Below are positions 1-64,000 of a DNA stretch of 64,000 nucleotides, piece after piece. The stretch comes from Candidatus Poriferisodalis sp. (GTDB lineage Bacteria; Actinomycetota; Acidimicrobiia; Acidimicrobiales; Poriferisodalaceae). The notes beneath the pieces were generated by a model. It ran no database searches, was not told the DNA's origin, and saw nothing but the letters and a program-made list of their open reading frames with translations. Where the stretch lies: NCBI GenBank assembly GCA_965221195.1, contig OZ244864.1:2006219-2070218 (forward strand). Reading direction: 5' to 3'. The position numbers and the translations under genes were made by a program. Every line of letters begins with the position of its first letter. Within the stretch, counting starts at the first letter, position 1.

Positions 1-174
1 GGATACTCTTCTCCCTTGTGGGGTTGTACGTGTCGGTCCGCCTCATCGTTGACGACAACTACAACGTGCTGAGCATCTGAGCTGCAGCACTTGCTGCGAT
101 CTGGCACGACAGGTCAGACCGGCGGGCTTGATGAACGGGTCAGATCAGTGAGTTCGATGAACAGGTCAGACCAG

Positions 175-1389
175 TCAATCCACTTTGATCAAGCGGATGC
201 CGTGAACGGCTTCCATCTTGTTGATTTCGTCGACCACTTTGTTTGAGGGTCGGCGCGACACCCAGATCGTGGCTACCGCCGCATGATGCTTAGGTCCGGC
301 CAGAATTTCGTTACGCATCTGCGCCACGTTGATGCCGCTGGCTCGCAGCGCCATGAGAATGCCAGCTAGCACACCCACTTGGTCGCGGTGGCGCACCACG
401 ATGATGCTGCGACCCGAGGGCCGTTCGGCTCTGTTCACGCAGTTGAGCACCTCGCCGTTGGCGAAGGCTTCGAGCACTTCCACGACACCTTCGGCGATGG
501 CTTCTGATGCTTGCACCGTGGAAGCGCCGATGTGATGAGTGCCGGTCACTCTGGGGTGAGACCCGAGCGGCGAACCCCACTGAGCGTCCGCTGTTGACGG
601 TTCGTCACAGAACACGTCAAGCCCTGCGCGCATGGAACGCTCGTTGAGGGCGTGCAGCAGCGCTGTTTCGTCTATGAGTTCGCCGCGTGAAGTGTTGAGC
701 AGGATTGCGCCGTCGGGCATCATCGACAAAAACTCGGCATCCACTAGGCCGCATGTCTGCGGTGTCGCCGGTAGGTGCAACGACACGATGTCGGCGTCGG
801 CCAGCAAGGTCTCCCAGTTGGGTGCTGTGTTGACACCCCATCGCTTCATAGCTGCCAGCAGATCCTCAGAGCGGTCACTTCGATGCAGCGCAACCACCTC
901 AATGCCGAACGCCGCCGCACGTTGCGCGACTTCAATGCCAATGGCTCCCATGCCCACAATCGCCATCCGGCGGCCTTTGAGCCCCGTAGCGCCCACATAG
1001 CGGGCCTTGTCCCAACGGCCCGCTCGAAGATCGGCCGATGCATCCACGATCTGACGGTCGATGGCCAACAGAAGCCCCATCGTCAGCTCGGCCACAGCAA
1101 CAGCGTTGCGGCCCGGCACATTGCATACGTACACGCCGAACTTGGAGGCGTTGTCGCAGTCGATTGTGTCGGTGCCCGCTCCGGCTCTTAGCACCATGGC
1201 AAGCTGGCCTGCGGCGGCGAATACCTTGCGCTTCACCTTGGTGCTACGCACCACCAGCACCTCAACGTCGTTCATGTGATTGGCGAGATCGTTGGCGCCC
1301 AGTTCGGGCTTCACGATGCAATCGTGACCAGCAGCGTTGAGTCGGTCCAAACGCTTTGCGTCGATCTTGTCGGCGAAGAGGATGCGCAT
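175..1389 (-). CDS. serA: D-3-phosphoglycerate dehydrogenase-type 2-hydroxyacid dehydrogenase with C-terminal ACT domain
   Basis: 404-aa ORF. It has a Rossmann motif (IVGMGAIGIEVAQRA), a catalytic His region (THHIGAST) and a C-terminal ACT-like segment (IIVVRHRDQVGVLAGILMALRASGINV). Confidence 0.8.
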   Translation of the reverse strand: MRILFADKIDAKRLDRLNAAGHDCIVKPELGANDLANHMNDVEVLVVRSTKVKRKVFAAAGQLAMVLRAGAGTDTIDCDNASKFGVYVCNVPGRNAVAVAELTMGLLLAIDRQIVDASADLRAGRWDKARYVGATGLKGRRMAIVGMGAIGIEVAQRAAAFGIEVVALHRSDRSEDLLAAMKRWGVNTAPNWETLLADADIVSLHLPATPQTCGLVDAEFLSMMPDGAILLNTSRGELIDETALLHALNERSMRAGLDVFCDEPSTADAQWGSPLGSHPRVTGTHHIGASTVQASEAIAEGVVEVLEAFANGEVLNCVNRAERPSGRSIIVVRHRDQVGVLAGILMALRASGINVAQMRNEILAGPKHHAAVATIWVSRRPSNKVVDEINKMEAVHGIRLIKVD

Positions 1390-1435
1390 CGTGCTCAGCG
1401 TCTGGTCACAGAAGGTTTGGTCACAGAAAGTTTGG

Positions 1436-2026
1436 TCACAGAAGTTCGCTCACGTCGAGAGCTAGGAGCACGACGAGCAAGACGATGATGCCGGCGTTCA
1501 AGGTGCTAATCGGCCATTTCCATCGGTGCCCGACACGCCAATGCCGTCTGATGCTGAGCGCGTTCGCCCATAGCGCAACCGCTGCGATGGGGATGCCCAC
1601 TGCTGGTCCGACACCCGGTGCTAGGCCGATGAGGGGTGCCGCGAAAGGCAGGATCACATAGGTCAGCGTGCAACGCACAGCCGAGATCAAGACAGAGAAC
1701 CGGAACGTCCGAGCCGATGCCTCTTCGAGTTCGGCAGCAGTGGGGGCAGCGGTTCCGCTCACGGTGACCCATTCTCGCAGCCGCCGCTCGCTGATGGGGG
1801 CACCGCCGCTGGTGTGTGTCAGCGGCTGGGTGGATGGGCCGCTGGTGTTTGCCAGCGGCTGTGCCTCTGGGCCGCTGGTATTTGCCATCGGCTGGGTAGA
1901 TGGGCCGCGCATCTGGGCCGCTGGGCTAAGGGGCGAGATGGGCTGTGGGGGGTTACTACGATCTCTGTTCAGCGCCGCTACCTCGGCGCGACTGTCGGCT
2001 GTGTCTGGGCGATGTCTGGACGACAT
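1436..2026 (-). CDS. membrane protein with N-terminal Pro/Thr/Ser-rich repeats and two C-terminal TM helices
   Basis: Repeats STQPMANTSGP / EAQPLANTSGP / STQPLTHTSG. The C-terminus has hydrophobic helices (YVILPFAAPLIGLAPGVGPAVGIPIAAVALWA, NAGIIVLLVVLLAL). Start codon uncertain. Confidence 0.45.
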   Translation of the reverse strand: MSSRHRPDTADSRAEVAALNRDRSNPPQPISPLSPAAQMRGPSTQPMANTSGPEAQPLANTSGPSTQPLTHTSGGAPISERRLREWVTVSGTAAPTAAELEEASARTFRFSVLISAVRCTLTYVILPFAAPLIGLAPGVGPAVGIPIAAVALWANALSIRRHWRVGHRWKWPISTLNAGIIVLLVVLLALDVSELL

Positions 2027-2099
2027 CTGGGCTATGTCTGTCGGCAGCGTTCATCGGCCCACTAAACATACCAGCCCCAAGCACACCAAGGGAGCAGCT

Positions 2100-3290
2100 A
2101 TGCCCGGCGCACTTGACGGAATACGGATTCTCGACCTGTCGACCTTGGTGCAAGGTCCCCAAGCTGGCGCAATGCTGCACGATCTAGGCGCCGAGGTTGT
2201 CAAGATTGAGCTGCCGCAGGTCGGCGATGTCGGACGTCACGTTGACGTGCTGGACGACTACGGCCATTCGGCTGTCTACATTGCGTGCAATCGAGGCAAG
2301 CGCTCAGTGACGCTCGATTTGCGGGTCCCGGCCGGACAGGAGGCGTTCCGCAAACTCGTTGAGACGGCCGATGTCGTGCTGTCGAACTTCAAGCCCGGCA
2401 CGCTCGCGCAGTGGGGTCTTGGTTATGAAGATCTTGCCGAAGTGAACCCTCGCATCATCTGGGCGGCGGGAAGTTTTCTCGGTCCCTACGGCCCCGATGC
2501 GGGCCGGGAGGGCGCAGACATCGCGGGACAGGCCTCCGGCGGCATCATCGCTTCGAGCGGTTTCGACGGCGGCCCGTTTTCGACGTACGGAGCGCTGGTC
2601 GCCGATCACTGCGGCGCGCAGAATCTTCAAACTGCCATCTTGGCTGCGCTGTTCGCCCGTGAGCGCACGGGCCGGGGCCAGCGCGTTGATGTGAGCCTGC
2701 TTGGCGGGCAGATCTGGCTGCAGGCATTTGAGTACACGCATCTGCTGATGACCGGTACCGAGGCTGGGCGCTCCAATGGGGGCCATCCGCTGGTGCATGC
2801 CCTCTACGGAGTGTTCCCGACCTCTGACGGCGCGATTGCCATGGCGGGATGCCCCGAGCATCTGTGGCCGGGCATGTGCCGGGCTGTTGAGCGCCCCGAC
2901 CTCTTGGACCATCCCACTTGGAACGCGTACTTCGTGCCGCGTGAGGTGGCGCTAGAGATGCAGGCCTACTTCCGGGAGATATTCCAGACCCGCAGCACCC
3001 AAGAGTGGTGCGAGCGGCTTGAAGCCGAGGAGCAGCGGTTCTGCAAGGTGGTTTCTCATTCGGAGGTGGTGGCCAGCGACCAGCCGTACGCCAACGGCTA
3101 CTTGGTGAGAGCCGAACACGAAGAATGGGGCCCCCAGACGTGGGTGGGCTGCCCGATCACGATGTCTGCGACACCCACCCGGGCGGGGACCATGGTGGCC
3201 GAGCTAGGCCAGCACACCGAAGAGGTGCTGCTTGAAGCCGGTGTCGAATGGGAACAGCTCGAAGTTTGGCGCGAGGCTGGCGCTTGGTAG
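2100..3290 (+). CDS. CoA-transferase family III (CaiB/BaiF type)
   Basis: In-frame ATG at 2100 preceded by AAGGGAG. MPGALDGIRILDLSTLVQGPQAGAMLHDLGAEVVKIE is the canonical family III N-terminus. The 144 upstream codons of the track ORF (from 1668) are repeat-derived and overlap the opposite-strand gene. Confidence 0.85.
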   Translation: MPGALDGIRILDLSTLVQGPQAGAMLHDLGAEVVKIELPQVGDVGRHVDVLDDYGHSAVYIACNRGKRSVTLDLRVPAGQEAFRKLVETADVVLSNFKPGTLAQWGLGYEDLAEVNPRIIWAAGSFLGPYGPDAGREGADIAGQASGGIIASSGFDGGPFSTYGALVADHCGAQNLQTAILAALFARERTGRGQRVDVSLLGGQIWLQAFEYTHLLMTGTEAGRSNGGHPLVHALYGVFPTSDGAIAMAGCPEHLWPGMCRAVERPDLLDHPTWNAYFVPREVALEMQAYFREIFQTRSTQEWCERLEAEEQRFCKVVSHSEVVASDQPYANGYLVRAEHEEWGPQTWVGCPITMSATPTRAGTMVAELGQHTEEVLLEAGVEWEQLEVWREAGAW

Positions 3291-3392
3291 TGGCCAGCGG
3301 CCCGGCAGTATCGGTTTGGCAGTAGTGGTTTGGCAGCGGCTCGGGTCGTTTAGTCTGAGACTCTGTTCAGTGTGGGATGCCGCTGACGCTGT

Positions 3393-4706
3393 TCAGTCGC
3401 TGAGTTCGCTTTCGGTGACGACTGGTCGGCCCGACAGCACCGTGTGACGCACCCGGCCGGTGAGTGTCTGGTTGGCCCACGGAGAGTTGAGGCTGCGCGA
3501 TTGCAGCGACTCAGCATGCACGGTCCAAGTCTCAGCTGGGTCGAAGACGGCGATGTTGGCCGACGAGCCTGCCGCTATCGGCTGCCCGTGGCCGTCAATA
3601 CCGGCAATGCGCGCTGGTGCTGTTGAGACCGCCTCCACAAATCGCGCTGGAGTCATCTGGCCGCTGTTCACCAGTTCGCTCCATACAACAGCGGCCATGG
3701 TTTCGACGCCGATCATGCCCGGCGCCGCTTCGGCCAAGCTGCGGTCTTTGAGGGAGGGATGGTGCGGGGCGTGATCGGTTGCGACGGCATCGAGTGAGCC
3801 GTCTGCGATGGCGCGCCGCAGCGCCGTCACGTCGCTGGCCAAGCGCAGCGGGGGGTTCATTTTGGCGGTCGTGCCGAGGCGCGCTATGTCGTTTTCGGTG
3901 AGCACTAAGTGCTGCGGGGTGACTTCTGCTGTTACTGCAACGCCGTCTTGCTTGGCTTGGGCGACGAGATGCATCGCCTCAGCGGTGGACAGATGCAGTA
4001 CGTGATAGCGGCCGCCGGTGCGTCGGGCGAGTTCGATGTCGCGTTTCACCACCGAGATTTCTGCTGCAGCTGGCCGTCCGCGCAGCCCCAAACGTTCCGA
4101 GGTTGCGCCTGCGTTGATGACACCACCCGCGACCAGTGTTGGGTCTTCGGCGTGCTGGCTGATGACCGAACCAGCCAGCGTGACGGTCGCGCCGAGCGCT
4201 GCTTCCATGAGCGCATCGTCGGCTACGCAGTCTCCGTCGTCGGTGAAGACGCGCACACCGGTGGCGTACAGCGCCGCAAGGTCAACAAGCCGCTGTCCTG
4301 CACGGTCTGCGGTGACGCACGCCGAGGTGCGGACATCGCATGGCATGTCGGTGGCTAGCGCCAGCACCTCAGCAACCATTGCGGGGGTGTCGATCGGCGG
4401 GTTTGTGTTGGGCATCATCAAGCAGGCCGTCACTCCCCCCATAGCGGCACCCGCGGCGCCTGAGGCGATGTCTTCGCTCTCGGTTCCTCCCGGGGTGCGA
4501 AAATGCACCTGAATGTCAACAAAGCCGGGCATGACCCAAGCGTTTGATGCGTCTAGGTGCCGCCGAGCGGCTGGTGCTTGGCCTGCGGGCACAACAGCGG
4601 TGATGATGCCGCCGTCGATAACCACATCAACTGGCTCGCCGTCACCGCTGGTATCAGCCAGTCGACCCGCTGAGATCACCAGTTCCGCCGCCATGCCGTC
4701 CACCAT
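3393..4706 (-). CDS. dihydroorotase-like amidohydrolase (first His of the HxH metal motif is Gln)
   Basis: 437 aa with PGFVDIQVHFRTPGG, MMPNTNPP and ATDHAPHH motifs of class I dihydroorotases. It is not next to other pyr genes. Confidence 0.8.
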   Translation of the reverse strand: MVDGMAAELVISAGRLADTSGDGEPVDVVIDGGIITAVVPAGQAPAARRHLDASNAWVMPGFVDIQVHFRTPGGTESEDIASGAAGAAMGGVTACLMMPNTNPPIDTPAMVAEVLALATDMPCDVRTSACVTADRAGQRLVDLAALYATGVRVFTDDGDCVADDALMEAALGATVTLAGSVISQHAEDPTLVAGGVINAGATSERLGLRGRPAAAEISVVKRDIELARRTGGRYHVLHLSTAEAMHLVAQAKQDGVAVTAEVTPQHLVLTENDIARLGTTAKMNPPLRLASDVTALRRAIADGSLDAVATDHAPHHPSLKDRSLAEAAPGMIGVETMAAVVWSELVNSGQMTPARFVEAVSTAPARIAGIDGHGQPIAAGSSANIAVFDPAETWTVHAESLQSRSLNSPWANQTLTGRVRHTVLSGRPVVTESELSD

Positions 4707-4846
4707 ATGAGCTAGAAAGCCTATGAGCTAGAAGGCATATGAGCTAGCACGCTGATGAGTTCGACACAGAAGTGCTCACACCGTTCGACATGTTGCGTAC
4801 CGAGAGTGCCCAATTTGTCCTCAAAGATCAGAGTAGCTAACTGACG

Positions 4847-4966
4847 ATGTCTACCCCAGTTGACCGCGCTGATGAGGCTGAGGATCGCCGCGAACTTGAG
4901 GCTGCCCGGGCTGAAGACGACTATGTGCCGTGGGAAGAGGCTAAGGCTGCACTCGGACTTGAGTGA
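4847..4966 (+). pseudogene. 39-codon fragment resembling the C-terminus of a type II antitoxin
   Basis: MSTPVDRADEAEDRRELEAARAEDDYVPWEEAKAALGLE. The ...VPWEE.KA.LGL tail is typical of RelB/Phd-class antitoxins, and it sits 25 nt upstream of a RelE/ParE remnant. Confidence 0.4.
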
Positions 4967-4991
4967 ACTAGCTCATCAGTGAGCCAGTGCA

Positions 4992-5102
4992 GTGAACCAG
5001 TACACGGTTGAGATCTCCCGCCGGGCAGTCAAGGCGCTCGCCCGACTCGTTATTCAAGTCGTCTGGGTAGGCCATCGCCGCGATGTCTACCGAAACCCTT
5101 GA
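4992..5102 (+). pseudogene. RelE/ParE-family toxin remnant with internal deletion
   Basis: VNQYTVEISRRAVKALARLVIQVVWVGHRRDVYRNP keeps the N-terminal (YTVEIS..A.K.L..L) and C-terminal (V.VGHRRDVYR) signatures. The roughly 50-aa core between them is missing. Confidence 0.5.
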
Positions 5103-5113
5103 TTCCATTGGTG

Positions 5114-6472
5114 CTAAGGGGTTTCGGTGAACGACTGCGGATGTGGAGGTTCTTCCGATGCACTTCCAGCGGCTACCTCTACCTCAGCGCGACGTTCTAG
5201 GCGCGGCGCCGTGGGTGTCACGGAGCGAAGGTTTTGAAGTACTTCGCCGTAGAAGGTTTCCACAGCGTCAAGAACTGAATCAATGAAACCGGCCTTGCGA
5301 GCCGAGCGACGGCCCTGCCCCATCTCTGAGCGGCGAACCACGCGGAACCGGACAGGTTCATTGCGGGATTCGTCGAGTCCAGCTCGAGAATCCTCGATTA
5401 GTTGGTGCAAGGCCGCCACCGTTGGTGTCTTAGAACGATGCGTGTAGGCCTCGACGATCAGATCTTCCTCTGTGTCGCGCAATTGGCGGGTCAACCAGCT
5501 AACGCGAGCACGGCCGCCCCGGTCGCGTGGCGCATCGAACGTTGCGCTAGTCGTAACGAGTCGAGCCTTGAGATCGGCGGTCACGTTGATGTCCGTGATT
5601 GTGTCTGGTACTCGGAGCGTGCCCGCAAGCGTGCCTTCGTCGCACAATGAGTCAACAAAGGTACGGTTTCGCAACCGCGCGTCGAGACGGTGTGCCCGAG
5701 GTATGACTTCTTGGACATCGTGACCGATTTTGCTGCCGAGTTTCAATGCAGCGAACCTGAGCAGTTGGTCCCATCGTTGGCAGATTTCGATCACAGCGCT
5801 GTCTCGTCGGTCGAGCGTTCCTTCGCGGGCGCCGTCGCGCACGTCCGTCCAGTTCGAGCCCATATCAGAGAATTCCAAGGCGCCTGACTTGGGGTGCTCG
5901 AGATATCGGATAAGCTCGTGGAGTATCCACGCTTGCTCGGGGTCGTCAACACCGCGATGCGCATGTTCCTTCACGGCTTCGGAAAGGATCATCGCCCATG
6001 ACAGGTGGTACACCTTGACCTTGGAATTGGACGGCACCCGTAGCTGGTCGGTCGGGTGAACATCGGGTGACGGTGCGATCTCATTAGAGATAGTGATGAC
6101 GCAGTCGTAGCCGCACTCACGGGCCAGTTTCACATACTCGCTGATTTGCTCGGCATCAAGCGCGGAGTTGCCTGTCTTGGCTTCGATGAGTGCTTCGAAT
6201 TTGCTCTTGCTGCCGAACGTGACTCGCACGAGACCGTCTGGACGCACGGTATGACCGTCGGCCATCTTGTGCGTGACTTCCGTGTAGACCTCTACTGACG
6301 CGCGCGCACTGTTCGTCGCTCCCAAGGGTGTGAGGAGCGCCTTTGAGAACGGGCGCACAATCGAGAGCACTGCCAACAGCGCAGAGACTGCTCTGGTCTC
6401 CGCCTCCTGAGGTCCTGTGCTGCCGGCTATTGGTATCAGTCGCGCCGTCTCTGCGTTGAACTCCACTGTCAC
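5114..6472 (-). CDS. hypothetical protein with N-terminal PD-(D/E)xK nuclease-like core
   Basis: 452 aa with E65...RPD79GLV...E97-A-K99 (VRPDGLVRVTFGSKSKFEALIEAKTG). The long C-terminal region has no motif I recognise. It lies in the defence island. Confidence 0.7.
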   Translation of the reverse strand: MTVEFNAETARLIPIAGSTGPQEAETRAVSALLAVLSIVRPFSKALLTPLGATNSARASVEVYTEVTHKMADGHTVRPDGLVRVTFGSKSKFEALIEAKTGNSALDAEQISEYVKLARECGYDCVITISNEIAPSPDVHPTDQLRVPSNSKVKVYHLSWAMILSEAVKEHAHRGVDDPEQAWILHELIRYLEHPKSGALEFSDMGSNWTDVRDGAREGTLDRRDSAVIEICQRWDQLLRFAALKLGSKIGHDVQEVIPRAHRLDARLRNRTFVDSLCDEGTLAGTLRVPDTITDINVTADLKARLVTTSATFDAPRDRGGRARVSWLTRQLRDTEEDLIVEAYTHRSKTPTVAALHQLIEDSRAGLDESRNEPVRFRVVRRSEMGQGRRSARKAGFIDSVLDAVETFYGEVLQNLRSVTPTAPRLERRAEVEVAAGSASEEPPHPQSFTETP

Positions 6473-6605
6473 TCCCGCTCAGATGCAAACATGGCGCACT
6501 GTAGTACCGACCGGCCATATTGACCCATCAATCGCAAATTCCAGTGGACTTGGTCCACCTTCAGCAGGGCGGAGAGAGTTTAGGCCCCAGAATCCGTTGC
6601 GACAG

Positions 6606-7037
6606 CTACGCGTCAATCGCTTGGTACTTGATACCCACGCCAGCCATTGCGGCCCGGATTCTCGGTCCGTCGTCGCCCGACCAAACGCACAAGGGAGCTC
6701 TTAGGTGTTCCGCGGCGGCTACAGCTTCAGCTCCGAGCGTGGACAGCCGGTAGGTCATGGCTAGCTCTGCCATGCGAAACGCCAGCAAACGCATAGGCAG
6801 GATGTAGCAGTCGTCGCCGAGCATTACGAGACGTCGAGCGAGCTCTCGTCTGGCTGCTGTCGGCCATGAGCCCGTCAACGCTCCGCCAGACGCTGAGACG
6901 AGACTCCGACTGAGACGCACCAGGTAGAGATTCGTGGTCGCCACTGAGTGTTCTGCTAACAGCCGATCAAGACTTGGCCTGATGTCGTCTGCAAGAAGGT
7001 CGCGTAACAAGTGGTCGTCTAGAACGACGTGGCTCAC
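6606..7037 (-). CDS. PIN-like toxin candidate (VapC-like, divergent)
   Basis: 143 aa with N-terminal VVLDDHLL. A 4-nt overlap joins it to an upstream AbrB-type antitoxin gene. Confidence 0.55.
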   Translation of the reverse strand: MSHVVLDDHLLRDLLADDIRPSLDRLLAEHSVATTNLYLVRLSRSLVSASGGALTGSWPTAARRELARRLVMLGDDCYILPMRLLAFRMAELAMTYRLSTLGAEAVAAAEHLRAPLCVWSGDDGPRIRAAMAGVGIKYQAIDA

Positions 7038-7273
7038 GTAGTTGCAAGTTCCGTGTCGTCGCCCAAAGACTCAACGAACGCAGCGTGGGCTTCGCGGCTC
7101 AAAATGTCGCCAAGAAACCGCCGCCCTTGTCCGACGGGCAAGGTGAGTACCCCGAAGCCCAGATCAACAACGTCAACTGGTCCTCCGTCGTCAAGTTCCC
7201 AACGGTGACGTGCAGCGGCCGGCAACGACATCTGCCCAGACGATGAGACCAAATACTCCCTCACTGCACTCAT
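7034..7273 (-). CDS. AbrB/MazE/SpoVT-type antitoxin
   Basis: The start at the ATG at 7273 gives 79 aa. GQMSLPAAARHRWELDDGGPVDVVDLGFGVLTLP is a swapped-hairpin AbrB-like motif. It overlaps the downstream PIN-like gene by 4 nt. Confidence 0.65.
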   Translation of the reverse strand: MSAVREYLVSSSGQMSLPAAARHRWELDDGGPVDVVDLGFGVLTLPVGQGRRFLGDILSREAHAAFVESLGDDTELATT

Positions 7274-7355
7274 GCGCACGACTCTACTTGGTAAGTGAGC
7301 CCAATCCACCAAGTTTTGATGTGTCTAGTTGCCGCTGAGCGGCGATACTGAGACA

Positions 7356-7670
7356 GTGAGTGCTCGAGTAGAGGTCAGGCCTGCGCTGTTGCGTTGGGCT
7401 CGTCGCAGGTCGGGTATCGGCGAGGAGGTGTGGTCCAAGCGCTTTCCGAATTTTGATGCTTGGGTTAGTGGCGAAGCGCAACCCACTGTGCGCCAGTTGC
7501 AGGATTTCGCCGCCAAGCTGCAAGTGAACGCCGCCAACGCTTTTGACAGCAGTTCGACAGTGACTTCGCCGCCAAGCCGCAGGCGAATCTCGTCATCGCG
7601 CATAGCGCGGATAGTACCTCAGGCATCAGGTGGCCAGCCGATCAAGGATGCGCTTGTGGCGCTCCATTGA
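7356..7670 (+). pseudogene. XRE-type HTH (ImmA/IrrE-partner-like) remnant, degenerate after about 55 codons
   Basis: VSARVEVRPALLRWARRRSGIGEEVWSKRFPNFDAWVSGEAQPTVRQLQDFAAKL matches the usual N-terminus of these regulators. The sequence then turns into low-complexity SSSTVTSPPSRRRISSS. Confidence 0.35.
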
Positions 7671-7811
7671 GACGGCAAGCCGGTGCTGGAAGTTTGAGCC
7701 TTCGCGAAAACGTGGGATTTGGGTTGCTGGGTTCGGTGGGGTCAGGTTAGTAGCAGGCCTCGGGCCTAGTAGTTGGCGTGGTTGGTGAAGCCGCGGACTT
7801 TGCGTCGGGTG

Positions 7812-7916
7812 CTAATGGTCATCTTGCATGCGGCGGACAAGCACTTCGGCTGGTTCGTGTGTCTTGTGCACCCCCTGAACGGCGCGACATGCGCTACCGG
7901 CTTCGGTAGATGACAT
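7812..7916 (-). other. 34-codon mini-ORF, copy A of a duplicated element
   Basis: MSSTEAGSACRAVQGVHKTHEPAEVLVRRMQDDH. It is a paralogue of copy B at 8732-8836, sharing the core KTHEPAEVLVRRM. Confidence 0.35.
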
Positions 7917-8105
7917 CTGAGGCTCGACCGTCATTTTGCCGCTCACCGGCAAACGAACTTCATCGTCGCTTGGTCGTAGATCGTGAAGTAGCGCTGTGAT
8001 GTGGACGACCCAGCAAGCACTTGTGCCATGGACCTGTCGTCAAGCGCAGCGATGAACTCGACGTGTGCGAATACCTGCTCTCCGAGATAGCCGTCGCTGT
8101 GTCAA

Positions 8106-8423
8106 TTACCTGCGGGCCGACAGGATTTGAGTGCCGTAGCAGGCTTGCGCGGCAGCGGCAGAGGTGCCGAGCAGTTCGCCGATGCGCTCCCATGAGGTGC
8201 CCTCGTCTCGCGCCCAGCAGACAGCTTCGACGATTTGGTTGTGGCTGACTTCGGTGGGGGCCTCTATGGTGCGTTCCGCGTTCACCACAAGGTTGAGCCA
8301 CGTCTCATGTCGAGGGCCGGGTAGGCGCCCTAGCCAGTCGATCGAGTGGAAGTACTCGCAGATCTCGTCTGCGTGCTCGCCGTTGTCGTCCTGCATCCAT
8401 GCGTCAAAGTCGGGCTTGGTCAT
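8106..8423 (-). CDS. antitoxin-like protein with C-terminal HTH
   Basis: 105 aa. The C-terminus (WARDEGTSWERIGELLGTSAAAAQ) looks like a small HTH. A 4-nt overlap joins it to the upstream 95-aa gene. Confidence 0.5.
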   Translation of the reverse strand: MTKPDFDAWMQDDNGEHADEICEYFHSIDWLGRLPGPRHETWLNLVVNAERTIEAPTEVSHNQIVEAVCWARDEGTSWERIGELLGTSAAAAQACYGTQILSARR

Positions 8424-8707
8424 GCTGGCCTCAAACTGCTCGGTCGTGCGGGCATAGCGTGCAGTATCAGGTAGGTGTTGGTGTCAGGGTCGTGTCGAAA
8501 CCCTACTTCCAGCAGACTGCCGTCGTGCTGTGCGCCGGTGCTCATGATGAATCCGTCGTCTTGGAAGTCAGTGGTCATCGCGTTTCGGTATGCGTGCAAG
8601 ATGTCCCCGTCGCTGATGCCGAGGCGAGAATGCGGATGCCGGGTGCGTGATTGACCATCGGCGGACGAACCGACGCAGTCGGATTCAAAGATTCCAATAC
8701 TTTTCAT
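8420..8707 (-). CDS. small toxin-like protein (family not identified)
   Basis: 95 aa with HPHSRLGISDGDILHAYRNA ... GSLLEVGF ... YLILHAMPAR. The pattern and two-gene overlap architecture fit a type II TA module. Confidence 0.5.
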   Translation of the reverse strand: MKSIGIFESDCVGSSADGQSRTRHPHSRLGISDGDILHAYRNAMTTDFQDDGFIMSTGAQHDGSLLEVGFRHDPDTNTYLILHAMPARPSSLRPA

Positions 8708-8731
8708 GGTATTTCGTTGGCGCGTCGTGGG

Positions 8732-8836
8732 CTATTGGCTGTCGCGCATGCGTCGGACAAGCACTTCGGCGGGTTCATGCGTCTTGAGTACTCCGCGGGC
8801 GGAGCGATATGCGCTGAGGCACCGCGTTGTCGCCAC
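8732..8836 (-). other. 34-codon mini-ORF, copy B, 24 nt upstream of the toxin-like gene
   Basis: GTG-initiated VATTRCLSAYRSARGVLKTHEPAEVLVRRMRDSQ. It has the same length as copy A and matches it in sequence. Confidence 0.35.
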
Positions 8837-8924
8837 ATCGTCAGGTGCTGTTGGCGTAGACACGAAATCAATTCGTTTGCGTGTGGCAGATCGGTGTAAG
8901 GATGCGCAGTCGAAAGGGGAGTCC

Positions 8925-10241
8925 GTGACGGCTGAGGTTGTGATCCTGAATCGTGAAGCCGTAGCTGTCGCGGCAGACAGCGCGGCCACCGTCGTCGGCC
9001 GAGGCCCCAAGATCTACAACACTGCCAACAAGCTGTTCCTCCTCTCGTCGGTGGCACCAGTGGCGGTGATGATCTACGGCGCAGGCACATTTGGCCCTGT
9101 CCCTTGGGAGACGGTTGTGAAGGAGTACCGCAGGACACGCGGTGCCCGATCCTTCGGGACGGTCGCTGAGTACGCCGCTGACTTCATCGACCATCTGGCA
9201 GACCTGACTCAGCATGTGACCCGGGCCGAGCAACTTGAGCGTGTCTTGATGACTGCGCGCTGGGAGCTTGAGGCGATCCGCGGCGTTGTGGAAGATGAAG
9301 TCACTGATGCAATGGCCGATGGCACTGCACTGGACGACTCCGCGGTCATTGGGCGCATCCTTGCCGAAATCGAGGCAGCTATCGAGCGACTCACCGGCAG
9401 CACATTCATTGAAGGACTTGGCGCCACGGTCGTTGAGCGCGAGATCGGCAGCGCTGTGCCTGATTGGCCCGGCCTTGTCGCTGCTGCCTTCTGGGGTATG
9501 CCTGTTGACGCTCGCGTTGTTCGTCGTGCAAGGGTTCTCGTGTGCACATCGTTGCGGTTGGCGGATCGGTCGCCTAGAAGCGGTGGAGTGGTCGTGACGG
9601 GGTTCGGTGAATCTGAGATATTTCCCGCGCTTTCGCACTATCTCCTTGACGGCGTGGTAGCGAACCGAGTACGAGCACGGTCGGACGGCGGCCTCAGTAT
9701 CGGTGGCGACCGGTCGGCAAGTATCTGCCCGTTTGCGCAAGAGGACATGGTTGCCGCGTTCATGGACGGCGTGCATCCCGGCTTCCGATTGGCTCTTGAT
9801 GAGTTCGTGGACAGCACCGTAGCCATGCTCATCGAGCGCCTCTGCGGCATCGTCAAAGACTCGCTTACCGCAGCGGCCTACGGGCAACTGCAAGACGAGA
9901 TGCGTGAGGCTCGGGACTGGGTCACCACGCACTTCGAGAGCGAGCTGGCGGAATATCTTGAGCGGAACAATTCAGGGCCGATCATGTCGGTTGTGGAGGT
10001 GCTGCCCAAAGAGGAGCTGGCAGCGATGGCCGAGGCGCTCGTGAACCTGACCTCGTTCAAGCGAAGAGTCACACCTGGGGTTGAGACTGTGGGCGGCCCC
10101 ATCGATGTCGCTGTGATATCAAAGGGCGACGGTCTCGTGTGGATCAAGCGCAAGCACTATTTCGACCCTGATCTGAATTATCGGTACTTTGAACGCGACC
10201 GCCGACTCAGCTATTCTCGCAGACCAGAAGGAGCATCATGA
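8925..10241 (+). CDS. proteasome-beta/HslV-like Ntn-hydrolase domain protein with large helical insertions
   Basis: GTG at 8925 with AAGGGGAG a few nt upstream, and codon 2 is Thr. TAEVVILNREAVAVAADSAATVVGRGPKIYNTANKLFLL..IYGAGTF parallels HslV [44 protein letters not shown] (recalled from memory). Later motifs are VVVTGFGESE and VGGPIDVAVISKGDGLVWI. Confidence 0.7.
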   Translation: MTAEVVILNREAVAVAADSAATVVGRGPKIYNTANKLFLLSSVAPVAVMIYGAGTFGPVPWETVVKEYRRTRGARSFGTVAEYAADFIDHLADLTQHVTRAEQLERVLMTARWELEAIRGVVEDEVTDAMADGTALDDSAVIGRILAEIEAAIERLTGSTFIEGLGATVVEREIGSAVPDWPGLVAAAFWGMPVDARVVRRARVLVCTSLRLADRSPRSGGVVVTGFGESEIFPALSHYLLDGVVANRVRARSDGGLSIGGDRSASICPFAQEDMVAAFMDGVHPGFRLALDEFVDSTVAMLIERLCGIVKDSLTAAAYGQLQDEMREARDWVTTHFESELAEYLERNNSGPIMSVVEVLPKEELAAMAEALVNLTSFKRRVTPGVETVGGPIDVAVISKGDGLVWIKRKHYFDPDLNYRYFERDRRLSYSRRPEGAS

Positions 10242-10417
10242 CACAGTCACAATATGACGACCTCCGAGAGCGGCTTGCCCGGTCGCGGGCGATCCGGCTC
10301 CTGCCAGGGCCGACAAGACCAGAGGATCCGCGTGAGTTCGGACGCCGGGCCGCCCAGAAAGTCTTCGACCGGTACGTGGAGTCACGGGAACAGCGAGAGG
10401 CCACCGAGAAAAGCTGA
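10238..10417 (+). CDS. 59-aa charged protein translationally coupled to the Ntn-hydrolase gene
   Basis: Its ATG overlaps the upstream TGA (ATGA at 10238-10241). MTQSQYDDLRERLARSRAIRLLPGPTRPEDPREFGRRAAQKVFDRYVESREQREATEKS. It is one codon below the 60-aa cutoff of the ORF track. Confidence 0.4.
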   Translation: MTQSQYDDLRERLARSRAIRLLPGPTRPEDPREFGRRAAQKVFDRYVESREQREATEKS

Positions 10418-10629
10418 CGCTGACTCCGCCGCTTGTCTATCTTCGGGGTGCCGTTGGCGAGCGGGCGGCAGGACGATGCAGTAGCGACTGATGCTTCACC
10501 GAGCCTTGGCTCGCGGCTTCGTGAGGCCGATTCGTGATGGCGCACGACTCGCTCACTATGGCCGACTACCAACACCGCTAGAGCGCTTCATGGCGCGGGC
10601 GCCGTGCCGAGGGGCGAGAATGGGTACTC

Positions 10630-12193
10630 ATGGTGACGGGTGAACTGAAACGGCAGATCGATGCGGTGTGGAACGACTTCTGGTCGGGCGGCATCTCGAA
10701 CCCACTGGAGGTGATGGAGCAGCTCACCTATCTGCTGTTTGTCAAAGCGCTCGACGAGCAGCAGACCTTGGCTCACAATAAGGCGAACCGCACGGGCCAG
10801 CCGATCCCTGCCGACGACGACATCTTCCCCGACGGCGGGCAGTTCCGGCCCGAGGGCCGTGCTGATGCCCGTCCGTACAGCGATCTGCGCTGGTCACAGT
10901 TCAAGCACCTTCCGGCTGCTGAAATGTTTGATGTCGTTGAGAACTACGTGTTCCCCTTCTTGCAGGCACGGGCCGCCAAGAGCACCCACGCGCAGCACAT
11001 GCGCGACGCCCGGCTGACGATCCCCACGGCGACGCTCCTGCAGAAGGCTGTCGATGGGCTAGATGCAGTCGAGATGGCCGACCGCGACACCAAAGGCGAC
11101 GTGTATGAGTACATGCTCTCCAAGATCGCCACCGCCGGCCAAAACGGGCAGTTCCGCACACCGCGGCACATCATTGAACTGATGGTTGAGATGACCGCCC
11201 CCCAGCCAGACGACACCATCTGCGACCCCGCCAGCGGCACCTGCGGGTTCTTGGTGGGCGCCGGGGAGTACATCCGGCGTGAGCATCCGAGCGTGCTCAC
11301 CGATCCCAAGGGGTCGATGCATTTTCACAACAAGATGTTCTCGGGCTACGACTTTGACAACACGATGCTGCGCATCGGATCGATGAATATGCAACTCCAC
11401 GGCGTGCAGAACCCGCGTATCAGCTACCGAGATTCGTTGGCCGAAAGCCACGCCGATGACGCTGAGGCCTACAGTCTGATTCTCGCCAACCCGCCGTTCG
11501 CTGGCTCGCTCGACTATGAGGGCACCGCCAAAGACCTCTTGGCGGTTGCTCGCACCAAAAAGACCGAACTGTTGTTTATTGCGCTGTTTTTGCGGCTGCT
11601 CAAGCCCGGCGGACGAGCGGCGGTGATCGTGCCCGACGGGGTGCTGTTTGGTTCAACTAAGGCGCACAAAGAACTGCGCCGTATCTTGGTAGAAGACCAC
11701 AAGCTCGACGGCATCGTTTCGTTGCCAGGTGGTGTATTTAAGCCGTACGCCGGGGTTTCCACAGCGATCTTGCTGTTTACCAAAACTAACTCTGGTGGCA
11801 CCGACCTCGTCTGGTTTTACGACCTTCAGGCTGATGGTTACAGCCTTGACGACAAGCGCACTCCCCTGCTGGACGACGACAAGCTGGGCACAAAGGTTGA
11901 GTTGATTGCGGGGGGGGGGGGGGGGGCATTCCAAGAACAACCTGCCCGATGCACTCGCTCGTTGGAAGCAGCGTGACGGATCTGAGTTAGAGCGCTCTCG
12001 CACCGATCAATCGTTCTGCGTTCCCAAGGTTGACATAGCCGCCAACGATTACGACCTCAGCATCAACCGCTACAAGGAGATCGTCTACGACGAAATCGAG
12101 TACGAACCGCCGACTGTGATCCTCGACGAGCTTGCCGATCTCGAACGGGAGATCCTGGCAGGTATCGACGATCTAAAGGCAACCTTAGGATGA
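10630..12193 (+). CDS. hsdM: type I R-M methyltransferase subunit HsdM, reading frame broken at a G17 tract
   Basis: HsdM N-terminal domain (IDAVWNDFWSGGISNPLEVMEQLTYLLFVKAL), FRTPRHI and the NPPFAG catalytic motif. The frame from 10630 stops at 11976. The conserved HsdM C-terminus (NNLPDALARWKQRD...NDYDLSINRYKE) continues in the next frame to 12193. Removing one G restores a single ORF. Confidence 0.85.
11910..11926. repeat. homopolymer G17 inside hsdM
   Basis: Counted directly: the g at 11910 plus 16 further g up to 11926. Confidence 0.95.
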
Positions 12194-13155
12194 GGGGACA
12201 ATTGAGACTCGTCATCGATCGAGCGTTCGATGAACTCTGGCAGCCACTTACGAATCACGATGACTGCCCTGCGAGTGTTTTTGGTGAGGTTTTTACTGGC
12301 TTGCGCCCATTCCTTCGTGAACCTGAACCGGAGTTCGTAAAAGAAGAAGACAACGGCCCAATTCGCAACAAAGCCACCAACTTCGACGATCAAGCCTTAT
12401 GTGCAATGAGTGACCCGAAGACCGCCGAAATTCTGCTGAAAAACTTATCAAAGGAGAGTTTCATATCGGAAAATGACACCCGCCGAGCCGCCAGTAGCAC
12501 TTGGGAGATTCTTGTCGATATCGCAACCGAAGATCTTGCGAAAGAATACGTGAGCCTTCTTAAGAATTTTATTGAACGTTATAACTTGCGCTACTATGTT
12601 GGCGAGAATGCCCAACTCTGGATTTCTTTTTCTGGACTTGCTACATCGCTGTTCGGCCAACTCCGCTTTATAGCGCAGGGTCATCCTCATCTTCTACAAC
12701 AGCTTAACGAATTCGAACAGACATTAGCTGAATGCCTGAATCAACCTTCAGAGAATCGAATCAAGACCTCGATCCAAAAACAAACGAACCTGCTGGAAGC
12801 CTTCGGTTCACAAAACGGCCTCATTTCTGGCAACACGCTCGGGGCTATGCTCGATCAGGCAAATAACTGGCCGCACACCAGTCTTTGCGATGCCGCGAAA
12901 AATTTATACAAGTTTGCGTCTGATTATCCAGGTATTCGTCACGGAGGTAACTTTGACTCATCTAATCGCGCACTGGACCTGCGTGATCTCAGCAGCGTCA
13001 CGCTTTCACTCGTCGGACTCGCCGCGTACATGGCTGACGGTTTTGAGGAGCAAGTTGCCTCCGCCATACAGGGTGACCTTCTTCCAACCGTCACTCTTAG
13101 CAGTGTTGCAACGCCTTCGCCTCCAACATGTAGAGACAAGACGAACCAACTATGA
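12190..13155 (+). CDS. hypothetical protein embedded between hsdM and hsdS (low GC)
   Basis: 321-aa ORF. ATGA overlaps occur at both ends (12190-12193 with the hsdM stop, 13152-13155 with the hsdS start). It is visibly AT-richer than its neighbours, and I recognise no family. Confidence 0.7.
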   Translation: MRGQLRLVIDRAFDELWQPLTNHDDCPASVFGEVFTGLRPFLREPEPEFVKEEDNGPIRNKATNFDDQALCAMSDPKTAEILLKNLSKESFISENDTRRAASSTWEILVDIATEDLAKEYVSLLKNFIERYNLRYYVGENAQLWISFSGLATSLFGQLRFIAQGHPHLLQQLNEFEQTLAECLNQPSENRIKTSIQKQTNLLEAFGSQNGLISGNTLGAMLDQANNWPHTSLCDAAKNLYKFASDYPGIRHGGNFDSSNRALDLRDLSSVTLSLVGLAAYMADGFEEQVASAIQGDLLPTVTLSSVATPSPPTCRDKTNQL

Positions 13156-14339
13156 CAGGATTTTCTGGGTTCGAAGAAATGACAGATGACGTGAAGTGGC
13201 CCATAGTGCCCGTTCGAGATGTAGCCACCGCAGAAAGGAATGCAGTTTCAGCGGATCAGGTCCACGGAGATGAGTTGTACGTTGGATTGGAGAATGTGAC
13301 TAGTGACGGAGTCTTCGAAAACGTGGTAGTTGCAAGCAAGGCAAACTTGAAGAGTAACAAATTCGCGTTTACGGAGGATCATGTGCTCTACGGCAAGCTA
13401 CGCCCGTACCTCGCCAAAATAGCCGCACCTGACTTCGCTGGCATCTGCAGCACCGACATACTCCCTATTAGGCCAAGTACCAGACTTGACCGCCGCTACC
13501 TGCTGTATTTTCTGCGAACACCGATGATGGTTGCCCGTGCGGCGAGCAATGCCGTGGGGATAAATCTTCCCCGACTGAACCCGAAGACATTGGAGTCATT
13601 CGAGATTCCGTTGCCGCCGATTGGGGAGCAGAGGCGGATTGCGGCGATATTGGATGCGGCTGATGCTCTCCGAGCGAAGCGTCGTCAAACTCTCGCCAAG
13701 CTCGACGATCTGACGCAATCAATCTTCCACGAACAGTTCATTCGTGCGAACGGGTGGCCGGGTTCGTTGGACACGACACTTGGTGAGATAGCGGAGATTG
13801 TATCAGGCTCGACACCCAAAACCGGTGTCGAGCGTTACTGGAACGGTGATGTCTGGTGGGCGACACCGAAGGACCTAAGTGAAATCACGAGTCCGTATAT
13901 CGATGCTACTGAGCGCACGCTGTCTGAGGCTGGCCTCCAGAGCTGCTCTGCCTCCGTCTTGCCTGCCCATTCCGTCCTCTTGAGTTCGCGGGCCCCAATC
14001 GGATACGTAGCTATCAATACTACCCCCATGGCCACCAACCAAGGATTCAAGAATTTCGTCCTTGATTCGAAGTGTGTCGATCCTAGGTTTCTCTATTCTT
14101 GGTTGCGTTTCCACCGTCCACAGCTGCAGGCAATGGGAAGTGGTGCGACCTTCAAAGAGATATCCAAGAGAACCGTCTCTTCGGTACCGATTCGCTTGCC
14201 GACAATCGAGAAACAACGTGAATTTGGCGAGGTGTTTGACAAGGCCGAGGCGCTGCGAATCACAGCGGAACATGAATTGACGATGCATGACACGTTGTTT
14301 GCTTCACTACAGCAGCGGGCGTTTCGGGGGGAACTGTGA
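13152..14339 (+). CDS. hsdS: type I R-M specificity subunit HsdS
   Basis: 395 aa with two target-recognition halves separated by a conserved helix (LPPIGEQRRIAAILDAADALRAKRRQTLAKLDDLTQSIF). The C-terminal helix is LPTIEKQREFGEVFDKAEALR. Confidence 0.85.
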   Translation: MTGFSGFEEMTDDVKWPIVPVRDVATAERNAVSADQVHGDELYVGLENVTSDGVFENVVVASKANLKSNKFAFTEDHVLYGKLRPYLAKIAAPDFAGICSTDILPIRPSTRLDRRYLLYFLRTPMMVARAASNAVGINLPRLNPKTLESFEIPLPPIGEQRRIAAILDAADALRAKRRQTLAKLDDLTQSIFHEQFIRANGWPGSLDTTLGEIAEIVSGSTPKTGVERYWNGDVWWATPKDLSEITSPYIDATERTLSEAGLQSCSASVLPAHSVLLSSRAPIGYVAINTTPMATNQGFKNFVLDSKCVDPRFLYSWLRFHRPQLQAMGSGATFKEISKRTVSSVPIRLPTIEKQREFGEVFDKAEALRITAEHELTMHDTLFASLQQRAFRGEL

Positions 14340-17300
14340 GCGGGTCGCAGTTCTCGTTTCTCGAAGCTGAGTTTCAGCCGCAGTTCGGTGCAGCGGCTCG
14401 GGCTGAGGGCTACACCCTGTCCGACCCCGGCGCAGCGGTGATCTATGCACGCAAATGCCTGGAGTCAGCCGTCACATGGATGTACCAGCACGACCCGTCG
14501 CTGCCTGCGCCGTACGATGACACGCTCGGTGCACGGCTGAACAACCCAGCTTTCCAAGCACTCGAAGATGGTCGCATTTTTGAGGCGGCACGCAAGGTTC
14601 AGCGAGCCGGCAACCGTGCAGCACACGAATCGAAAGCGCCGTCGAAGCTCGAAGCGGTCGAGGTCGTCTCGGCGCTGTTCGGGTTCTGTCTGTGGTTCGC
14701 ATTCACCTACGGGCGCGCATCGAAGCCTGATCCGTCGCAGCGGTTCAACCCGCACCTGCTGCTCGACGCGGGTGAAGCCGAGCGGGCCTCGCTGCGCCAG
14801 CGCCAAGAACTCGAGCAACGTCTTGAGCGCGAGTCTGCCGAGCTTGCCACTGCTCAGCAGCGACTGGCCGAATCGACACGCAGCGCTGAAGAACTACACA
14901 CCGAGCTGGCGAATCTGCGGGCAGAGGTGGCCGCTGCCAAGAAGCAGGCAGCCGAGACCGTCCCGCCCGACGCGTTCGACTGGTCTGAAGCCGAAACTCG
15001 CAAGTTCAAGATCGATGCGCTGCTGGCCGAAGCCGGTTGGACCGATCTCGCCGAAGGCCGCGACACCGAATACGAAGTGCATGGCATGCCGTCGGAGTCG
15101 GGCGTTGGCTACGTCGACTATGTGCTGTGGGGTGCCGATGGCAAACCGCTCGCCGTGATAGAGGCCAAGAAAGCCTTAGCCGATCCGAAGATCGGCACCC
15201 AACAAGCCAAGCTGTATGCCGATTGTTTAGAAACCGAGACCGGCCAACGGCCAGTCATCTACGCCAGCAACGGTTATGAGCATTGGCTGTGGGACGACAC
15301 CCAGTATCCACCTCGCCAAGTGCAAGGGTTCTGCACCCGCGACGAACTGGCTTTGCTCATTGCGCGGCGTACGGCTCGCATGTCGCTGGCGTCGCTGGAC
15401 GTAGACGGGCAGATCGTTGACCGTCACTATCAGCGGCGAGCGATCAGCGCCATCGCCGAGCACTTCGAGCACGCCAACCAGCGCAAGGCACTGCTGGTGA
15501 TGGCCACCGGCGCAGGCAAAACCCGCACGGTGATTGCTTTGACGGATCTCTTGATGCGAGCCGGATGGGTGAAGCGGGTGCTGTTTTTGGCGGATCGCAC
15601 AGCGCTCGTACACCAAGCCGCACACGCCTTCAAGACGCACCTACCCAATGCGGCACCGGTGAACTTGGTGACCGAACCCAACGTAGACGGACGAGTGTAT
15701 GTATCTACCTATCAGACGATGGTCGGCAAGATCGACGAGTATCGGCGCAACGGCATTCGCCGGTTCGGTGTGGGGTATTTCGACTTGGTGGTTATCGATG
15801 AAGCGCACCGGTCGGTGTATCGCAAATACCGGGGCATCTTCGACTATTTCGACTCGTTGCTGGTGGGCCTCACTGCGACCCCCAAAGACGAGGTCGACAA
15901 GAACACCTACGACTTGTTTGATCTTGAGACTGGCGTGCCCACCGACGCGTATTCACTTGAAGATGCCATTGGTGACGACTATTTGGTGCCGCCTCGGGGC
16001 GTGTCGGTTGAACTCAAGTTCGTGCGTGAAGGCATCAGATACGACGAACTCTCCGATGACGAGAAAGACACTTGGGACGAACTCGACTGGGGCGAAGATG
16101 ATGAGGGCGATCCCCTAGCGCCGCCAGAGGCCGTTGATGCCGCCGAACTCAACAAATGGTTGTTCAACCGCGACACCGTCGACCGGGTGCTCGAATACCT
16201 GATGGTCGAGGGCATTAAGGTAGCTGGTGGCGACCGGCTCGCCAAGACGATCATTTTCGCCAAAAATCAAAAGCACGCCGAGTTCATAAAAGAACGCTTC
16301 GATGCCAACTATCCAGCCCTCGATGCTGGCAATTTCGCGCGGGTTATCACCCATCAGACGAGCTACGCCCAGAGCCTGATCGACGATTTTTCCAACAAAA
16401 CCAGGTCGCCGCATATCGCTATCAGCGTTGACATGCTCGACACCGGCATAGATGTGCCCGAGGTCGCCAACTTGGTGTTTTTCAAGCCGGTGCATTCCAA
16501 GACCAAGTTCTGGCAAATGTTGGGCCGCGGCACCCGACTGTGCGCCGACTTGTTCGGCCCCGGTGAGCGCAAGACTCACTTCAACGTGCTTGACTTCTGC
16601 GGGAACCTCGAGCATTTCAACCAGCCACTGGCGCCAGCAAAGACATCGAGCGGACGTTCGCTCAGCGAGATTTTGTTCTCGACCCGTCTGGAATTGTTGA
16701 GCACACTCGACGCGCTGGCGGGCTTCGGCGATGAGCGAGTGGAGGTTGCGGCGACGCTGCAACAGGCCGTGGCGTCGATGAACCCCGACAACTTCTTAGT
16801 GCGCCCGCACTTGGAGCTAGTTGAGCGGTTCAGTGCGCCAGAAGCGTGGGAAACAGTATCGCTGGCGGACTTGGCCGAACTCAACGAGCGGGTGGCCAGC
16901 CTTGCTGACCAGCTCAACGCCGACCACGAAGACGCCAAATGCTTCGACGTGGTGATGCTGAATGCGCAGTTGGGTCTGCTGCGAAGCGAGCCCAAGCCGT
17001 TTGAGCGACAGCGGCAGCGAGTCATGCGCGTGGCATCCGCCTTGGCCGACTTGGGCACATCCATTCCCGTGGTGGCTCAGCAACAAGAACTGATCGCAGA
17101 CATACAGACCGACGAGTGGTGGACCGATGTCACCTATCCGATGCTCGAAGATGCCCGCAAGCGATTGCGGAACCTCACTCAGCTCATCGTTCGTGCCGAC
17201 AAAAAGGTTCTCTACAGCGACTTCGCCGATGAGTTCGGCGGTGCCAGTGTGATTGACCTGCCCGGCGGTGGCAAGCCGGGCGGCAGTCACGATGTTGCCG

Positions 17301-17785
17301 ATGACAGCAGTGATGAGTTCGCACAGTTCCGCCGCAAGGCGCAGCATTTCTTGAAGGAGAACCTTGCCGAAGGTGTCGTAGCCAAAGTTCGCAGCGGCGA
17401 GCCGCTCACCCAGCACGACATGGATGAACTCCAGCGAGTGCTGGTGGCCGCCGGCATCGGCGACGACTCAACGTTCGCCAAGGCATCACGGCGGGCTGGC
17501 AGCTTTGGGTTGTTTGTCCGCTCGCTGGTGGGGCTCGACCGAGCCGCTGCCAAGCGCGCCTTTGCCAAGTTCCTCAACGACAAGCGCTACAGCGTCAACC
17601 AGATCCGCTTCGTGGAGCTGGTGATCGATTACCTCACCGAACATGGCACCGTAGAGCAACACCGCGTCTACGAATCGCCGTTCATCAGCGTCGCCCCACA
17701 AGGACCCGACGCCATCTTCGTATCCGACGACCTCGAAGAGTTCTTCAAAATCGTCGACCAATTCCACAAAACCGCCGCTGTTTAG
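14336..17785 (+). CDS. hsdR: type I restriction enzyme R subunit HsdR with N-terminal DUF4145/HEPN-like domain and coiled coil
   Basis: 1149 aa. The N-terminus has AARKVQRAGNRAAHE (DUF4145-like), followed by a coiled coil. The nuclease core is GYVDYVLWGADGKPLAVIEAKK. Helicase motifs are MATGAGKT, VIDEAH and GLTATP. GTGA overlap with hsdS. Confidence 0.9.
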   Translation: MSGSQFSFLEAEFQPQFGAAARAEGYTLSDPGAAVIYARKCLESAVTWMYQHDPSLPAPYDDTLGARLNNPAFQALEDGRIFEAARKVQRAGNRAAHESKAPSKLEAVEVVSALFGFCLWFAFTYGRASKPDPSQRFNPHLLLDAGEAERASLRQRQELEQRLERESAELATAQQRLAESTRSAEELHTELANLRAEVAAAKKQAAETVPPDAFDWSEAETRKFKIDALLAEAGWTDLAEGRDTEYEVHGMPSESGVGYVDYVLWGADGKPLAVIEAKKALADPKIGTQQAKLYADCLETETGQRPVIYASNGYEHWLWDDTQYPPRQVQGFCTRDELALLIARRTARMSLASLDVDGQIVDRHYQRRAISAIAEHFEHANQRKALLVMATGAGKTRTVIALTDLLMRAGWVKRVLFLADRTALVHQAAHAFKTHLPNAAPVNLVTEPNVDGRVYVSTYQTMVGKIDEYRRNGIRRFGVGYFDLVVIDEAHRSVYRKYRGIFDYFDSLLVGLTATPKDEVDKNTYDLFDLETGVPTDAYSLEDAIGDDYLVPPRGVSVELKFVREGIRYDELSDDEKDTWDELDWGEDDEGDPLAPPEAVDAAELNKWLFNRDTVDRVLEYLMVEGIKVAGGDRLAKTIIFAKNQKHAEFIKERFDANYPALDAGNFARVITHQTSYAQSLIDDFSNKTRSPHIAISVDMLDTGIDVPEVANLVFFKPVHSKTKFWQMLGRGTRLCADLFGPGERKTHFNVLDFCGNLEHFNQPLAPAKTSSGRSLSEILFSTRLELLSTLDALAGFGDERVEVAATLQQAVASMNPDNFLVRPHLELVERFSAPEAWETVSLADLAELNERVASLADQLNADHEDAKCFDVVMLNAQLGLLRSEPKPFERQRQRVMRVASALADLGTSIPVVAQQQELIADIQTDEWWTDVTYPMLEDARKRLRNLTQLIVRADKKVLYSDFADEFGGASVIDLPGGGKPGGSHDVADDSSDEFAQFRRKAQHFLKENLAEGVVAKVRSGEPLTQHDMDELQRVLVAAGIGDDSTFAKASRRAGSFGLFVRSLVGLDRAAAKRAFAKFLNDKRYSVNQIRFVELVIDYLTEHGTVEQHRVYESPFISVAPQGPDAIFVSDDLEEFFKIVDQFHKTAAV

Positions 17786-17940
17786 GCCATCATTGAGGCA
17801 GGAAGGCCGCTGCCCATGACCACACAACGCACCGTCGAACACCCCCCAGCACCAGCTTGTCAGGCGCGTCAACCAGCACCCCCGTCACCGTTGTCTGCGG
17901 TAACCACAACCGCACCGACATAACATCACAACACACCAAG

Positions 17941-18049
17941 GCCCTCCTAGGTGTAATGTTCATTGAGGTTGTTGACGCGGCTGGCGGGTGTGTTGCAGAT
18001 GGCCGAGTAGCCTAAATGCCCCAAGTGGTCAAGCACCCACGACGATGCC
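17941..18049 (-). pseudogene. relic fragment of the PLP-enzyme gene found intact at 20158-21729
   Basis: 17988-18049 matches 20565-20626 at 59 of 62 nt (hand alignment). The fragment encodes [20 protein letters not shown] versus [20 protein letters not shown] in the intact gene. Similarity decays outside this core. Confidence 0.5.
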
Positions 18050-18267
18050 ACAAGCGCGAGGCTGTGCCAAACGGCTACCGTTGGTTCGATCAATGGAACG
18101 ACAACACGATCTTTGAGCGCAGCGACTGGCTCGCTGAGCAGATCTGCACAATCTGGAAACGCACAGACTGAACTCAGCTAGCAGCCCGCCGACATCTTGC
18201 GGCACAGCCCGAACCGGCATGTCTAATTCGGCTTCGCACTGTCACAGCCTTGCTCTACTCTTGAGGC

Positions 18268-19014
18268 ATGGCCGATAAGTCAGCCATCGAGTGGACCGAA
18301 GCGACATGGAACCCGACCACGGGCTGCGATCGCACCTCGCCGGGCTGTGACAACTGCTATGCGCTCGCTCTGTCGAAGCGGTTGAAGGCGATGGGTTCGC
18401 CCAAGTACCAGAACGACGGCGACCTAGCGACGAGCGGGCCGGGCTTCAGGCTGACCCTCCATCCTTCGTCGCTTGACGTGCCGAAGCGATGGAATGCTCC
18501 CCGCCTTGTCTTTGTGAACTCAATGAGCGACCTTTTTCACGAGGACGTGCCTGTCGAGTTCATCGCGCAGGTCTTCGCCGTGATCCGCCAGACACCTCAG
18601 CACACCTACCAAGTGCTCACCAAGCGGGCGCAGCGCTTGAGCCGAATCGCCGGCGATCTGGACTGGCCGTCGAATCTGTGGATGGGCGTGAGCGTGGAGA
18701 CTCGCCGATACGCGTTCCGCGTCAATCATTTGCGCAAAGTGCCCGCTGCTGTCAGATTCGTCAGTGCCGAGCCGTTGCTCGGCCCGCTGGGCGACCTGAA
18801 TCTCGACGGTATCCACTGGGTGATTGCGGGCGGCGAGTCCGGCATCAACGCACGGCCCATGGAACTTGACTGGGCCACAGAACTCCGCGACACCTGCACC
18901 TCCGCCGGCGTGTCGTTCTTCTTCAAACAGTGGGGCGGTAGGACACCCAAGGCCGGTGGGCGCGAACTCGAAGGTGAGTACTGGGACGAGGTGCCGCTCA
19001 GGTTGGCGAGCTAG
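18268..19014 (+). CDS. DUF5131 (phage Gp37/Gp68-like) three-Cys-motif protein
   Basis: MADKSAIEWTEATWNPTTGCDRTSPGCDNCYA is the characteristic N-terminus of this family (recalled). 248 aa. Confidence 0.8.
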   Translation: MADKSAIEWTEATWNPTTGCDRTSPGCDNCYALALSKRLKAMGSPKYQNDGDLATSGPGFRLTLHPSSLDVPKRWNAPRLVFVNSMSDLFHEDVPVEFIAQVFAVIRQTPQHTYQVLTKRAQRLSRIAGDLDWPSNLWMGVSVETRRYAFRVNHLRKVPAAVRFVSAEPLLGPLGDLNLDGIHWVIAGGESGINARPMELDWATELRDTCTSAGVSFFFKQWGGRTPKAGGRELEGEYWDEVPLRLAS

Positions 19015-19018
19015 GCCT

Positions 19019-20095
19019 GTGGCGGTTCCAACCGGAATTCTCTGGGAGCGCGATTCCCACACCGCTGCGAAGCACACACTGCTGCGCCGCTACTTGGAAG
19101 CTTGGTTTCCGATCATGGCCAAGCAGTTCATACACGAGGGAATCACCTTCCTTGACGGCTTTGCCGGGCCCGGCGAGTACACGAACGACCACGAGAGTTC
19201 GCCCACGATCGCCATGAACCAAGCGATGCGAGATGGGGTGACGCGATGGGGCACCCGAACACGGCTCGTGTTCATCGAGGCCCACGCCAAGCGCGCCGAG
19301 CATCTGCGAGAGCATCTCGATGCACGCTTTCCGCCGTCGATCAGGCCGCCCGGTCTGGTTGCCCAAGTGCATCCTGGCGAGTGCGCTGCTGTCTATGAAC
19401 GGGCCATCGCTGACATCGACGGTTGGACGGGTCCAGTGTTTGCGAACCTCGACGGCTGGGGTGCCGACACCGACTACGAGATCGTGCAGCGCATCGCGGC
19501 CCACCCGTCTTCGGAGGTGCCTGTCACCTTTCAGGATCAGTTCTTCGTCCGTTTCGCCGACGGCGACCAAGAAGCGGGCGAGCGTGTGTTCGGACATGCC
19601 GACTGGCGAAGTGTCGGCGGGTTGCCCACCGCTGAGAAAAAGCCGTTCCTGCTCAACCAGTACCGAAGCGGCCTCCATGCCGCGGGCTTCGACTATGTGC
19701 TGATCTTCGAGATGATCGATGAAGGTGGACACTCCCTGCATCAGTTCTTCGGTACCAAGAGCGATGTCGCCGTTGGCAAGTTCAAGGACGGGCTGTGGGA
19801 AGTCGACGGCATATCTGGCCAGAGCTTCCGAGATCCACGAGACCCCGATCAGATGGCTTTCGACTTTCTCGAGCCGGACTTCACAAGATTGGACGATCAG
19901 ATATTGAAGCTGCTGGACGACGGCGACCGCAGCATGGCCGATCTCTGCCGCCATTCCCTGCTTGAGACGATCTACAAGGAGACTCACGTCAAGCCGAGAG
20001 TTGACGCGCTTGTAACCAAAGGGAAGCTAGAGCAAGTCAGCGCAAGTCAGTCATACGAAAAACGCGTCTTTCGTCGAGCGCAGCAGTTGTTCTGA
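19019..20095 (+). CDS. TcmP-like partner protein of the three-Cys-motif protein
   Basis: In-frame GTG at 19019, 5 nt after the upstream stop. ILWERDSHTAAKHTLLRRYLEAWFPIM...FLDGFAGPGEY matches my memory of the three-Cys-motif partner family. The track ORF start at 18824 overlaps the upstream gene and is unlikely. Confidence 0.65.
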   Translation: MAVPTGILWERDSHTAAKHTLLRRYLEAWFPIMAKQFIHEGITFLDGFAGPGEYTNDHESSPTIAMNQAMRDGVTRWGTRTRLVFIEAHAKRAEHLREHLDARFPPSIRPPGLVAQVHPGECAAVYERAIADIDGWTGPVFANLDGWGADTDYEIVQRIAAHPSSEVPVTFQDQFFVRFADGDQEAGERVFGHADWRSVGGLPTAEKKPFLLNQYRSGLHAAGFDYVLIFEMIDEGGHSLHQFFGTKSDVAVGKFKDGLWEVDGISGQSFRDPRDPDQMAFDFLEPDFTRLDDQILKLLDDGDRSMADLCRHSLLETIYKETHVKPRVDALVTKGKLEQVSASQSYEKRVFRRAQQLF

Positions 20096-20157
20096 TCTGA
20101 TATCCACAGGCCAGTGGCAGGCAACACCGCCGTCGCGACGGGTTGCTGGCTTTGGGT

Positions 20158-21729
20158 TTAGCTGAACGTGACGTCTACTTCGTTGTTGAGTTCGTTGATC
20201 ATGTTGTCCCACAGTCGGGGTAGGCCACGCAGCGAATCCCAAAAGGCTTGATCGCGGCGGGCATCAAAATCTTCTAACGAAACTCCCTGCTGCTCAACCC
20301 AGGTGTAGTAACCGAGATTGAATATTCGGTCACGACCCCGGTCGGTGAGCACCTCAATGTGGGGTGCGTCTTTGCTGCGCGTTTCGGGTGCTAAGTAGCG
20401 TTTGATGGTGGCGCGGGCGGCGCTGGCACCGAAGTTGCCGCCATGACGTTGTGCGAGGTGCCGTTCCCGCTCAGAGAAATACATCTCAAACCCATCCGTT
20501 GCTACGGTCATCACCACATCATCGGCGCCTAGGCCTAGTTCGTTGGCTGCCCGAGCGGCCGCCAGTGTGTTGCAGATAGCCGAGTAGCCGAAATGCCCCA
20601 AGTGGTCAAGCACCCACGACGACGCCCCCAAATGCTCACGGAGTGCCTCACGTCCGGCTTCGGTGTTGAACACTAAGCCCAGCCCGTCGGTTGCCCGGTC
20701 GCTCACGCCCACAACCACATCGGTGTTCATCACGTTGTGAATGAGCGGGACGTGCTTGTCGCCGATGCCTTGAATGTTGTGCTCGCCGTAGCCGTTGTAG
20801 AGCATGGTCGGACACTCCAGCGCTTCAACGGCCACGATCTGCGCGCCATGAGCATCTTTGAGCCGATCACCGGCACCGAGCGTCCCCGCCGAGCCGCTAG
20901 CCGCCACAAACGCAGCAAGGTTCAGATCGCAGCCATCCGCCGATGCTTCTTGCAGGTGCTCAAACACCGCCAAGAGCGCAGCGCCTGTCACTTCGTAGTG
21001 GCCGATGTGATTGGAGAACTCTTTGAACTGATTCAAGATGAAGTTCGTCTGGTCGCGCTCAAGCTCAGCGCAGGCGTCGTAGATCTCTTTGACGTTGCTC
21101 TCTGAGCCGGGCGTACGGATGACATCGGCAGGGTCGGCGATCCACCGCTCCAACCACTCAAAGCGTTCACGGCTCATGTTTTCGGGCAGCACGGCGACCC
21201 CGCGGCAGCCCATGATTCGACTGATAGCCACACCACCGCGGGCGTAGTTGCCCGTCGATGGCCACACTGCCCGATGACGGACAGGATCAAACTGCCCAGA
21301 AACAACCCGCGGTGCCAAGCACGAGTAAGCAGCGAGCACCTTGTGGGCACCGATCATCGGGAACCGGTTGCCGAACAGCACCACGATCTGTGCGGGTGTG
21401 CCGGTCATCTCGCTGGGCAGCACGACATGGTGAGGGACATCTGTGCGCCCACCCGAGCCGTCATTGAACCAATGCACCCGAAACAGGTTGAGTGGATCGG
21501 CGGAATCGGGGTCGACCGTGGCCAGCGCTTTGCTGATGCTGGGCTCGATCAGCGAAGGGTCGGCCAGTTCGGCGAAGGTCGGCAGCCGGATGCCTTGCGT
21601 ACCGAAGCGTTCGACGACATGAGCGCGTCCGTTTGCATCGGTGACCTCGGTGGCGAGCTGTGCGGCGTAGCCGACGGGGAACGACCCGACCCCGTTGGGC
21701 GTCGCATGGGCGGATATGTGGTTGGTCAT
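20158..21729 (-). CDS. PLP-dependent enzyme, tryptophan-synthase-beta-like (PALP) fold
   Basis: 523 aa with a candidate PLP lysine in [15 protein letters not shown] and a Gly-rich loop ([11 protein letters not shown]). Confidence 0.75.
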
Positions 21730-21821
21730 CGTTAACTGAGGCTAGGTTCCGCGGGCAGCAACCGATGTGCGCGCAGCACAATTTGGCGAGCGACAGGAGG
21801 CCCAACAATGGCAGCACAACG

Positions 21822-22883
21822 ATGACTACACCCACTGCACCCAAGACAACAGCGGAAGCGACGGCGACACCGACGACACCTGCAACAACAGAGCGTGTCG
21901 CGCTGTACCTGCAAGATGCCCACCCCATCACCGAGGCCATGGGTTACGCGCAGTACGCCGAGGAACGCGGCTTTGAAGCTGTCTGGCAGGCCGATTCGCG
22001 GCTGGTGCGCGAGGCCAGCGTTCCCATGGCAGCGTTCGCGGCGACCACATCTCGCATCAAAGTGGGCGCTGGCGTGATCGACATTTGGTCGCGTAACGCC
22101 GCCCGGCTGGCCTCGATGTTCTCAACACTGGACGACCTAGCACCCGGCCGGATCATCTGCGGGCTGGGCGCGTGGTGGGATCCGCTCGCTGCCAAAGTGG
22201 GCATCAGCCGAGCCCGGCCACTCGGCGCGATGCGGGAAGTGACCTCCGTGGTGCGGGCGCTTTTGGCCAATGAGAACGTGACCTTCCACGGCGACCATGT
22301 CCACCTTGACGACGTCGAACTCGACTACGTGTATCAGCCGAGACGGCCCAAGGATGTGCCTATCTACATCGGCGCTACCGGCATGAAGATGATGGAACTG
22401 ACCGGCGAGATCGCCGACGGGGTCGTGCTGAACTACCTAGTGTCGCCCGACTACAACAGCCGAGCCTTAGACGCATTGGAACGGGGAGCGGCCGCAGCAG
22501 GGCGCAGCGTGGACGACGTGGACCGACCACAGCTCGTGGTTTGCTCGGTACACGAAGACCGCGCCACCGCTTTGGACATGGCCCGCAACATGGTCACCCA
22601 GTACCTCGGACAGCAGCCCCACATTATGAAAGCCTCCGGCGTGCCCGATTCTCTGCTCGAAGAGGTGGGCAAAGTGCTCACCTGGCCGGCGACCGCTGCT
22701 CAGGTTGAAGCTGCCTCACGGTTGGTGCCCGACGACATCGTGCAGATGCTCACCGCATCAGGCACCCCAGCAGAGGCCCGCGAAGCCGTCAACGGCTACC
22801 GGGCAAACGGGGCCACCTGCCCGATCTTGTACCCGCTAGGCGACGTGGAGGCCATGATCGATGCTTTCGCTGTCACCGCGTGA
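21822..22883 (+). CDS. LLM-class (luciferase-like) F420/flavin-dependent oxidoreductase
   Basis: In-frame ATG at 21822. [24 protein letters not shown] and [25 protein letters not shown] are typical LLM segments. Confidence 0.8.
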
Positions 22884-23130
22884 AGCGCCGACGGCCCACA
22901 CATCCCCCGACCCCATCGGGTGTGCAGCCCACGCAGTCAGCCCAGTTCACGCAGTCAGCCCAACCCACGCAGTCAGCCCAACCAAATCTGCTAATGATGT
23001 TGCCTAACAGCAAGTCTCAGTTAATTCAGTTGCTTTTACGTATGCTCATCTGCTGGTCTGTCCGCATGACATCACACCGACAATTTTCCCGTATAGTTCC
23101 CTATACAACACCGACGATCGGAACCAGCAG

Positions 23131-23607
23131 ATGACCCCCGCAGACGCTTCGCTGATCGCGGCAGCCATTCCGAGGCCCGTTGTCTATGGGTGGGCGGCAG
23201 TCGTCTTAGCCTTCTGCGTCGTACATGAAATCCGGACGCGACGTCGCTTTCGTCGGTTCGTCGCCCAGACCGAGGCCAAACTGCGGGACCTTGAACGTCG
23301 CACTGATGAGTCCGAAGCAAGAGTTGAAGCCGAGATAGCACGGATGCGCGCCGAGGTAGATGCCTACGGCGCGTGGAGCGACGCAAACGACCGCTTCTTT
23401 CATCACGGTCTTGTGGCTGTCTCGCATCTGCTCGGAGCGCGCGCACTGCCGGAGCGTCGTGCTTGTGCCACTGTGCGGTCAGCCACAAAGCAGCGACGCT
23501 CATCTGAGGCCCCAACATGGCGGCCTGTCGCTGGCCACGAAGAAGGCAGTTCTCCCCCGTCGGGCAGTTCTCCCCCGCCGTGGCCGCGCCGTCGTTCATG
23601 CCATTGA
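23131..23607 (+). CDS. hypothetical membrane-anchored coiled-coil protein
   Basis: One TM helix (VVYGWAAVVLAFCVV) is followed by a charged helix (AQTEAKLRDLERRTDESEARVEAEIARMRAEV), with an AT-rich promoter-like stretch upstream. The C-terminal third is low complexity, so the stop is uncertain. Confidence 0.3.
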   Translation: MTPADASLIAAAIPRPVVYGWAAVVLAFCVVHEIRTRRRFRRFVAQTEAKLRDLERRTDESEARVEAEIARMRAEVDAYGAWSDANDRFFHHGLVAVSHLLGARALPERRACATVRSATKQRRSSEAPTWRPVAGHEEGSSPPSGSSPPPWPRRRSCH

Positions 23608-23630
23608 GTACACCGACGGCTAGCACACCG

Positions 23631-23660
23631 GTGACTGGCCAGTCACCGACTGGCCAGTCG
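23631..23660. terminator. two adjacent GC-rich palindromes between convergent genes
   Basis: gtgactggccagtcac (23631-23646) and cgactggccagtcg (23647-23660) are perfect palindromes. There is no T-tract, so a terminator function is only a guess. Confidence 0.3.
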
Positions 23661-23668
23661 TTGGCCGG

Positions 23669-24352
23669 TCAGTCGGCAGCTACTGGCGGTGTGGTTTCGC
23701 TCAGGTGGTCCCACACCACTTGGTCAGGCAGGTTCATCACCGCTTCATAACGCTCGGCGGGCATCAGTTTGGGCATGCCCGTTTCTGCACCTGGCTGCGG
23801 TACCGACTCGGCTGGGCGCTCATAGACGGCAGGGCGCTTCAGACGTTCCAGTTCGGTGTCTGATATTTCGCACAGACCTTGCACTTCTGGGTCTACCCAC
23901 TGCTCTGCGGGAATGGCCGACCCGCACGCCACCTCCAGCGCAAGCCCTTCGGGTCCGGCGAAGTAGATCGACTGAACAAAACCGTGGTCTATGGGGCCAA
24001 GCACCTGCACACCTCGGTCTCGGATGCGGTCACGCATCGCCAGCAAGTCCTCAAGCGTGTCTACGTTGAAAGCCACATGCTGCATGGTTCCTGCAGTGAC
24101 CGGACCTGCGGCACCGCCTGCGTGAGTGATGCCGATCTCGATGTCTTTGGCGTTGTCGGGGTGCTGGACGAACGCCACGTAGCTGTCGGGCGCAAGTTCA
24201 ACGAAACCGTGGTACGTGCCTTCCACGCCGTGCATCCAGTACAGGGCCTTCAGCGGCAGCCCCAGCACATCGCACCAGAACTCCAGCTGACCCTTCATGT
24301 CACGCGTTGAGAGGGCGAGATGGTTCACGCCGTTGGGATGTAATGCAGTCAT
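23669..24352 (-). CDS. VOC-family (glyoxalase/bleomycin resistance/extradiol dioxygenase) protein
   Basis: Start at the ATG at 24352 with AAGGGAG upstream. MTALHPNGVNHLALSTRDMKGQLEFW and a second half (MQHVAFNVDTLEDL) show tandem VOC modules. Confidence 0.8.
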   Translation of the reverse strand: MTALHPNGVNHLALSTRDMKGQLEFWCDVLGLPLKALYWMHGVEGTYHGFVELAPDSYVAFVQHPDNAKDIEIGITHAGGAAGPVTAGTMQHVAFNVDTLEDLLAMRDRIRDRGVQVLGPIDHGFVQSIYFAGPEGLALEVACGSAIPAEQWVDPEVQGLCEISDTELERLKRPAVYERPAESVPQPGAETGMPKLMPAERYEAVMNLPDQVVWDHLSETTPPVAAD

Positions 24353-24561
24353 TGCGAGACGCTCCCTTGTTGGTGGTGGTATGTGCTGGTTCTTTGACGA
24401 CTGTACGTCTTGAGGCCACACCGCGAAGCCATATCGTGGAGCTGCATCGTGAAGCCAGTCAGAACCTGCCGCGGGTGCCTGATAGATATTGAGTCCATCT
24501 GTTCTTGGTCTGTTCTTGGTTTGCTTGCCCTTTGATGGGGGCCACGGAGGTGTTCTCAGCT

Positions 24562-25176
24562 ATGCGTTGGCACAAGCTCTCGTCCGCACTTGTTGTAGCG
24601 GCGGTTGTGGTGGCTGGCTGCGGAGATGCCGATCCCGACCTGACAGCGGCGACAGTTCCCGCTGGCGCGCCTGCTACTTCGGTTCACATTCACGAAGACG
24701 GCGAAGTTTATGTTCACACAGCCGACGAGAAGTCAGACCACGAAGACCACGAAGGCCACGACACAGATCACGACGGCCACACCGATCACGAGATGGGTGC
24801 CATGTCTGCTGGCACTCATGAGGGCCACGACCACAGCGCGACTCGCGAAGCAGCCGACGGGCTGCCGGTGCCTGCCATCTCAGTAGAGGTCCTTGCCGAT
24901 CCGATGAGCGGATGGAACCTGCGCACGGTGGTAGAGAATTTCCGTCTTGCGCCTGAGAATGTTTCCACTGACCACGTTGACGGCGAGGGGCACATGCATC
25001 TCTACATCGATGGAGTGAAGATCAGCCGTCTCTACGGAATGTGGTACCACTTGGGTCAGCTTGAACCTGGAGAGCGCGAGATCCGCGTTGAGTTGTCGGC
25101 CAACGACCACGCAGCCATGACCTACGAGGGCAACATCATCGACGACACGGTCATCGTCACCGTGCCCGCCTCTTGA
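24562..25176 (+). CDS. His-rich secreted lipoprotein, probable metal-binding
   Basis: ATG at 24562 after ACGGAGG. Signal peptide with lipobox VVAGC. His/Asp-rich stretch HEDGEVYVHTADEKSDHEDHEGHDTDHDGHTDHE. The C-terminal domain contains GEGHMHLYIDG. Confidence 0.7.
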   Translation: MRWHKLSSALVVAAVVVAGCGDADPDLTAATVPAGAPATSVHIHEDGEVYVHTADEKSDHEDHEGHDTDHDGHTDHEMGAMSAGTHEGHDHSATREAADGLPVPAISVEVLADPMSGWNLRTVVENFRLAPENVSTDHVDGEGHMHLYIDGVKISRLYGMWYHLGQLEPGEREIRVELSANDHAAMTYEGNIIDDTVIVTVPAS

Positions 25177-25208
25177 CCCAACCCGTACTAGGTGCCACAG
25201 CACCGCCG

Positions 25209-25218
25209 CCCCCCCCCC
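25209..25218. repeat. homopolymer C10 upstream of the type ISP-like gene
   Basis: Counted directly. It lies 27 nt upstream of the ATG at 25245. Confidence 0.9.
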
Positions 25219-25354
25219 ACACACCCAAAACCCAGAAATCTCAGATGAACGAAACAGCCCCACAACAGTTAGAGACCGCCGCTGGCGAGGTCACTGACGA
25301 AACCGCTGGCGGGGTCACGGTTATTGCGTCTGCGACGCGCGGCATGCGTCGTGA

Positions 25355-28300
25355 AGACATCGACTTGGCATCGTTGAATCTCCCCTTCGCCGACCCCCCA
25401 GATTTAGCCCCCCCCCCCCCCCCAGAGACTTAGCTTCTGAACCAGACGTCGAGAGCCTCGTCACGGTCGGTGAGGTCATTGAGCGCATTCGAACCACCAG
25501 CCGTGACGAACACGAAAAGGGGCGATGGTTTGAGGAACTTGTCAAGATCGTCTTCCTCAACAGCCCTACCTACGAGATTGAAGAGATTGAGCACTGGGGG
25601 CAATGGCGTGACCGCCAGCCACTAACAGGGCTCAGCCGCAAAGACACCGGCATCGATCTTGTCGCGCTCCACCGCAACGGCAGCCGTATCGCTATCCAGT
25701 GCAAGTGCTATGCGCCCACCCAGCGAATCGCCAAGCCTGACATTGATTCGTTTTTGAGCCAATCTCAGGTAACCGACGCGGCTGATCGGCCTGTCTTCGC
25801 GATGCGGTGGATCGTCACAACGTCGCCGTGGACTGATAACGCGGCGGCTCAGGTTGACAGCTTGGACGTAGGAGTTCGCCGGATCGACTTCTGTCAGCAT
25901 GAGTTTGAGAAGATCAGCGAGAAGCTGCAACGGCGGCCGGTGCGTGCGCCTTGGCCGCGTCAAAGCGAAGCCATCAACAAGGTCACCGAGGGGCTGTCGC
26001 ACCACGACCGCGGTCGGATGATCATGGCCTGCGGTACTGGTAAGACGTTCACTGCGTTGCGTATCGCGGAGAGCGTGGTGCCCGACGGCGGACGAATCGC
26101 GTTCGTGGCACCGAGCATCGCATTGGTGGCACAAGCACGCCGCGAGTGGCTGATGCATTCGCGGCGTCCGTTGGAGTGCGTCGTTGTGTGTTCTGATGAA
26201 TCCGCTGGTGGTCGCGCTGAGAGTGCCACAGCGATGCGCATCTGCGAGCTGGAATGTCCGGTGGACAGGTCGCCGGAACGGCTTGGGGCGATGCTTGACC
26301 CCGCCCGCGGCACCGACCTAACACGCGTGGTGTTTTGCACGTACCAGTCGCTACAGCATCTCCACGACGCTCAAAACTGCCATGCAGCCGGAGCGTTCGA
26401 TCTGGTGCTCTGCGACGAAGCGCACCGCACTACCGGGGCTGTGTCGGACGCAACCGGGGCTGCTCGAGAAAGCGGCTTTCAGCGTGTGCATGACAACGAC
26501 TGGCTGCGAGCCCGCAAGAGGCTGTACATGACGGCCACGCCCCGCATCTACACCACCTCTTCTAAGGCAGCGCTGGCAGGGCGCGGTATCGCAACCGTCG
26601 ACATGAGTGACATGCACATCTACGGCCCTGAGCTTGAGCGTTTGTCATTCAAGGAGGCAGTCGAGGGTGACCTGCTGGCCGATTATCGGGTGATTGTGCT
26701 GGGTGTCCATGAGGGAGCGATTCCCGCGGGTATGCGGCAGCGTCTCATTGACTTGGGCGACAAAACCGCCGAGTCGCAGGCCGCGAAGTCGCCATCCTCT
26801 CAGACGGGCTCGAAGCCGTTGGTGGTCACCATCGAAGACTTACAGCGACTGCTAGGCACCACGCTCGCTATCAACGGCATGACATCGGGTAGCGACTTGG
26901 AGGTCCCTGAGCGTTTAGATCGCATCATCGCGTTTGCTAACTCCATCGCGAGATCAAAGTTTTATGCCAAAGGTCTCACCGATTCGCAGTTGCGTGCTCT
27001 CATCACTCGCCGCCGACGCGCAGGCGGCGAAACCGAAGGCGCTACCAAAGTCGAGGCAACTCATCTAGACGGAACAGCGCCTGCCTTTGAACGCAGCGAG
27101 GAGCTACGCAAACTGGAACGAACCCGCACAGACCAGTGCTCGCGCGTGATCTGTAACGCGAAGCTGCTCACCGAAGGCGTGGATGTGCCGTCGCTGGACG
27201 CGGTGGTGTTTATGGAACCGCGTGACAGCCAAGTTGACATCGTGCAGGCCGTCGGGCGGGTTATGCGACGCGCGGAGGGCAAGAAGCTCGGCTACATCGT
27301 GATTCCGGTGCCGGTGCCGCCGGGCGCGGACTTGGCAACTGCACTCGAAACGGGCGGCAGCGGTTACGAATCGGTCGGTCAGGTGCTAAGAGCGTTGCAA
27401 GCTCACGACGGTCGCCTCGCTGAGACTCCTGCCCGTTTCGTCAAGGTTGGCGAGATCAAACCCCCCAAACCCACCCCCAACGGCGACACGGGCGGCGACA
27501 GCGACGTAGTACCCATCGACGATGGCGGGGAGGCCGCTCAGCTCAAGTTAGATCTGCACAAAGCGGGCGCTGCTATCTACGCGCATGTCGTTGCGGCGTC
27601 GGGCTTGGGGTCGGCGGGCAAGCTCGTAGCCGACGATCTCGGCATGGCTGTGGCGTTTGCTGGTGCCCGTTTCGCTGAAGGCAACCTCGCAGCGCCGCTA
27701 GCAGCAGCGCTCGGCGGCCTGACCGTTGACGACACCAACCAGAATGACATCTGCAAAGTCGCCGCGCTGGTGCTCATCAATGCCTGCCTGTTGCACCGGC
27801 GCTTGCGTGAGGTGCCTCGTTTTGGCGACATTGCCGACTTGGCCAGCGTGACTGGTGCTGGCGACCCAGCGGAGATCTTGGCTGCGGGTTGGGAACAGAT
27901 TCTTGACCATGATTATGAGCCGGTGTTTGGACCGGCGCTGTCGGTGCTGCGACAACTCCCACCGAGGCCGTTCGCTACCGAAGCGCTGCGGAGCTTGGCT
28001 GAGTGCGCTAACCGCACCGCCGACTCGCTCAGCGAGATGGGTTACGACCACGCAGGTCCGCTGTATCACCGCATTTTGCCCAACGCAGCCGCCTACGGCG
28101 CCTTTTACACCAAGAACCTGTCGGCGCTCATGCTGGCACGCCTGGCCATCAACCACGACTTCGCCGATTGGTCAGACCCAGAGGCGATTGCTGCTTTGAA
28201 GGTCATGGATCCTGCTTGCGGCACCGGCACGCTGCTGATGGCAGCGCTGCGAGTGCTCAAAGAACGCGTCCGTGAAGCCAGACACCAAACATCAGATACT

Positions 28301-29599
28301 GATAACACCAGCACGGCCTCCGACACCAGCACAGCCTCCGACTCCGGCGTCGTTGACCCTCACGAGACCGCCCTTCACAAGACAATCGTTGAGAACGTGC
28401 TGCACGGACTCGACATCAACTTGCCTGCCATTCAGTTCGCGGCCTCCAACTTCACCTTGGGTGCCCCCACTGTTGATTACCGCAAGATGAACCTGTTCAC
28501 GCTCCGTCACGGCCCACAACCCGACGGTTCGATGATGGCCGGAACGCTGGAAGTGCTCGGTTTCGCCGACACCGACGCGTCGCTTGCGAACCTGGTTCGC
28601 CACGCCAACGCTGCGTCCGTCGGCACGCAGTTGACAGATTCTGGAGCCGAGTTCCCGATCAGCGACATCGACTTGGTCATTATGAACCCTCCTTTCACCA
28701 ACAACGTGAAGAAGGGCTCACAGTTCTCACCGTCCGACAAGAAAGCCATGCAACAACACGAACTCGGGCTGCGCGACTCGCTGTTGCAAACCGATCCGAT
28801 TGCTGGCGCGACCATCGACGCAAACAGCATCCAGACCTACTTCACCCCAATAGTCGACCGCATGCTGAACACGCACAACGGGATATTGGCACTGGTATTG
28901 CCGACGACATTGTTCACCGGTTCATCAGCAACATTGCAACGTCGCTTCATCGCCAGCAAGTTCCACATCGAAACCATCATCACGTCACACGATCCCAAGC
29001 GCATCAACTTCTCTGAAAACACCGGCATTCACGAATGCCTGCTCGTCGCTCGCCGTCGTGGCAGCCAACCAAACACAGCAGCTAGCGATCCGCCTACACA
29101 GTTCGTGTCGTTAGCCAAAATGCCCTCAACGCCTGACGAAGCTCTCGCCGCAGCCGACGCAATTGCAAGTGGCGAACTCGGTGAGTGGGGCAACGTCACG
29201 CTGTGGCCATCTGAGCGTGTGCGCGACGGCGACTGGTCGCCGGTGCAGTGGTACGACGGCAGTCTCGCCGAAATCGCACTGTCGCTCGAAGCTGGCAACT
29301 TTGCGCCGTCCGCACTTGACGGCTCGCTGGCTGGGAAAACAGGCCTGAGTGGGCTGACTGGGTTGTCTAGCGGGGGGGGGGCAGATTCGGCCCTTCAGGC
29401 CAAGCAGTCCGAGGGGCCTTTGCGCTCTGCGGGCACACCACCGGATCGAACCCGACGGCCGAGCCGTACGCGGAGCATTCCAACAAATGAACGCGTAGAT
29501 GAAACCGCCAATGAACTCAAGCCAGCCCGCCAACGCCATGCCATCGGACCGGGGGGGCAACGCATTCAAGATGCCTTCGAGAAACGAATCACCCAGTGA
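25355..29599 (+). CDS. type ISP-like single-polypeptide R-M enzyme (Mrr-like nuclease + SF2 DEAH helicase + N6-adenine methyltransferase); no in-frame start before 25754
   Basis: The frame is open from 25355. Nuclease core: EKGRWFEELV...GIDLVALHRNGSRIAIQCK. Helicase motifs: ACGTGKT, LVLCDEAH, MTATPR. Methylase motifs: DPACGTGTLL and DLVIMNPPFT. The first ATG/GTG/TTG in this frame is at 25754, inside the nuclease domain. Confidence 0.8.
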   Translation, partial: RHRLGIVESPLRRPPRFSPPPPPRDLASEPDVESLVTVGEVIERIRTTSRDEHEKGRWFEELVKIVFLNSPTYEIEEIEHWGQWRDRQPLTGLSRKDTGIDLVALHRNGSRIAIQCKCYAPTQRIAKPDIDSFLSQSQVTDAADRPVFAMRWIVTTSPWTDNAAAQVDSLDVGVRRIDFCQHEFEKISEKLQRRPVRAPWPRQSEAINKVTEGLSHHDRGRMIMACGTGKTFTALRIAESVVPDGGRIAFVAPSIALVAQARREWLMHSRRPLECVVVCSDESAGGRAESATAMRICELECPVDRSPERLGAMLDPARGTDLTRVVFCTYQSLQHLHDAQNCHAAGAFDLVLCDEAHRTTGAVSDATGAARESGFQRVHDNDWLRARKRLYMTATPRIYTTSSKAALAGRGIATVDMSDMHIYGPELERLSFKEAVEGDLLADYRVIVLGVHEGAIPAGMRQRLIDLGDKTAESQAAKSPSSQTGSKPLVVTIEDLQRLLGTTLAINGMTSGSDLEVPERLDRIIAFANSIARSKFYAKGLTDSQLRALITRRRRAGGETEGATKVEATHLDGTAPAFERSEELRKLERTRTDQCSRVICNAKLLTEGVDVPSLDAVVFMEPRDSQVDIVQAVGRVMRRAEGKKLGYIVIPVPVPPGADLATALETGGSGYESVGQVLRALQAHDGRLAETPARFVKVGEIKPPKPTPNGDTGGDSDVVPIDDGGEAAQLKLDLHKAGAAIYAHVVAASGLGSAGKLVADDLGMAVAFAGARFAEGNLAAPLAAALGGLTVDDTNQNDICKVAALVLINACLLHRRLREVPRFGDIADLASVTGAGDPAEILAAGWEQILDHDYEPVFGPALSVLRQLPPRPFATEALRSLAECANRTADSLSEMGYDHAGPLYHRILPNAAAYGAFYTKNLSALMLARLAINHDFADWSDPEAIAALKVMDPACGTGTLLMAALRVLKERVREARHQTSDTDNTSTASDTSTASDSGVVDPHETALHKTIVENVLHGLDINLPAIQFAASNFTLGAPTVDYRKMNLFTLRHGPQPDGSMMAGTLEVLGFADTDASLANLVRHANAASVGTQLTDSGAEFPISDIDLVIMNPPFTNNVKKGSQFSPSDKKAMQQHELGLRDSLLQTDPIAGATIDANSIQTYFTPIVDRMLNTHNGILALVLPTTLFTGSSATLQRRFIASKFHIETIITSHDPKRINFSENTGIHECLLVARRRGSQPNTAASDPPTQFVSLAKMPSTPDEALAAADAIASGELGEWGNVTLWPSERVRDGDWSPVQWYDGSLAEIALSLEAGNFAPSALDGSLAGKTGLSGLTGLSSGGGADSALQAKQSEGPLRSAGTPPDRTRRPSRTRSIPTNERVDETANELKPARQRHAIGPGGQRIQDAFEKRITQ
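25408..25423. repeat. homopolymer C16 between the candidate start codons and the body of the type ISP-like gene
   Basis: Counted directly as 16 c. The upstream frame (ATG at 25245 or 25344) terminates at 25431-25433, and the enzyme frame is open from 25355. Confidence 0.95.
29372..29381. repeat. homopolymer G10 near the 3' end of the type ISP-like gene
   Basis: Counted directly. A G7 tract follows at 29551-29557. Confidence 0.9.
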
Positions 29600-29708
29600 G
29601 TGACTTGCCGCTATCCGCAACACATCAACTCGTACACGTCTCCGAACAGCGAGATGTAGGACCTGCCGGCCGTCGCATTCAAGACGCATTCGGGCCGGCG
29701 CTCAAACC

Positions 29709-30314
29709 ATGAACTACCACGCGTTCTGGTCGATTTCATCGAAACTGCGAAAGACGATGCGCGGCGCACCAGAACAGCGCATCGAACCGCGCCCCGGCAA
29801 AGAACGCCTAGCTGAGCGCTACTGGAACCAGCGAAGCCAACTTCTAGTGGCCAACAAGCACGACACCGTGTCAGGACGCCTCGTTGCCGTGTACAGCCGC
29901 GAACCTTCCGTCGGTTCTGGCTGGGTACCTGTATCAGTCAAAGACAGTGACGAAGCCAAGTCGCTCTGTGTCTGGTGGAATAGCACACCGGTCCGCATTT
30001 TGCTGTTGAGCCGCAGGTCCAAGAAACTCACTTATCCCTCGTGGTCGCTGGATCAACTGCGGAGCATCTCGGTGCCGTCACCCGACAATCCTGGGTGGGA
30101 TGCCCTTTTGGCAGCGTTCGAGCAGGCCTGCGACATCGAACTGCTGCCCCTAGGGGACGCAGAACACTGCCAAGGCAGACACATCATCGACACCGCCGCA
30201 GCGCGCATCTTGGGCGTGCCTGAAAGCACCATCGCTGACTGGCGCCGCCGCCTTGCCTGCGAGCCAACAATTTCCAACCGACCAGCAGAACCCGCAGCCA
30301 AACAACCACACTGA
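29709..30314 (+). CDS. 201-aa ORF, probably the displaced C-terminal part (or partner) of the type ISP-like enzyme
   Basis: Protein-like sequence (GRLVAVYSREPSVGSGWVPVSVKDSDEAKSLCVWWNSTPVRILLL...) in a different frame 110 nt after the upstream stop. No RBS is visible, and the region between is frame-scrambled. Confidence 0.55.
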   Translation: MNYHAFWSISSKLRKTMRGAPEQRIEPRPGKERLAERYWNQRSQLLVANKHDTVSGRLVAVYSREPSVGSGWVPVSVKDSDEAKSLCVWWNSTPVRILLLSRRSKKLTYPSWSLDQLRSISVPSPDNPGWDALLAAFEQACDIELLPLGDAEHCQGRHIIDTAAARILGVPESTIADWRRRLACEPTISNRPAEPAAKQPH

Positions 30315-30439
30315 GAACGCCAGCAGCCGTGCCCTCTGCGACATGTCCTCTACGTTCTCATGCCTTGCGGAACCGGTCTGCTTCTTCGCGATCTAGGCGG
30401 CGACGTGGCTTCGCTTTGGAGGGGAACCTTCAGCGGCGT

Positions 30440-31594
30440 TCAGCGTTTGAGCAAGCTCTTGGCTCGCCGGACGGCTGGCGTCCAAAACCACTCGAGCTCA
30501 GCGAAGCGGCGATAGTCCTCACCGGGTAGCTCCATCGGGTCGTAATAGCGCGTGCCGGGCTGCTTGCGGAGTTTGTTCATCCGCTTCATCACCTGTCGGG
30601 TGGCATACAGCGTCCCTTTGTGAGTCCAGCCCTGCCGGTGGTAGTTCCAGTTGTCAGGTGCGAGTTCTTGAGCCGCGGCGAAATACTTCAAGGCTTGCTT
30701 GCTGTCGTCGGTGGCCTCAAAGTGGAGCGCTAGCTTGAACGTGGCCTCGGCCAACAACAGGTTGTCATCGACCGGCTTGAGCTGCGATTTGAGTTCTGCG
30801 CTCGACCAGACATGCTCGCTGTCGGCTCCCCGTTCAATCCAGTCGCGAGTGGCCTGTGCGTACGTGTCGTTGCTTAACCGCACTTTGCCGAGACCGAACT
30901 TGAAACTCATCTCGCCCGGGTACACACCTTCGTTGCTGCGAACAATGCGCCCCTCTTCGTCGATCCAAGCCGCCGAAGGCACATTCACCCAACCGAACAG
31001 CGAGCTGATCTTGTGAGTGGTATCGACGATGCAGTGATAGGTCGGCGACGCCCGGTCAAACCACTTGGCCACGGCGCCCTCGCCGCCTGAGTCCTGTGCC
31101 ACGCTGACCAGCTTGAAACGGTCCGGGCCTATCGATTCGTAAAGCTCCTGCCAGACCGGCAGGCTGATGCGGCAACCTCACCAAGACGACCAAGTGAACA
31201 GCACCACCTTGTGGCCTCGAAGATCGGAGAGTCGCAGCGTGTTGCCGTTGCGTTCGGTCATCTCGAAATCGGGAGCGATTCCCGAATCCAGTCCAAGGCG
31301 GCGAACCTCGGGCACTGAACTCAAACTCCACACATCGCCGTCACGTACGGTCTGTTGACCGATCATGTCGGCAAAGGACGAATAATCGAGCCACACCCAA
31401 CCGTCTACGTCAGCGATCCAGTCCTCTCGCTTGGCCTCTGGAAGCGGCACACACATCTCGCCAAGGCACGCTCCTTCGGGTTTCATCTGCCAGCCCGTGG
31501 CCTGAGGCAGTTCGTCTACCCGCACCCACAAGCCGCTCGGATCGTCGGTGCGTCGCGCAATTTCTGTCTTGTGGTCGTTAGCGAGAATGATCAT
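30440..31594 (-). CDS. thioredoxin-fold (ResA/TlpA-like) protein with in-frame TGA at the redox motif, a candidate selenoprotein, plus TPR-like C-terminus
   Basis: Track ORFs 31178-31594 and 30440-31102 are in the same frame. Read-through of the TGA at 31178-31180 gives ...RLSDLRGHKVVLFTWSSW-U-GCRISLPVWQELYESIGPDRFKLVSVAQDSGG... A SECIS-like hairpin lies 14 nt downstream. Confidence 0.6.
31147..31163 (-). promoter_or_regulatory. SECIS-like hairpin
   Basis: On the coding strand: CCUGCC-GGUCU-GGCAGG, a perfect 6-bp stem whose GGUCU loop starts 20 nt after the UGA. This is similar in placement and loop sequence to my memory of E. coli fdhF (GCA-GGUC-UGC). Confidence 0.45.
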
Positions 31595-31630
31595 GCTTGC
31601 CTTACGAAGGCAGGTCTCTAGGTGGGAGTG

Positions 31631-32062
31631 CTAGGCGGGTGTGTCAGCGCGGACCAGACGAAAGACCGGGATCTCACGTCCGTGTTCGGTGGCGCTCTTC
31701 TCGTACTCGACGAACTGCGGCATCAGCGCTGCTTGAGCATCGAACAGCCGCTTACGTTCGTCACCTTCAGTGAGCACTGCCGTGGCTTCCCAGGTGTCGG
31801 TGCCGACTTCGACCGTGACGGTCGGGTTGGCTACGAGGTTGTGATACCACTGCGGGTTTTCTGGGGCCCCGCCCTTGGAAGCGATTACCACTACGTCTTC
31901 GCCTTCGGTGGAATACACCAGCGGCGAGCACAGTTCCCGGCCGGTCTTAGCACCGGTCATGGTCACAAGGACCACCGGTGCTCCTTCAAGCCAGCCGCCG
32001 CAAGTGCCTCCGTTCTCACGGAATTCCTTGATCACACCTGCGTTGATCTCCAAAAAATCCAT
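31631..32062 (-). CDS. deazaflavin (F420H2)-dependent nitroreductase family protein (DDN/DUF385)
   Basis: 143 aa with NAGVIKEFRENGG, VLVTMTGAKTGRE and ENPQWYHNLVANP signatures. Confidence 0.85.
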   Translation of the reverse strand: MDFLEINAGVIKEFRENGGTCGGWLEGAPVVLVTMTGAKTGRELCSPLVYSTEGEDVVVIASKGGAPENPQWYHNLVANPTVTVEVGTDTWEATAVLTEGDERKRLFDAQAALMPQFVEYEKSATEHGREIPVFRLVRADTPA

Positions 32063-32266
32063 CAGTAACTCCTGTGTGCCGTGCTAACCCAGTGTCGCGC
32101 CAACCCAGAAGTGTGAGCTTCTGGCCGTCGCTTCCTCGCCAGCCCAAACGAAGCTAGCGCGCTGAGTCGCTGGCACGCTGAGTCGCTGGCACGCTGAGTC
32201 AACAGCCGCTCAGCAAGAACCAGCACCACCATTTTCGTATCTATTGAGTTCGGACAGCCGAGACAG

Positions 32267-33157
32267 CTACTTGGACGCTTCCGCTCGGCGCTTACGTACC
32301 TCGGGGTACGCATCCGCTGGCATGTGGGCCAAGGCCTTTTCGACGAGTCGCCGAAAGAATTCGCCCGCCGAGAGATCCTCCGGTGTCCTGTCGTGTACTA
32401 CCGCGACACTGCCGGTTGATTTAGATGGTTGTTCGTTGGCAAGGTCCGGTCCGTTTGTAGGAGCCGTTGTTGTTGTCAACTCTTCGAACAGCAGCAAGCA
32501 GGTGCAGTCGTAGACATCTGGCTCCGACCTGAGCTTGCTAAGCATGTCGATTGCGAAATCGATTTCTGCATCCGAAATATCGTTGCCTGCGACGAAAAGG
32601 AATCCCAGCGCCGACAAAGGGTGGCGACCCCGCAGGTTCTTGGCGTCGCCATAGCCCTCTTCAAATCGGTTGCGTAGATTCTTCGCATAACTGGACAGCA
32701 TTGTCTTGGTACTGATGAGCACTTCAACACCAGCCGCCCAAGAAGCAATAACAACATCACCCTGCTTGAGATAGGCGCTGCCCATGACACGGGCTTCAGC
32801 TGGAAGTGCGCTTCGGGCTCCCGGCGCGTGATAGCGGCTCTCCACCTCCGAGCGAAGTCCGCGAGTAAGTGCTTTCTCGACGAAGTGGCGGATGTCTCGT
32901 GGAAGGATCCGCGGACTCTGGCGGCGTGGCCACACATCGTCTGCGTTGAAGCCGGCTCGGCGCAGTTCCTCTGCGGCCCACACATCTGCAGCCCCTGCGA
33001 CGATGCCTGAAGCCTGCGTCGCACCGGCAGCGACACGCAGCAGCTGCTCAAGCAGGTCGAAATCGGGCATGAATTGGCCGTTAGGGTGCCATGGATTGAC
33101 GAACGGTTCCTTGGGAACGAAATCGTCGAAGCGGTCGAGCTTTTGGGGTTGTGCCAT
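32267..33157 (-). CDS. putative type II restriction endonuclease
   Basis: 296 aa, 37 nt downstream of and co-directional with an N6-adenine methylase. Possible D...E-x-K-like core (GDVVIASWAAGVEVLISTK). Family not recognised. Confidence 0.5.
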   Translation of the reverse strand: MAQPQKLDRFDDFVPKEPFVNPWHPNGQFMPDFDLLEQLLRVAAGATQASGIVAGAADVWAAEELRRAGFNADDVWPRRQSPRILPRDIRHFVEKALTRGLRSEVESRYHAPGARSALPAEARVMGSAYLKQGDVVIASWAAGVEVLISTKTMLSSYAKNLRNRFEEGYGDAKNLRGRHPLSALGFLFVAGNDISDAEIDFAIDMLSKLRSEPDVYDCTCLLLFEELTTTTAPTNGPDLANEQPSKSTGSVAVVHDRTPEDLSAGEFFRRLVEKALAHMPADAYPEVRKRRAEASK

Positions 33158-33194
33158 CTTGACCCTTATTCGTCTGCGGACTAGGTGCTTGGGA

Positions 33195-34922
33195 CTAGGT
33201 GCTTGGGAATGAGTTCTTGCGGGCTGAAGCAGTGCTTGAGTGTTCAGGAAGCGTCACACCGTAGATTCGTTCCGCTGCACATGTCGCCATGGAGCGGTCT
33301 CTCATTTGGAAGGCATGCCGCAGGTCGGCTTCGTCTCGCATGCTGAGTGAAGACGGGAGAGGAACCCGGATCTTGCGCAGGTATTGAGCTTGGAAGCGAT
33401 AGGTACCGCCTCGCATTTTGACGCAGTAGGCCCCGACGAGCAGGTTCGCAATGTCCGACAGCAGAAGACCCCCGAGGATTTCGAGGTCCCAAGCGTCGGA
33501 GACGATGTAATAAAGGTTGTGGTGAGGGTAATAACGTCCAACGTCGAGTACCGGATGCGCCGCAGCCTTGATGTCGGGGAGTAACAGTTTCGGCCTCTCA
33601 AGTAACCCGGGTGTCACGCGGTCAATCGTCCGGTACCAAGCGGTCGGTTTCCGGCGAGCAACATGGCGACTCCTCACACGCAATTCGTGGGTACGTAGAT
33701 GCGCAGCCAGACCAGGAAAATCTGCGAGTTCCACCAACCGTCCGTCTTGCCATGGGTTGATGAGATACTTGCCTGACCACCTCACTACTCCGCCTGCGGT
33801 GTCGCTTGCGATCAGTAGCGGCAGCAGTCGGTCGTTTTCGATGCCGGTCGGGTTGTCGGACACGTAGATGTCGTCGCATCCGGTGGCAACGCCGATGCCC
33901 ACTCGCGTCCCCGTACACGAATCTTCAAGTGGGCGAAAACGCGACTCAAGATCGGCTAGTACCTCGAGTGTGCTCGGCGCACCAGTAGGCCAGTGGGCGC
34001 TTCCTCTAGGCCAATCTCGAAGCTCAGCCGTCTCGAAGGACTCACCCGCAGGCACCTCTTGCGCATCGGAACGAAACCAAGCCTCAAGGCTGCGGCTTGC
34101 TGATTCGTCAAAAGAGTTGTCGGTTGCCACAAACCGGACGCTTCCTTGGGGGGCATTTTGAATCACGGTGATGGCTGGATACGCAGACACATCTTTCTCA
34201 AAAGCATCGGCATCATGCATCTCAATGAGTGTTTCCAGTGCATAACGCGCGCCGACGAGTTGTCGAAGACGAGTGCCGTACTGGTTGTGCATCCAACGGT
34301 CAGCGCAAATGAAACCGAGGCGGCCACCCGGCCGCAGGAGCGCAAGGCCCTTCTCGAAGAATCCAACGAACAGGTCTGCTCGTCCTCGCATCGTCGAACA
34401 TGCCTCCCTGTATGCATAGGCGACTTCATCCGGTATGTGCTCCAGCCGGACATAGGGAGGATTGCCGACGACGAAATCCACAACGAGATTGCCGCCATGG
34501 TCGGCGAGCAGGAAGTCATCCGCCGTGATCCATTGTGCAGCCAGATGTTCGGCGACATCGACTGGCTCGCCGAGTTCTAGGAGCTTGGTCACGACGGCTC
34601 TGCGTGTGTGCTCAGCATTGTGTGGCAACAGATCAAATCCCTTGACTGCGTCGCCGAGGTCGGTGAGTGTGCGACCGTGTTGTCGGCAAGATGCCGACAG
34701 TCGCTCAATGATCGGGATGAGGAACGCCCCATAGCCGCAGGAAGGTTCCACGATGGTAGCCATACCAAGGTCTTTATCGGATCGGTACCCGACCAAGTCC
34801 AGTATGAGATCGACCACCCACCGGCGCGTAAAAACCTGGCCGTGCTCGCCCTCGGGGTCAGGCATCCAAGCAAGGGTCGGCGCGGTGGTCGTCGGCGACA
34901 ACTGGGCACTTCTCATCGCCAA
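33195..34922 (-). CDS. N6-adenine DNA methyltransferase (gamma class, Eco57I/TaqI-like)
   Basis: 575 aa. SAM motif VEPSCGYGAFL, catalytic FVVGNPPYV, and a long C-terminal specificity region. Confidence 0.85.
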   Translation of the reverse strand: MAMRSAQLSPTTTAPTLAWMPDPEGEHGQVFTRRWVVDLILDLVGYRSDKDLGMATIVEPSCGYGAFLIPIIERLSASCRQHGRTLTDLGDAVKGFDLLPHNAEHTRRAVVTKLLELGEPVDVAEHLAAQWITADDFLLADHGGNLVVDFVVGNPPYVRLEHIPDEVAYAYREACSTMRGRADLFVGFFEKGLALLRPGGRLGFICADRWMHNQYGTRLRQLVGARYALETLIEMHDADAFEKDVSAYPAITVIQNAPQGSVRFVATDNSFDESASRSLEAWFRSDAQEVPAGESFETAELRDWPRGSAHWPTGAPSTLEVLADLESRFRPLEDSCTGTRVGIGVATGCDDIYVSDNPTGIENDRLLPLLIASDTAGGVVRWSGKYLINPWQDGRLVELADFPGLAAHLRTHELRVRSRHVARRKPTAWYRTIDRVTPGLLERPKLLLPDIKAAAHPVLDVGRYYPHHNLYYIVSDAWDLEILGGLLLSDIANLLVGAYCVKMRGGTYRFQAQYLRKIRVPLPSSLSMRDEADLRHAFQMRDRSMATCAAERIYGVTLPEHSSTASARKNSFPST

Positions 34923-35082
34923 GCCTCCAAGGTAGAACCCAAACTACAGGTATGTGACTTCATGCGCTGTGAAGCTACGCAACCCCTGTCACAACCAAGG
35001 CGCTTGGTTCTCTGAATTACACTGGCTTCGACTGGGGGGTGTGCCAAGAACTGACAGCCCATCTGGAAGGGAGGGCGACTCG

Positions 35083-36339
35083 ATGACCGACACAGCACCC
35101 GTTGAAGACTGGGGCACCGACTACGACATCTTTGACTCCGGCTACGTGCGAGACCCAGCCCCGGTATGGGATGCGCTGCGGCAACGCTGCCCGATCGCCC
35201 ACACCGAACGTTGGGGCGGTTCGTTCTTGCCCACCCGCTACGACGATGTGCAGGCCATGGCGAAGATGGTCCCTGAGCTTTCCAGCCACGATGTGCTCGT
35301 CACTTCCGAGCCACTTGAGCCGATTGAGGCGGTTGCGCCGGACACAGAGCTAGCCGCAGACCCGATCATCGAGCCATACCGCAGCGATGCCGCACCGATC
35401 TCTGAGGACCCGCCTGTTCACAGCTGGACTCGGCGTCTGCTGCTGCCGCACTTTGCGCCTCGCGCAGTGGAATCTCACCGCCAGTACACCGAAGATCTGG
35501 CTCATCGTCTCATCGACGGGTTCATCGACAAAGGCCAAGTAGACGGCGCTGAGCACTACGCCCAGCAGATCCCGCCTCGGGTGATTGCCCACCTGCTGGG
35601 CATAGACGAAAACCGAGTGGACGAATTCACCTACTGGGTGCGCTGTGTGTTGGAGTTGGGTCTCACTCAACCGGAGCTGCGCCGCAAATACCGACGCGTG
35701 ATCCGGGAGTTCTTCTTTGAGGTCGTAGAAGAGAAACAAGCCAATCCCGACGACGGGTTCGTCTCGGCGCTGCTGGCAGGAACCGACGACGAGGGCAACC
35801 TCATCGACCCGGTCTTAGCGGTGGGCATGCTCAATCTGCAGCTCATCGCCGGAATCGACACCACCTGGAGCTCCATCGGCTCGGCACTGTGGCACTTTGG
35901 CACCCACCCCGCTGACCGCCACCGGATGGCGGCCGAGCCGGAACTGTGGCCCTCCGCCATCGAAGAGCTGCTGCGCTTCTACTCACCGGTGACCATGGGA
36001 CGCGTCGCTGTGCAGGATGTGAAAGTTCGCGACGTGACCATCCCCAAAGGCAGCAAGGTGTTGATGAACTTCCCCGGCGCCAACCGCGACCCAGAGGTCT
36101 TTGAGCGCCCCGACGAGGTCATATTGGATCGCCCGCACAACCGCCATGTTGCATTCGGTTCGGGCATCCACCGCTGCGCTGGCTCAAATCTGGCCCGACT
36201 GGAGATGGACGTTGCACTGCGCACATGGTTTGAGCGCATCGAAGACTTCGAGGTTGCCGAACCCGACAAAGTCACCTGGGCCGGAGGGCAAGTGCGCGGC
36301 CCACGGCACCTGCCGATCCGTTTCTCACTGGCACATTGA
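35083..36339 (+). CDS. cytochrome P450
   Basis: ATG at 35083 after GGAAGGGAGGG. EELLRF (ExxR) and the heme loop FGSGIHRCAGSNLA are present. Confidence 0.9.
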   Translation: MTDTAPVEDWGTDYDIFDSGYVRDPAPVWDALRQRCPIAHTERWGGSFLPTRYDDVQAMAKMVPELSSHDVLVTSEPLEPIEAVAPDTELAADPIIEPYRSDAAPISEDPPVHSWTRRLLLPHFAPRAVESHRQYTEDLAHRLIDGFIDKGQVDGAEHYAQQIPPRVIAHLLGIDENRVDEFTYWVRCVLELGLTQPELRRKYRRVIREFFFEVVEEKQANPDDGFVSALLAGTDDEGNLIDPVLAVGMLNLQLIAGIDTTWSSIGSALWHFGTHPADRHRMAAEPELWPSAIEELLRFYSPVTMGRVAVQDVKVRDVTIPKGSKVLMNFPGANRDPEVFERPDEVILDRPHNRHVAFGSGIHRCAGSNLARLEMDVALRTWFERIEDFEVAEPDKVTWAGGQVRGPRHLPIRFSLAH

Positions 36340-36499
36340 CCTGGCACATTGACCTGCCACCCTGAGTCTGCACCTTGAATTTGCACGTTGAGTCTGCGCT
36401 TTGAACAGGCAGGCGATGGCACCCGGCCTACGATTCGCTCATCACAGCAAGCAGCAATCAACCAAGCAATAGCGAGGTTCAAATAATGAGGTTCAAATC

Positions 36500-37243
36500 A
36501 TGAGATTCAGCGGCAAACGTGTGATTGTGACCGGCGGAGCTTCGGGCTTCGGCAAAGCGATCAGCCAGGGGTTCGCCGAGCACGGTGCCCAAGTGATGGT
36601 GACCGACATCAACATCGAAGGCGCCGAAGCGGTTGCTGCCGAACTCGACGGAGCTTTGAGCTTTCAGCTTGACGTCACCCAAGAAGAGCCCCATATCGAA
36701 CTGGCCCAGTTGATGGTGGACACCTGGGGTGGGATTGACATCGTGGCTGCGAATGCGGGGTTCGCTCACCGGACGGGTTACACGCTGCGTATCCCCACCG
36801 AAGAATTTGACCTCATGTGGGCGGTCAACACCCGCAGCGTCTACTTCGCCGCGAAGCACTTCACTCCCCACATGCCGCCCGGCAGTTCCATCGTGAGCAC
36901 GGCATCGATTGGCGGCAAACGGCCCCGGCTGGGTCTGACCCCCTACAACACATCGAAAGCAGCGACGATCATGTTGACGCGAGGTCTAGCTGAAGAGTTC
37001 GCGCCCGACATTCGTTTTAACTGTGTCGCTCCGGTGGCCTCAGAGACCCAGTTTTTTGTAAGAGCAACCGGCTCAGACAAGCTGTCTGATGAAATGAGGC
37101 AAACCGTCATCGGAGGCATTCCGATGGGTCGACTGACAGAACCCACCGATGTAGCCAGCGCGGTGATGTACTTGGCCTCAGATGAGGCCGGCTTTCTTAC
37201 CGGCGTCTGCCTTGACGTTGACGGGGGACGCAGCATCAGCTGA
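36500..37243 (+). CDS. SDR-family oxidoreductase
   Basis: VIVTGGASGFGKAI (TGxxxGxG), NAG, and the Y..SK catalytic pattern (YNTSKAA). Confidence 0.9.
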   Translation: MRFSGKRVIVTGGASGFGKAISQGFAEHGAQVMVTDINIEGAEAVAAELDGALSFQLDVTQEEPHIELAQLMVDTWGGIDIVAANAGFAHRTGYTLRIPTEEFDLMWAVNTRSVYFAAKHFTPHMPPGSSIVSTASIGGKRPRLGLTPYNTSKAATIMLTRGLAEEFAPDIRFNCVAPVASETQFFVRATGSDKLSDEMRQTVIGGIPMGRLTEPTDVASAVMYLASDEAGFLTGVCLDVDGGRSIS

Positions 37244-37313
37244 CCCCGCCCTAGGACACAGGCACCACAGACACAGGAAACACAGACACAGGCATCACAA
37301 ACAAAGGGTAATC

Positions 37314-38534
37314 GTGAAATTTGCTGCATTTCTTGCGCCGCACCACCTGCCGGGCGAGAGTCCTGCGTTGCAGTTGCAGCGCGATCTCGACTTGACCACG
37401 CACCTCGACCGTCTCGGTTACGACGAGTTCTGGTGCGGCGAGCATCACTCGACCGGCTGGGAGACCATCGGTTCGCCTGAGATGTTCCTAGCGGCCGCAG
37501 CCATGCGCACCGGCCGCATCAAGCTCGGCACAGGCGTCACTTCCATCCCCTATCACCATCCGTTCCATGTCGCTCAGCGCATTGTGCAGCTCGACCAGAT
37601 GAGCATGGGGCGAGCGATATTGGGAACTGGCCCTGGGGCGCTGCCGTCGGATGCCCACACTTTGGGCATCGATCCGATGCTGCTGCGTGACCGCCAAGAC
37701 GAGGCCATTCCGGTCATCCAACGGCTGTTGGCCGGTGCTGAGCGGTTCACCTATGAGTGCGACTGGTTTTCGCTGTACGACGCCAAGCTGCAGATTTTGC
37801 CTTACCAACACAAGCTCCCGATGGCGACGGCGTCGATGATCAGCCCGTCGGGTATGACGCTCGCCGGCAAGCACGGGATTGGGGTGCTGTCGATCGGATC
37901 GATGTCAACCGAAGGCTTGGCCTCGCTGCCGCTGCAGTGGAGCTTCGCCGAGGAGGCCGCAGCCAAGCATGACCAGTTCATCAGCCGCGACGACTGGCGA
38001 GTGATGTTCAACTTCCATGTGGCGCTCACTCGCGATCAGGCTCGGCGCGATGTCACCCATGGCCTGCTGCGCTGGCACAACGAATACAACGTCGGCACCC
38101 TGCAGCGACCCGGTCTTGAACGTCTCACTTCGACGGCCGACGCGATTGACTTCTACGCAAACCCCGACACCTCTGCCGGTGTTATTGGCACCCCCGACGA
38201 CCTCATCGAGAACATTTTGCGGATGGCAGAGATCACTGGCGGGTTTGGCGCGGTGATGGGCTTCGTCAACGACTGGGCCGAACCCGAAGCCATGTTCCGC
38301 AGCTGGGACTTGGTCGCCCGCCACGTCATCCCAGCAGTCAACGGCCAGCTTGCCTCCATGCGGGAATCGAACGAGTTTGTGATCCGCAACCGCGAATACT
38401 TTGACCGGGCAGGCGAGGCGATTATGACGAAAATCTTCGAGAACAAACGCGCCACGGCAGCGCTCAAAGACGGCGGCGCCGGCAGAACCGGTTTCACACC
38501 GCCACATGTAGGCGAAACCGCCGAGGCAAACTAA
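37314..38534 (+). CDS. LLM-class flavin-dependent oxidoreductase
   Basis: In-frame GTG at 37314. VKFAAFLAPHHLPGE...LGYDEFWCGEHHS is a typical LLM N-terminus. The upstream part of the track ORF overlaps the SDR gene. Confidence 0.8.
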   Translation: MKFAAFLAPHHLPGESPALQLQRDLDLTTHLDRLGYDEFWCGEHHSTGWETIGSPEMFLAAAAMRTGRIKLGTGVTSIPYHHPFHVAQRIVQLDQMSMGRAILGTGPGALPSDAHTLGIDPMLLRDRQDEAIPVIQRLLAGAERFTYECDWFSLYDAKLQILPYQHKLPMATASMISPSGMTLAGKHGIGVLSIGSMSTEGLASLPLQWSFAEEAAAKHDQFISRDDWRVMFNFHVALTRDQARRDVTHGLLRWHNEYNVGTLQRPGLERLTSTADAIDFYANPDTSAGVIGTPDDLIENILRMAEITGGFGAVMGFVNDWAEPEAMFRSWDLVARHVIPAVNGQLASMRESNEFVIRNREYFDRAGEAIMTKIFENKRATAALKDGGAGRTGFTPPHVGETAEAN

Positions 38535-38627
38535 CGCGCCCCGGCTGCTGCCACCTAGCTATGGCATGTGGCCTGCGGCTAAGGCATTTGGCGAGGCGAT
38601 CGCGAGCTGGCGCTCAACCGTTTCCGC

Positions 38628-40934
<2,307 letters not shown>

Positions 40935-41366
40935 TCACACAGTCGTGAAGCCTTTTGCCGCTGCGAAAGAGTTCTGCACCTGCCGCTACCATCAAGACGA
41001 TGGCATTGAACGACGCAGCAAGTAACGCGACACGTGACGCGGCAGGTGCTTTGCCGGAGCCAGATGCCAAGCCGCTAGATGTGCTGACAGATGTGTGGCA
41101 AGGGCAGAGAGCTAGAGAGGACGGTGCTTCCGACGCAGACACTCTCGACGTTGCATCTGGCAACGCCAAAATTTGCCGCAACGCTCGCCACTTCACGTTC
41201 GACGGCTTCGCTGAAGGCAGTGCTGAGGGAAGTAAAGACATCGCCGCGTCATGGCGGAAGCTGCTCGAACGCGAAGGAAAGCTCTCTGGTGATGGTTCCT
41301 CACTGCGCGATCTCCTCCTAGGTCCAAACACAGGCGACTGAGGATGAGGACGCCGACGGCCCGCAG

Positions 41367-42266
41367 GTGACGGTGAGCGAACAGTCCTCCAGCGAGACGC
41401 CGCGAGACGTAGCTGATTTGCAAGAGCAGCTGCGTTCGGCCGGATACCTCGCGGGCCGCGGGCTGGCCACCGCAACGCTCATCGGAATGCGGCTGGGTCG
41501 GCCGATACTGCTTGAAGGTGAAGTCGGTGTAGGCAAGACCGAACTGGCTAAATGTCTCGCCCGCATCGGTGCCAAACAGCTCATCCGCCTCCAGTGCTAC
41601 GAAGGCATTGACACCCACCAAGCACTGTATGAGTGGGATTACGCCCGCCAGATGCTCCAAGTCAGGGCGCTGTCTGAGAGCGAGTTGACAAGCGATGCCG
41701 CTATCAGCGGGCTCTACGGCCCAGATTTTCTCATTGAGCGTCCGCTGCTGGCTGCCTTACGAGCCGGTAGCGACGCGGTGCTGCTCATCGACGAGGTTGA
41801 CCGAGCTGATGACGAGTTTGAAGCGTTCTTGCTGGAGTTGCTGTCGGACTTCCAGATCACCATCCCCGAGATCGGTACCTTTGCTGCGGCTAGCCGACCG
41901 ATGGTGCTGTTGACCTCAAATCGCACACGGGAACTGCACGACGCTCTAAAGCGGCGATGTCTCTACCACTGGATCGGATATCCCAGTTTCGAGGAAGAGA
42001 TGCAGATCGTGCGTTTGCGCGCGCCGGATGTGGTTGAGACTCTCGCTCAGCGGGTGGTCGCCGCGGTTCAGCGCTTGCGCAGCATCGACCTCGCCAAGCC
42101 GCCGGGTGTCGCTGAGACACTGGACTGGGTGGATGCGCTGGGTGTGGTAGGTGCCAACGACCTCGATGTGGCTGCGGCGGCTGACACGATCGGTGCGGTC
42201 ATCAAAGATCGAGACGACCTTGAAGCCGTTGAAGGCGAACTCCATCGTGTTGTCGCCGATGCGTGA
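41367..42266 (+). CDS. MoxR-type AAA+ ATPase (CoxD-like)
   Basis: ILLEGEVGVGKT (Walker A) and LLIDEVDRA (Walker B). 299 aa. Confidence 0.9.
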   Translation: MTVSEQSSSETPRDVADLQEQLRSAGYLAGRGLATATLIGMRLGRPILLEGEVGVGKTELAKCLARIGAKQLIRLQCYEGIDTHQALYEWDYARQMLQVRALSESELTSDAAISGLYGPDFLIERPLLAALRAGSDAVLLIDEVDRADDEFEAFLLELLSDFQITIPEIGTFAAASRPMVLLTSNRTRELHDALKRRCLYHWIGYPSFEEEMQIVRLRAPDVVETLAQRVVAAVQRLRSIDLAKPPGVAETLDWVDALGVVGANDLDVAAAADTIGAVIKDRDDLEAVEGELHRVVADA

Positions 42267-43486
42267 CACAAACCCCAGAGGGGACCTCGACCAGACTGCT
42301 GGCTGTGGTTGAGAGCGAACCCGTTGAGCCAGTTGAGCCTGTTGAGCCAGTTGAGCCTGTCGAGCTAGTTGAGCCTGTCGAACGACTCATCGGTTTTGGG
42401 CGCGCACTGCGAGAGGGAGGCTTGCCCGTAGGAGCCGACGATGTGGTCGCCTTCTGCTCCGCGGTCTCGCAGTTCACCAGCAGCGATCTCCAAGACACCT
42501 ACTGGAGTGGACGCACAACGATGATTCATCGCCGTGAGCACCTTCCGCTCTACGACGAAGTGTTCCGTCAATATTTTCTCGGACACCCGCCGGCGGTCCG
42601 CGCCGTTCCTGCTTCGTTCGTGTCGGCTGCCCAAGGCTTTGCCAGCACGCTGAATGTGCCCGATGGTGAGCCCGGGTCTCAAACCGGTGACGATCGGCCC
42701 ATGGTGCTCGGACGGCAAGCATCAGGTGTTGACATTGCTCGCAACAAAAAATTCGCCGCATGCACTTCCGCCGAACTGGCTGCGCTGCGACGCATCATGT
42801 CCCGAGTCCGACTCGAACCTCCTCTACGGCGCACCCGCCGACGTCGGCCCGACCCCCACGGAGCGCGCTTGGACATCCGGCGGATGGCACGCGAGGCTAT
42901 GAAGCTCAGCCACACCGCCCCGGTGCTGCATCGCATGAGACGCACGCAGCAGGCCCGCCCGTTGGTGTTGATCCTCGACGTGTCGGGATCGATGGCCGAT
43001 TACTCCAGGAATCTGCTGCAGTTCGCCTACTCGATGCGTCGGGCAGCTCAAAAAGTGGAAGTGTTCTGTTTCGGCACTCGGCTGACACGTATCACATCGG
43101 CGCTGGACCGTCGCAATCCCGACGACGCCATGAAGCTCGCAGCCGCTCGGGTGCTGGACTGGGACGGCGGAACCCAGATAGGCAAATCGTTGGACACGTT
43201 TATTCGTCGCTGGGGACGCAAAGGACTCAGCCGCGGCGCAGCGGTTGTTATTTGCTCTGACGGGTTGGACCGGGGAGAACCTGCCACACTCGCAGACGCA
43301 ATGGAACGCCTCAGTCGACTGTGCCACCGCATCATTTGGATGAACCCACTGGTTGGGCACGCCACCGACACGCTCCCGAGCACGCTAGCCATGATGGCCG
43401 CCGGCCCGTTCATTGACAGTCTCGAATCGGGCCACGACTTGGCGAGTCTGGAGTCCTTCGCCGCCGAACTGGCCCAGCTTCGGTGA
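42263..43486 (+). CDS. vWA-domain protein (CoxE-like) with N-terminal EPV repeats
   Basis: 4-nt overlap with moxR. The MIDAS-like motif is LVLILDVSGSM. A 9-nt x7 repeat at about 42317-42379 encodes EPVEPVEPVEPVEPVELVEPV. Confidence 0.85.
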   Translation: MTQTPEGTSTRLLAVVESEPVEPVEPVEPVEPVELVEPVERLIGFGRALREGGLPVGADDVVAFCSAVSQFTSSDLQDTYWSGRTTMIHRREHLPLYDEVFRQYFLGHPPAVRAVPASFVSAAQGFASTLNVPDGEPGSQTGDDRPMVLGRQASGVDIARNKKFAACTSAELAALRRIMSRVRLEPPLRRTRRRRPDPHGARLDIRRMAREAMKLSHTAPVLHRMRRTQQARPLVLILDVSGSMADYSRNLLQFAYSMRRAAQKVEVFCFGTRLTRITSALDRRNPDDAMKLAAARVLDWDGGTQIGKSLDTFIRRWGRKGLSRGAAVVICSDGLDRGEPATLADAMERLSRLCHRIIWMNPLVGHATDTLPSTLAMMAAGPFIDSLESGHDLASLESFAAELAQLR

Positions 43487-43526
43487 ATCCGCCTCACCGA
43501 GCCCGAGCCGTGATGGGACCGAGACC

Positions 43527-43811
43527 GTGAACCGGTGGAGCGTCTCTATCGAGGCCGAAGGCGATCGCCTCATCGAACTCGATGAAGTAGTGGCTCTCGC
43601 CGATGCCGTTGCACCACTTGAAGGCATTGCGTCTGGTGTTGGCGCAATGACCTACGGTGTCCAGATTGTTGTGGAAGCTCACAACCCCGACCAAGCCGTA
43701 GAGGCAGCCATGACGGCGTTCGCTGCTGCCGTCGAGACAGCAGGCCTTCCTGCTTGGCCGATGACGCGTGCCGAAGTGATCGGTGAAGATGAGTGGGAGT
43801 TCGACGAATGA
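43527..43811 (+). CDS. small hypothetical protein
   Basis: In-frame GTG at 43527. 94 aa: VNRWSVSIEAEGDRLIELDEVVALADAV... Start uncertain. Confidence 0.4.
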   Translation: MNRWSVSIEAEGDRLIELDEVVALADAVAPLEGIASGVGAMTYGVQIVVEAHNPDQAVEAAMTAFAAAVETAGLPAWPMTRAEVIGEDEWEFDE

Positions 43812-43821
43812 TGCAGCGCCC

Positions 43822-44313
43822 ATGATTCGACTCGGTTCGCTTGCCGGTTATCCCTTTGAAGGACCGCGGGTGCTTGGCGGATGGACACCTCCAGCAGCCG
43901 CTGGCGTCTTTGCGATCCTGTTCCGAGCCGATCCTGAGCATCGAAAACACGACTACGCCGTCATTGACGTAGACCATGCTGATGACCTGCGGGAGATAGG
44001 TCTGCCGTTCGGTCATCCGCGCGCGAAATGTTGGGAACGACGTGCCGGCAACAAGTGGAACCTGCACATCTGCACGTATCAGGTGCCGGGCGGTCTCCGC
44101 TCGCACCGCGCCCAGATCGCTCGGGAACTCATCGCTGTGTACCGCCCCGGCTGCGCGCCCGACCAGTACGACCAAGTCTGGGAAGACGAATGGATCGGTA
44201 GCTACCGAGCCCCTACCGCCGGTCCGCTTACCACCACGCGCAACCCAAACGGCCCAACAGACGGCCCAGCAGACGGCCCAACAGACAGCGCCCCCAATCA
44301 GGACCCGAGCTGA
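43822..44313 (+). CDS. hypothetical protein
   Basis: 163 aa from the internal ATG at 43822. GVFAILFRADPEHRKHDYAVIDVDHADDL is followed by a Pro/Thr/Gly-rich tail. Confidence 0.45.
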   Translation: MIRLGSLAGYPFEGPRVLGGWTPPAAAGVFAILFRADPEHRKHDYAVIDVDHADDLREIGLPFGHPRAKCWERRAGNKWNLHICTYQVPGGLRSHRAQIARELIAVYRPGCAPDQYDQVWEDEWIGSYRAPTAGPLTTTRNPNGPTDGPADGPTDSAPNQDPS

Positions 44314-44410
44314 AGCCCAGTAGTTGGGACCCGTTTGCTATTGGGGCCTAGTAGCTGAGGCCCAGTCGTTGAGGCCCAGTCGTTGAGGCCCAGTCGCTGG
44401 GACCCGTTTG

Positions 44411-44773
44411 CTACTGGGGTTGGTAGCCGACAGCTTCGTGCAAGCGGGTGCGACGCGTACCCATAGCCGGGCGAGCTGGTGACGGCTCTTGCGGCTGTGT
44501 GTCGGGCTCGTACGTGGCACCGGTCACAATGCCTTCAGCCATGCCGTACAGCAACGGCAATGCCCCAGCGACGACACCGGCGGTGCTGTTGATGCGTTCG
44601 ACGCCTGGTTCCACCGCCTCGGCATCGGCTTTGATCTTCCACACGATCTGCGAGCACTCCTCAAGTAGCCCGGCGATCCGAGTGAGCTGACTGCCTACAA
44701 CGAAGAGGTAGAAGGCCAGCCCGGCGATGAACAGCCCGATGAGGACTACGGAAAGGACTACGAGCGTGGTCAT
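44411..44773 (-). CDS. small single-TM protein, paralogue 5 of a tandem array
   Basis: 120 aa: N-terminal TM helix (LVVLSVVLIGLFIAGLAFYLFVV), then an amphipathic helix. Confidence 0.6.
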   Translation of the reverse strand: MTTLVVLSVVLIGLFIAGLAFYLFVVGSQLTRIAGLLEECSQIVWKIKADAEAVEPGVERINSTAGVVAGALPLLYGMAEGIVTGATYEPDTQPQEPSPARPAMGTRRTRLHEAVGYQPQ

Positions 44774-45060
44774 GAGCGCACCTTGTCGAGAACGCGACCC
44801 AAGAACAGATGGTGTTCGAGGCCTTCGGACAGCACTGCATCTACTTGGTCGGCGGTTTGTGCAATCAAGGCAGTGTCAGAAGTGTTGGCGGCAGCCCGTT
44901 CGAGCGTGTCCTTGATGGTTTCCACACGACGCTCGATAGTGCGCACCAGCAGCACCAACATGGTGAGCAGCACCACCACAGCCACGATCACGACAAAGCC
45001 GCCGATGATGACCCCCCACCACAGGTTCTCTTGAGTGTCAGTGAGAGCCAGCAAACTCAT
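44770..45060 (-). CDS. small single-TM protein, paralogue 4
   Basis: 96 aa. TM helix VIIGGFVVIVAVVVLLTMLVLLV, then RTIERRVETIKDTLERAAANT. 4-nt overlap with the next gene. Confidence 0.6.
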   Translation of the reverse strand: MSLLALTDTQENLWWGVIIGGFVVIVAVVVLLTMLVLLVRTIERRVETIKDTLERAAANTSDTALIAQTADQVDAVLSEGLEHHLFLGRVLDKVRS

Positions 45061-45061
45061 C

Positions 45062-45328
45062 TCAGCCTCCTAACCGGTTCCGGCCGCGTTCAAGCCCGGC
45101 GACAATCACCGACGCCGCTGCAATCGTCGTGTTCAGCTCTCCGAGCGCTGCGGTGTGGGTGACGGCATCTTCTAGCCCGTCGTTGATTTCAGTGGCCCGT
45201 TCCCCAATCGAGCGGGCCAGCACCAAGATGGGCACCACCAGCGCGACGACCGCGACTACAACGACGATGCCGATGACATATCCGATCACCCATCCGGTGG
45301 TGGATTCTTGAGCGAGCAAAGCCAACAC
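45062..45328 (-). CDS. small single-TM protein, paralogue 3
   Basis: 88 aa. TM helix VIGYVIGIVVVVAVVALVVPILVL, then ARSIGERATEINDGLEDAVTHT. Confidence 0.6.
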   Translation of the reverse strand: MLALLAQESTTGWVIGYVIGIVVVVAVVALVVPILVLARSIGERATEINDGLEDAVTHTAALGELNTTIAAASVIVAGLERGRNRLGG

Positions 45329-45341
45329 GTCGTGCCTTCCT

Positions 45342-45569
45342 TCAGATCGATTCGCAGAAATCGTGGACCGGCTTGAGCGTCGAGTTCACCGACGGCAGCA
45401 CAGTCGGCACCGTGGAAGTCTTCTCGGCGATGACGCGCACGCCCCCAGTCAGCTGGGTGAGCGTGCGATGCACCGCCACCAAATGCAGCACCACCCGCAG
45501 CAAACCAACAGCCGCAGCCAAGATGATGAGCCCGGCGATTATCACCGTGAACCAAGCAACAACAGGCAT
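45342..45569 (-). CDS. small single-TM protein, paralogue 2
   Basis: 75 aa. TM helix VVAWFTVIIAGLIILAAAVGLL, then RVVLHLVAVHRTLTQLTGGV. Confidence 0.55.
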   Translation of the reverse strand: MPVVAWFTVIIAGLIILAAAVGLLRVVLHLVAVHRTLTQLTGGVRVIAEKTSTVPTVLPSVNSTLKPVHDFCESI

Positions 45570-45581
45570 TGCGTTCTCCTC

Positions 45582-45833
45582 TCAGCCCAGAAGCTTCCCG
45601 ACCGAACCGGCGTAACGAACTGCGCCGTCCGCTACTTCGGTGATCGTCTCGTCGGTGGTCGCGAGCAAGTCTGGGGTGGCGTCAAGTTCGCCAATGATCC
45701 CCACTCCCCCAGCCAAGATGTCGTCACTGGCCTTACGGATTCGCTCCAAGGCAGCGAGCACCCGGTTCAGCAGCACGAGCGCCACGGGTACGACAACCAA
45801 CAGCAATATGAGATTTCCTATCCACCAGAGCAC
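45582..45833 (-). CDS. small single-TM protein, paralogue 1
   Basis: GTG at 45833 after GAGGAGG, 10 nt past the coxG stop. 83 aa: LWWIGNLILLLVVVPVALVLL, then NRVLAALERIRKASDDIL. The longer track ORF overlaps coxG. Confidence 0.55.
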   Translation of the reverse strand: MLWWIGNLILLLVVVPVALVLLNRVLAALERIRKASDDILAGGVGIIGELDATPDLLATTDETITEVADGAVRYAGSVGKLLG

Positions 45834-45843
45834 AAGCGCCTCC

Positions 45844-46431
45844 TCAGACGGCCTCAGGACGGTACGGCAGAACAAATCGACGCAGCATGCGAGCGACGGC
45901 CAACCTCGCAGCGCGCAGACCAATGGCGAAGCCGCTAGCGGCGAGCACTCGCTCAACTTCATCGGGATTTTCACCGGCCGCTACTGCTGCGAGTCGGTTC
46001 TGCATGTTGGCGGCAAAATCGCCCAGCAAAACGGCCGTGATGTCGCCCACCAGTCCTCGACCGTACTGTGCGGCCGGGCCGGAGAGCTGCAGATCCATGG
46101 CGACATCCACAGCAGTGCCACCCGTTGTTGGGGCAAGGTGTGCGTTGAGCACGACTGTCGCTTGGCCGCGTCCCTTGCGATCTGTACCACTGGCGCTGAC
46201 TGAGATCGTGCGGGCCGCCGCATCGCGTTGGGTGATCTCGGCGTTGCCGTCGAAGTCCAGTTTGATCGGGCCAAGCCCGATAGACACAGTGCCGCTGTAG
46301 CGGTCGTCACCGAGATCGTTGCTGAGTTCTGTGCCGGGTAGGCAAGCTGCTACTTGGGGCACATTGCCGAAGAATTCCCACACAGCCTCCGTCGGCTGCG
46401 CTACTTCAAACTGGTTGGTGATCTGCATCAA
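45844..46431 (-). CDS. coxG: SRPBCC/CoxG-family protein
   Basis: MQITNQFEVAQPTEAVWEFFGNVPQVAACLPG is the CoxG-type N-terminus. 4-nt overlap with xdhC. Confidence 0.8.
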   Translation of the reverse strand: MMQITNQFEVAQPTEAVWEFFGNVPQVAACLPGTELSNDLGDDRYSGTVSIGLGPIKLDFDGNAEITQRDAAARTISVSASGTDRKGRGQATVVLNAHLAPTTGGTAVDVAMDLQLSGPAAQYGRGLVGDITAVLLGDFAANMQNRLAAVAAGENPDEVERVLAASGFAIGLRAARLAVARMLRRFVLPYRPEAV

Positions 46432-47186
46432 GCGTCTCCCTGTGCGCGCACTTGCACCAACTCGGCCAAGATCGACACAGCTACCTCCCTGTGGGAAGTA
46501 CTGCCGAGATCTAGCCCTGCGGGATATCGCAACGAGTTGAGGACAGATTCGTCGATTCCTTCGTCTGCTAACGCAGCCCGGGTGGCATCGCCGCGCCGAG
46601 TTGAAGCAACGAAACCCACATAGGCAGGGGTGGCCTTCAGCGCAGCTTTCAGCACTTCGCGGTCGCCGTTGCCTTGAGTGCCGACTAACACCATCGACTG
46701 TGACGTGAGTAGTCCTCCGCTGAACTCAGAGCCGCTGACGTGCTCAACGCGCCAGTCAAGTTCCTGGGCCAAAGCGGCCAACGTCTCCGTCATCGGTGAG
46801 CTTCCGACAATCACCAAGTGGGGTGCAGTCACGACGGGCTCCAAGTAAATCTGCAGGGCGCCTTCGCTCTGGCACGACATAGGGACAACTGCGGTGCCTA
46901 GGGGCAGGTCGTTGAAATGGTCGCTGGCTCCCAGCGCCAGCAGCCGCGGTGTTCCTGTTTGCAATACAGCCATCGCCTCGCGGATGAATGTTGGCTTCGC
47001 GCAGGCACCGCCGATCCAGCCATGCATCTCACCTGCCGCTGTACAGATAGCGCGTGAGCCTTGCTGGCCCGAACTCGGTCCTGCGCGCCAAACCACCGTC
47101 CCCAGCACGAATGGCTCGCCGCTGCGGGCAAGCTCAACAGCGCGTTCCAGCACACCCCAGCCCTCGGTGGCACGGCTCTGGCTCAT
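46428..47186 (-). CDS. XdhC/CoxI-family molybdenum cofactor insertion accessory protein
   Basis: 252 aa. N-terminal XdhC domain (EPFVLGTVVWRAGPSSG) and a Rossmann-like half (HLVIVGSSPMTETLA). Confidence 0.8.
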   Translation of the reverse strand: MSQSRATEGWGVLERAVELARSGEPFVLGTVVWRAGPSSGQQGSRAICTAAGEMHGWIGGACAKPTFIREAMAVLQTGTPRLLALGASDHFNDLPLGTAVVPMSCQSEGALQIYLEPVVTAPHLVIVGSSPMTETLAALAQELDWRVEHVSGSEFSGGLLTSQSMVLVGTQGNGDREVLKAALKATPAYVGFVASTRRGDATRAALADEGIDESVLNSLRYPAGLDLGSTSHREVAVSILAELVQVRAQGDA

Positions 47187-49564
47187 GGCGTGTTTCTCAC
47201 CGGAGGTGCGCCGGAGACGTCATGGCCTTCAGTTATGGCCTCATGCACTCGATCTGGCAGCAGTGGCATGTCTATGTTGCGCACACCGTCGGAGCCAACG
47301 GCGTCAATGACGGCGTTAACAAATGCAGCCGGTCCGCCCACTGTGGCGCACTCGCCGATTCCTTTCGCTCCGATGGGATGGTGCGGGCAAGGAGTCACCA
47401 CTTCGTGCAACTCAAAACCTGGTGTCTCCCAAGCGGTCGGTAGCAGATAGTCCATGTAGTTGGAACCGATGCAGTTGCCGTCGGAATCGAAAGTGATGAA
47501 CTGCATGTTCGCCATGGCATACGCCTCGGTGAGCCCGCCCATGATCTGTCCTTCGACGATCATCGGGTTGATGCGAACACCACAGTCGTCCACTGCCACC
47601 ACCCGCAGCACGTCCCACACTCCGGTCTGGGGATCCACCTCAACTGTGGCGATGTAACAAGCGAACGGCCAGGTGAGGTTTGGCGGGTCGTAGTAGGCGT
47701 TGTTTTCAAGACCTGGCTCCATGCCGTCCGGCATGTTGCTGTAGGCGGCAACCGCGCAGTCTTGGATGGTCACGCCCCGGTCTGGGGCGCCCCGCACCGA
47801 GAACCGTCCTAGCTCCCATTCGATGTCTTCTTCTGACACTTCCAGCAGATGGGCTGCGATCTTGCGAGCCTTAGCGCGGATCTTGCGCGACACCATAGAC
47901 ACTGCCGCGCCGGCCACCGGAGTGCTGCGCGAGGCGTAGGTGCCCATGCCGAACGGTGCTGTGTCGGTGTCGCCCTCCTCCACAAGAACGTCTTCGGCGG
48001 GAATGCCCAATTCGTGGGCCACGATCTGTGCCCATGTGGTCTCATGGCCTTGACCTTGGGTTTTGGCACCGGTGCGCAGCAGCGCCTTGCCGGTCATATG
48101 CACCTTGAGTTCGGCTGAGTCGAACATTTTGATGCCCAAAATGTCGTATTCGCGGCTGTTGCCTGCGCCCAAAGGCTCAGTCATCGTTGAGATGCCGATG
48201 CCCAGCAGTCGTCCACGTTGGCGCGCTTGTTCCTTCTGGTGCAAAAAATCTTCGTAGCCGATGGCTTCAAGTCCCAACTCAAGGCACTTGCCGTACTGAC
48301 CTGAATCGGTCAGAAACCCCCACGGGGTGCGGTGCGGAAAGTCGTCGTCGCGCACCAAGTTGATGCGACGGAACTCGGCTTGGTCCATCCCGAGGTCGGA
48401 AGCAGCGGCTTGCACCATGCGCTCTTGGAAGTACATGGCTTCGGTGACCCGAAATGAGCAGCGGTACGCAACCCCGCCCGGCGCTTTGTTGGTGTAGACA
48501 CCTCGGGCGGTGAGATGGGCGACCTTGATGTCGTAACAGCTGAACGCCGAGTGCATCAGGCCGACCTTGAACTTGCTCGGCTGAGCGTCTGAGAAGAAGG
48601 CGCCGTGGTCGGAATCGGTGTGCATCCTCACGCCCAAAATCCGGCCGTCGTTGCGCAGCGCCAACTCGCCCTTGAGGTAAATGTCGCGACCGAAGCCGGT
48701 TGAGATGAGATTGCCGGTCTTGTCCTCGATCCACTTGACAGGACGTTCAAGCAGGATTGACGCCAAAATCGACACCACATAGCCGGGATAGACCGGCACC
48801 TTGTTGCCGAAACCGCCACCGAGGTCAGGCGACACGATGCGAATCATGTGCTCGGGCAACTCGGCCACTAGCGCCACGGCAGCTCGGATGATGTGCGGCG
48901 CCTGAGTGGTCATATAGACGGTGAGCTTCGAGGTTGCCCGGTCGAAGTCGGCTATTGAGCCGCAGGTCTCTATAGGCGACGGATGCGATCTGGGGTAGTG
49001 CATCTCAATCTTTGACACCACATCGGCTTGAGCGAAGGCCCGGTCGGTGCCCTCACGGTCGCCGACTTCCCAGTCGAACACGACGTTGTCTTGCTGACCT
49101 GTTTTGTCGTCGCGGATCAATGGCGCGTCGGCAGCGAGAGCCTGAGCCGGGTTGACTATCGGCGGCAGCGGCTCGTAGTCCACCACGATTGCTTCGCATC
49201 CATCCTTGGCTATGTAGGGATCATCGGCAACGACGCAGGCCACTTCTTGGCCTTGGAACCTGACCTTGTCGGTAGCGAGGACGGCTTGGGTGTCGTAAGA
49301 AAGCGTCGGCATCCACGCCAGATTCCGCGAGGCCAACATGTCGCCCGTGAGCACCATGCGAACGCCGGGAATTGCCCATGCGGCGCTGGCGTCAATGGAG
49401 CGGATGCGGGCATGGGCCAGTGGGCTGCGCAGTATCTCCATGTGCAGCATTCCGGGCAGGGTGATGTCGTCTACGTAGTTGCCTTTGCCGCGGATGAAGC
49501 GGTTGTCTTCCACCCGGCGTCGGCTGGCACCGAGACCGCCGATCTTGATCTCATCAAGTGACAT
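47183..49564 (-). CDS. coxL: aerobic CO dehydrogenase large (molybdopterin) subunit, form I signature
   Basis: ATG at 49564, 1 nt after the coxS stop. The active-site loop GGVAYRCSFR matches the form I AYxCSFR motif. 793 aa. Confidence 0.9.
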   Translation of the reverse strand: MSLDEIKIGGLGASRRRVEDNRFIRGKGNYVDDITLPGMLHMEILRSPLAHARIRSIDASAAWAIPGVRMVLTGDMLASRNLAWMPTLSYDTQAVLATDKVRFQGQEVACVVADDPYIAKDGCEAIVVDYEPLPPIVNPAQALAADAPLIRDDKTGQQDNVVFDWEVGDREGTDRAFAQADVVSKIEMHYPRSHPSPIETCGSIADFDRATSKLTVYMTTQAPHIIRAAVALVAELPEHMIRIVSPDLGGGFGNKVPVYPGYVVSILASILLERPVKWIEDKTGNLISTGFGRDIYLKGELALRNDGRILGVRMHTDSDHGAFFSDAQPSKFKVGLMHSAFSCYDIKVAHLTARGVYTNKAPGGVAYRCSFRVTEAMYFQERMVQAAASDLGMDQAEFRRINLVRDDDFPHRTPWGFLTDSGQYGKCLELGLEAIGYEDFLHQKEQARQRGRLLGIGISTMTEPLGAGNSREYDILGIKMFDSAELKVHMTGKALLRTGAKTQGQGHETTWAQIVAHELGIPAEDVLVEEGDTDTAPFGMGTYASRSTPVAGAAVSMVSRKIRAKARKIAAHLLEVSEEDIEWELGRFSVRGAPDRGVTIQDCAVAAYSNMPDGMEPGLENNAYYDPPNLTWPFACYIATVEVDPQTGVWDVLRVVAVDDCGVRINPMIVEGQIMGGLTEAYAMANMQFITFDSDGNCIGSNYMDYLLPTAWETPGFELHEVVTPCPHHPIGAKGIGECATVGGPAAFVNAVIDAVGSDGVRNIDMPLLPDRVHEAITEGHDVSGAPPVRNTP

Positions 49565-49565
49565 C

Positions 49566-50153
49566 TCAGCTTGTCTCCTCGTCTGGGTTGGCTTCATCTG
49601 GGCTGGCTTCATCTGGGTTGGCACTGTCTGGGTCGGCGTTGCGCAGCTTGGAGGCGGCCCACATCACTGCCTTGACGATGTTCTGGTAGCCGGTGCAGCG
49701 ACACAGATTGCCCGACAGCGCCCAGCGGATCTCGTCTTCGCTGGGATTGGGGTTCTCATCCAACAAGGCCTTGGCGCTCAGCATCATTCCTGGAGTGCAG
49801 AAACCGCACTGCAGGCCGTGCTCATCTTTGAAGCCTTCTTGAATCGGGTGTAGTTCACTGGCAGTTGCCAAACCTTCAACGGTAAGAATCTCGTGACCAT
49901 CGGCTTGGACAGCGAACATCGTGCAACTCTTAACCGGCATGCCGTCGTACAGCACGGTGCATGCGCCGCAATTGGTGGTGTCACAGCCAGTGTGAGTACC
50001 GGTCAGACGAAAGCCGTTGCGCAGCAGATGCGCAAGCAGCAGCCGCGGCTCAACATCGGCAGCACGCCGGTCGCCGTTGACGGTCACCGTCACCCGTCGC
50101 ACCGGAATGTCGTCGCTAATGGTCGCTGGTACTTCCTCGAACAATGTGCTCAT
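49566..50153 (-). CDS. coxS: CO dehydrogenase small [2Fe-2S] subunit with repeat-extended C-terminal tail
   Basis: ATG at 50153, 1 nt after the coxM stop. Cluster motifs [11 protein letters not shown] and CGFCTPG. The tail [24 protein letters not shown] is encoded by 15-nt repeats. Confidence 0.9.
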
Positions 50154-50154
50154 A

Positions 50155-51027
50155 TCAAGCCGCCTTGTGCTCAGATCGCTGGATTTGCGCCCCGAGTCGT
50201 CGAACGAAAGTGGCAACGACATGGCGCTTGTAGTCGGCGCTCCCACGATGATCTGAACGTGGCTGAGCCGCCTCCGCGGCAAGCTGAGCTGCGGCATCGA
50301 GAGCATCGGCGTCTAGCGATGTTCCGACGAGTGCGTCGGCCGCCCCTGAAGCGTTGATGGTTGCGGGACCGACACCGGTGAGCCCGATGCCCGCGCGTTC
50401 CACGGTTCCGCCCGACATCTCCACGGAGACCGCGACGGCTGCTGTAGCGAAGTCGCCGACACGCCTCTCAAGTTTGAGGTAACCACCGGCGCGCGTGCCG
50501 ATCGCCGCCGGCACCGTAGCTTCAATGGCGATCTCATCGCGTGCCAGCACGGTCTGGAAAGGGCCGTCAATGAGTTCGTCAACAGCGATGGAACGACGCC
50601 CGTTTGAGCCTTGGGCGACGATTGAGCCGCCCAACGAAACCATCACTGAGGCCCAGTCGCCTTGGGGATCGGCGTGACACAACGACCCGACGAACGTGCC
50701 TCTAACACGCACGAGCGGGTCGGCCACGACATGCGCCGCGGCTGCCATTGTGGGTTGATGCTCAGCCAGCGTCGCTGACTTCTCAAGATCAGCATGACGG
50801 CACAGGGCCCCGATTCGATAGCAACCGTCGGCATCTGGGCGGTGGTAGTTGAGGCCAGCGATCCCGTTGATGTCCACCAGCATCGCCGGCGAAGCAAACC
50901 GCAGCTTCATCATGGGGATGAGGCTCTGCCCTCCTGCGAGAATCTTTGCGTCATCGTTGGCTGCGAGGAGATCCACAGCTTCCGCAACGGTAGATGGCGC
51001 CTCGTAGCGGAATCGGGTGGGGTACAT
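50155..51027 (-). CDS. coxM: CO dehydrogenase medium FAD-binding subunit
   Basis: 290 aa. [16 protein letters not shown] is the FAD-binding motif. GAGGAG RBS upstream. Confidence 0.9.
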
Positions 51028-51042
51028 GCGCCTGCTCCTCGC

Positions 51043-51276
51043 CTAGCTCTCGCCGGGGTCGGGTACTGCTGTGGGCATTCCCTCGGCGTCGGGATCGGGG
51101 CGGCGCTCTTGGTGCGGAGGCCACGGCCCCTGCACTGGTTGACCGGCCACCTTGAGGTAGTCAACGATCTGCGGCCAAGCCCAGATTGTAGGACTGGGCC
51201 CCTCGGTGGGCGTGCCCTCAATCACTTCGTACAGCCTTGGGTTACCGGCGCTGTGGCCCGACGACTCAATCGCCAT
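51043..51276 (-). CDS. small hypothetical protein upstream of coxM
   Basis: 77-aa ORF, co-directional, 15 nt from coxM. Pro-rich, and I recognise no family. Confidence 0.3.
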   Translation of the reverse strand: MAIESSGHSAGNPRLYEVIEGTPTEGPSPTIWAWPQIVDYLKVAGQPVQGPWPPHQERRPDPDAEGMPTAVPDPGES

Positions 51277-51407
51277 GGCTCCCCTTCCCCCTCAGAAATT
51301 TCGCAGCGCAACGCTCTTGCGCTGCGCCCTTGCTACAGCGGCGACTGTACCACGGCGTATCTTTGAATGTCAGTCATGTACCAGTCGTGGAGCCCGCGAG
51401 CGCCACT

Positions 51408-52226
51408 TCAGGAATGCAACAGGCGGCGGGCAGCTTCTACTACAACGACAACTGTCTGCTTTTCGGTGGCAGTGATGCGGGCTTCATCAACGACAGCCTC
51501 TGAGTGGATTCGGTGGGCTATCACCCCGGCGACACATCCGGCGCGCCAGCCGTTGGCCGCGCACATCGTGAGCAACGTGGCCGACTCCATCTCGTAATTG
51601 AGTACCCCGATGCGGCGCCATTCGGCCAGACTGCCGCGCAGCCACGGAACAACGGCACCGGCCACCGTGTCGTAGCGCTCTTGGCCGGGATAGAATGTGT
51701 CGCTTGACGCTGTAATGCCGACTTGATGGGAAACGCCAAGAGCGACCGCGGCATCCACTAGGGCGCGGGTGCATTCGAACGAGGAGGCGGCCGGGTACTC
51801 AATCGGAGCGAAGTGTCGGCTCGCCCCGTCGAGGCGGACTGCTGCTTGGGTGATGACCAAGTCGCCGACTGCCAGATCGGGCTGTATCGACCCGGTAGTG
51901 CCGACCCGCAGGAACGTCCGCACACCGAGCTGGCCCAGCTCTTCGACAGCCACTGAGGTTGACGGCCCGCCCACCCCAGTCGAGCAGATCACCACCGGCT
52001 GGCTGTCGGACGAGGTCCGTGAGGTCGAGGCCCGTGAGGTCGAGGTCCGTGAGGTCGAGGCTCGATAGACAGTGAACTCACGGTTCGTGGCCAGATGGAC
52101 AGGCTCGGCTAATGCCTCAGCGATTCTCGCAACCCGAGCTGGGTCCCCCGGCAAGATGGCCAACGATGCTCCACCCAAGTCGGTAGCACTCACACCGAGA
52201 TGCATCACTTTGTCGAAGGTGTTCAT
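51408..52226 (-). CDS. uridine/purine nucleoside phosphorylase family (Udp-like) with repeat insertion
   Basis: ATG at 52226. ILPGDPARV, CSTGVGGPSTSVAVEEL and RVGTTGS motifs. A 15-nt tandem repeat (52011-52064) inserts TSRTSTSRASTSRTS before the CSTG motif. Confidence 0.8.
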   Translation of the reverse strand: MNTFDKVMHLGVSATDLGGASLAILPGDPARVARIAEALAEPVHLATNREFTVYRASTSRTSTSRASTSRTSSDSQPVVICSTGVGGPSTSVAVEELGQLGVRTFLRVGTTGSIQPDLAVGDLVITQAAVRLDGASRHFAPIEYPAASSFECTRALVDAAVALGVSHQVGITASSDTFYPGQERYDTVAGAVVPWLRGSLAEWRRIGVLNYEMESATLLTMCAANGWRAGCVAGVIAHRIHSEAVVDEARITATEKQTVVVVVEAARRLLHS

Positions 52227-52259
52227 TCGCAAGTCAAAGGCCCAAATCAAAGGCGCAAG

Positions 52260-52703
52260 TCAAAGGCATTGGGGACAAGTGCCGAACACGTCGAGCCGGT
52301 GGGTGTTGGGCTGGAATCCGCTGGCGCCCAACGCTCCGCTGAGCGACGTCTCGATGCTGCGTTCGGTCGTAGCAGGCATGAAGAAGTCGGCCACCGTGCC
52401 GCACACGGTGCAGATGGCGTGGTGGTGACGGCCGATGATGTCCTCTGAGAATTCGTAACGAGTTGGATCATCGACCCCGACGACCCGACGCACGATGCCC
52501 ACGCTCTCAAGATCGGCCATGTTGCGGTAGAGCGAACTCTGGGTGAGGCGAGGACGGAGTTCAAGCATTTCGGGGATAGTCGCCGGACGGGCAGCACGAA
52601 TGAGAAGCTCCACCAGTTCTTGGCGACCCTTGGTGTAAATCTGGCCTGCTTCGTGAAGGCGGGCCGACACTAACTCGTGGGTCTCGGCGAGACGCTCGCC
52701 CAT
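52260..52703 (-). CDS. Fur-family transcriptional regulator
   Basis: 147 aa. Winged HTH (TIPEMLELRPRLTQSSLYRNMADLESVGIV), HHHAICTVCG and a C-terminal CPQC. Confidence 0.85.
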   Translation of the reverse strand: MGERLAETHELVSARLHEAGQIYTKGRQELVELLIRAARPATIPEMLELRPRLTQSSLYRNMADLESVGIVRRVVGVDDPTRYEFSEDIIGRHHHAICTVCGTVADFFMPATTERSIETSLSGALGASGFQPNTHRLDVFGTCPQCL

Positions 52704-52783
52704 GGGCGCATACTACCGAGGTCGTCAACCGCCAAAGTCAGCAAGCGCGCCAGGCTGGTGCGTCAGGCTGCTGCAGCAGACTT

Positions 52784-53584
52784 TTAGGGAGCAACCCGAA
52801 CAACGAACGCGGCGATTTCGTCGATCACCTCGTCTCGGTTGGTCTCATTCACGAGTTCATGGCGGGCGCCTTCGTAGAGCCGGATCGTCTTGTCTTGGGC
52901 GGGCATCGCCTGCGCTGCCGCCAACGAAGTGCGGTAGTCCACGAAGGGATCGTCGGTGCCATGACAAAAAAGCACCGGCATGACTAGCTGATCTATATCG
53001 GCGCCGAAGCTGTCCAACGCAGCCATCTCAGCTTCGAGCAACGGTCGCTTGTACTGTCCCCGATAGATGAGCGGATCGGTGGCATAGGCCTCTACTGCGG
53101 CTTCGTCACGAGACATGCCAGAAAAATCGGTAGTGGCAGGCGGCAGATCCGGTGCCGCCAAGGCTTCCCGAGCCCAGTTCCAATCGCCAATCACCGCTCC
53201 TAGCAACACGATGCCCGCAACGCTGTCGGGGTACTCTTGAGCGAACCGTGATGTGAGCAGGCCGCCCATTGAGTGTCCGATCATCACCACCGGAAGACGC
53301 TGATGCTCGGTCAAGGCCGTATCGACCAGCGTCTTCAGGTCGGTGACCACATGAGAGAAATCGGTGAGGAGCGCCCGCTCGCCGTCGCTGTGGCCGTGCC
53401 CTATGTGGTCAGGTCCGTAAACGACTGCCCCGTCGGTAGTGAGCCGTCTTGCGACATGGCGGTACCGAGCCGCATACTCGGCGTAGCCATGCACGACAAC
53501 AACGATGCGCCTCGGCGGGCCGTTGGGAGCCCACCGCTCGTAATGGATCGACCCTTTTGTTCCTGCGAATGTTGGCACGAGCAT
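52784..53584 (-). CDS. alpha/beta hydrolase (lysophospholipase/monoglyceride lipase-like)
   Basis: ATG at 53584. VVVHGYAEY, the nucleophile elbow GHSMGG, and C-terminal HE. Confidence 0.8.
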   Translation of the reverse strand: MLVPTFAGTKGSIHYERWAPNGPPRRIVVVVHGYAEYAARYRHVARRLTTDGAVVYGPDHIGHGHSDGERALLTDFSHVVTDLKTLVDTALTEHQRLPVVMIGHSMGGLLTSRFAQEYPDSVAGIVLLGAVIGDWNWAREALAAPDLPPATTDFSGMSRDEAAVEAYATDPLIYRGQYKRPLLEAEMAALDSFGADIDQLVMPVLFCHGTDDPFVDYRTSLAAAQAMPAQDKTIRLYEGARHELVNETNRDEVIDEIAAFVVRVAP

Positions 53585-53642
53585 GGTTTTAGCAGTTACC
53601 GTCAAGCGCTTAGCGCTGAACCTGTGAGGAGGAGCCAAAGAG

Positions 53643-54845
53643 ATGAACACCTACACGCTTGAACCCATGCCCACAACGGCCGTAGGCGAAGGCAGTGTCG
53701 CTGAGATTGCCCAGCATGTGAAGGCCCACGGCAGCCGCGCTTTCGTGGTGAGCGACCCGGGCGTGCGTGCTGCGGGCGTCTTGGACTCCGTCACCGATGC
53801 GCTTACCAAGGACGGCCTCGACTGGATCACTTTCGACGATGTAGACCCGAACCCGACAGACACCAACGTCGCCGCAGGGGTGGAGTCGCTGCGAGGGTTT
53901 GGCACCGAGCACACCGTGATGGTGCTCGTCGGCGGCGGTTCCGTGATGGACTGCGGCAAGTACATAGCTATGGCTGCGCCGTCGGGCGTTAACGACTCCT
54001 CGCTTGCCTTCTCACCCGAGCTTGATGACGCCGACCGGATCGATTTCGCCACGCTGGCACCCCCGGCGCGAGTTAGCGCTCCCTGCGTGCCAACGGTCGC
54101 CGTTCCCACAACCTCCGGCACGGCATCTGAGACCAACGGCGGCGGCCTGATTACCCGCAGCGAAGACCACCGCAAGCTGACATTCAGCAATCCAGACGTC
54201 GCTCCGCGCGCCGTCGTGCTCGATCCATCGCTCACTGTCGGGCTTCCGCCGGGTGCCACTGCTGTGTGCGGCATGGATGTCCTCACTCACGCCATTGAGG
54301 CCTACACATCCACCGCTGCGAACCCTTACGCCGACGGCCTCGCGCTGCATGCCATCCGGCTCACTGGTCGATGGCTCCCTCAAGCAGTCGCCGATGGCAG
54401 CGACATTGAGGCACGGGCAGCGATGCAGATCGCGTCCCACCTTGCGGGCCGCGCGTTCTCATCTGGTCCCCTGCTGGGCCTCGTGCATGCCACTGGCCAC
54501 CCTGTGTCGGGCACTTTCGGTGCAGCTCACGGACAGACGCTTGCCACCATGCTCCCTTACGTCATGCGTTTCAACATCGAAGCCGTCTCTGACCGATACG
54601 CAGATGTGGGCCAAGCGCTCGGTGTCGCCCGTGACCCATTGGCAGCTATTGAGGCCGTCGAGACGCTGTCGGCGACGGTCGGCACAAATCGCAGCTTGAG
54701 CGATCTTGGTGCCACATCTGCCGACCTTGACGCGCTTACCACCGACGCGTTGCGCGACCTCATCATTTTGAATACGCCGCGCTACCCGAGCCGTGCAGAG
54801 GTGCGCGCACTGTACGAACAAGCACTGTACGAACAGGCAATGTGA
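53643..54845 (+). CDS. iron-containing (group III) alcohol dehydrogenase
   Basis: 400 aa. GGGSVMDCGK, the TSGTASE loop, and His-rich metal sites (HAIEAY, HATGH). Confidence 0.85.
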   Translation: MNTYTLEPMPTTAVGEGSVAEIAQHVKAHGSRAFVVSDPGVRAAGVLDSVTDALTKDGLDWITFDDVDPNPTDTNVAAGVESLRGFGTEHTVMVLVGGGSVMDCGKYIAMAAPSGVNDSSLAFSPELDDADRIDFATLAPPARVSAPCVPTVAVPTTSGTASETNGGGLITRSEDHRKLTFSNPDVAPRAVVLDPSLTVGLPPGATAVCGMDVLTHAIEAYTSTAANPYADGLALHAIRLTGRWLPQAVADGSDIEARAAMQIASHLAGRAFSSGPLLGLVHATGHPVSGTFGAAHGQTLATMLPYVMRFNIEAVSDRYADVGQALGVARDPLAAIEAVETLSATVGTNRSLSDLGATSADLDALTTDALRDLIILNTPRYPSRAEVRALYEQALYEQAM

Positions 54846-54870
54846 GCAAACAGATGGAATCGCCCACATC

Positions 54871-55902
54871 GTGACCGTTCTGCGTATTGGTGTTCTCCCG
54901 GCTGGCCTCGATACAGACGGTTTCGATTACATCCGCAGCGCCGAGCGGCTCGGTGTTGACTCGGTATGGATGCCCGAAGCGTGGATGTACGACGCGCTGA
55001 CTCCGCTCGCTTATCTCGCCTCGATCACCGACCACGTCCGCCTAGCTACCGGGGCCGTTCAACTTGGTGCCCGCTCCCCAGCCATGCTGGCGATGTCTGC
55101 CCTCGCGTTGCAGAAAATGTCGGAGGGCCGCTTCGTGCTAGGGCTGGGCACTAGCGGACCTCAGGTCATGGAGGGCTGGCACGGTGTTCGTTTCGACCGG
55201 CCTATCACCCGCACTAGCGAGACCATCGACATCGTCCGCAAGGTTTTCTCCGGAGACCGACTCACTTACGAAGGCAAGGTGTACAAGCTTCCGCTACCCG
55301 ACAGTCAAGGTCGATCTCTTCGCTCACCGGTCGCCAACGCGCCCATCCCGATCTACCTAGCGTCCATGGGGCCAGCCAACCTGCGGCTCACAGGTGCCAA
55401 AGCCGATGGTTGGATCGGCACAGCGTTCTTGCCCGAGTCGGCCAGTGTGTTCACCGACCCCATCCGTGAAGGTGCCATCTCAACGGGGCGGTCCCTCAAC
55501 GACATCGAATTGACAGCCGCGGTGACCCTCGAATTCTCCGACGACCCCGAGGCAGCGGCACGGCGTCATGCCGACGGCTACGCGTTCACCATCGGTGCCA
55601 TGGGGTCTGCGTCAACAAATTTCTACAACCAAGCGTTTGCACGGCAAGGTTTCGCTGACGCAGTCGAAGAGGTGCAGCGGCTCTGGCAGTCAGGCGACCG
55701 GGATGCTGCCGCCGCCGCAGTGCCCATTGAGATCGGGCTCCGTACGAATCTGTTAGGCGGAGATGCGGAGGTCAGCGAGCGACTCCGCGCTTACCGCTTC
55801 ACGGGGATCCAGACGCTGCGGGTTCAGATTGACATCGAAGACCCGACCGCCCGGCTCGACTCGCTCGCACGATTGATGGACTTAGTGCGTGCTGTCAACT
55901 AG
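54871..55902 (+). CDS. LLM-class F420-dependent oxidoreductase
   Basis: In-frame GTG at 54871. AERLGVDSVWMPEAW and PIYLASMGPANLRLTGAKADGWIG. Confidence 0.85.
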   Translation: MTVLRIGVLPAGLDTDGFDYIRSAERLGVDSVWMPEAWMYDALTPLAYLASITDHVRLATGAVQLGARSPAMLAMSALALQKMSEGRFVLGLGTSGPQVMEGWHGVRFDRPITRTSETIDIVRKVFSGDRLTYEGKVYKLPLPDSQGRSLRSPVANAPIPIYLASMGPANLRLTGAKADGWIGTAFLPESASVFTDPIREGAISTGRSLNDIELTAAVTLEFSDDPEAAARRHADGYAFTIGAMGSASTNFYNQAFARQGFADAVEEVQRLWQSGDRDAAAAAVPIEIGLRTNLLGGDAEVSERLRAYRFTGIQTLRVQIDIEDPTARLDSLARLMDLVRAVN

Positions 55903-56149
55903 GAATGAGGCATTGCAAAGACACCCCAAGCGCAGGGATTGCCTAACTCGCACAGGTTCGTACGGCACTGCGGGTGTGGCACTGACCTGAACGGGCTTCT
56001 TCGTCGAACATCTACCGCATGAGGTCGTGCCGCCAGCGCGGGCGAGCCGCAGGCGCCACTTGTGTTTGCATGGGCAATATTCTCGGCCTCGGTGCTGCAA
56101 TCGAAATGGCGGCTTCGTAGAGCGGGCCTATTGCGTCAGCAGGTGGGCA

Positions 56150-56857
56150 TCACACCGAGTCGGCTGCTGTGGGCACGGCGGGCGGCTGCAGTGCATCGAC
56201 CCTTTCGACAAGGGCGCGGAGGTCTCCACGCAGCTCGTCGATACGGCGGTCTACGCCGTCAACGCGTTTTTCCACGGCATCGATCTTGGTGTCGACGATT
56301 TCGAAGCGGGAATCCATCGCATCGAAGCGCGCATCCACTGCATCAAAGCGCGCATCGATTCGGCCGTTCTGCTCTTCGAAGCGCGCATCCATCGCATCGA
56401 AGCGCGCATCCACTGCATCAAAGCGCGCATCGATTCGGCCGTTCTGTTCCTCAAAGCGCGCATCCATCGCATCGAAGCGCGCATCCACTGCATCAAAGCG
56501 CGCATCGATTCGGCCGTTCTGTTCCTCAAAGCGCGTATCAATCGCCTCGAAGCGCGTATCAATCGCCTCGAAGCGCGTATCAATCGCCTCGAAGCGCGTA
56601 TCAATCGCCTCGAAGCGCGCATCCACTGCATCGAAGCGCGCATCCACTGCATCGAAGCGTGCATCGATTCGGCCGTTCTGTTCCTCAAAGCGCGCATCCA
56701 CTGCATCGAAGCGCGCATCGATTCGGCCGTTCTGTTCCTCGAATCGGACGTTGACGCTTCCGAAGCCCCATTTGATGATGGCCCACGCGCCGCCAGCGAA
56801 CGCCACGGCGATCGTGACGATCACCGTAAGCAGCGGTGGCACGGTCGACCAGTCCAT
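56150..56857 (-). CDS. membrane-anchored repeat protein built from 7- and 11-aa (DARFDAV / DARFEEQNGRI) units
   Basis: The N-terminal TM helix (LLTVIVTIAVAFAGGAWAII), a non-repeat C-terminal tail and a sensible start make the minus frame the most protein-like of the frames left open by the repeat. Confidence 0.6.
   Translation of the reverse strand: MDWSTVPPLLTVIVTIAVAFAGGAWAIIKWGFGSVNVRFEEQNGRIDARFDAVDARFEEQNGRIDARFDAVDARFDAVDARFEAIDTRFEAIDTRFEAIDTRFEAIDTRFEEQNGRIDARFDAVDARFDAMDARFEEQNGRIDARFDAVDARFDAMDARFEEQNGRIDARFDAVDARFDAMDSRFEIVDTKIDAVEKRVDGVDRRIDELRGDLRALVERVDALQPPAVPTAADSV
56283..56745. repeat. 21-nt-based tandem repeat array with 75-nt higher-order units
   Basis: gcgcgcatccatcgcatcgaa / gcgcgcatccactgcatcaaa / gcgcgcatcgattcggccgttctgttcctcaaa is repeated three times. 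Then come four perfect copies of gcgcgtatcaatcgcctcgaa, then further units. Confidence 0.9.
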
Positions 56858-56923
56858 GGGTTGATCTTAGACGACACTGCAGCCAACACAAGCCTATTTT
56901 CCATGTGCCTCCCACAGCAGCGG

Positions 56924-57112
56924 TTACAGCATCTGATCTTCGACGGGTGCTGCGGCGCGGGCGGCGGCTGCGAGGGCACCTTCGCGCAGGCTGGGCCAGG
57001 CTGCGATGAGGCTGTTGTAGGCGTTGGCCTCAGCGGCCCAGCCGTTGTTGTCGGCTTTCTGGTACAGCAGGTAAGCGAGCTGGCGGGCCCGGTTGCGTAG
57101 TCCATCAGCCCA
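56924..57112 (-). pseudogene. 3'-terminal remnant resembling the C-terminus of DUF1156-type defence methyltransferases
   Basis: A 62-codon open frame without a start: WADGLRNRARQLAYLLYQKADNNGWAAEANAYNSLIAAWPSLREG... It resembles the LAYrLY...W..EA.aYN.L...WPe tail I recall for DUF1156 proteins. The upstream part appears frame-shifted. Confidence 0.3.
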
Positions 57113-57249
57113 TCACGGTCGATCGCTCGACGTGCTTGCTTGTCGGCAGTCAACGCCCTCAGATAGGCCCCGGCTCGCCTTGGCAATTCGCGCATCGCTG
57201 CACGCTGCACGAGAGGCTGGCTGTAACACCCCTCTTCTACGTTGGCGGC

Positions 57250-57765
57250 ATGTCACAAGAAAACGTGAGTCTGTTCGTCAGAGCCCTGTGGGGACCAGAG
57301 GGTCCACCGGAAGATGCGGCCACACGACATTCTTGGCACGATGTCGCGCCGATCCGGAAGCCAGCAGCGATCCCGGTACCGAACATGGTGCTGTCGCGAG
57401 CTGAGATGCAACAGATCTCTCGCGGCTATGTGCCGATGGACATGAGCGACAGATGGTTTGCCTTCATGGAGAACGACTGCCTGTACCTTCACCGAAGCTG
57501 GACCGGTTACGGCATCTACGAAGTCACCTTCGCCGCCAAAGTCCTCGACTACGCGCCCGAGACCGGGTTCACGATTACTTCGGCCAGAGTCGAAGAAGAC
57601 ATAGATGTCTACAAGCGGGATTCAGACATGGGCGAGCGTGAACGGCTGCAAAACCTCATCACTCACGTTTCTGGCGAGCCGATGCCGCTAATCCTGCCGA
57701 CCGTGATCCGGAGCAAGCCGCAGCAAGATGGAAGCACCGACGGGCAGCCGTCGTCGAAGTTGTAA
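57250..57765 (+). CDS. hypothetical protein
   Basis: ATG at 57250, 171 aa. MSDRWFAFMENDCLYLHRSWTGYGIYEVTF. No family recognised. Confidence 0.5.
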   Translation: MSQENVSLFVRALWGPEGPPEDAATRHSWHDVAPIRKPAAIPVPNMVLSRAEMQQISRGYVPMDMSDRWFAFMENDCLYLHRSWTGYGIYEVTFAAKVLDYAPETGFTITSARVEEDIDVYKRDSDMGERERLQNLITHVSGEPMPLILPTVIRSKPQQDGSTDGQPSSKL

Positions 57766-57845
57766 GCGCCTTCGTCGAAAATAAACAGCCAACAGCCAGA
57801 CGAACAGTTCACCAAAGACTACGGCAACTGCTGGCAGCAGCGGGT

Positions 57846-58229
57846 CTAGCTGGGTGGGGTGGCGTCGGCGAGGAGCTTGGCGACGTTGAGCGGAACGTTG
57901 GTCTGGGCCATGTGCATTGTTATGTCAACGACTGGTTCGACCAGGTAGCGGACTTGGGGCTCGGCGGATGGGTTGTCGGGCACCGAGATCACTGCGAGGC
58001 GCCACCGCTCAGGGTCGTTCTGGGCTTGGCGCACCTCGTCGTTCGCTCCGGCATCGGACAGGTCGGCCACTGTGATCAGCCGCTCGCCGAGCTCTCCATC
58101 TGCAGTGCGGTAGGTCAGCGTCGCGGATGTTTGGCTGTGCATCTGGACGGCCACGACGATGGCTTCGTTGTTGGCTACGACACCCGACAACCTCATCCCT
58201 GCCGTCAGGTCATCAAGATTCGCCGTCAT
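57846..58229 (-). CDS. hypothetical protein (possibly a fused remnant of a larger defence gene)
   Basis: ATG at 58229, 127 aa. The N-terminal half (LTAGMRLSGVVANNEAIVVAVQMHSQTSATLTYRTADGELGERL) resembles the small beta-barrel that opens many SNF2/defence helicases. Confidence 0.4.
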   Translation of the reverse strand: MTANLDDLTAGMRLSGVVANNEAIVVAVQMHSQTSATLTYRTADGELGERLITVADLSDAGANDEVRQAQNDPERWRLAVISVPDNPSAEPQVRYLVEPVVDITMHMAQTNVPLNVAKLLADATPPS

Positions 58230-58408
58230 GCGAATGCCCCAGTGCCGACCCGCCGCATGCGCGCCGCTAATGCAAACAGGCCGCTCTTTCCTGCAGGCGG
58301 GTGGCTCACGGCGGGCCATTTAACACTGCGACGAGGTGGCGAAGTTGGCCCAGTCAGACATGACTTAGCGATGCCCGAGGTCAACAGAAAAGACACCGAC
58401 GGGTTATG

Positions 58409-58494
58409 GGTGTCGGAGGGGGGACTTGAACCCCCACACCCTTACGGGCACTAGATCCTTAGTCTAGCGCGTCTGCCAATTCCGCCACTCCGAC
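58409..58494 (-). tRNA. tRNA-Leu, anticodon AAG (class II, long variable arm)
   Basis: Hand fold: acceptor GTCGGAG/CTCCGAC; D arm GCG-GAATTGGCAGA-CGC; anticodon stem CTAGA/TCTAG with loop CTAAGGA; variable arm GCCC-GTAA-GGGT; T arm GGGGG-TTCAAGT-CCCCC; discriminator A. The genomic 3' tail is CCC, so CCA is not fully encoded. Confidence 0.85.
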
Positions 58495-58688
58495 TACATC
58501 TTGCGAAATCGCTGCCTAGGCAGGCGTTTCGGGGGCATCAGCATAGCGTCGAGTGGCTACTTGTCTGGTGAGGCTCAGGCCGCGTCGATCGCTTTTGCCA
58601 GAACATCAAGACGGCTCGGGTTGAGTTCACCCCGCCATGACTACACGACGATGCCAACTAGACGGTCGTAGGGAACGAAAGCGTGCGG

Positions 58689-58916
58689 TCAGGCGAGCAG
58701 AAGGCCCAGTATCAGCGTGGTGAAGCCGAACGAAACGGCCACTACCACGGTGATACGGCTCAGGTTCTTCTCTGCCACTGTTGATCCCGCGGCAGTGGAA
58801 CCCACTGTGCCGCCGAACATGTCGGATACCCCGCCGCCGCGGCCGCTGTGCAGCAGCACCAAACCGATCAAGCCAAAGGCTGACAGCAGGTGTACTGCGC
58901 CGATGATCCATACCAT
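58689..58916 (-). CDS. secG: preprotein translocase subunit SecG
   Basis: ATG at 58916, 75 aa. MVWIIGAVHLLSAFGLIGLVLLHSGRGGGVSDMFGG... is a classic SecG. The 353-aa track ORF is an upstream run-on. Confidence 0.85.
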   Translation of the reverse strand: MVWIIGAVHLLSAFGLIGLVLLHSGRGGGVSDMFGGTVGSTAAGSTVAEKNLSRITVVVAVSFGFTTLILGLLLA

Positions 58917-58961
58917 CACGGTCGCTGAGGATACTGGCGCCTTGTGCAGGACCCAAGCAAT

Positions 58962-59056
58962 CCAAGCCATACAGCGCACGCCAAGCCATACAGCGCACGC
59001 CAAGCCATACAGCGCACGCCAAGCCATACAGCGCACGCCAAGCCATACAATGCACG
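58962..59056. repeat. 19-nt tandem repeat x5 in the divergent secG / MMPL intergenic region
   Basis: ccaagccatacagcgcacg occurs at 58962, 58981, 59000 and 59019, and the fifth copy (59038) has 2 changes. The period is not a multiple of 3. Confidence 0.95.
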
Positions 59057-59193
59057 CTCTGTGCGCGCTTGTGTGCGCGCGTCCGTCGGATAGCCGTGCC
59101 AGTAGCTGCCAGCACCTAAAGTAAGCAACATGAGCGACAACCTTGGCAGCCACACAAGCTGCGTAACCCAAACCAGAGCCTGACAGGAAAGCT

Positions 59194-61644
59194 ATGGAAC
59201 GCGCACTGATGCGACTTAGCGAATCGGTCATCTCTCGGCCCAAGACGGTTATCGCCGTCATTATCGCTATTACGTTGATGTTGGGTAGCGGTGCTGCGCT
59301 CCGGGCCCCCATAGACGAGACAGACGGCTTCCTGCCTCCTGGCAGCCCTATTGTTGAGACGCTGGACCAGATTGACACGCTCTTCAGTGAGGCAGGCGCT
59401 GTCACCGTTGTCACTGTGCTGTTTCGCGGTGATGTGCTGACACCACAAGGGTTGGTGCAGATGCACAGCTTTGTCGGTGATGTAGTGGCCGCGCCCGGCA
59501 TCAGCAACATGCTGAGTGGTGTCCAACCGGTGGTGTCGCCGGCTGGGATCATCGCGGCCGTTCTTGAAGTGAACAATTTAGATTTGATCACGCAAGCAGA
59601 AATAGATGCCGTTGCTGCAGCCCCGGGTGTCGGCGATGCACTTGAAGCTCTCACAGGAATTGACGCTGATGGTACACCGGTCGCTATTGCCACTTTCTTA
59701 CTGAGCGAAACAGACGAAGACCGGCTACGTGACACCGAGCGACTCATCAACGAGATGGCCTATGAAGACGACGGTGTGTTGTCGGTCAGTAGTGTATCGC
59801 CCACCATCATTGAGGATGAGTACCAGGAGGCATCTCGCACGGGCATGCTGCCGTACTACGTGGCGACACTGCTGCTGATTGCCGCATTGATCTTTCTTTT
59901 CCTGCGCAGCAGGTCGGATCTGCTGCTCACACTCGGTGGACTGTTTGTATCGATTATCTGGGTGGTAGGCGCTGAGGGCTGGCTTGGGCCTAACGGACTC
60001 GGATTACTAGGGCGGCCGAGCGGTATCTCAGTCATGATCCCTATCATCATCATCAGTTTGACCGTCGACTATGCGATCCAGATCATCTCGCATTACCGCG
60101 AAGAACAGCTTGAAGATCGGTCGGCCTCAGAGGCCTTACGAACTGGAATGGCGCGTGTGATCGTGCCTCTAGCTCTGGCGGCAGTCACGACCATCGCGAG
60201 TCTTCTCGTGGGACTTTTCTCCCCCATACCTGCCATCGGCGACTTTGGCGTTGTGGCCGGTTTAGGTGTCGGCATGAGTTTGATAGTCATGCTGACGCTG
60301 ATACCTGCTGGACGCATTATTCTTGACCGACGTCGTGAGCGGCGCGGTGTGTACTCTCAGGCTCCGCCAGTTGCTCAAGCACTACCGGGAGTCGAACGTC
60401 TCGCGAAAGCACTCGGCAAGTCGTTGACACGCAACCCGGTGCCGTATGTGGCGGTGTTGGTGGTCGTAACTGTAGGACTAGGTTTCGCCGCAACGGGACT
60501 TGAATCGCGCTTCAGCATACGAGATGTACTGCCTCGGGGAGGGAACGTCCTCGCCGATCTGGATTCCCTCAATACCGCCATCGGTGGCTCTACAGAAATG
60601 GCCAGCGTACTCGCATTGACTGAGGCCACGGACGCTCGTACGTTGCTCAACTTGCAAGCGCTCAGTGACACTTTGGACGACCAACAAAGGCGCCCACCCT
60701 CAATCGCAGCACCCTTGGAACCGTCATATCTTTCGCTAGTGCAAGATTGGATTGATGACAGCGGCCAACCGGGCGACAAATACGATCCAGAATTGGCTTC
60801 GCTCTTTGAAGAGGCATCGCAAGGTGTGGGGTTGGATGCTGCGCTCATGCAAGAATTCCTTGACCTCTTGGAAACCAGAGACCCTGCTTTCGGACGCCTC
60901 GTAGTCAACAGACCCGACGGCATTGACTCTATCTTGGTCCAGTTTCCTGTATATACCGATGACCCTAGTGCGTTGAGTGAGCTCCAAGGCGACCTTGAAG
61001 CAATTTGGCCCACGAATGCTCGTGAGCTGACTGCTACTTCAGGAGGTATTATCTCCGTCAACGTCACGGAGGAAATAACTGAAAGGCAGTCAGAATCAAT
61101 CTTTACAACCATCGCGGTAGCATTGGCCGTTCTGGGACTATTCTACTGGGCCACTCTGCGACAGCCTGCACTTTGTCTTATCGCCATAGGACCGATAGCG
61201 ATAGCACTTGTCTGGGTGCTAGGAACGATGGCATTACTCAATATACCGTACACACTGATCACTTCTATCATCACGGCACTATCCATCGGTATTGGTGTGG
61301 ATTACTCCATCCATGTGATCCATCGCTATCGAATAGAATTTTATTCCGAACGAGAACCCGAGGCCGCCGCTGTGCTCACTCTCGGTACCGTCGGGTCGGC
61401 ATTGATGGGTTCCGCACTTACTACCGCGCTAGGACTCGGAGTGTTGATCTTCTCGCCGGTATTGGCGCTGCAACAATTCGGCATCACAGTAGCTATTACG
61501 ATTGCATATGCACTGATTGCCTCAACATTGCTCGTTCCACTGCTGATGACCTTGTGGGGTGCGTATCGGAATATGCGGTTGCGCTCTTTGGGCCAACGCA
61601 TGGCAGAGGAACTTGATGCAAGGATTGATCACATGCAGTCGTAA
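59194..61644 (+). CDS. MMPL/RND-family membrane transporter
   Basis: 816 aa with two 6-TM bundles (for example LLLIAALIFLFLRS..., TIAVALAVLGLFYWATL...) separated by large soluble loops. Confidence 0.9.
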   Translation: MERALMRLSESVISRPKTVIAVIIAITLMLGSGAALRAPIDETDGFLPPGSPIVETLDQIDTLFSEAGAVTVVTVLFRGDVLTPQGLVQMHSFVGDVVAAPGISNMLSGVQPVVSPAGIIAAVLEVNNLDLITQAEIDAVAAAPGVGDALEALTGIDADGTPVAIATFLLSETDEDRLRDTERLINEMAYEDDGVLSVSSVSPTIIEDEYQEASRTGMLPYYVATLLLIAALIFLFLRSRSDLLLTLGGLFVSIIWVVGAEGWLGPNGLGLLGRPSGISVMIPIIIISLTVDYAIQIISHYREEQLEDRSASEALRTGMARVIVPLALAAVTTIASLLVGLFSPIPAIGDFGVVAGLGVGMSLIVMLTLIPAGRIILDRRRERRGVYSQAPPVAQALPGVERLAKALGKSLTRNPVPYVAVLVVVTVGLGFAATGLESRFSIRDVLPRGGNVLADLDSLNTAIGGSTEMASVLALTEATDARTLLNLQALSDTLDDQQRRPPSIAAPLEPSYLSLVQDWIDDSGQPGDKYDPELASLFEEASQGVGLDAALMQEFLDLLETRDPAFGRLVVNRPDGIDSILVQFPVYTDDPSALSELQGDLEAIWPTNARELTATSGGIISVNVTEEITERQSESIFTTIAVALAVLGLFYWATLRQPALCLIAIGPIAIALVWVLGTMALLNIPYTLITSIITALSIGIGVDYSIHVIHRYRIEFYSEREPEAAAVLTLGTVGSALMGSALTTALGLGVLIFSPVLALQQFGITVAITIAYALIASTLLVPLLMTLWGAYRNMRLRSLGQRMAEELDARIDHMQS

Positions 61645-61743
61645 CAATAGCGACTGTTTACTGTCAAAAGTATTCAACCAACAGCGAACGCAGTTCCCGA
61701 AAGCAGCCCAGTTACAGGGCAGCTCAGTTATAGGGCAGCCCAG

Positions 61744-62511
61744 TTACAGGGCAGCTTGGACGATACGGGCGAATTGCACTGCCTCAAGTGAAGCGCCGCC
61801 AACGAGGGCGCCGTCGATGTCGGGCTGCACGAGAAGCGCAGGCGCGCTGGCCGGTTTGACGGAACCGCCGTACTGGACGCGGACATGCTGGCCGGCTCCC
61901 CGGCGCATGTCTTCAACAACGCCACGGATGGCTGCACACATTTTCTGCGCATCTTGGGGTGTTGCGTTGCGGCCGGTGCCTATGGCCCACACGGGTTCAT
62001 ACGCCAGCACCAAATTTTCGAAATGAGCTTTGGTGAGCTTGGCGAGACTGCCTCGCACTTGCGTATGTACCGCCTGTAGGGCCTGCCCAGATTCGCGTTC
62101 TTCAAGCGTCTCACCGACACAGACGATCGGTGTCATGCCGGCTTTGGAAACGGCAGCGGCCTTGGCAGCGACGAACGCGTCGGTCTCGCCGAAGAGGACT
62201 CGCCGTTCGCTGTGCCCGAGGATGACATAGCTCACATTGAGCTTGGCCAGCATGGAAGGTGAAATCTCGCCAGTGAAGGCACCTCGGCTTTGATCGTGGC
62301 AGTTCTGCGCGCCTAGCTTGAACTCAAGACGGTCGGCGTCAATGACGGTTTGGCAGCTGCGCAGGTCCACAAACGGTGGGTGCAGACTTACCTCAACTTG
62401 GTCGTAGCGGTGATGAGCCAGCTCATAGCTCAGCTTCTGACAGAGCTGGATTGCCTCCAGATGATTGAGGTGCATCTTCCAGTTGGCTGATATCAGTGGC
62501 GTTCGGCTCAA
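61744..62511 (-). CDS. tpiA: triosephosphate isomerase
   Basis: PLISANWKMH, ILGHSERR and AYEPVWAIGTG. The likely start is the TTG at 62511, 13 nt after the pgk stop with AAGGGG upstream. The ATG at 62553 would overlap pgk by 29 nt. Confidence 0.9.
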   Translation of the reverse strand: MSRTPLISANWKMHLNHLEAIQLCQKLSYELAHHRYDQVEVSLHPPFVDLRSCQTVIDADRLEFKLGAQNCHDQSRGAFTGEISPSMLAKLNVSYVILGHSERRVLFGETDAFVAAKAAAVSKAGMTPIVCVGETLEERESGQALQAVHTQVRGSLAKLTKAHFENLVLAYEPVWAIGTGRNATPQDAQKMCAAIRGVVEDMRRGAGQHVRVQYGGSVKPASAPALLVQPDIDGALVGGASLEAVQFARIVQAAL

Positions 62512-62524
62512 CTTTTTCCCCTTG

Positions 62525-63715
62525 CTAACGACGTGAGTCTCGCAGGGCGGCAAGACCTAGCAGATCCCCATGCTCAATGAGTTCAAGACCCGCCCCTCCC
62601 CCGGTTGAGAGGTGGTCCACGTAGGGCGCCAGACCGAACTGGGCAATAGCCGCTGCGCTGTCGCCGCCACCGACCACAGTGAACGCCCGCGAGTCGGCCA
62701 CCGATTGAGCAACGGCTGAGGTTCCCGCCGCAAACCGTTCGTCTTCGAACATGCCCATGGGGCCGTTCCAGAACACGGTCCGAGCTGACGCAATCACATC
62801 ATCAAACTCAGCCGCAGAGCCCGGGCCGATATCAAGACCACGGTAGCCATCGGCCAGGTTTCGACCCATCTGGCGTACCGTGCCAGCGGCGTCGAGAACC
62901 GTAAAATCGGTAGGCAGCACAATTTTGGCCCTGTCTTGGCTGGTCCTGTCTTGCAATAGGCGTTTGCAGGTCTCAATGAGGTCAGGTTCGCAAAGCGAAT
63001 CGCCAATGGGGTGCCCCAGCGCAGCCAAGAAGGTGAAGCACATGCCGCCGCCGATCACCAGCGTGTCAACCACAGATGCGAGTGCTTCAACTACACCGAG
63101 CTTGTCGCTGACTTTGGCACCTCCGACCAGCGCCACGAAGGGTCGCTGGACGTCAGCGCGGAGACTGCCCAGAACTTCAACCTCACTTGCTAAGAGCCGC
63201 CCAGCAGCGCTGGGCAGGTGACAGGGAGGGCCGACGATCGACGCATGGGCACGGTGGCTAGCACCAAAGGCGTCATTTACGTAGCCGTCGAAAGACCCAG
63301 CGCTCACACCGTTGCTGAAACGGACCATCAGTTCTCCGCCGACGAGAGCGTCGACGAACGCTGGGTCGTTCGACGTCTCTCCTTCCCAAAAACGGAGATT
63401 CTCCATAAGCGATACCTCGGGCGCGTACGCCGCGAGTCGCTCAGCAACTGGAGCGAGCGAGAAGCGCTCGTCGGGGACCCCCGCAGGTCGGCCAAGGTGA
63501 GAACAGATTGTGACAGCAGCGCCCCGGGTGGTCAGCCATGACAGCGTGGGCAAAGCGGCGCGTATACGCAAGTCGTCGCTGATCTCGCGTCGGCCGTTAG
63601 GGGTGTCGTGCAGCGGGACATTGAAGTCGCAGCGCACGAGAATGCGCCGACCACCAAGACCCCCGAGCCGCTGTCCGAGGTCGTCAAGCGTCGGCAGGAT
63701 GCCGTCGTCGATCAT
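62525..63715 (-). CDS. pgk: phosphoglycerate kinase
   Basis: [15 protein letters not shown] and STGGGA motifs. The ATG at 63715 overlaps the gap stop (ATGA). Confidence 0.95.
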
Positions 63716-64000
63716 CTGTGGCAAGTAATGCCTACTAGGTCAACGAGGCGGTTGGAGTATCCCCACTCGTTGTCGTACCAGCCGAGAACCTTGACCATGG
63801 AACCCATTGCCATCGTCAACCCGGCGTCGAATACGCAGCTTGCTGGGTTGCCGACGATGTCAGAGCTGACCAGCGGATCGGTGGAATAGTCGAGAACGCC
63901 TGCCAGCGGACCGTCCGCAGCGGCTCTCGCGAAAGCAGCGTTCACTTCTTCAACGCTGGGACTTGCGTTCAGCACCGCAGTGAAGTCGGTGATGGATCCG
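63712..64000 (-). CDS. gap: glyceraldehyde-3-phosphate dehydrogenase, C-terminal part (gene continues beyond the window)
   Basis: ...[19 protein letters not shown] is the canonical GAPDH C-terminus. The frame is open to the window edge. Confidence 0.9.

Follow-up and report, generated by a model that had tools for sequence, protein, structure and literature searches.

A thioredoxin-fold gene interrupted by an in-frame TGA in a sponge-associated Candidatus Poriferisodalis is predicted to encode a single selenoprotein of the UGC-redoxin family

In a 64-kb stretch of the Candidatus Poriferisodalis genome, which was analyzed as a whole and is called the window here, two minus-strand reading frames very probably constitute a single gene that encodes a 384-residue selenoprotein, with the TGA at codon 139 decoded as selenocysteine (Sec). 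In the architecture of this gene, a ResA/TlpA-type thioredoxin fold lies between a family-specific N-terminal domain with a C-x4-C pair and a helical, weakly TPR-like C-terminal domain, and the UGA stands where the redox motif would have its nucleophilic Cys. A family of UGC-containing Prx-like/TlpA selenoproteins is already in the literature (PMC2398784; PMC13188914); the 2008 Global Ocean Sampling selenoproteome lists it as "Prx-like (UGC-containing)" (pfam00578; motif UGC), with 46 Sec sequences and 855 Cys homologues (PMC2398784, Table 2). Because the family was thus known, our result mainly corrects an annotation error that is repeated across the genomes of sponge-associated Acidimicrobiia. 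It introduces no new kind of system or mechanism, and its value lies in this correction and in documenting selenium use in these bacteria. The features of the locus are collected in Table 1.

Table 1. Positions of the gene, its predicted functional elements, and neighboring genes in the window
Feature	Position	Strand	Remarks
Complete CDS of the predicted selenoprotein	30440..31594	minus	384 residues, Sec at 139; ATG at 31592-31594, own TGA stop at 30440-30442; taken as one full-length CDS from homology to NF041054 and to full-length Cys homologues of 365-417 aa and from dN/dS of 0.08-0.22 on either side of the TGA
In-frame TGA, predicted Sec codon U139 in W-S-S-W-U-G-C	31178..31180	minus	Supported by aligned codons in relatives
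Cys141, predicted resolving Cys of the U-G-C redox motif	31172..31174	minus	TGC or TGT in all relatives examined
Putative bacterial SECIS, 17-nt hairpin	31147..31163	minus	5' arm CCUGCC 31163-31158, loop GGUCU 31157-31153, 3' arm GGCAGG 31152-31147
N-terminal family-specific domain (~residues 1-105)	31280..31594	minus	Covered by the NF041054 profile and by no Pfam domain
Conserved C43 and C48 in G-A-C-x4-C-[VI]-P	31451-31468	minus	Both Cys kept across family alignments
Thioredoxin-fold domain (ResA/TlpA/AhpC-TSA-like), residues 107-226, bearing U-G-C	30917..31276	minus	Pfam AhpC-TSA, E = 1.5e-15; Redoxin, E = 7.6e-13
C-terminal helical domain (~residues 244-384) with conserved motif APDNWNYHRQGW	30443..30865	minus	Weak TPR-like signal
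F420H2-dependent quinone reductase gene	31631-32062	minus	Immediately upstream of the selenoprotein gene
Helicase/N6-methylase fusion, 1281 aa	25754-29599
Eco57I-type methylase	33195-34922

The original prediction, made from the DNA alone, had read the two ORFs (31178-31594, 138 aa, with an ATG start; 30440-31102, 220 aa) as one candidate selenoprotein gene split by ORF calling. An ORF check and translation confirmed that they share a frame and that the sole stop between them is the TGA at 31178-31180. Translation likewise returned the proposed read-through product of 384 aa, i.e., 384 codons followed by a terminal TGA (...GHKVVLFTWSSW*GCRISLPVWQELY...; in a longer stretch, ...LRGHKVVLFTWSSW*GCRISLPVWQELY...), in which the peptide around the in-frame TGA reads ...FTWSSW-U-GCR.... 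The protein begins directly at the conserved core of the family. Since an in-frame stop sits 12 codons upstream of the ATG, with no alternative start in between, it is without a signal peptide. A scan of the 64-kb window for other genes with an in-frame TGA gave no further convincing candidate.

To follow the in-frame TGA across relatives, DNA was compared at 80 species-representative genome loci and 80 metagenome loci (scan seeded with a Planctomycete-type protein). TGA occupies this codon in 77 of the 80 genome loci and in 76 of the 80 metagenome loci (153/160 in total), and hence it is not specific to this strain; the frame is maintained across it in every locus. The remaining seven loci carry a Cys codon (TGT in three Saprospiraceae genomes and TGC in four metagenome loci) within the motif WAxWCGC, or WASWCRC in one of them. 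The TGA-bearing loci span Acidimicrobiia, Planctomycetota, Hydrogenedentota, and other groups. The closest carriers (71-81% identity) belong to sponge-associated Acidimicrobiales, namely, Ca. Poriferisodalis, Ca. Aldehydirespirator, and Spongiisociaceae, and more distant ones include a "Deltaproteobacteria" MAG, a Hydrogenedentota MAG, a Pirellulaceae MAG, and a Planctomycetaceae MAG. The homologues share the motif W-[AS]-x-W-[U/C]-G-C. The original prediction had worried that the U-G-C spacing, being unlike that of CxxC, might betray a nonsense mutation; this worry proved unfounded, since the Cys forms read C-G-C and the spacing is therefore a signature of the family.

At the protein level, the best match to the window protein in the searched collections has 80-81% identity. 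The nearest ~60 database proteins (~55-80% identity) are all C-terminal fragments of 211-249 aa that start just past the TGA position, and gene callers have therefore halted at the same TGA throughout. Two named public records of relatives that we checked are both truncated (P0012, "TlpA family protein disulfide reductase," 242 aa; P0026, "hypothetical protein," 220 aa). The full-length homologues (353-417 aa; 37-44% identity) have WA[ST]WCGC in all eight of those retrieved. One could take the fragments at face value and suppose that translation terminates at the UGA and resumes from a separate downstream start, giving polypeptides of 138 aa and ~220-245 aa that assemble or act independently, with the downstream hairpin (see below) serving re-initiation or having no role. 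In many relatives, GTG or ATG starts do occur soon after the TGA, and the window contains no sel genes. However, a break at this point would cut the thioredoxin fold exactly at its active-site nucleophile, and the Cys homologues are single chains. Moreover, the inferred starts vary, as the range of product lengths among relatives attests, so that there is no conserved internal start; the frame is kept across the TGA at every locus, and those relatives examined that have lost the TGA have Cys in its place. We consider a pair of separate polypeptides very unlikely and favor one continuous selenoprotein.

The family to which this protein is related is a curated one. The original prediction had pointed to a ResA-like WAxxUGC selenoprotein family, and such a family indeed exists: the top NCBIfam match is NF041054, "ResA-like WAxxUGC motif-containing protein" (WAxxUGC_long; E = 2e-77, with U scored as C), positions 8 to 322 of whose 354-position profile align to residues 24 to 328 in one stretch. 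The score of 260.7 bits nevertheless lies under the curated equivalog cutoff of 300, so the threshold is not reached. Among the proteins scored, only Cys-form relatives of the Planctomycete-type proteins pass it (P0089, itself Planctomycete type, 325 bits; P0111, from Sumerlaeota, 302 bits). The Acidimicrobiia clade as a whole (260-270 bits, with the orthologues at 267-270) falls below it, as do several other clades in the range of 236 to 291 bits, i.e., the Planctomycete-type Sec forms L078 and L080 (254 and 285 bits), the Sec form of the "Deltaproteobacteria" MAG (L067, 291 bits), and the Cys forms of Saprospiraceae and Aureibacter (236-249 bits). The curated cutoff thus misses the entire Acidimicrobiia clade.

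In other respects, the window protein has the hallmarks of NF041054: the "long" architecture of an N-terminal domain, a thioredoxin fold, and a C-terminal helical region; the W-x-x-W-U-G-C active site; the alternation of Sec and Cys; and a hairpin whose position is common to the TGA-carrying Planctomycete-type relatives. Its active site, W-S-S-W-U-G-C, contains U-G-C and both Trp residues but has Ser in place of the Ala of WAxxUGC; Ser occupies this position in 45 of 72 members of the same clade and Ala in the remainder; the motif is mostly W-S-S-W rather than W-A-x-W. It further differs from the curated family in being without a signal peptide and in an extra C-terminal tail of ~55 residues, which is also present in the Saprospiraceae and Aureibacter Cys forms. 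By sequence, then, the product is homologous to the UGC-redoxin family and is predicted to work like its members, yet it fails the equivalog cutoff. A literature text search found no paper using the name WAxxUGC and none on Poriferisodalis.

A structure was modeled with AF2 for the full-length Cys homologue P0046, which is 41% identical to the window protein. The model (pLDDT 92.5; pTM 0.89) has three packed parts: an N-terminal domain predicted to consist mainly of beta strands with two helices, a central domain with a thioredoxin fold, and a C-terminal part with predicted helices at 244-345 and 371-385. In a fold search, the central domain matched the structures of ResA, DsbE, TlpA, StoA, and Etrx with a target TM of ~0.78 and an rmsd of 1.6 A. 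In the C-terminal domain, the Pfam TPR matches are weak (residues 282-315), and the invariant columns of the alignment are P313, N315, W316, R320, and Q321. ResA, TlpA, and DsbE (CcmG) are extracytoplasmic thiol-disulfide oxidoreductases that are membrane anchored and single domain and that act in the maturation of cytochrome c or copper centers. The window protein shares the central thioredoxin fold with ResA of Bacillus subtilis, TlpA of Bradyrhizobium, and DsbE, and its hydrophobic lead-in F-T-W-x-x-W resembles that of ResA-type redoxins. It differs from them in having U-x-C where they have C-x-x-C, in its two extra domains, and in apparently having no export signal. Given the absent signal peptide, the Acidimicrobiia form is probably cytoplasmic, while the Planctomycete-type relatives, whose N-terminal leaders are hydrophobic by inspection, appear to be secreted.

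Downstream of the UGA, the mRNA can form a hairpin with a perfect 6-bp stem and a 5-nt loop that spans nt 18 to 34, counting the U of UGA as nt 1. The CCUGCC-GGUCU-GGCAGG element and its distances had been part of the original prediction, and all of the coordinates check out (31163-31147), with 14 nt between the TGA and the stem and 20 nt between the TGA and the GGUCU loop, which begins at nt 24 from the U of UGA. The hairpin falls within codons S144 to E150, which encode S-L-P-V-W-Q-E. Within the window, a perfect 6-bp hairpin of any kind that starts 10 to 20 nt downstream accompanies only 1.3% of the 2132 TGA trinucleotides, and one of exactly this geometry 0.09%. In fold energy, a 59-nt stretch does not surpass its shuffled versions (z = -0.24), which makes the case for the hairpin a comparative rather than a thermodynamic one.

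For this comparison, 124 distinct TGA-type 48-mers were used. The four inner pairs are formed in every one of them, pair 19-33 is formed in 92%, and the outer pair 18-34 is C-G in 65, U-A in 49, U-G in 1, and mismatched in 9. The loop conforms to N-G-N-N-U throughout, its main forms being GGUCU, AGGCU, AGGUU, and CGUGU. The 5' base of the outer pair falls on the third, synonymous position of Asp, Ser, or Asn codons, and its 3' base opens the codon of a variable residue (K/S/T/R with U-A; E/D/A with C-G). Changes from Pro to Ser (CCA to UCA) and from Pro to Leu (CCN to CUC) retain the stem through G-U pairs. One sub-clade, comprising Hydrogenedentota and Planctomycete genomes and related metagenome contigs, has GAC(g)UGCC...GGCAGUC, a 7-bp stem with a bulged G. 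Conversely, the hairpin is missing from six of the seven Cys forms; its retention in the seventh, L093, suggests a recent Sec-to-Cys change. The mean MFE of nt 12 to 41 is -10.5 +/- 1.7 kcal/mol in Sec forms versus -4.1 +/- 2.3 in Cys forms.

The expectation that homologues would keep the hairpin was thus borne out for the TGA forms, but that of covariation was borne out to a limited extent, amounting to about two events. The close Acidimicrobiia clade taken alone gives no significant covariation (a single compensatory change, equalled by 50 of 500 shuffles), which appeared only once distant metagenome relatives were added; on a neighbor-joining tree, the C-G/U-A switch across the family corresponds to ~2 independent events. 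The raw Fisher P value of 4e-30 for the outer-pair association is inflated by shared ancestry and is not usable as evidence. Much of the stem, moreover, is a by-product of the conserved peptide L-P-x-W-Q when it is written in the favored codons CUG and CAG. Of 25 Leu columns in the close clade, Leu145 (CUG) shows the strongest codon constraint, and Ser144 is always AGC. Synonymous change is genuinely suppressed at the hairpin codons, although not there alone: they rank among the three lowest 5-codon windows, the other two of which lie just upstream of the UGA. Searches with the Rfam SECIS models gave no match, either at the gathering threshold across the whole window or at E <= 10 in 31050-31250; Rfam covers bacterial SECIS elements poorly, a point also made in bioRxiv 10.64898/2026.04.03.716425.

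The proposed likeness of this hairpin to the apex of the Escherichia coli fdhF SECIS was checked against the actual fdhF sequence and holds. There, the apical stem-loop is GGUUGC-AGGUCU-GCACC, with GGUCU from nt 22 (nt 24 here). Both elements lie directly downstream of the UGA inside the coding sequence, and both are 17-nt apical stem-loops with an identical GGUCU loop. They differ in that the stem in this clade is a perfect 6 bp with no bulged U and begins at nt 18 rather than nt 15 (a spacing of 14 rather than 11 nt), and no conserved lower stem was found.

The machinery for Sec insertion was sought both in the window and around the loci of relatives. Neither selA, selB, selC, nor selD was found within the 64-kb window, whose tRNA genes are tRNA-Leu only, with no tRNA-Sec or remnant of one. 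Likewise, tblastn with E. coli SelA, SelB, and SelD gave nothing in the window or in ~1.6 Mb of flanks (80 flanking loci of relatives). One relative (L041, chromosome OZ243951.1), whose orthologue is 71% identical, has a tRNA-Sec gene (anticodon UCA) located 8 kb upstream of that orthologue; both ARAGORN and Rfam RF01852 recognized it, the latter at 64 bits (gathering score, 47). This gene is the sole direct sign of Sec machinery obtained here. In another Acidimicrobiia lineage, Actinomarina, selA, selB, selC, and selD are reported along with about five predicted selenoproteins per genome (bioRxiv 10.64898/2026.04.03.716425).

These observations bear on a further alternative, in which the UGA is read through without Sec, by a near-cognate Trp or Cys tRNA or a suppressor tRNA, under stimulation by the hairpin. 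Its appeal lies in the shortness of the hairpin, in the E. coli SECIS features, namely, the bulged U and the 11-nt spacing, that the hairpin is without, and, again, in the absence of sel genes from the window. Against it, the UGA swaps only with Cys codons at a redox-active position, and UGA/Cys alternation at a redox-active site is the classic signature of Sec and Cys. In addition, a relative bearing an orthologue has a tRNA-Sec, and both the curated model and the literature treat the family as selenoproteins (NF041054; PMC2398784; PMC13188914). Read-through by another amino acid is accordingly given little credence here, about as little as two separate polypeptides, and decoding as Sec is preferred.

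We also examined selection on either side of the TGA. When the window gene is paired with 11 orthologues, the part upstream of the TGA has dN/dS of 0.08-0.16 and the downstream part 0.10-0.22 (dS, 0.7-3.0), and these ratios indicate that both halves are under purifying selection. A global reassignment of TGA was ruled out, since TGA is the terminator of most genes in the window: it ends 11 of 17 long ORFs, including the gene at 30440-31594 itself. Although a lone in-frame stop splits an otherwise intact gene and the U-G-C spacing departs from the canonical CxxC, a nonsense mutation or sequencing error that makes the locus a pseudogene or an assembly artifact of this strain has next to no credibility, because the same TGA recurs at independent loci from different species, phyla, and assemblies, dN/dS is ~0.1-0.2 on either side at saturating dS, and the Cys homologues carry C-G-C. 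On these grounds, i.e., the conservation of the TGA, the low dN/dS on both sides, and the use of TGA to terminate most ORFs, we exclude a nonsense mutation specific to this strain, a sequencing error, and a reassigned code. The reading as a split selenoprotein gene is thus supported by TGA conservation, alternation with Cys, the kept hairpin, and selection on both halves.

The flanks of the gene are not syntenic with those of any of the 80 relatives, and no cytochrome maturation genes were present among the flanking ORFs scanned; three flanking genes are included in Table 1.

By analogy with Sec insertion in other bacteria, the stem-loop at 31147-31163 would act as a SECIS bound by SelB-GTP-Sec-tRNA(Sec), and the bound complex would direct Sec insertion at the UGA instead of termination. 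From the fold and motif, Sec139 would then attack a substrate disulfide (or a peroxide or sulfenate), Cys141 would resolve the intermediate as a U-G-C selenenylsulfide, and this would be recycled by a cellular reductant. We tentatively advance a broader reading, which we hold to be possible rather than probable: the sponge-associated Acidimicrobiia (Ca. Poriferisodalis, Aldehydirespirator, and relatives) might possess a distinct, apparently cytoplasmic UGC-redoxin subfamily with Sec in all members examined, in which the N-terminal C-x4-C pair, the U-G-C center, and the TPR-like domain may form a self-contained redox relay acting on a substrate unlike that of the secreted Planctomycete-type proteins. 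Its minimal 17-nt SECIS would be co-encoded with L-P-V-W-Q, and it might have been missed by annotation in at least 70 species.

For annotation, the region 30440-31594 should be recorded as one 384-residue selenoprotein rather than as two ORFs, and the orthologues in more than 70 species-level Acidimicrobiia genomes, mostly of sponge symbionts, call for the same change. This would imply that these sponge-associated symbionts use selenocysteine. The compact conserved hairpin, as a putative SECIS, could serve to find more selenoproteins in their genomes.

The gene for the ResA-like selenoprotein is flanked on both sides in the window by restriction-modification-like genes, and none of the 80 relatives that we compared shows synteny with these flanks. 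Because of this lack of shared gene order, the region around the gene is, as judged from sequence comparison, a variable and island-like one. The closest upstream neighbor encodes an F420H2-dependent quinone reductase. It is separated from the selenoprotein gene by 36 nt and shares its strand, and the two may therefore be cotranscribed; this neighbor is common to only about 1 in 80 of the relatives. A second context is offered by L041, a related locus on chromosome OZ243951.1 that carries the orthologue. Here, the tRNA-Sec gene is followed by about 8 kb that contain long ORFs and then by the selenoprotein gene. A few of the intervening ORFs resemble mobile or defense genes by eye only (a methylase fragment and an HNH-like protein). 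Their presence, together with the tRNA-Sec gene, ahead of the selenoprotein gene suggests that selC is an integration hotspot in this chromosome, comparable to the selC integration hotspot reported in Actinomarina (bioRxiv 10.64898/2026.04.03.716425).

Features of the selenoprotein gene, its neighborhood, and the tRNA-Sec locus of the related chromosome
Feature	Location	Strand	Remarks
ResIII helicase + N6_Mtase/Eco57I methylase fusion, 1281 aa	window 25754-29599	+	restriction-modification-like
C-x4-C pair, residues C43 and C48, N-terminal domain	window 31451-31468	-	conserved in protein alignments A1 and A3
F420H2-dependent quinone reductase	window 31631-32062	-	PF04075, E = 6e-35
Eco57I-type methylase, 575 aa, adjoining unannotated 296-aa ORF	window 32267-34922	-	restriction-modification-like
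tRNA-Sec	L041 (OZ243951.1) 1966-2061		
~8-kb stretch with long ORFs after tRNA-Sec	L041 2140-9800		

Among the related loci, we observed several departures from the usual active site and hairpin. L093 (metagenome contig Ga0315910_10040729) is a Cys form (TGC) that retains a full hairpin, UUGCC-CGGUU-GGCAG (minimum free energy, -8.5 kcal/mol). This hairpin resembles a vestigial SECIS that has outlasted a recent change from Sec to Cys. Another Cys homologue, L084 (metagenome contig Ga0070665_100001098), has the active site C-R-C instead of C-G-C and no hairpin. In a subclade of Hydrogenedentota and Planctomycetaceae genomes and related metagenome contigs (L078, L080, L095, L122, L127, and L143), V-P-V-W-Q-S replaces L-P-x-W-Q. 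The stem of this subclade is built differently: it reads GAC(g)UGCC...GGCAGUC and contains a bulged G, reminiscent of the bulged U in the Escherichia coli fdhF SECIS.

Codons 127 to 133 (G-H-K-V-V-L-F; window 31196-31216, minus strand), which lie shortly before the UGA, likewise show strong suppression of synonymous variation. Across 72 orthologues, the AAG, GUG, and UUC codons of this segment are invariant or nearly so, and V130 and V131 are two of the three Val columns, out of 18, with the tightest constraint. This suppression could come from biased codon choice where residues are conserved, or it could mark an unrecognized upstream context element for recoding. Farther toward the N terminus, the C43/C48 pair is kept in all full-length family members of both alignments and could constitute a second redox center or a structural disulfide.
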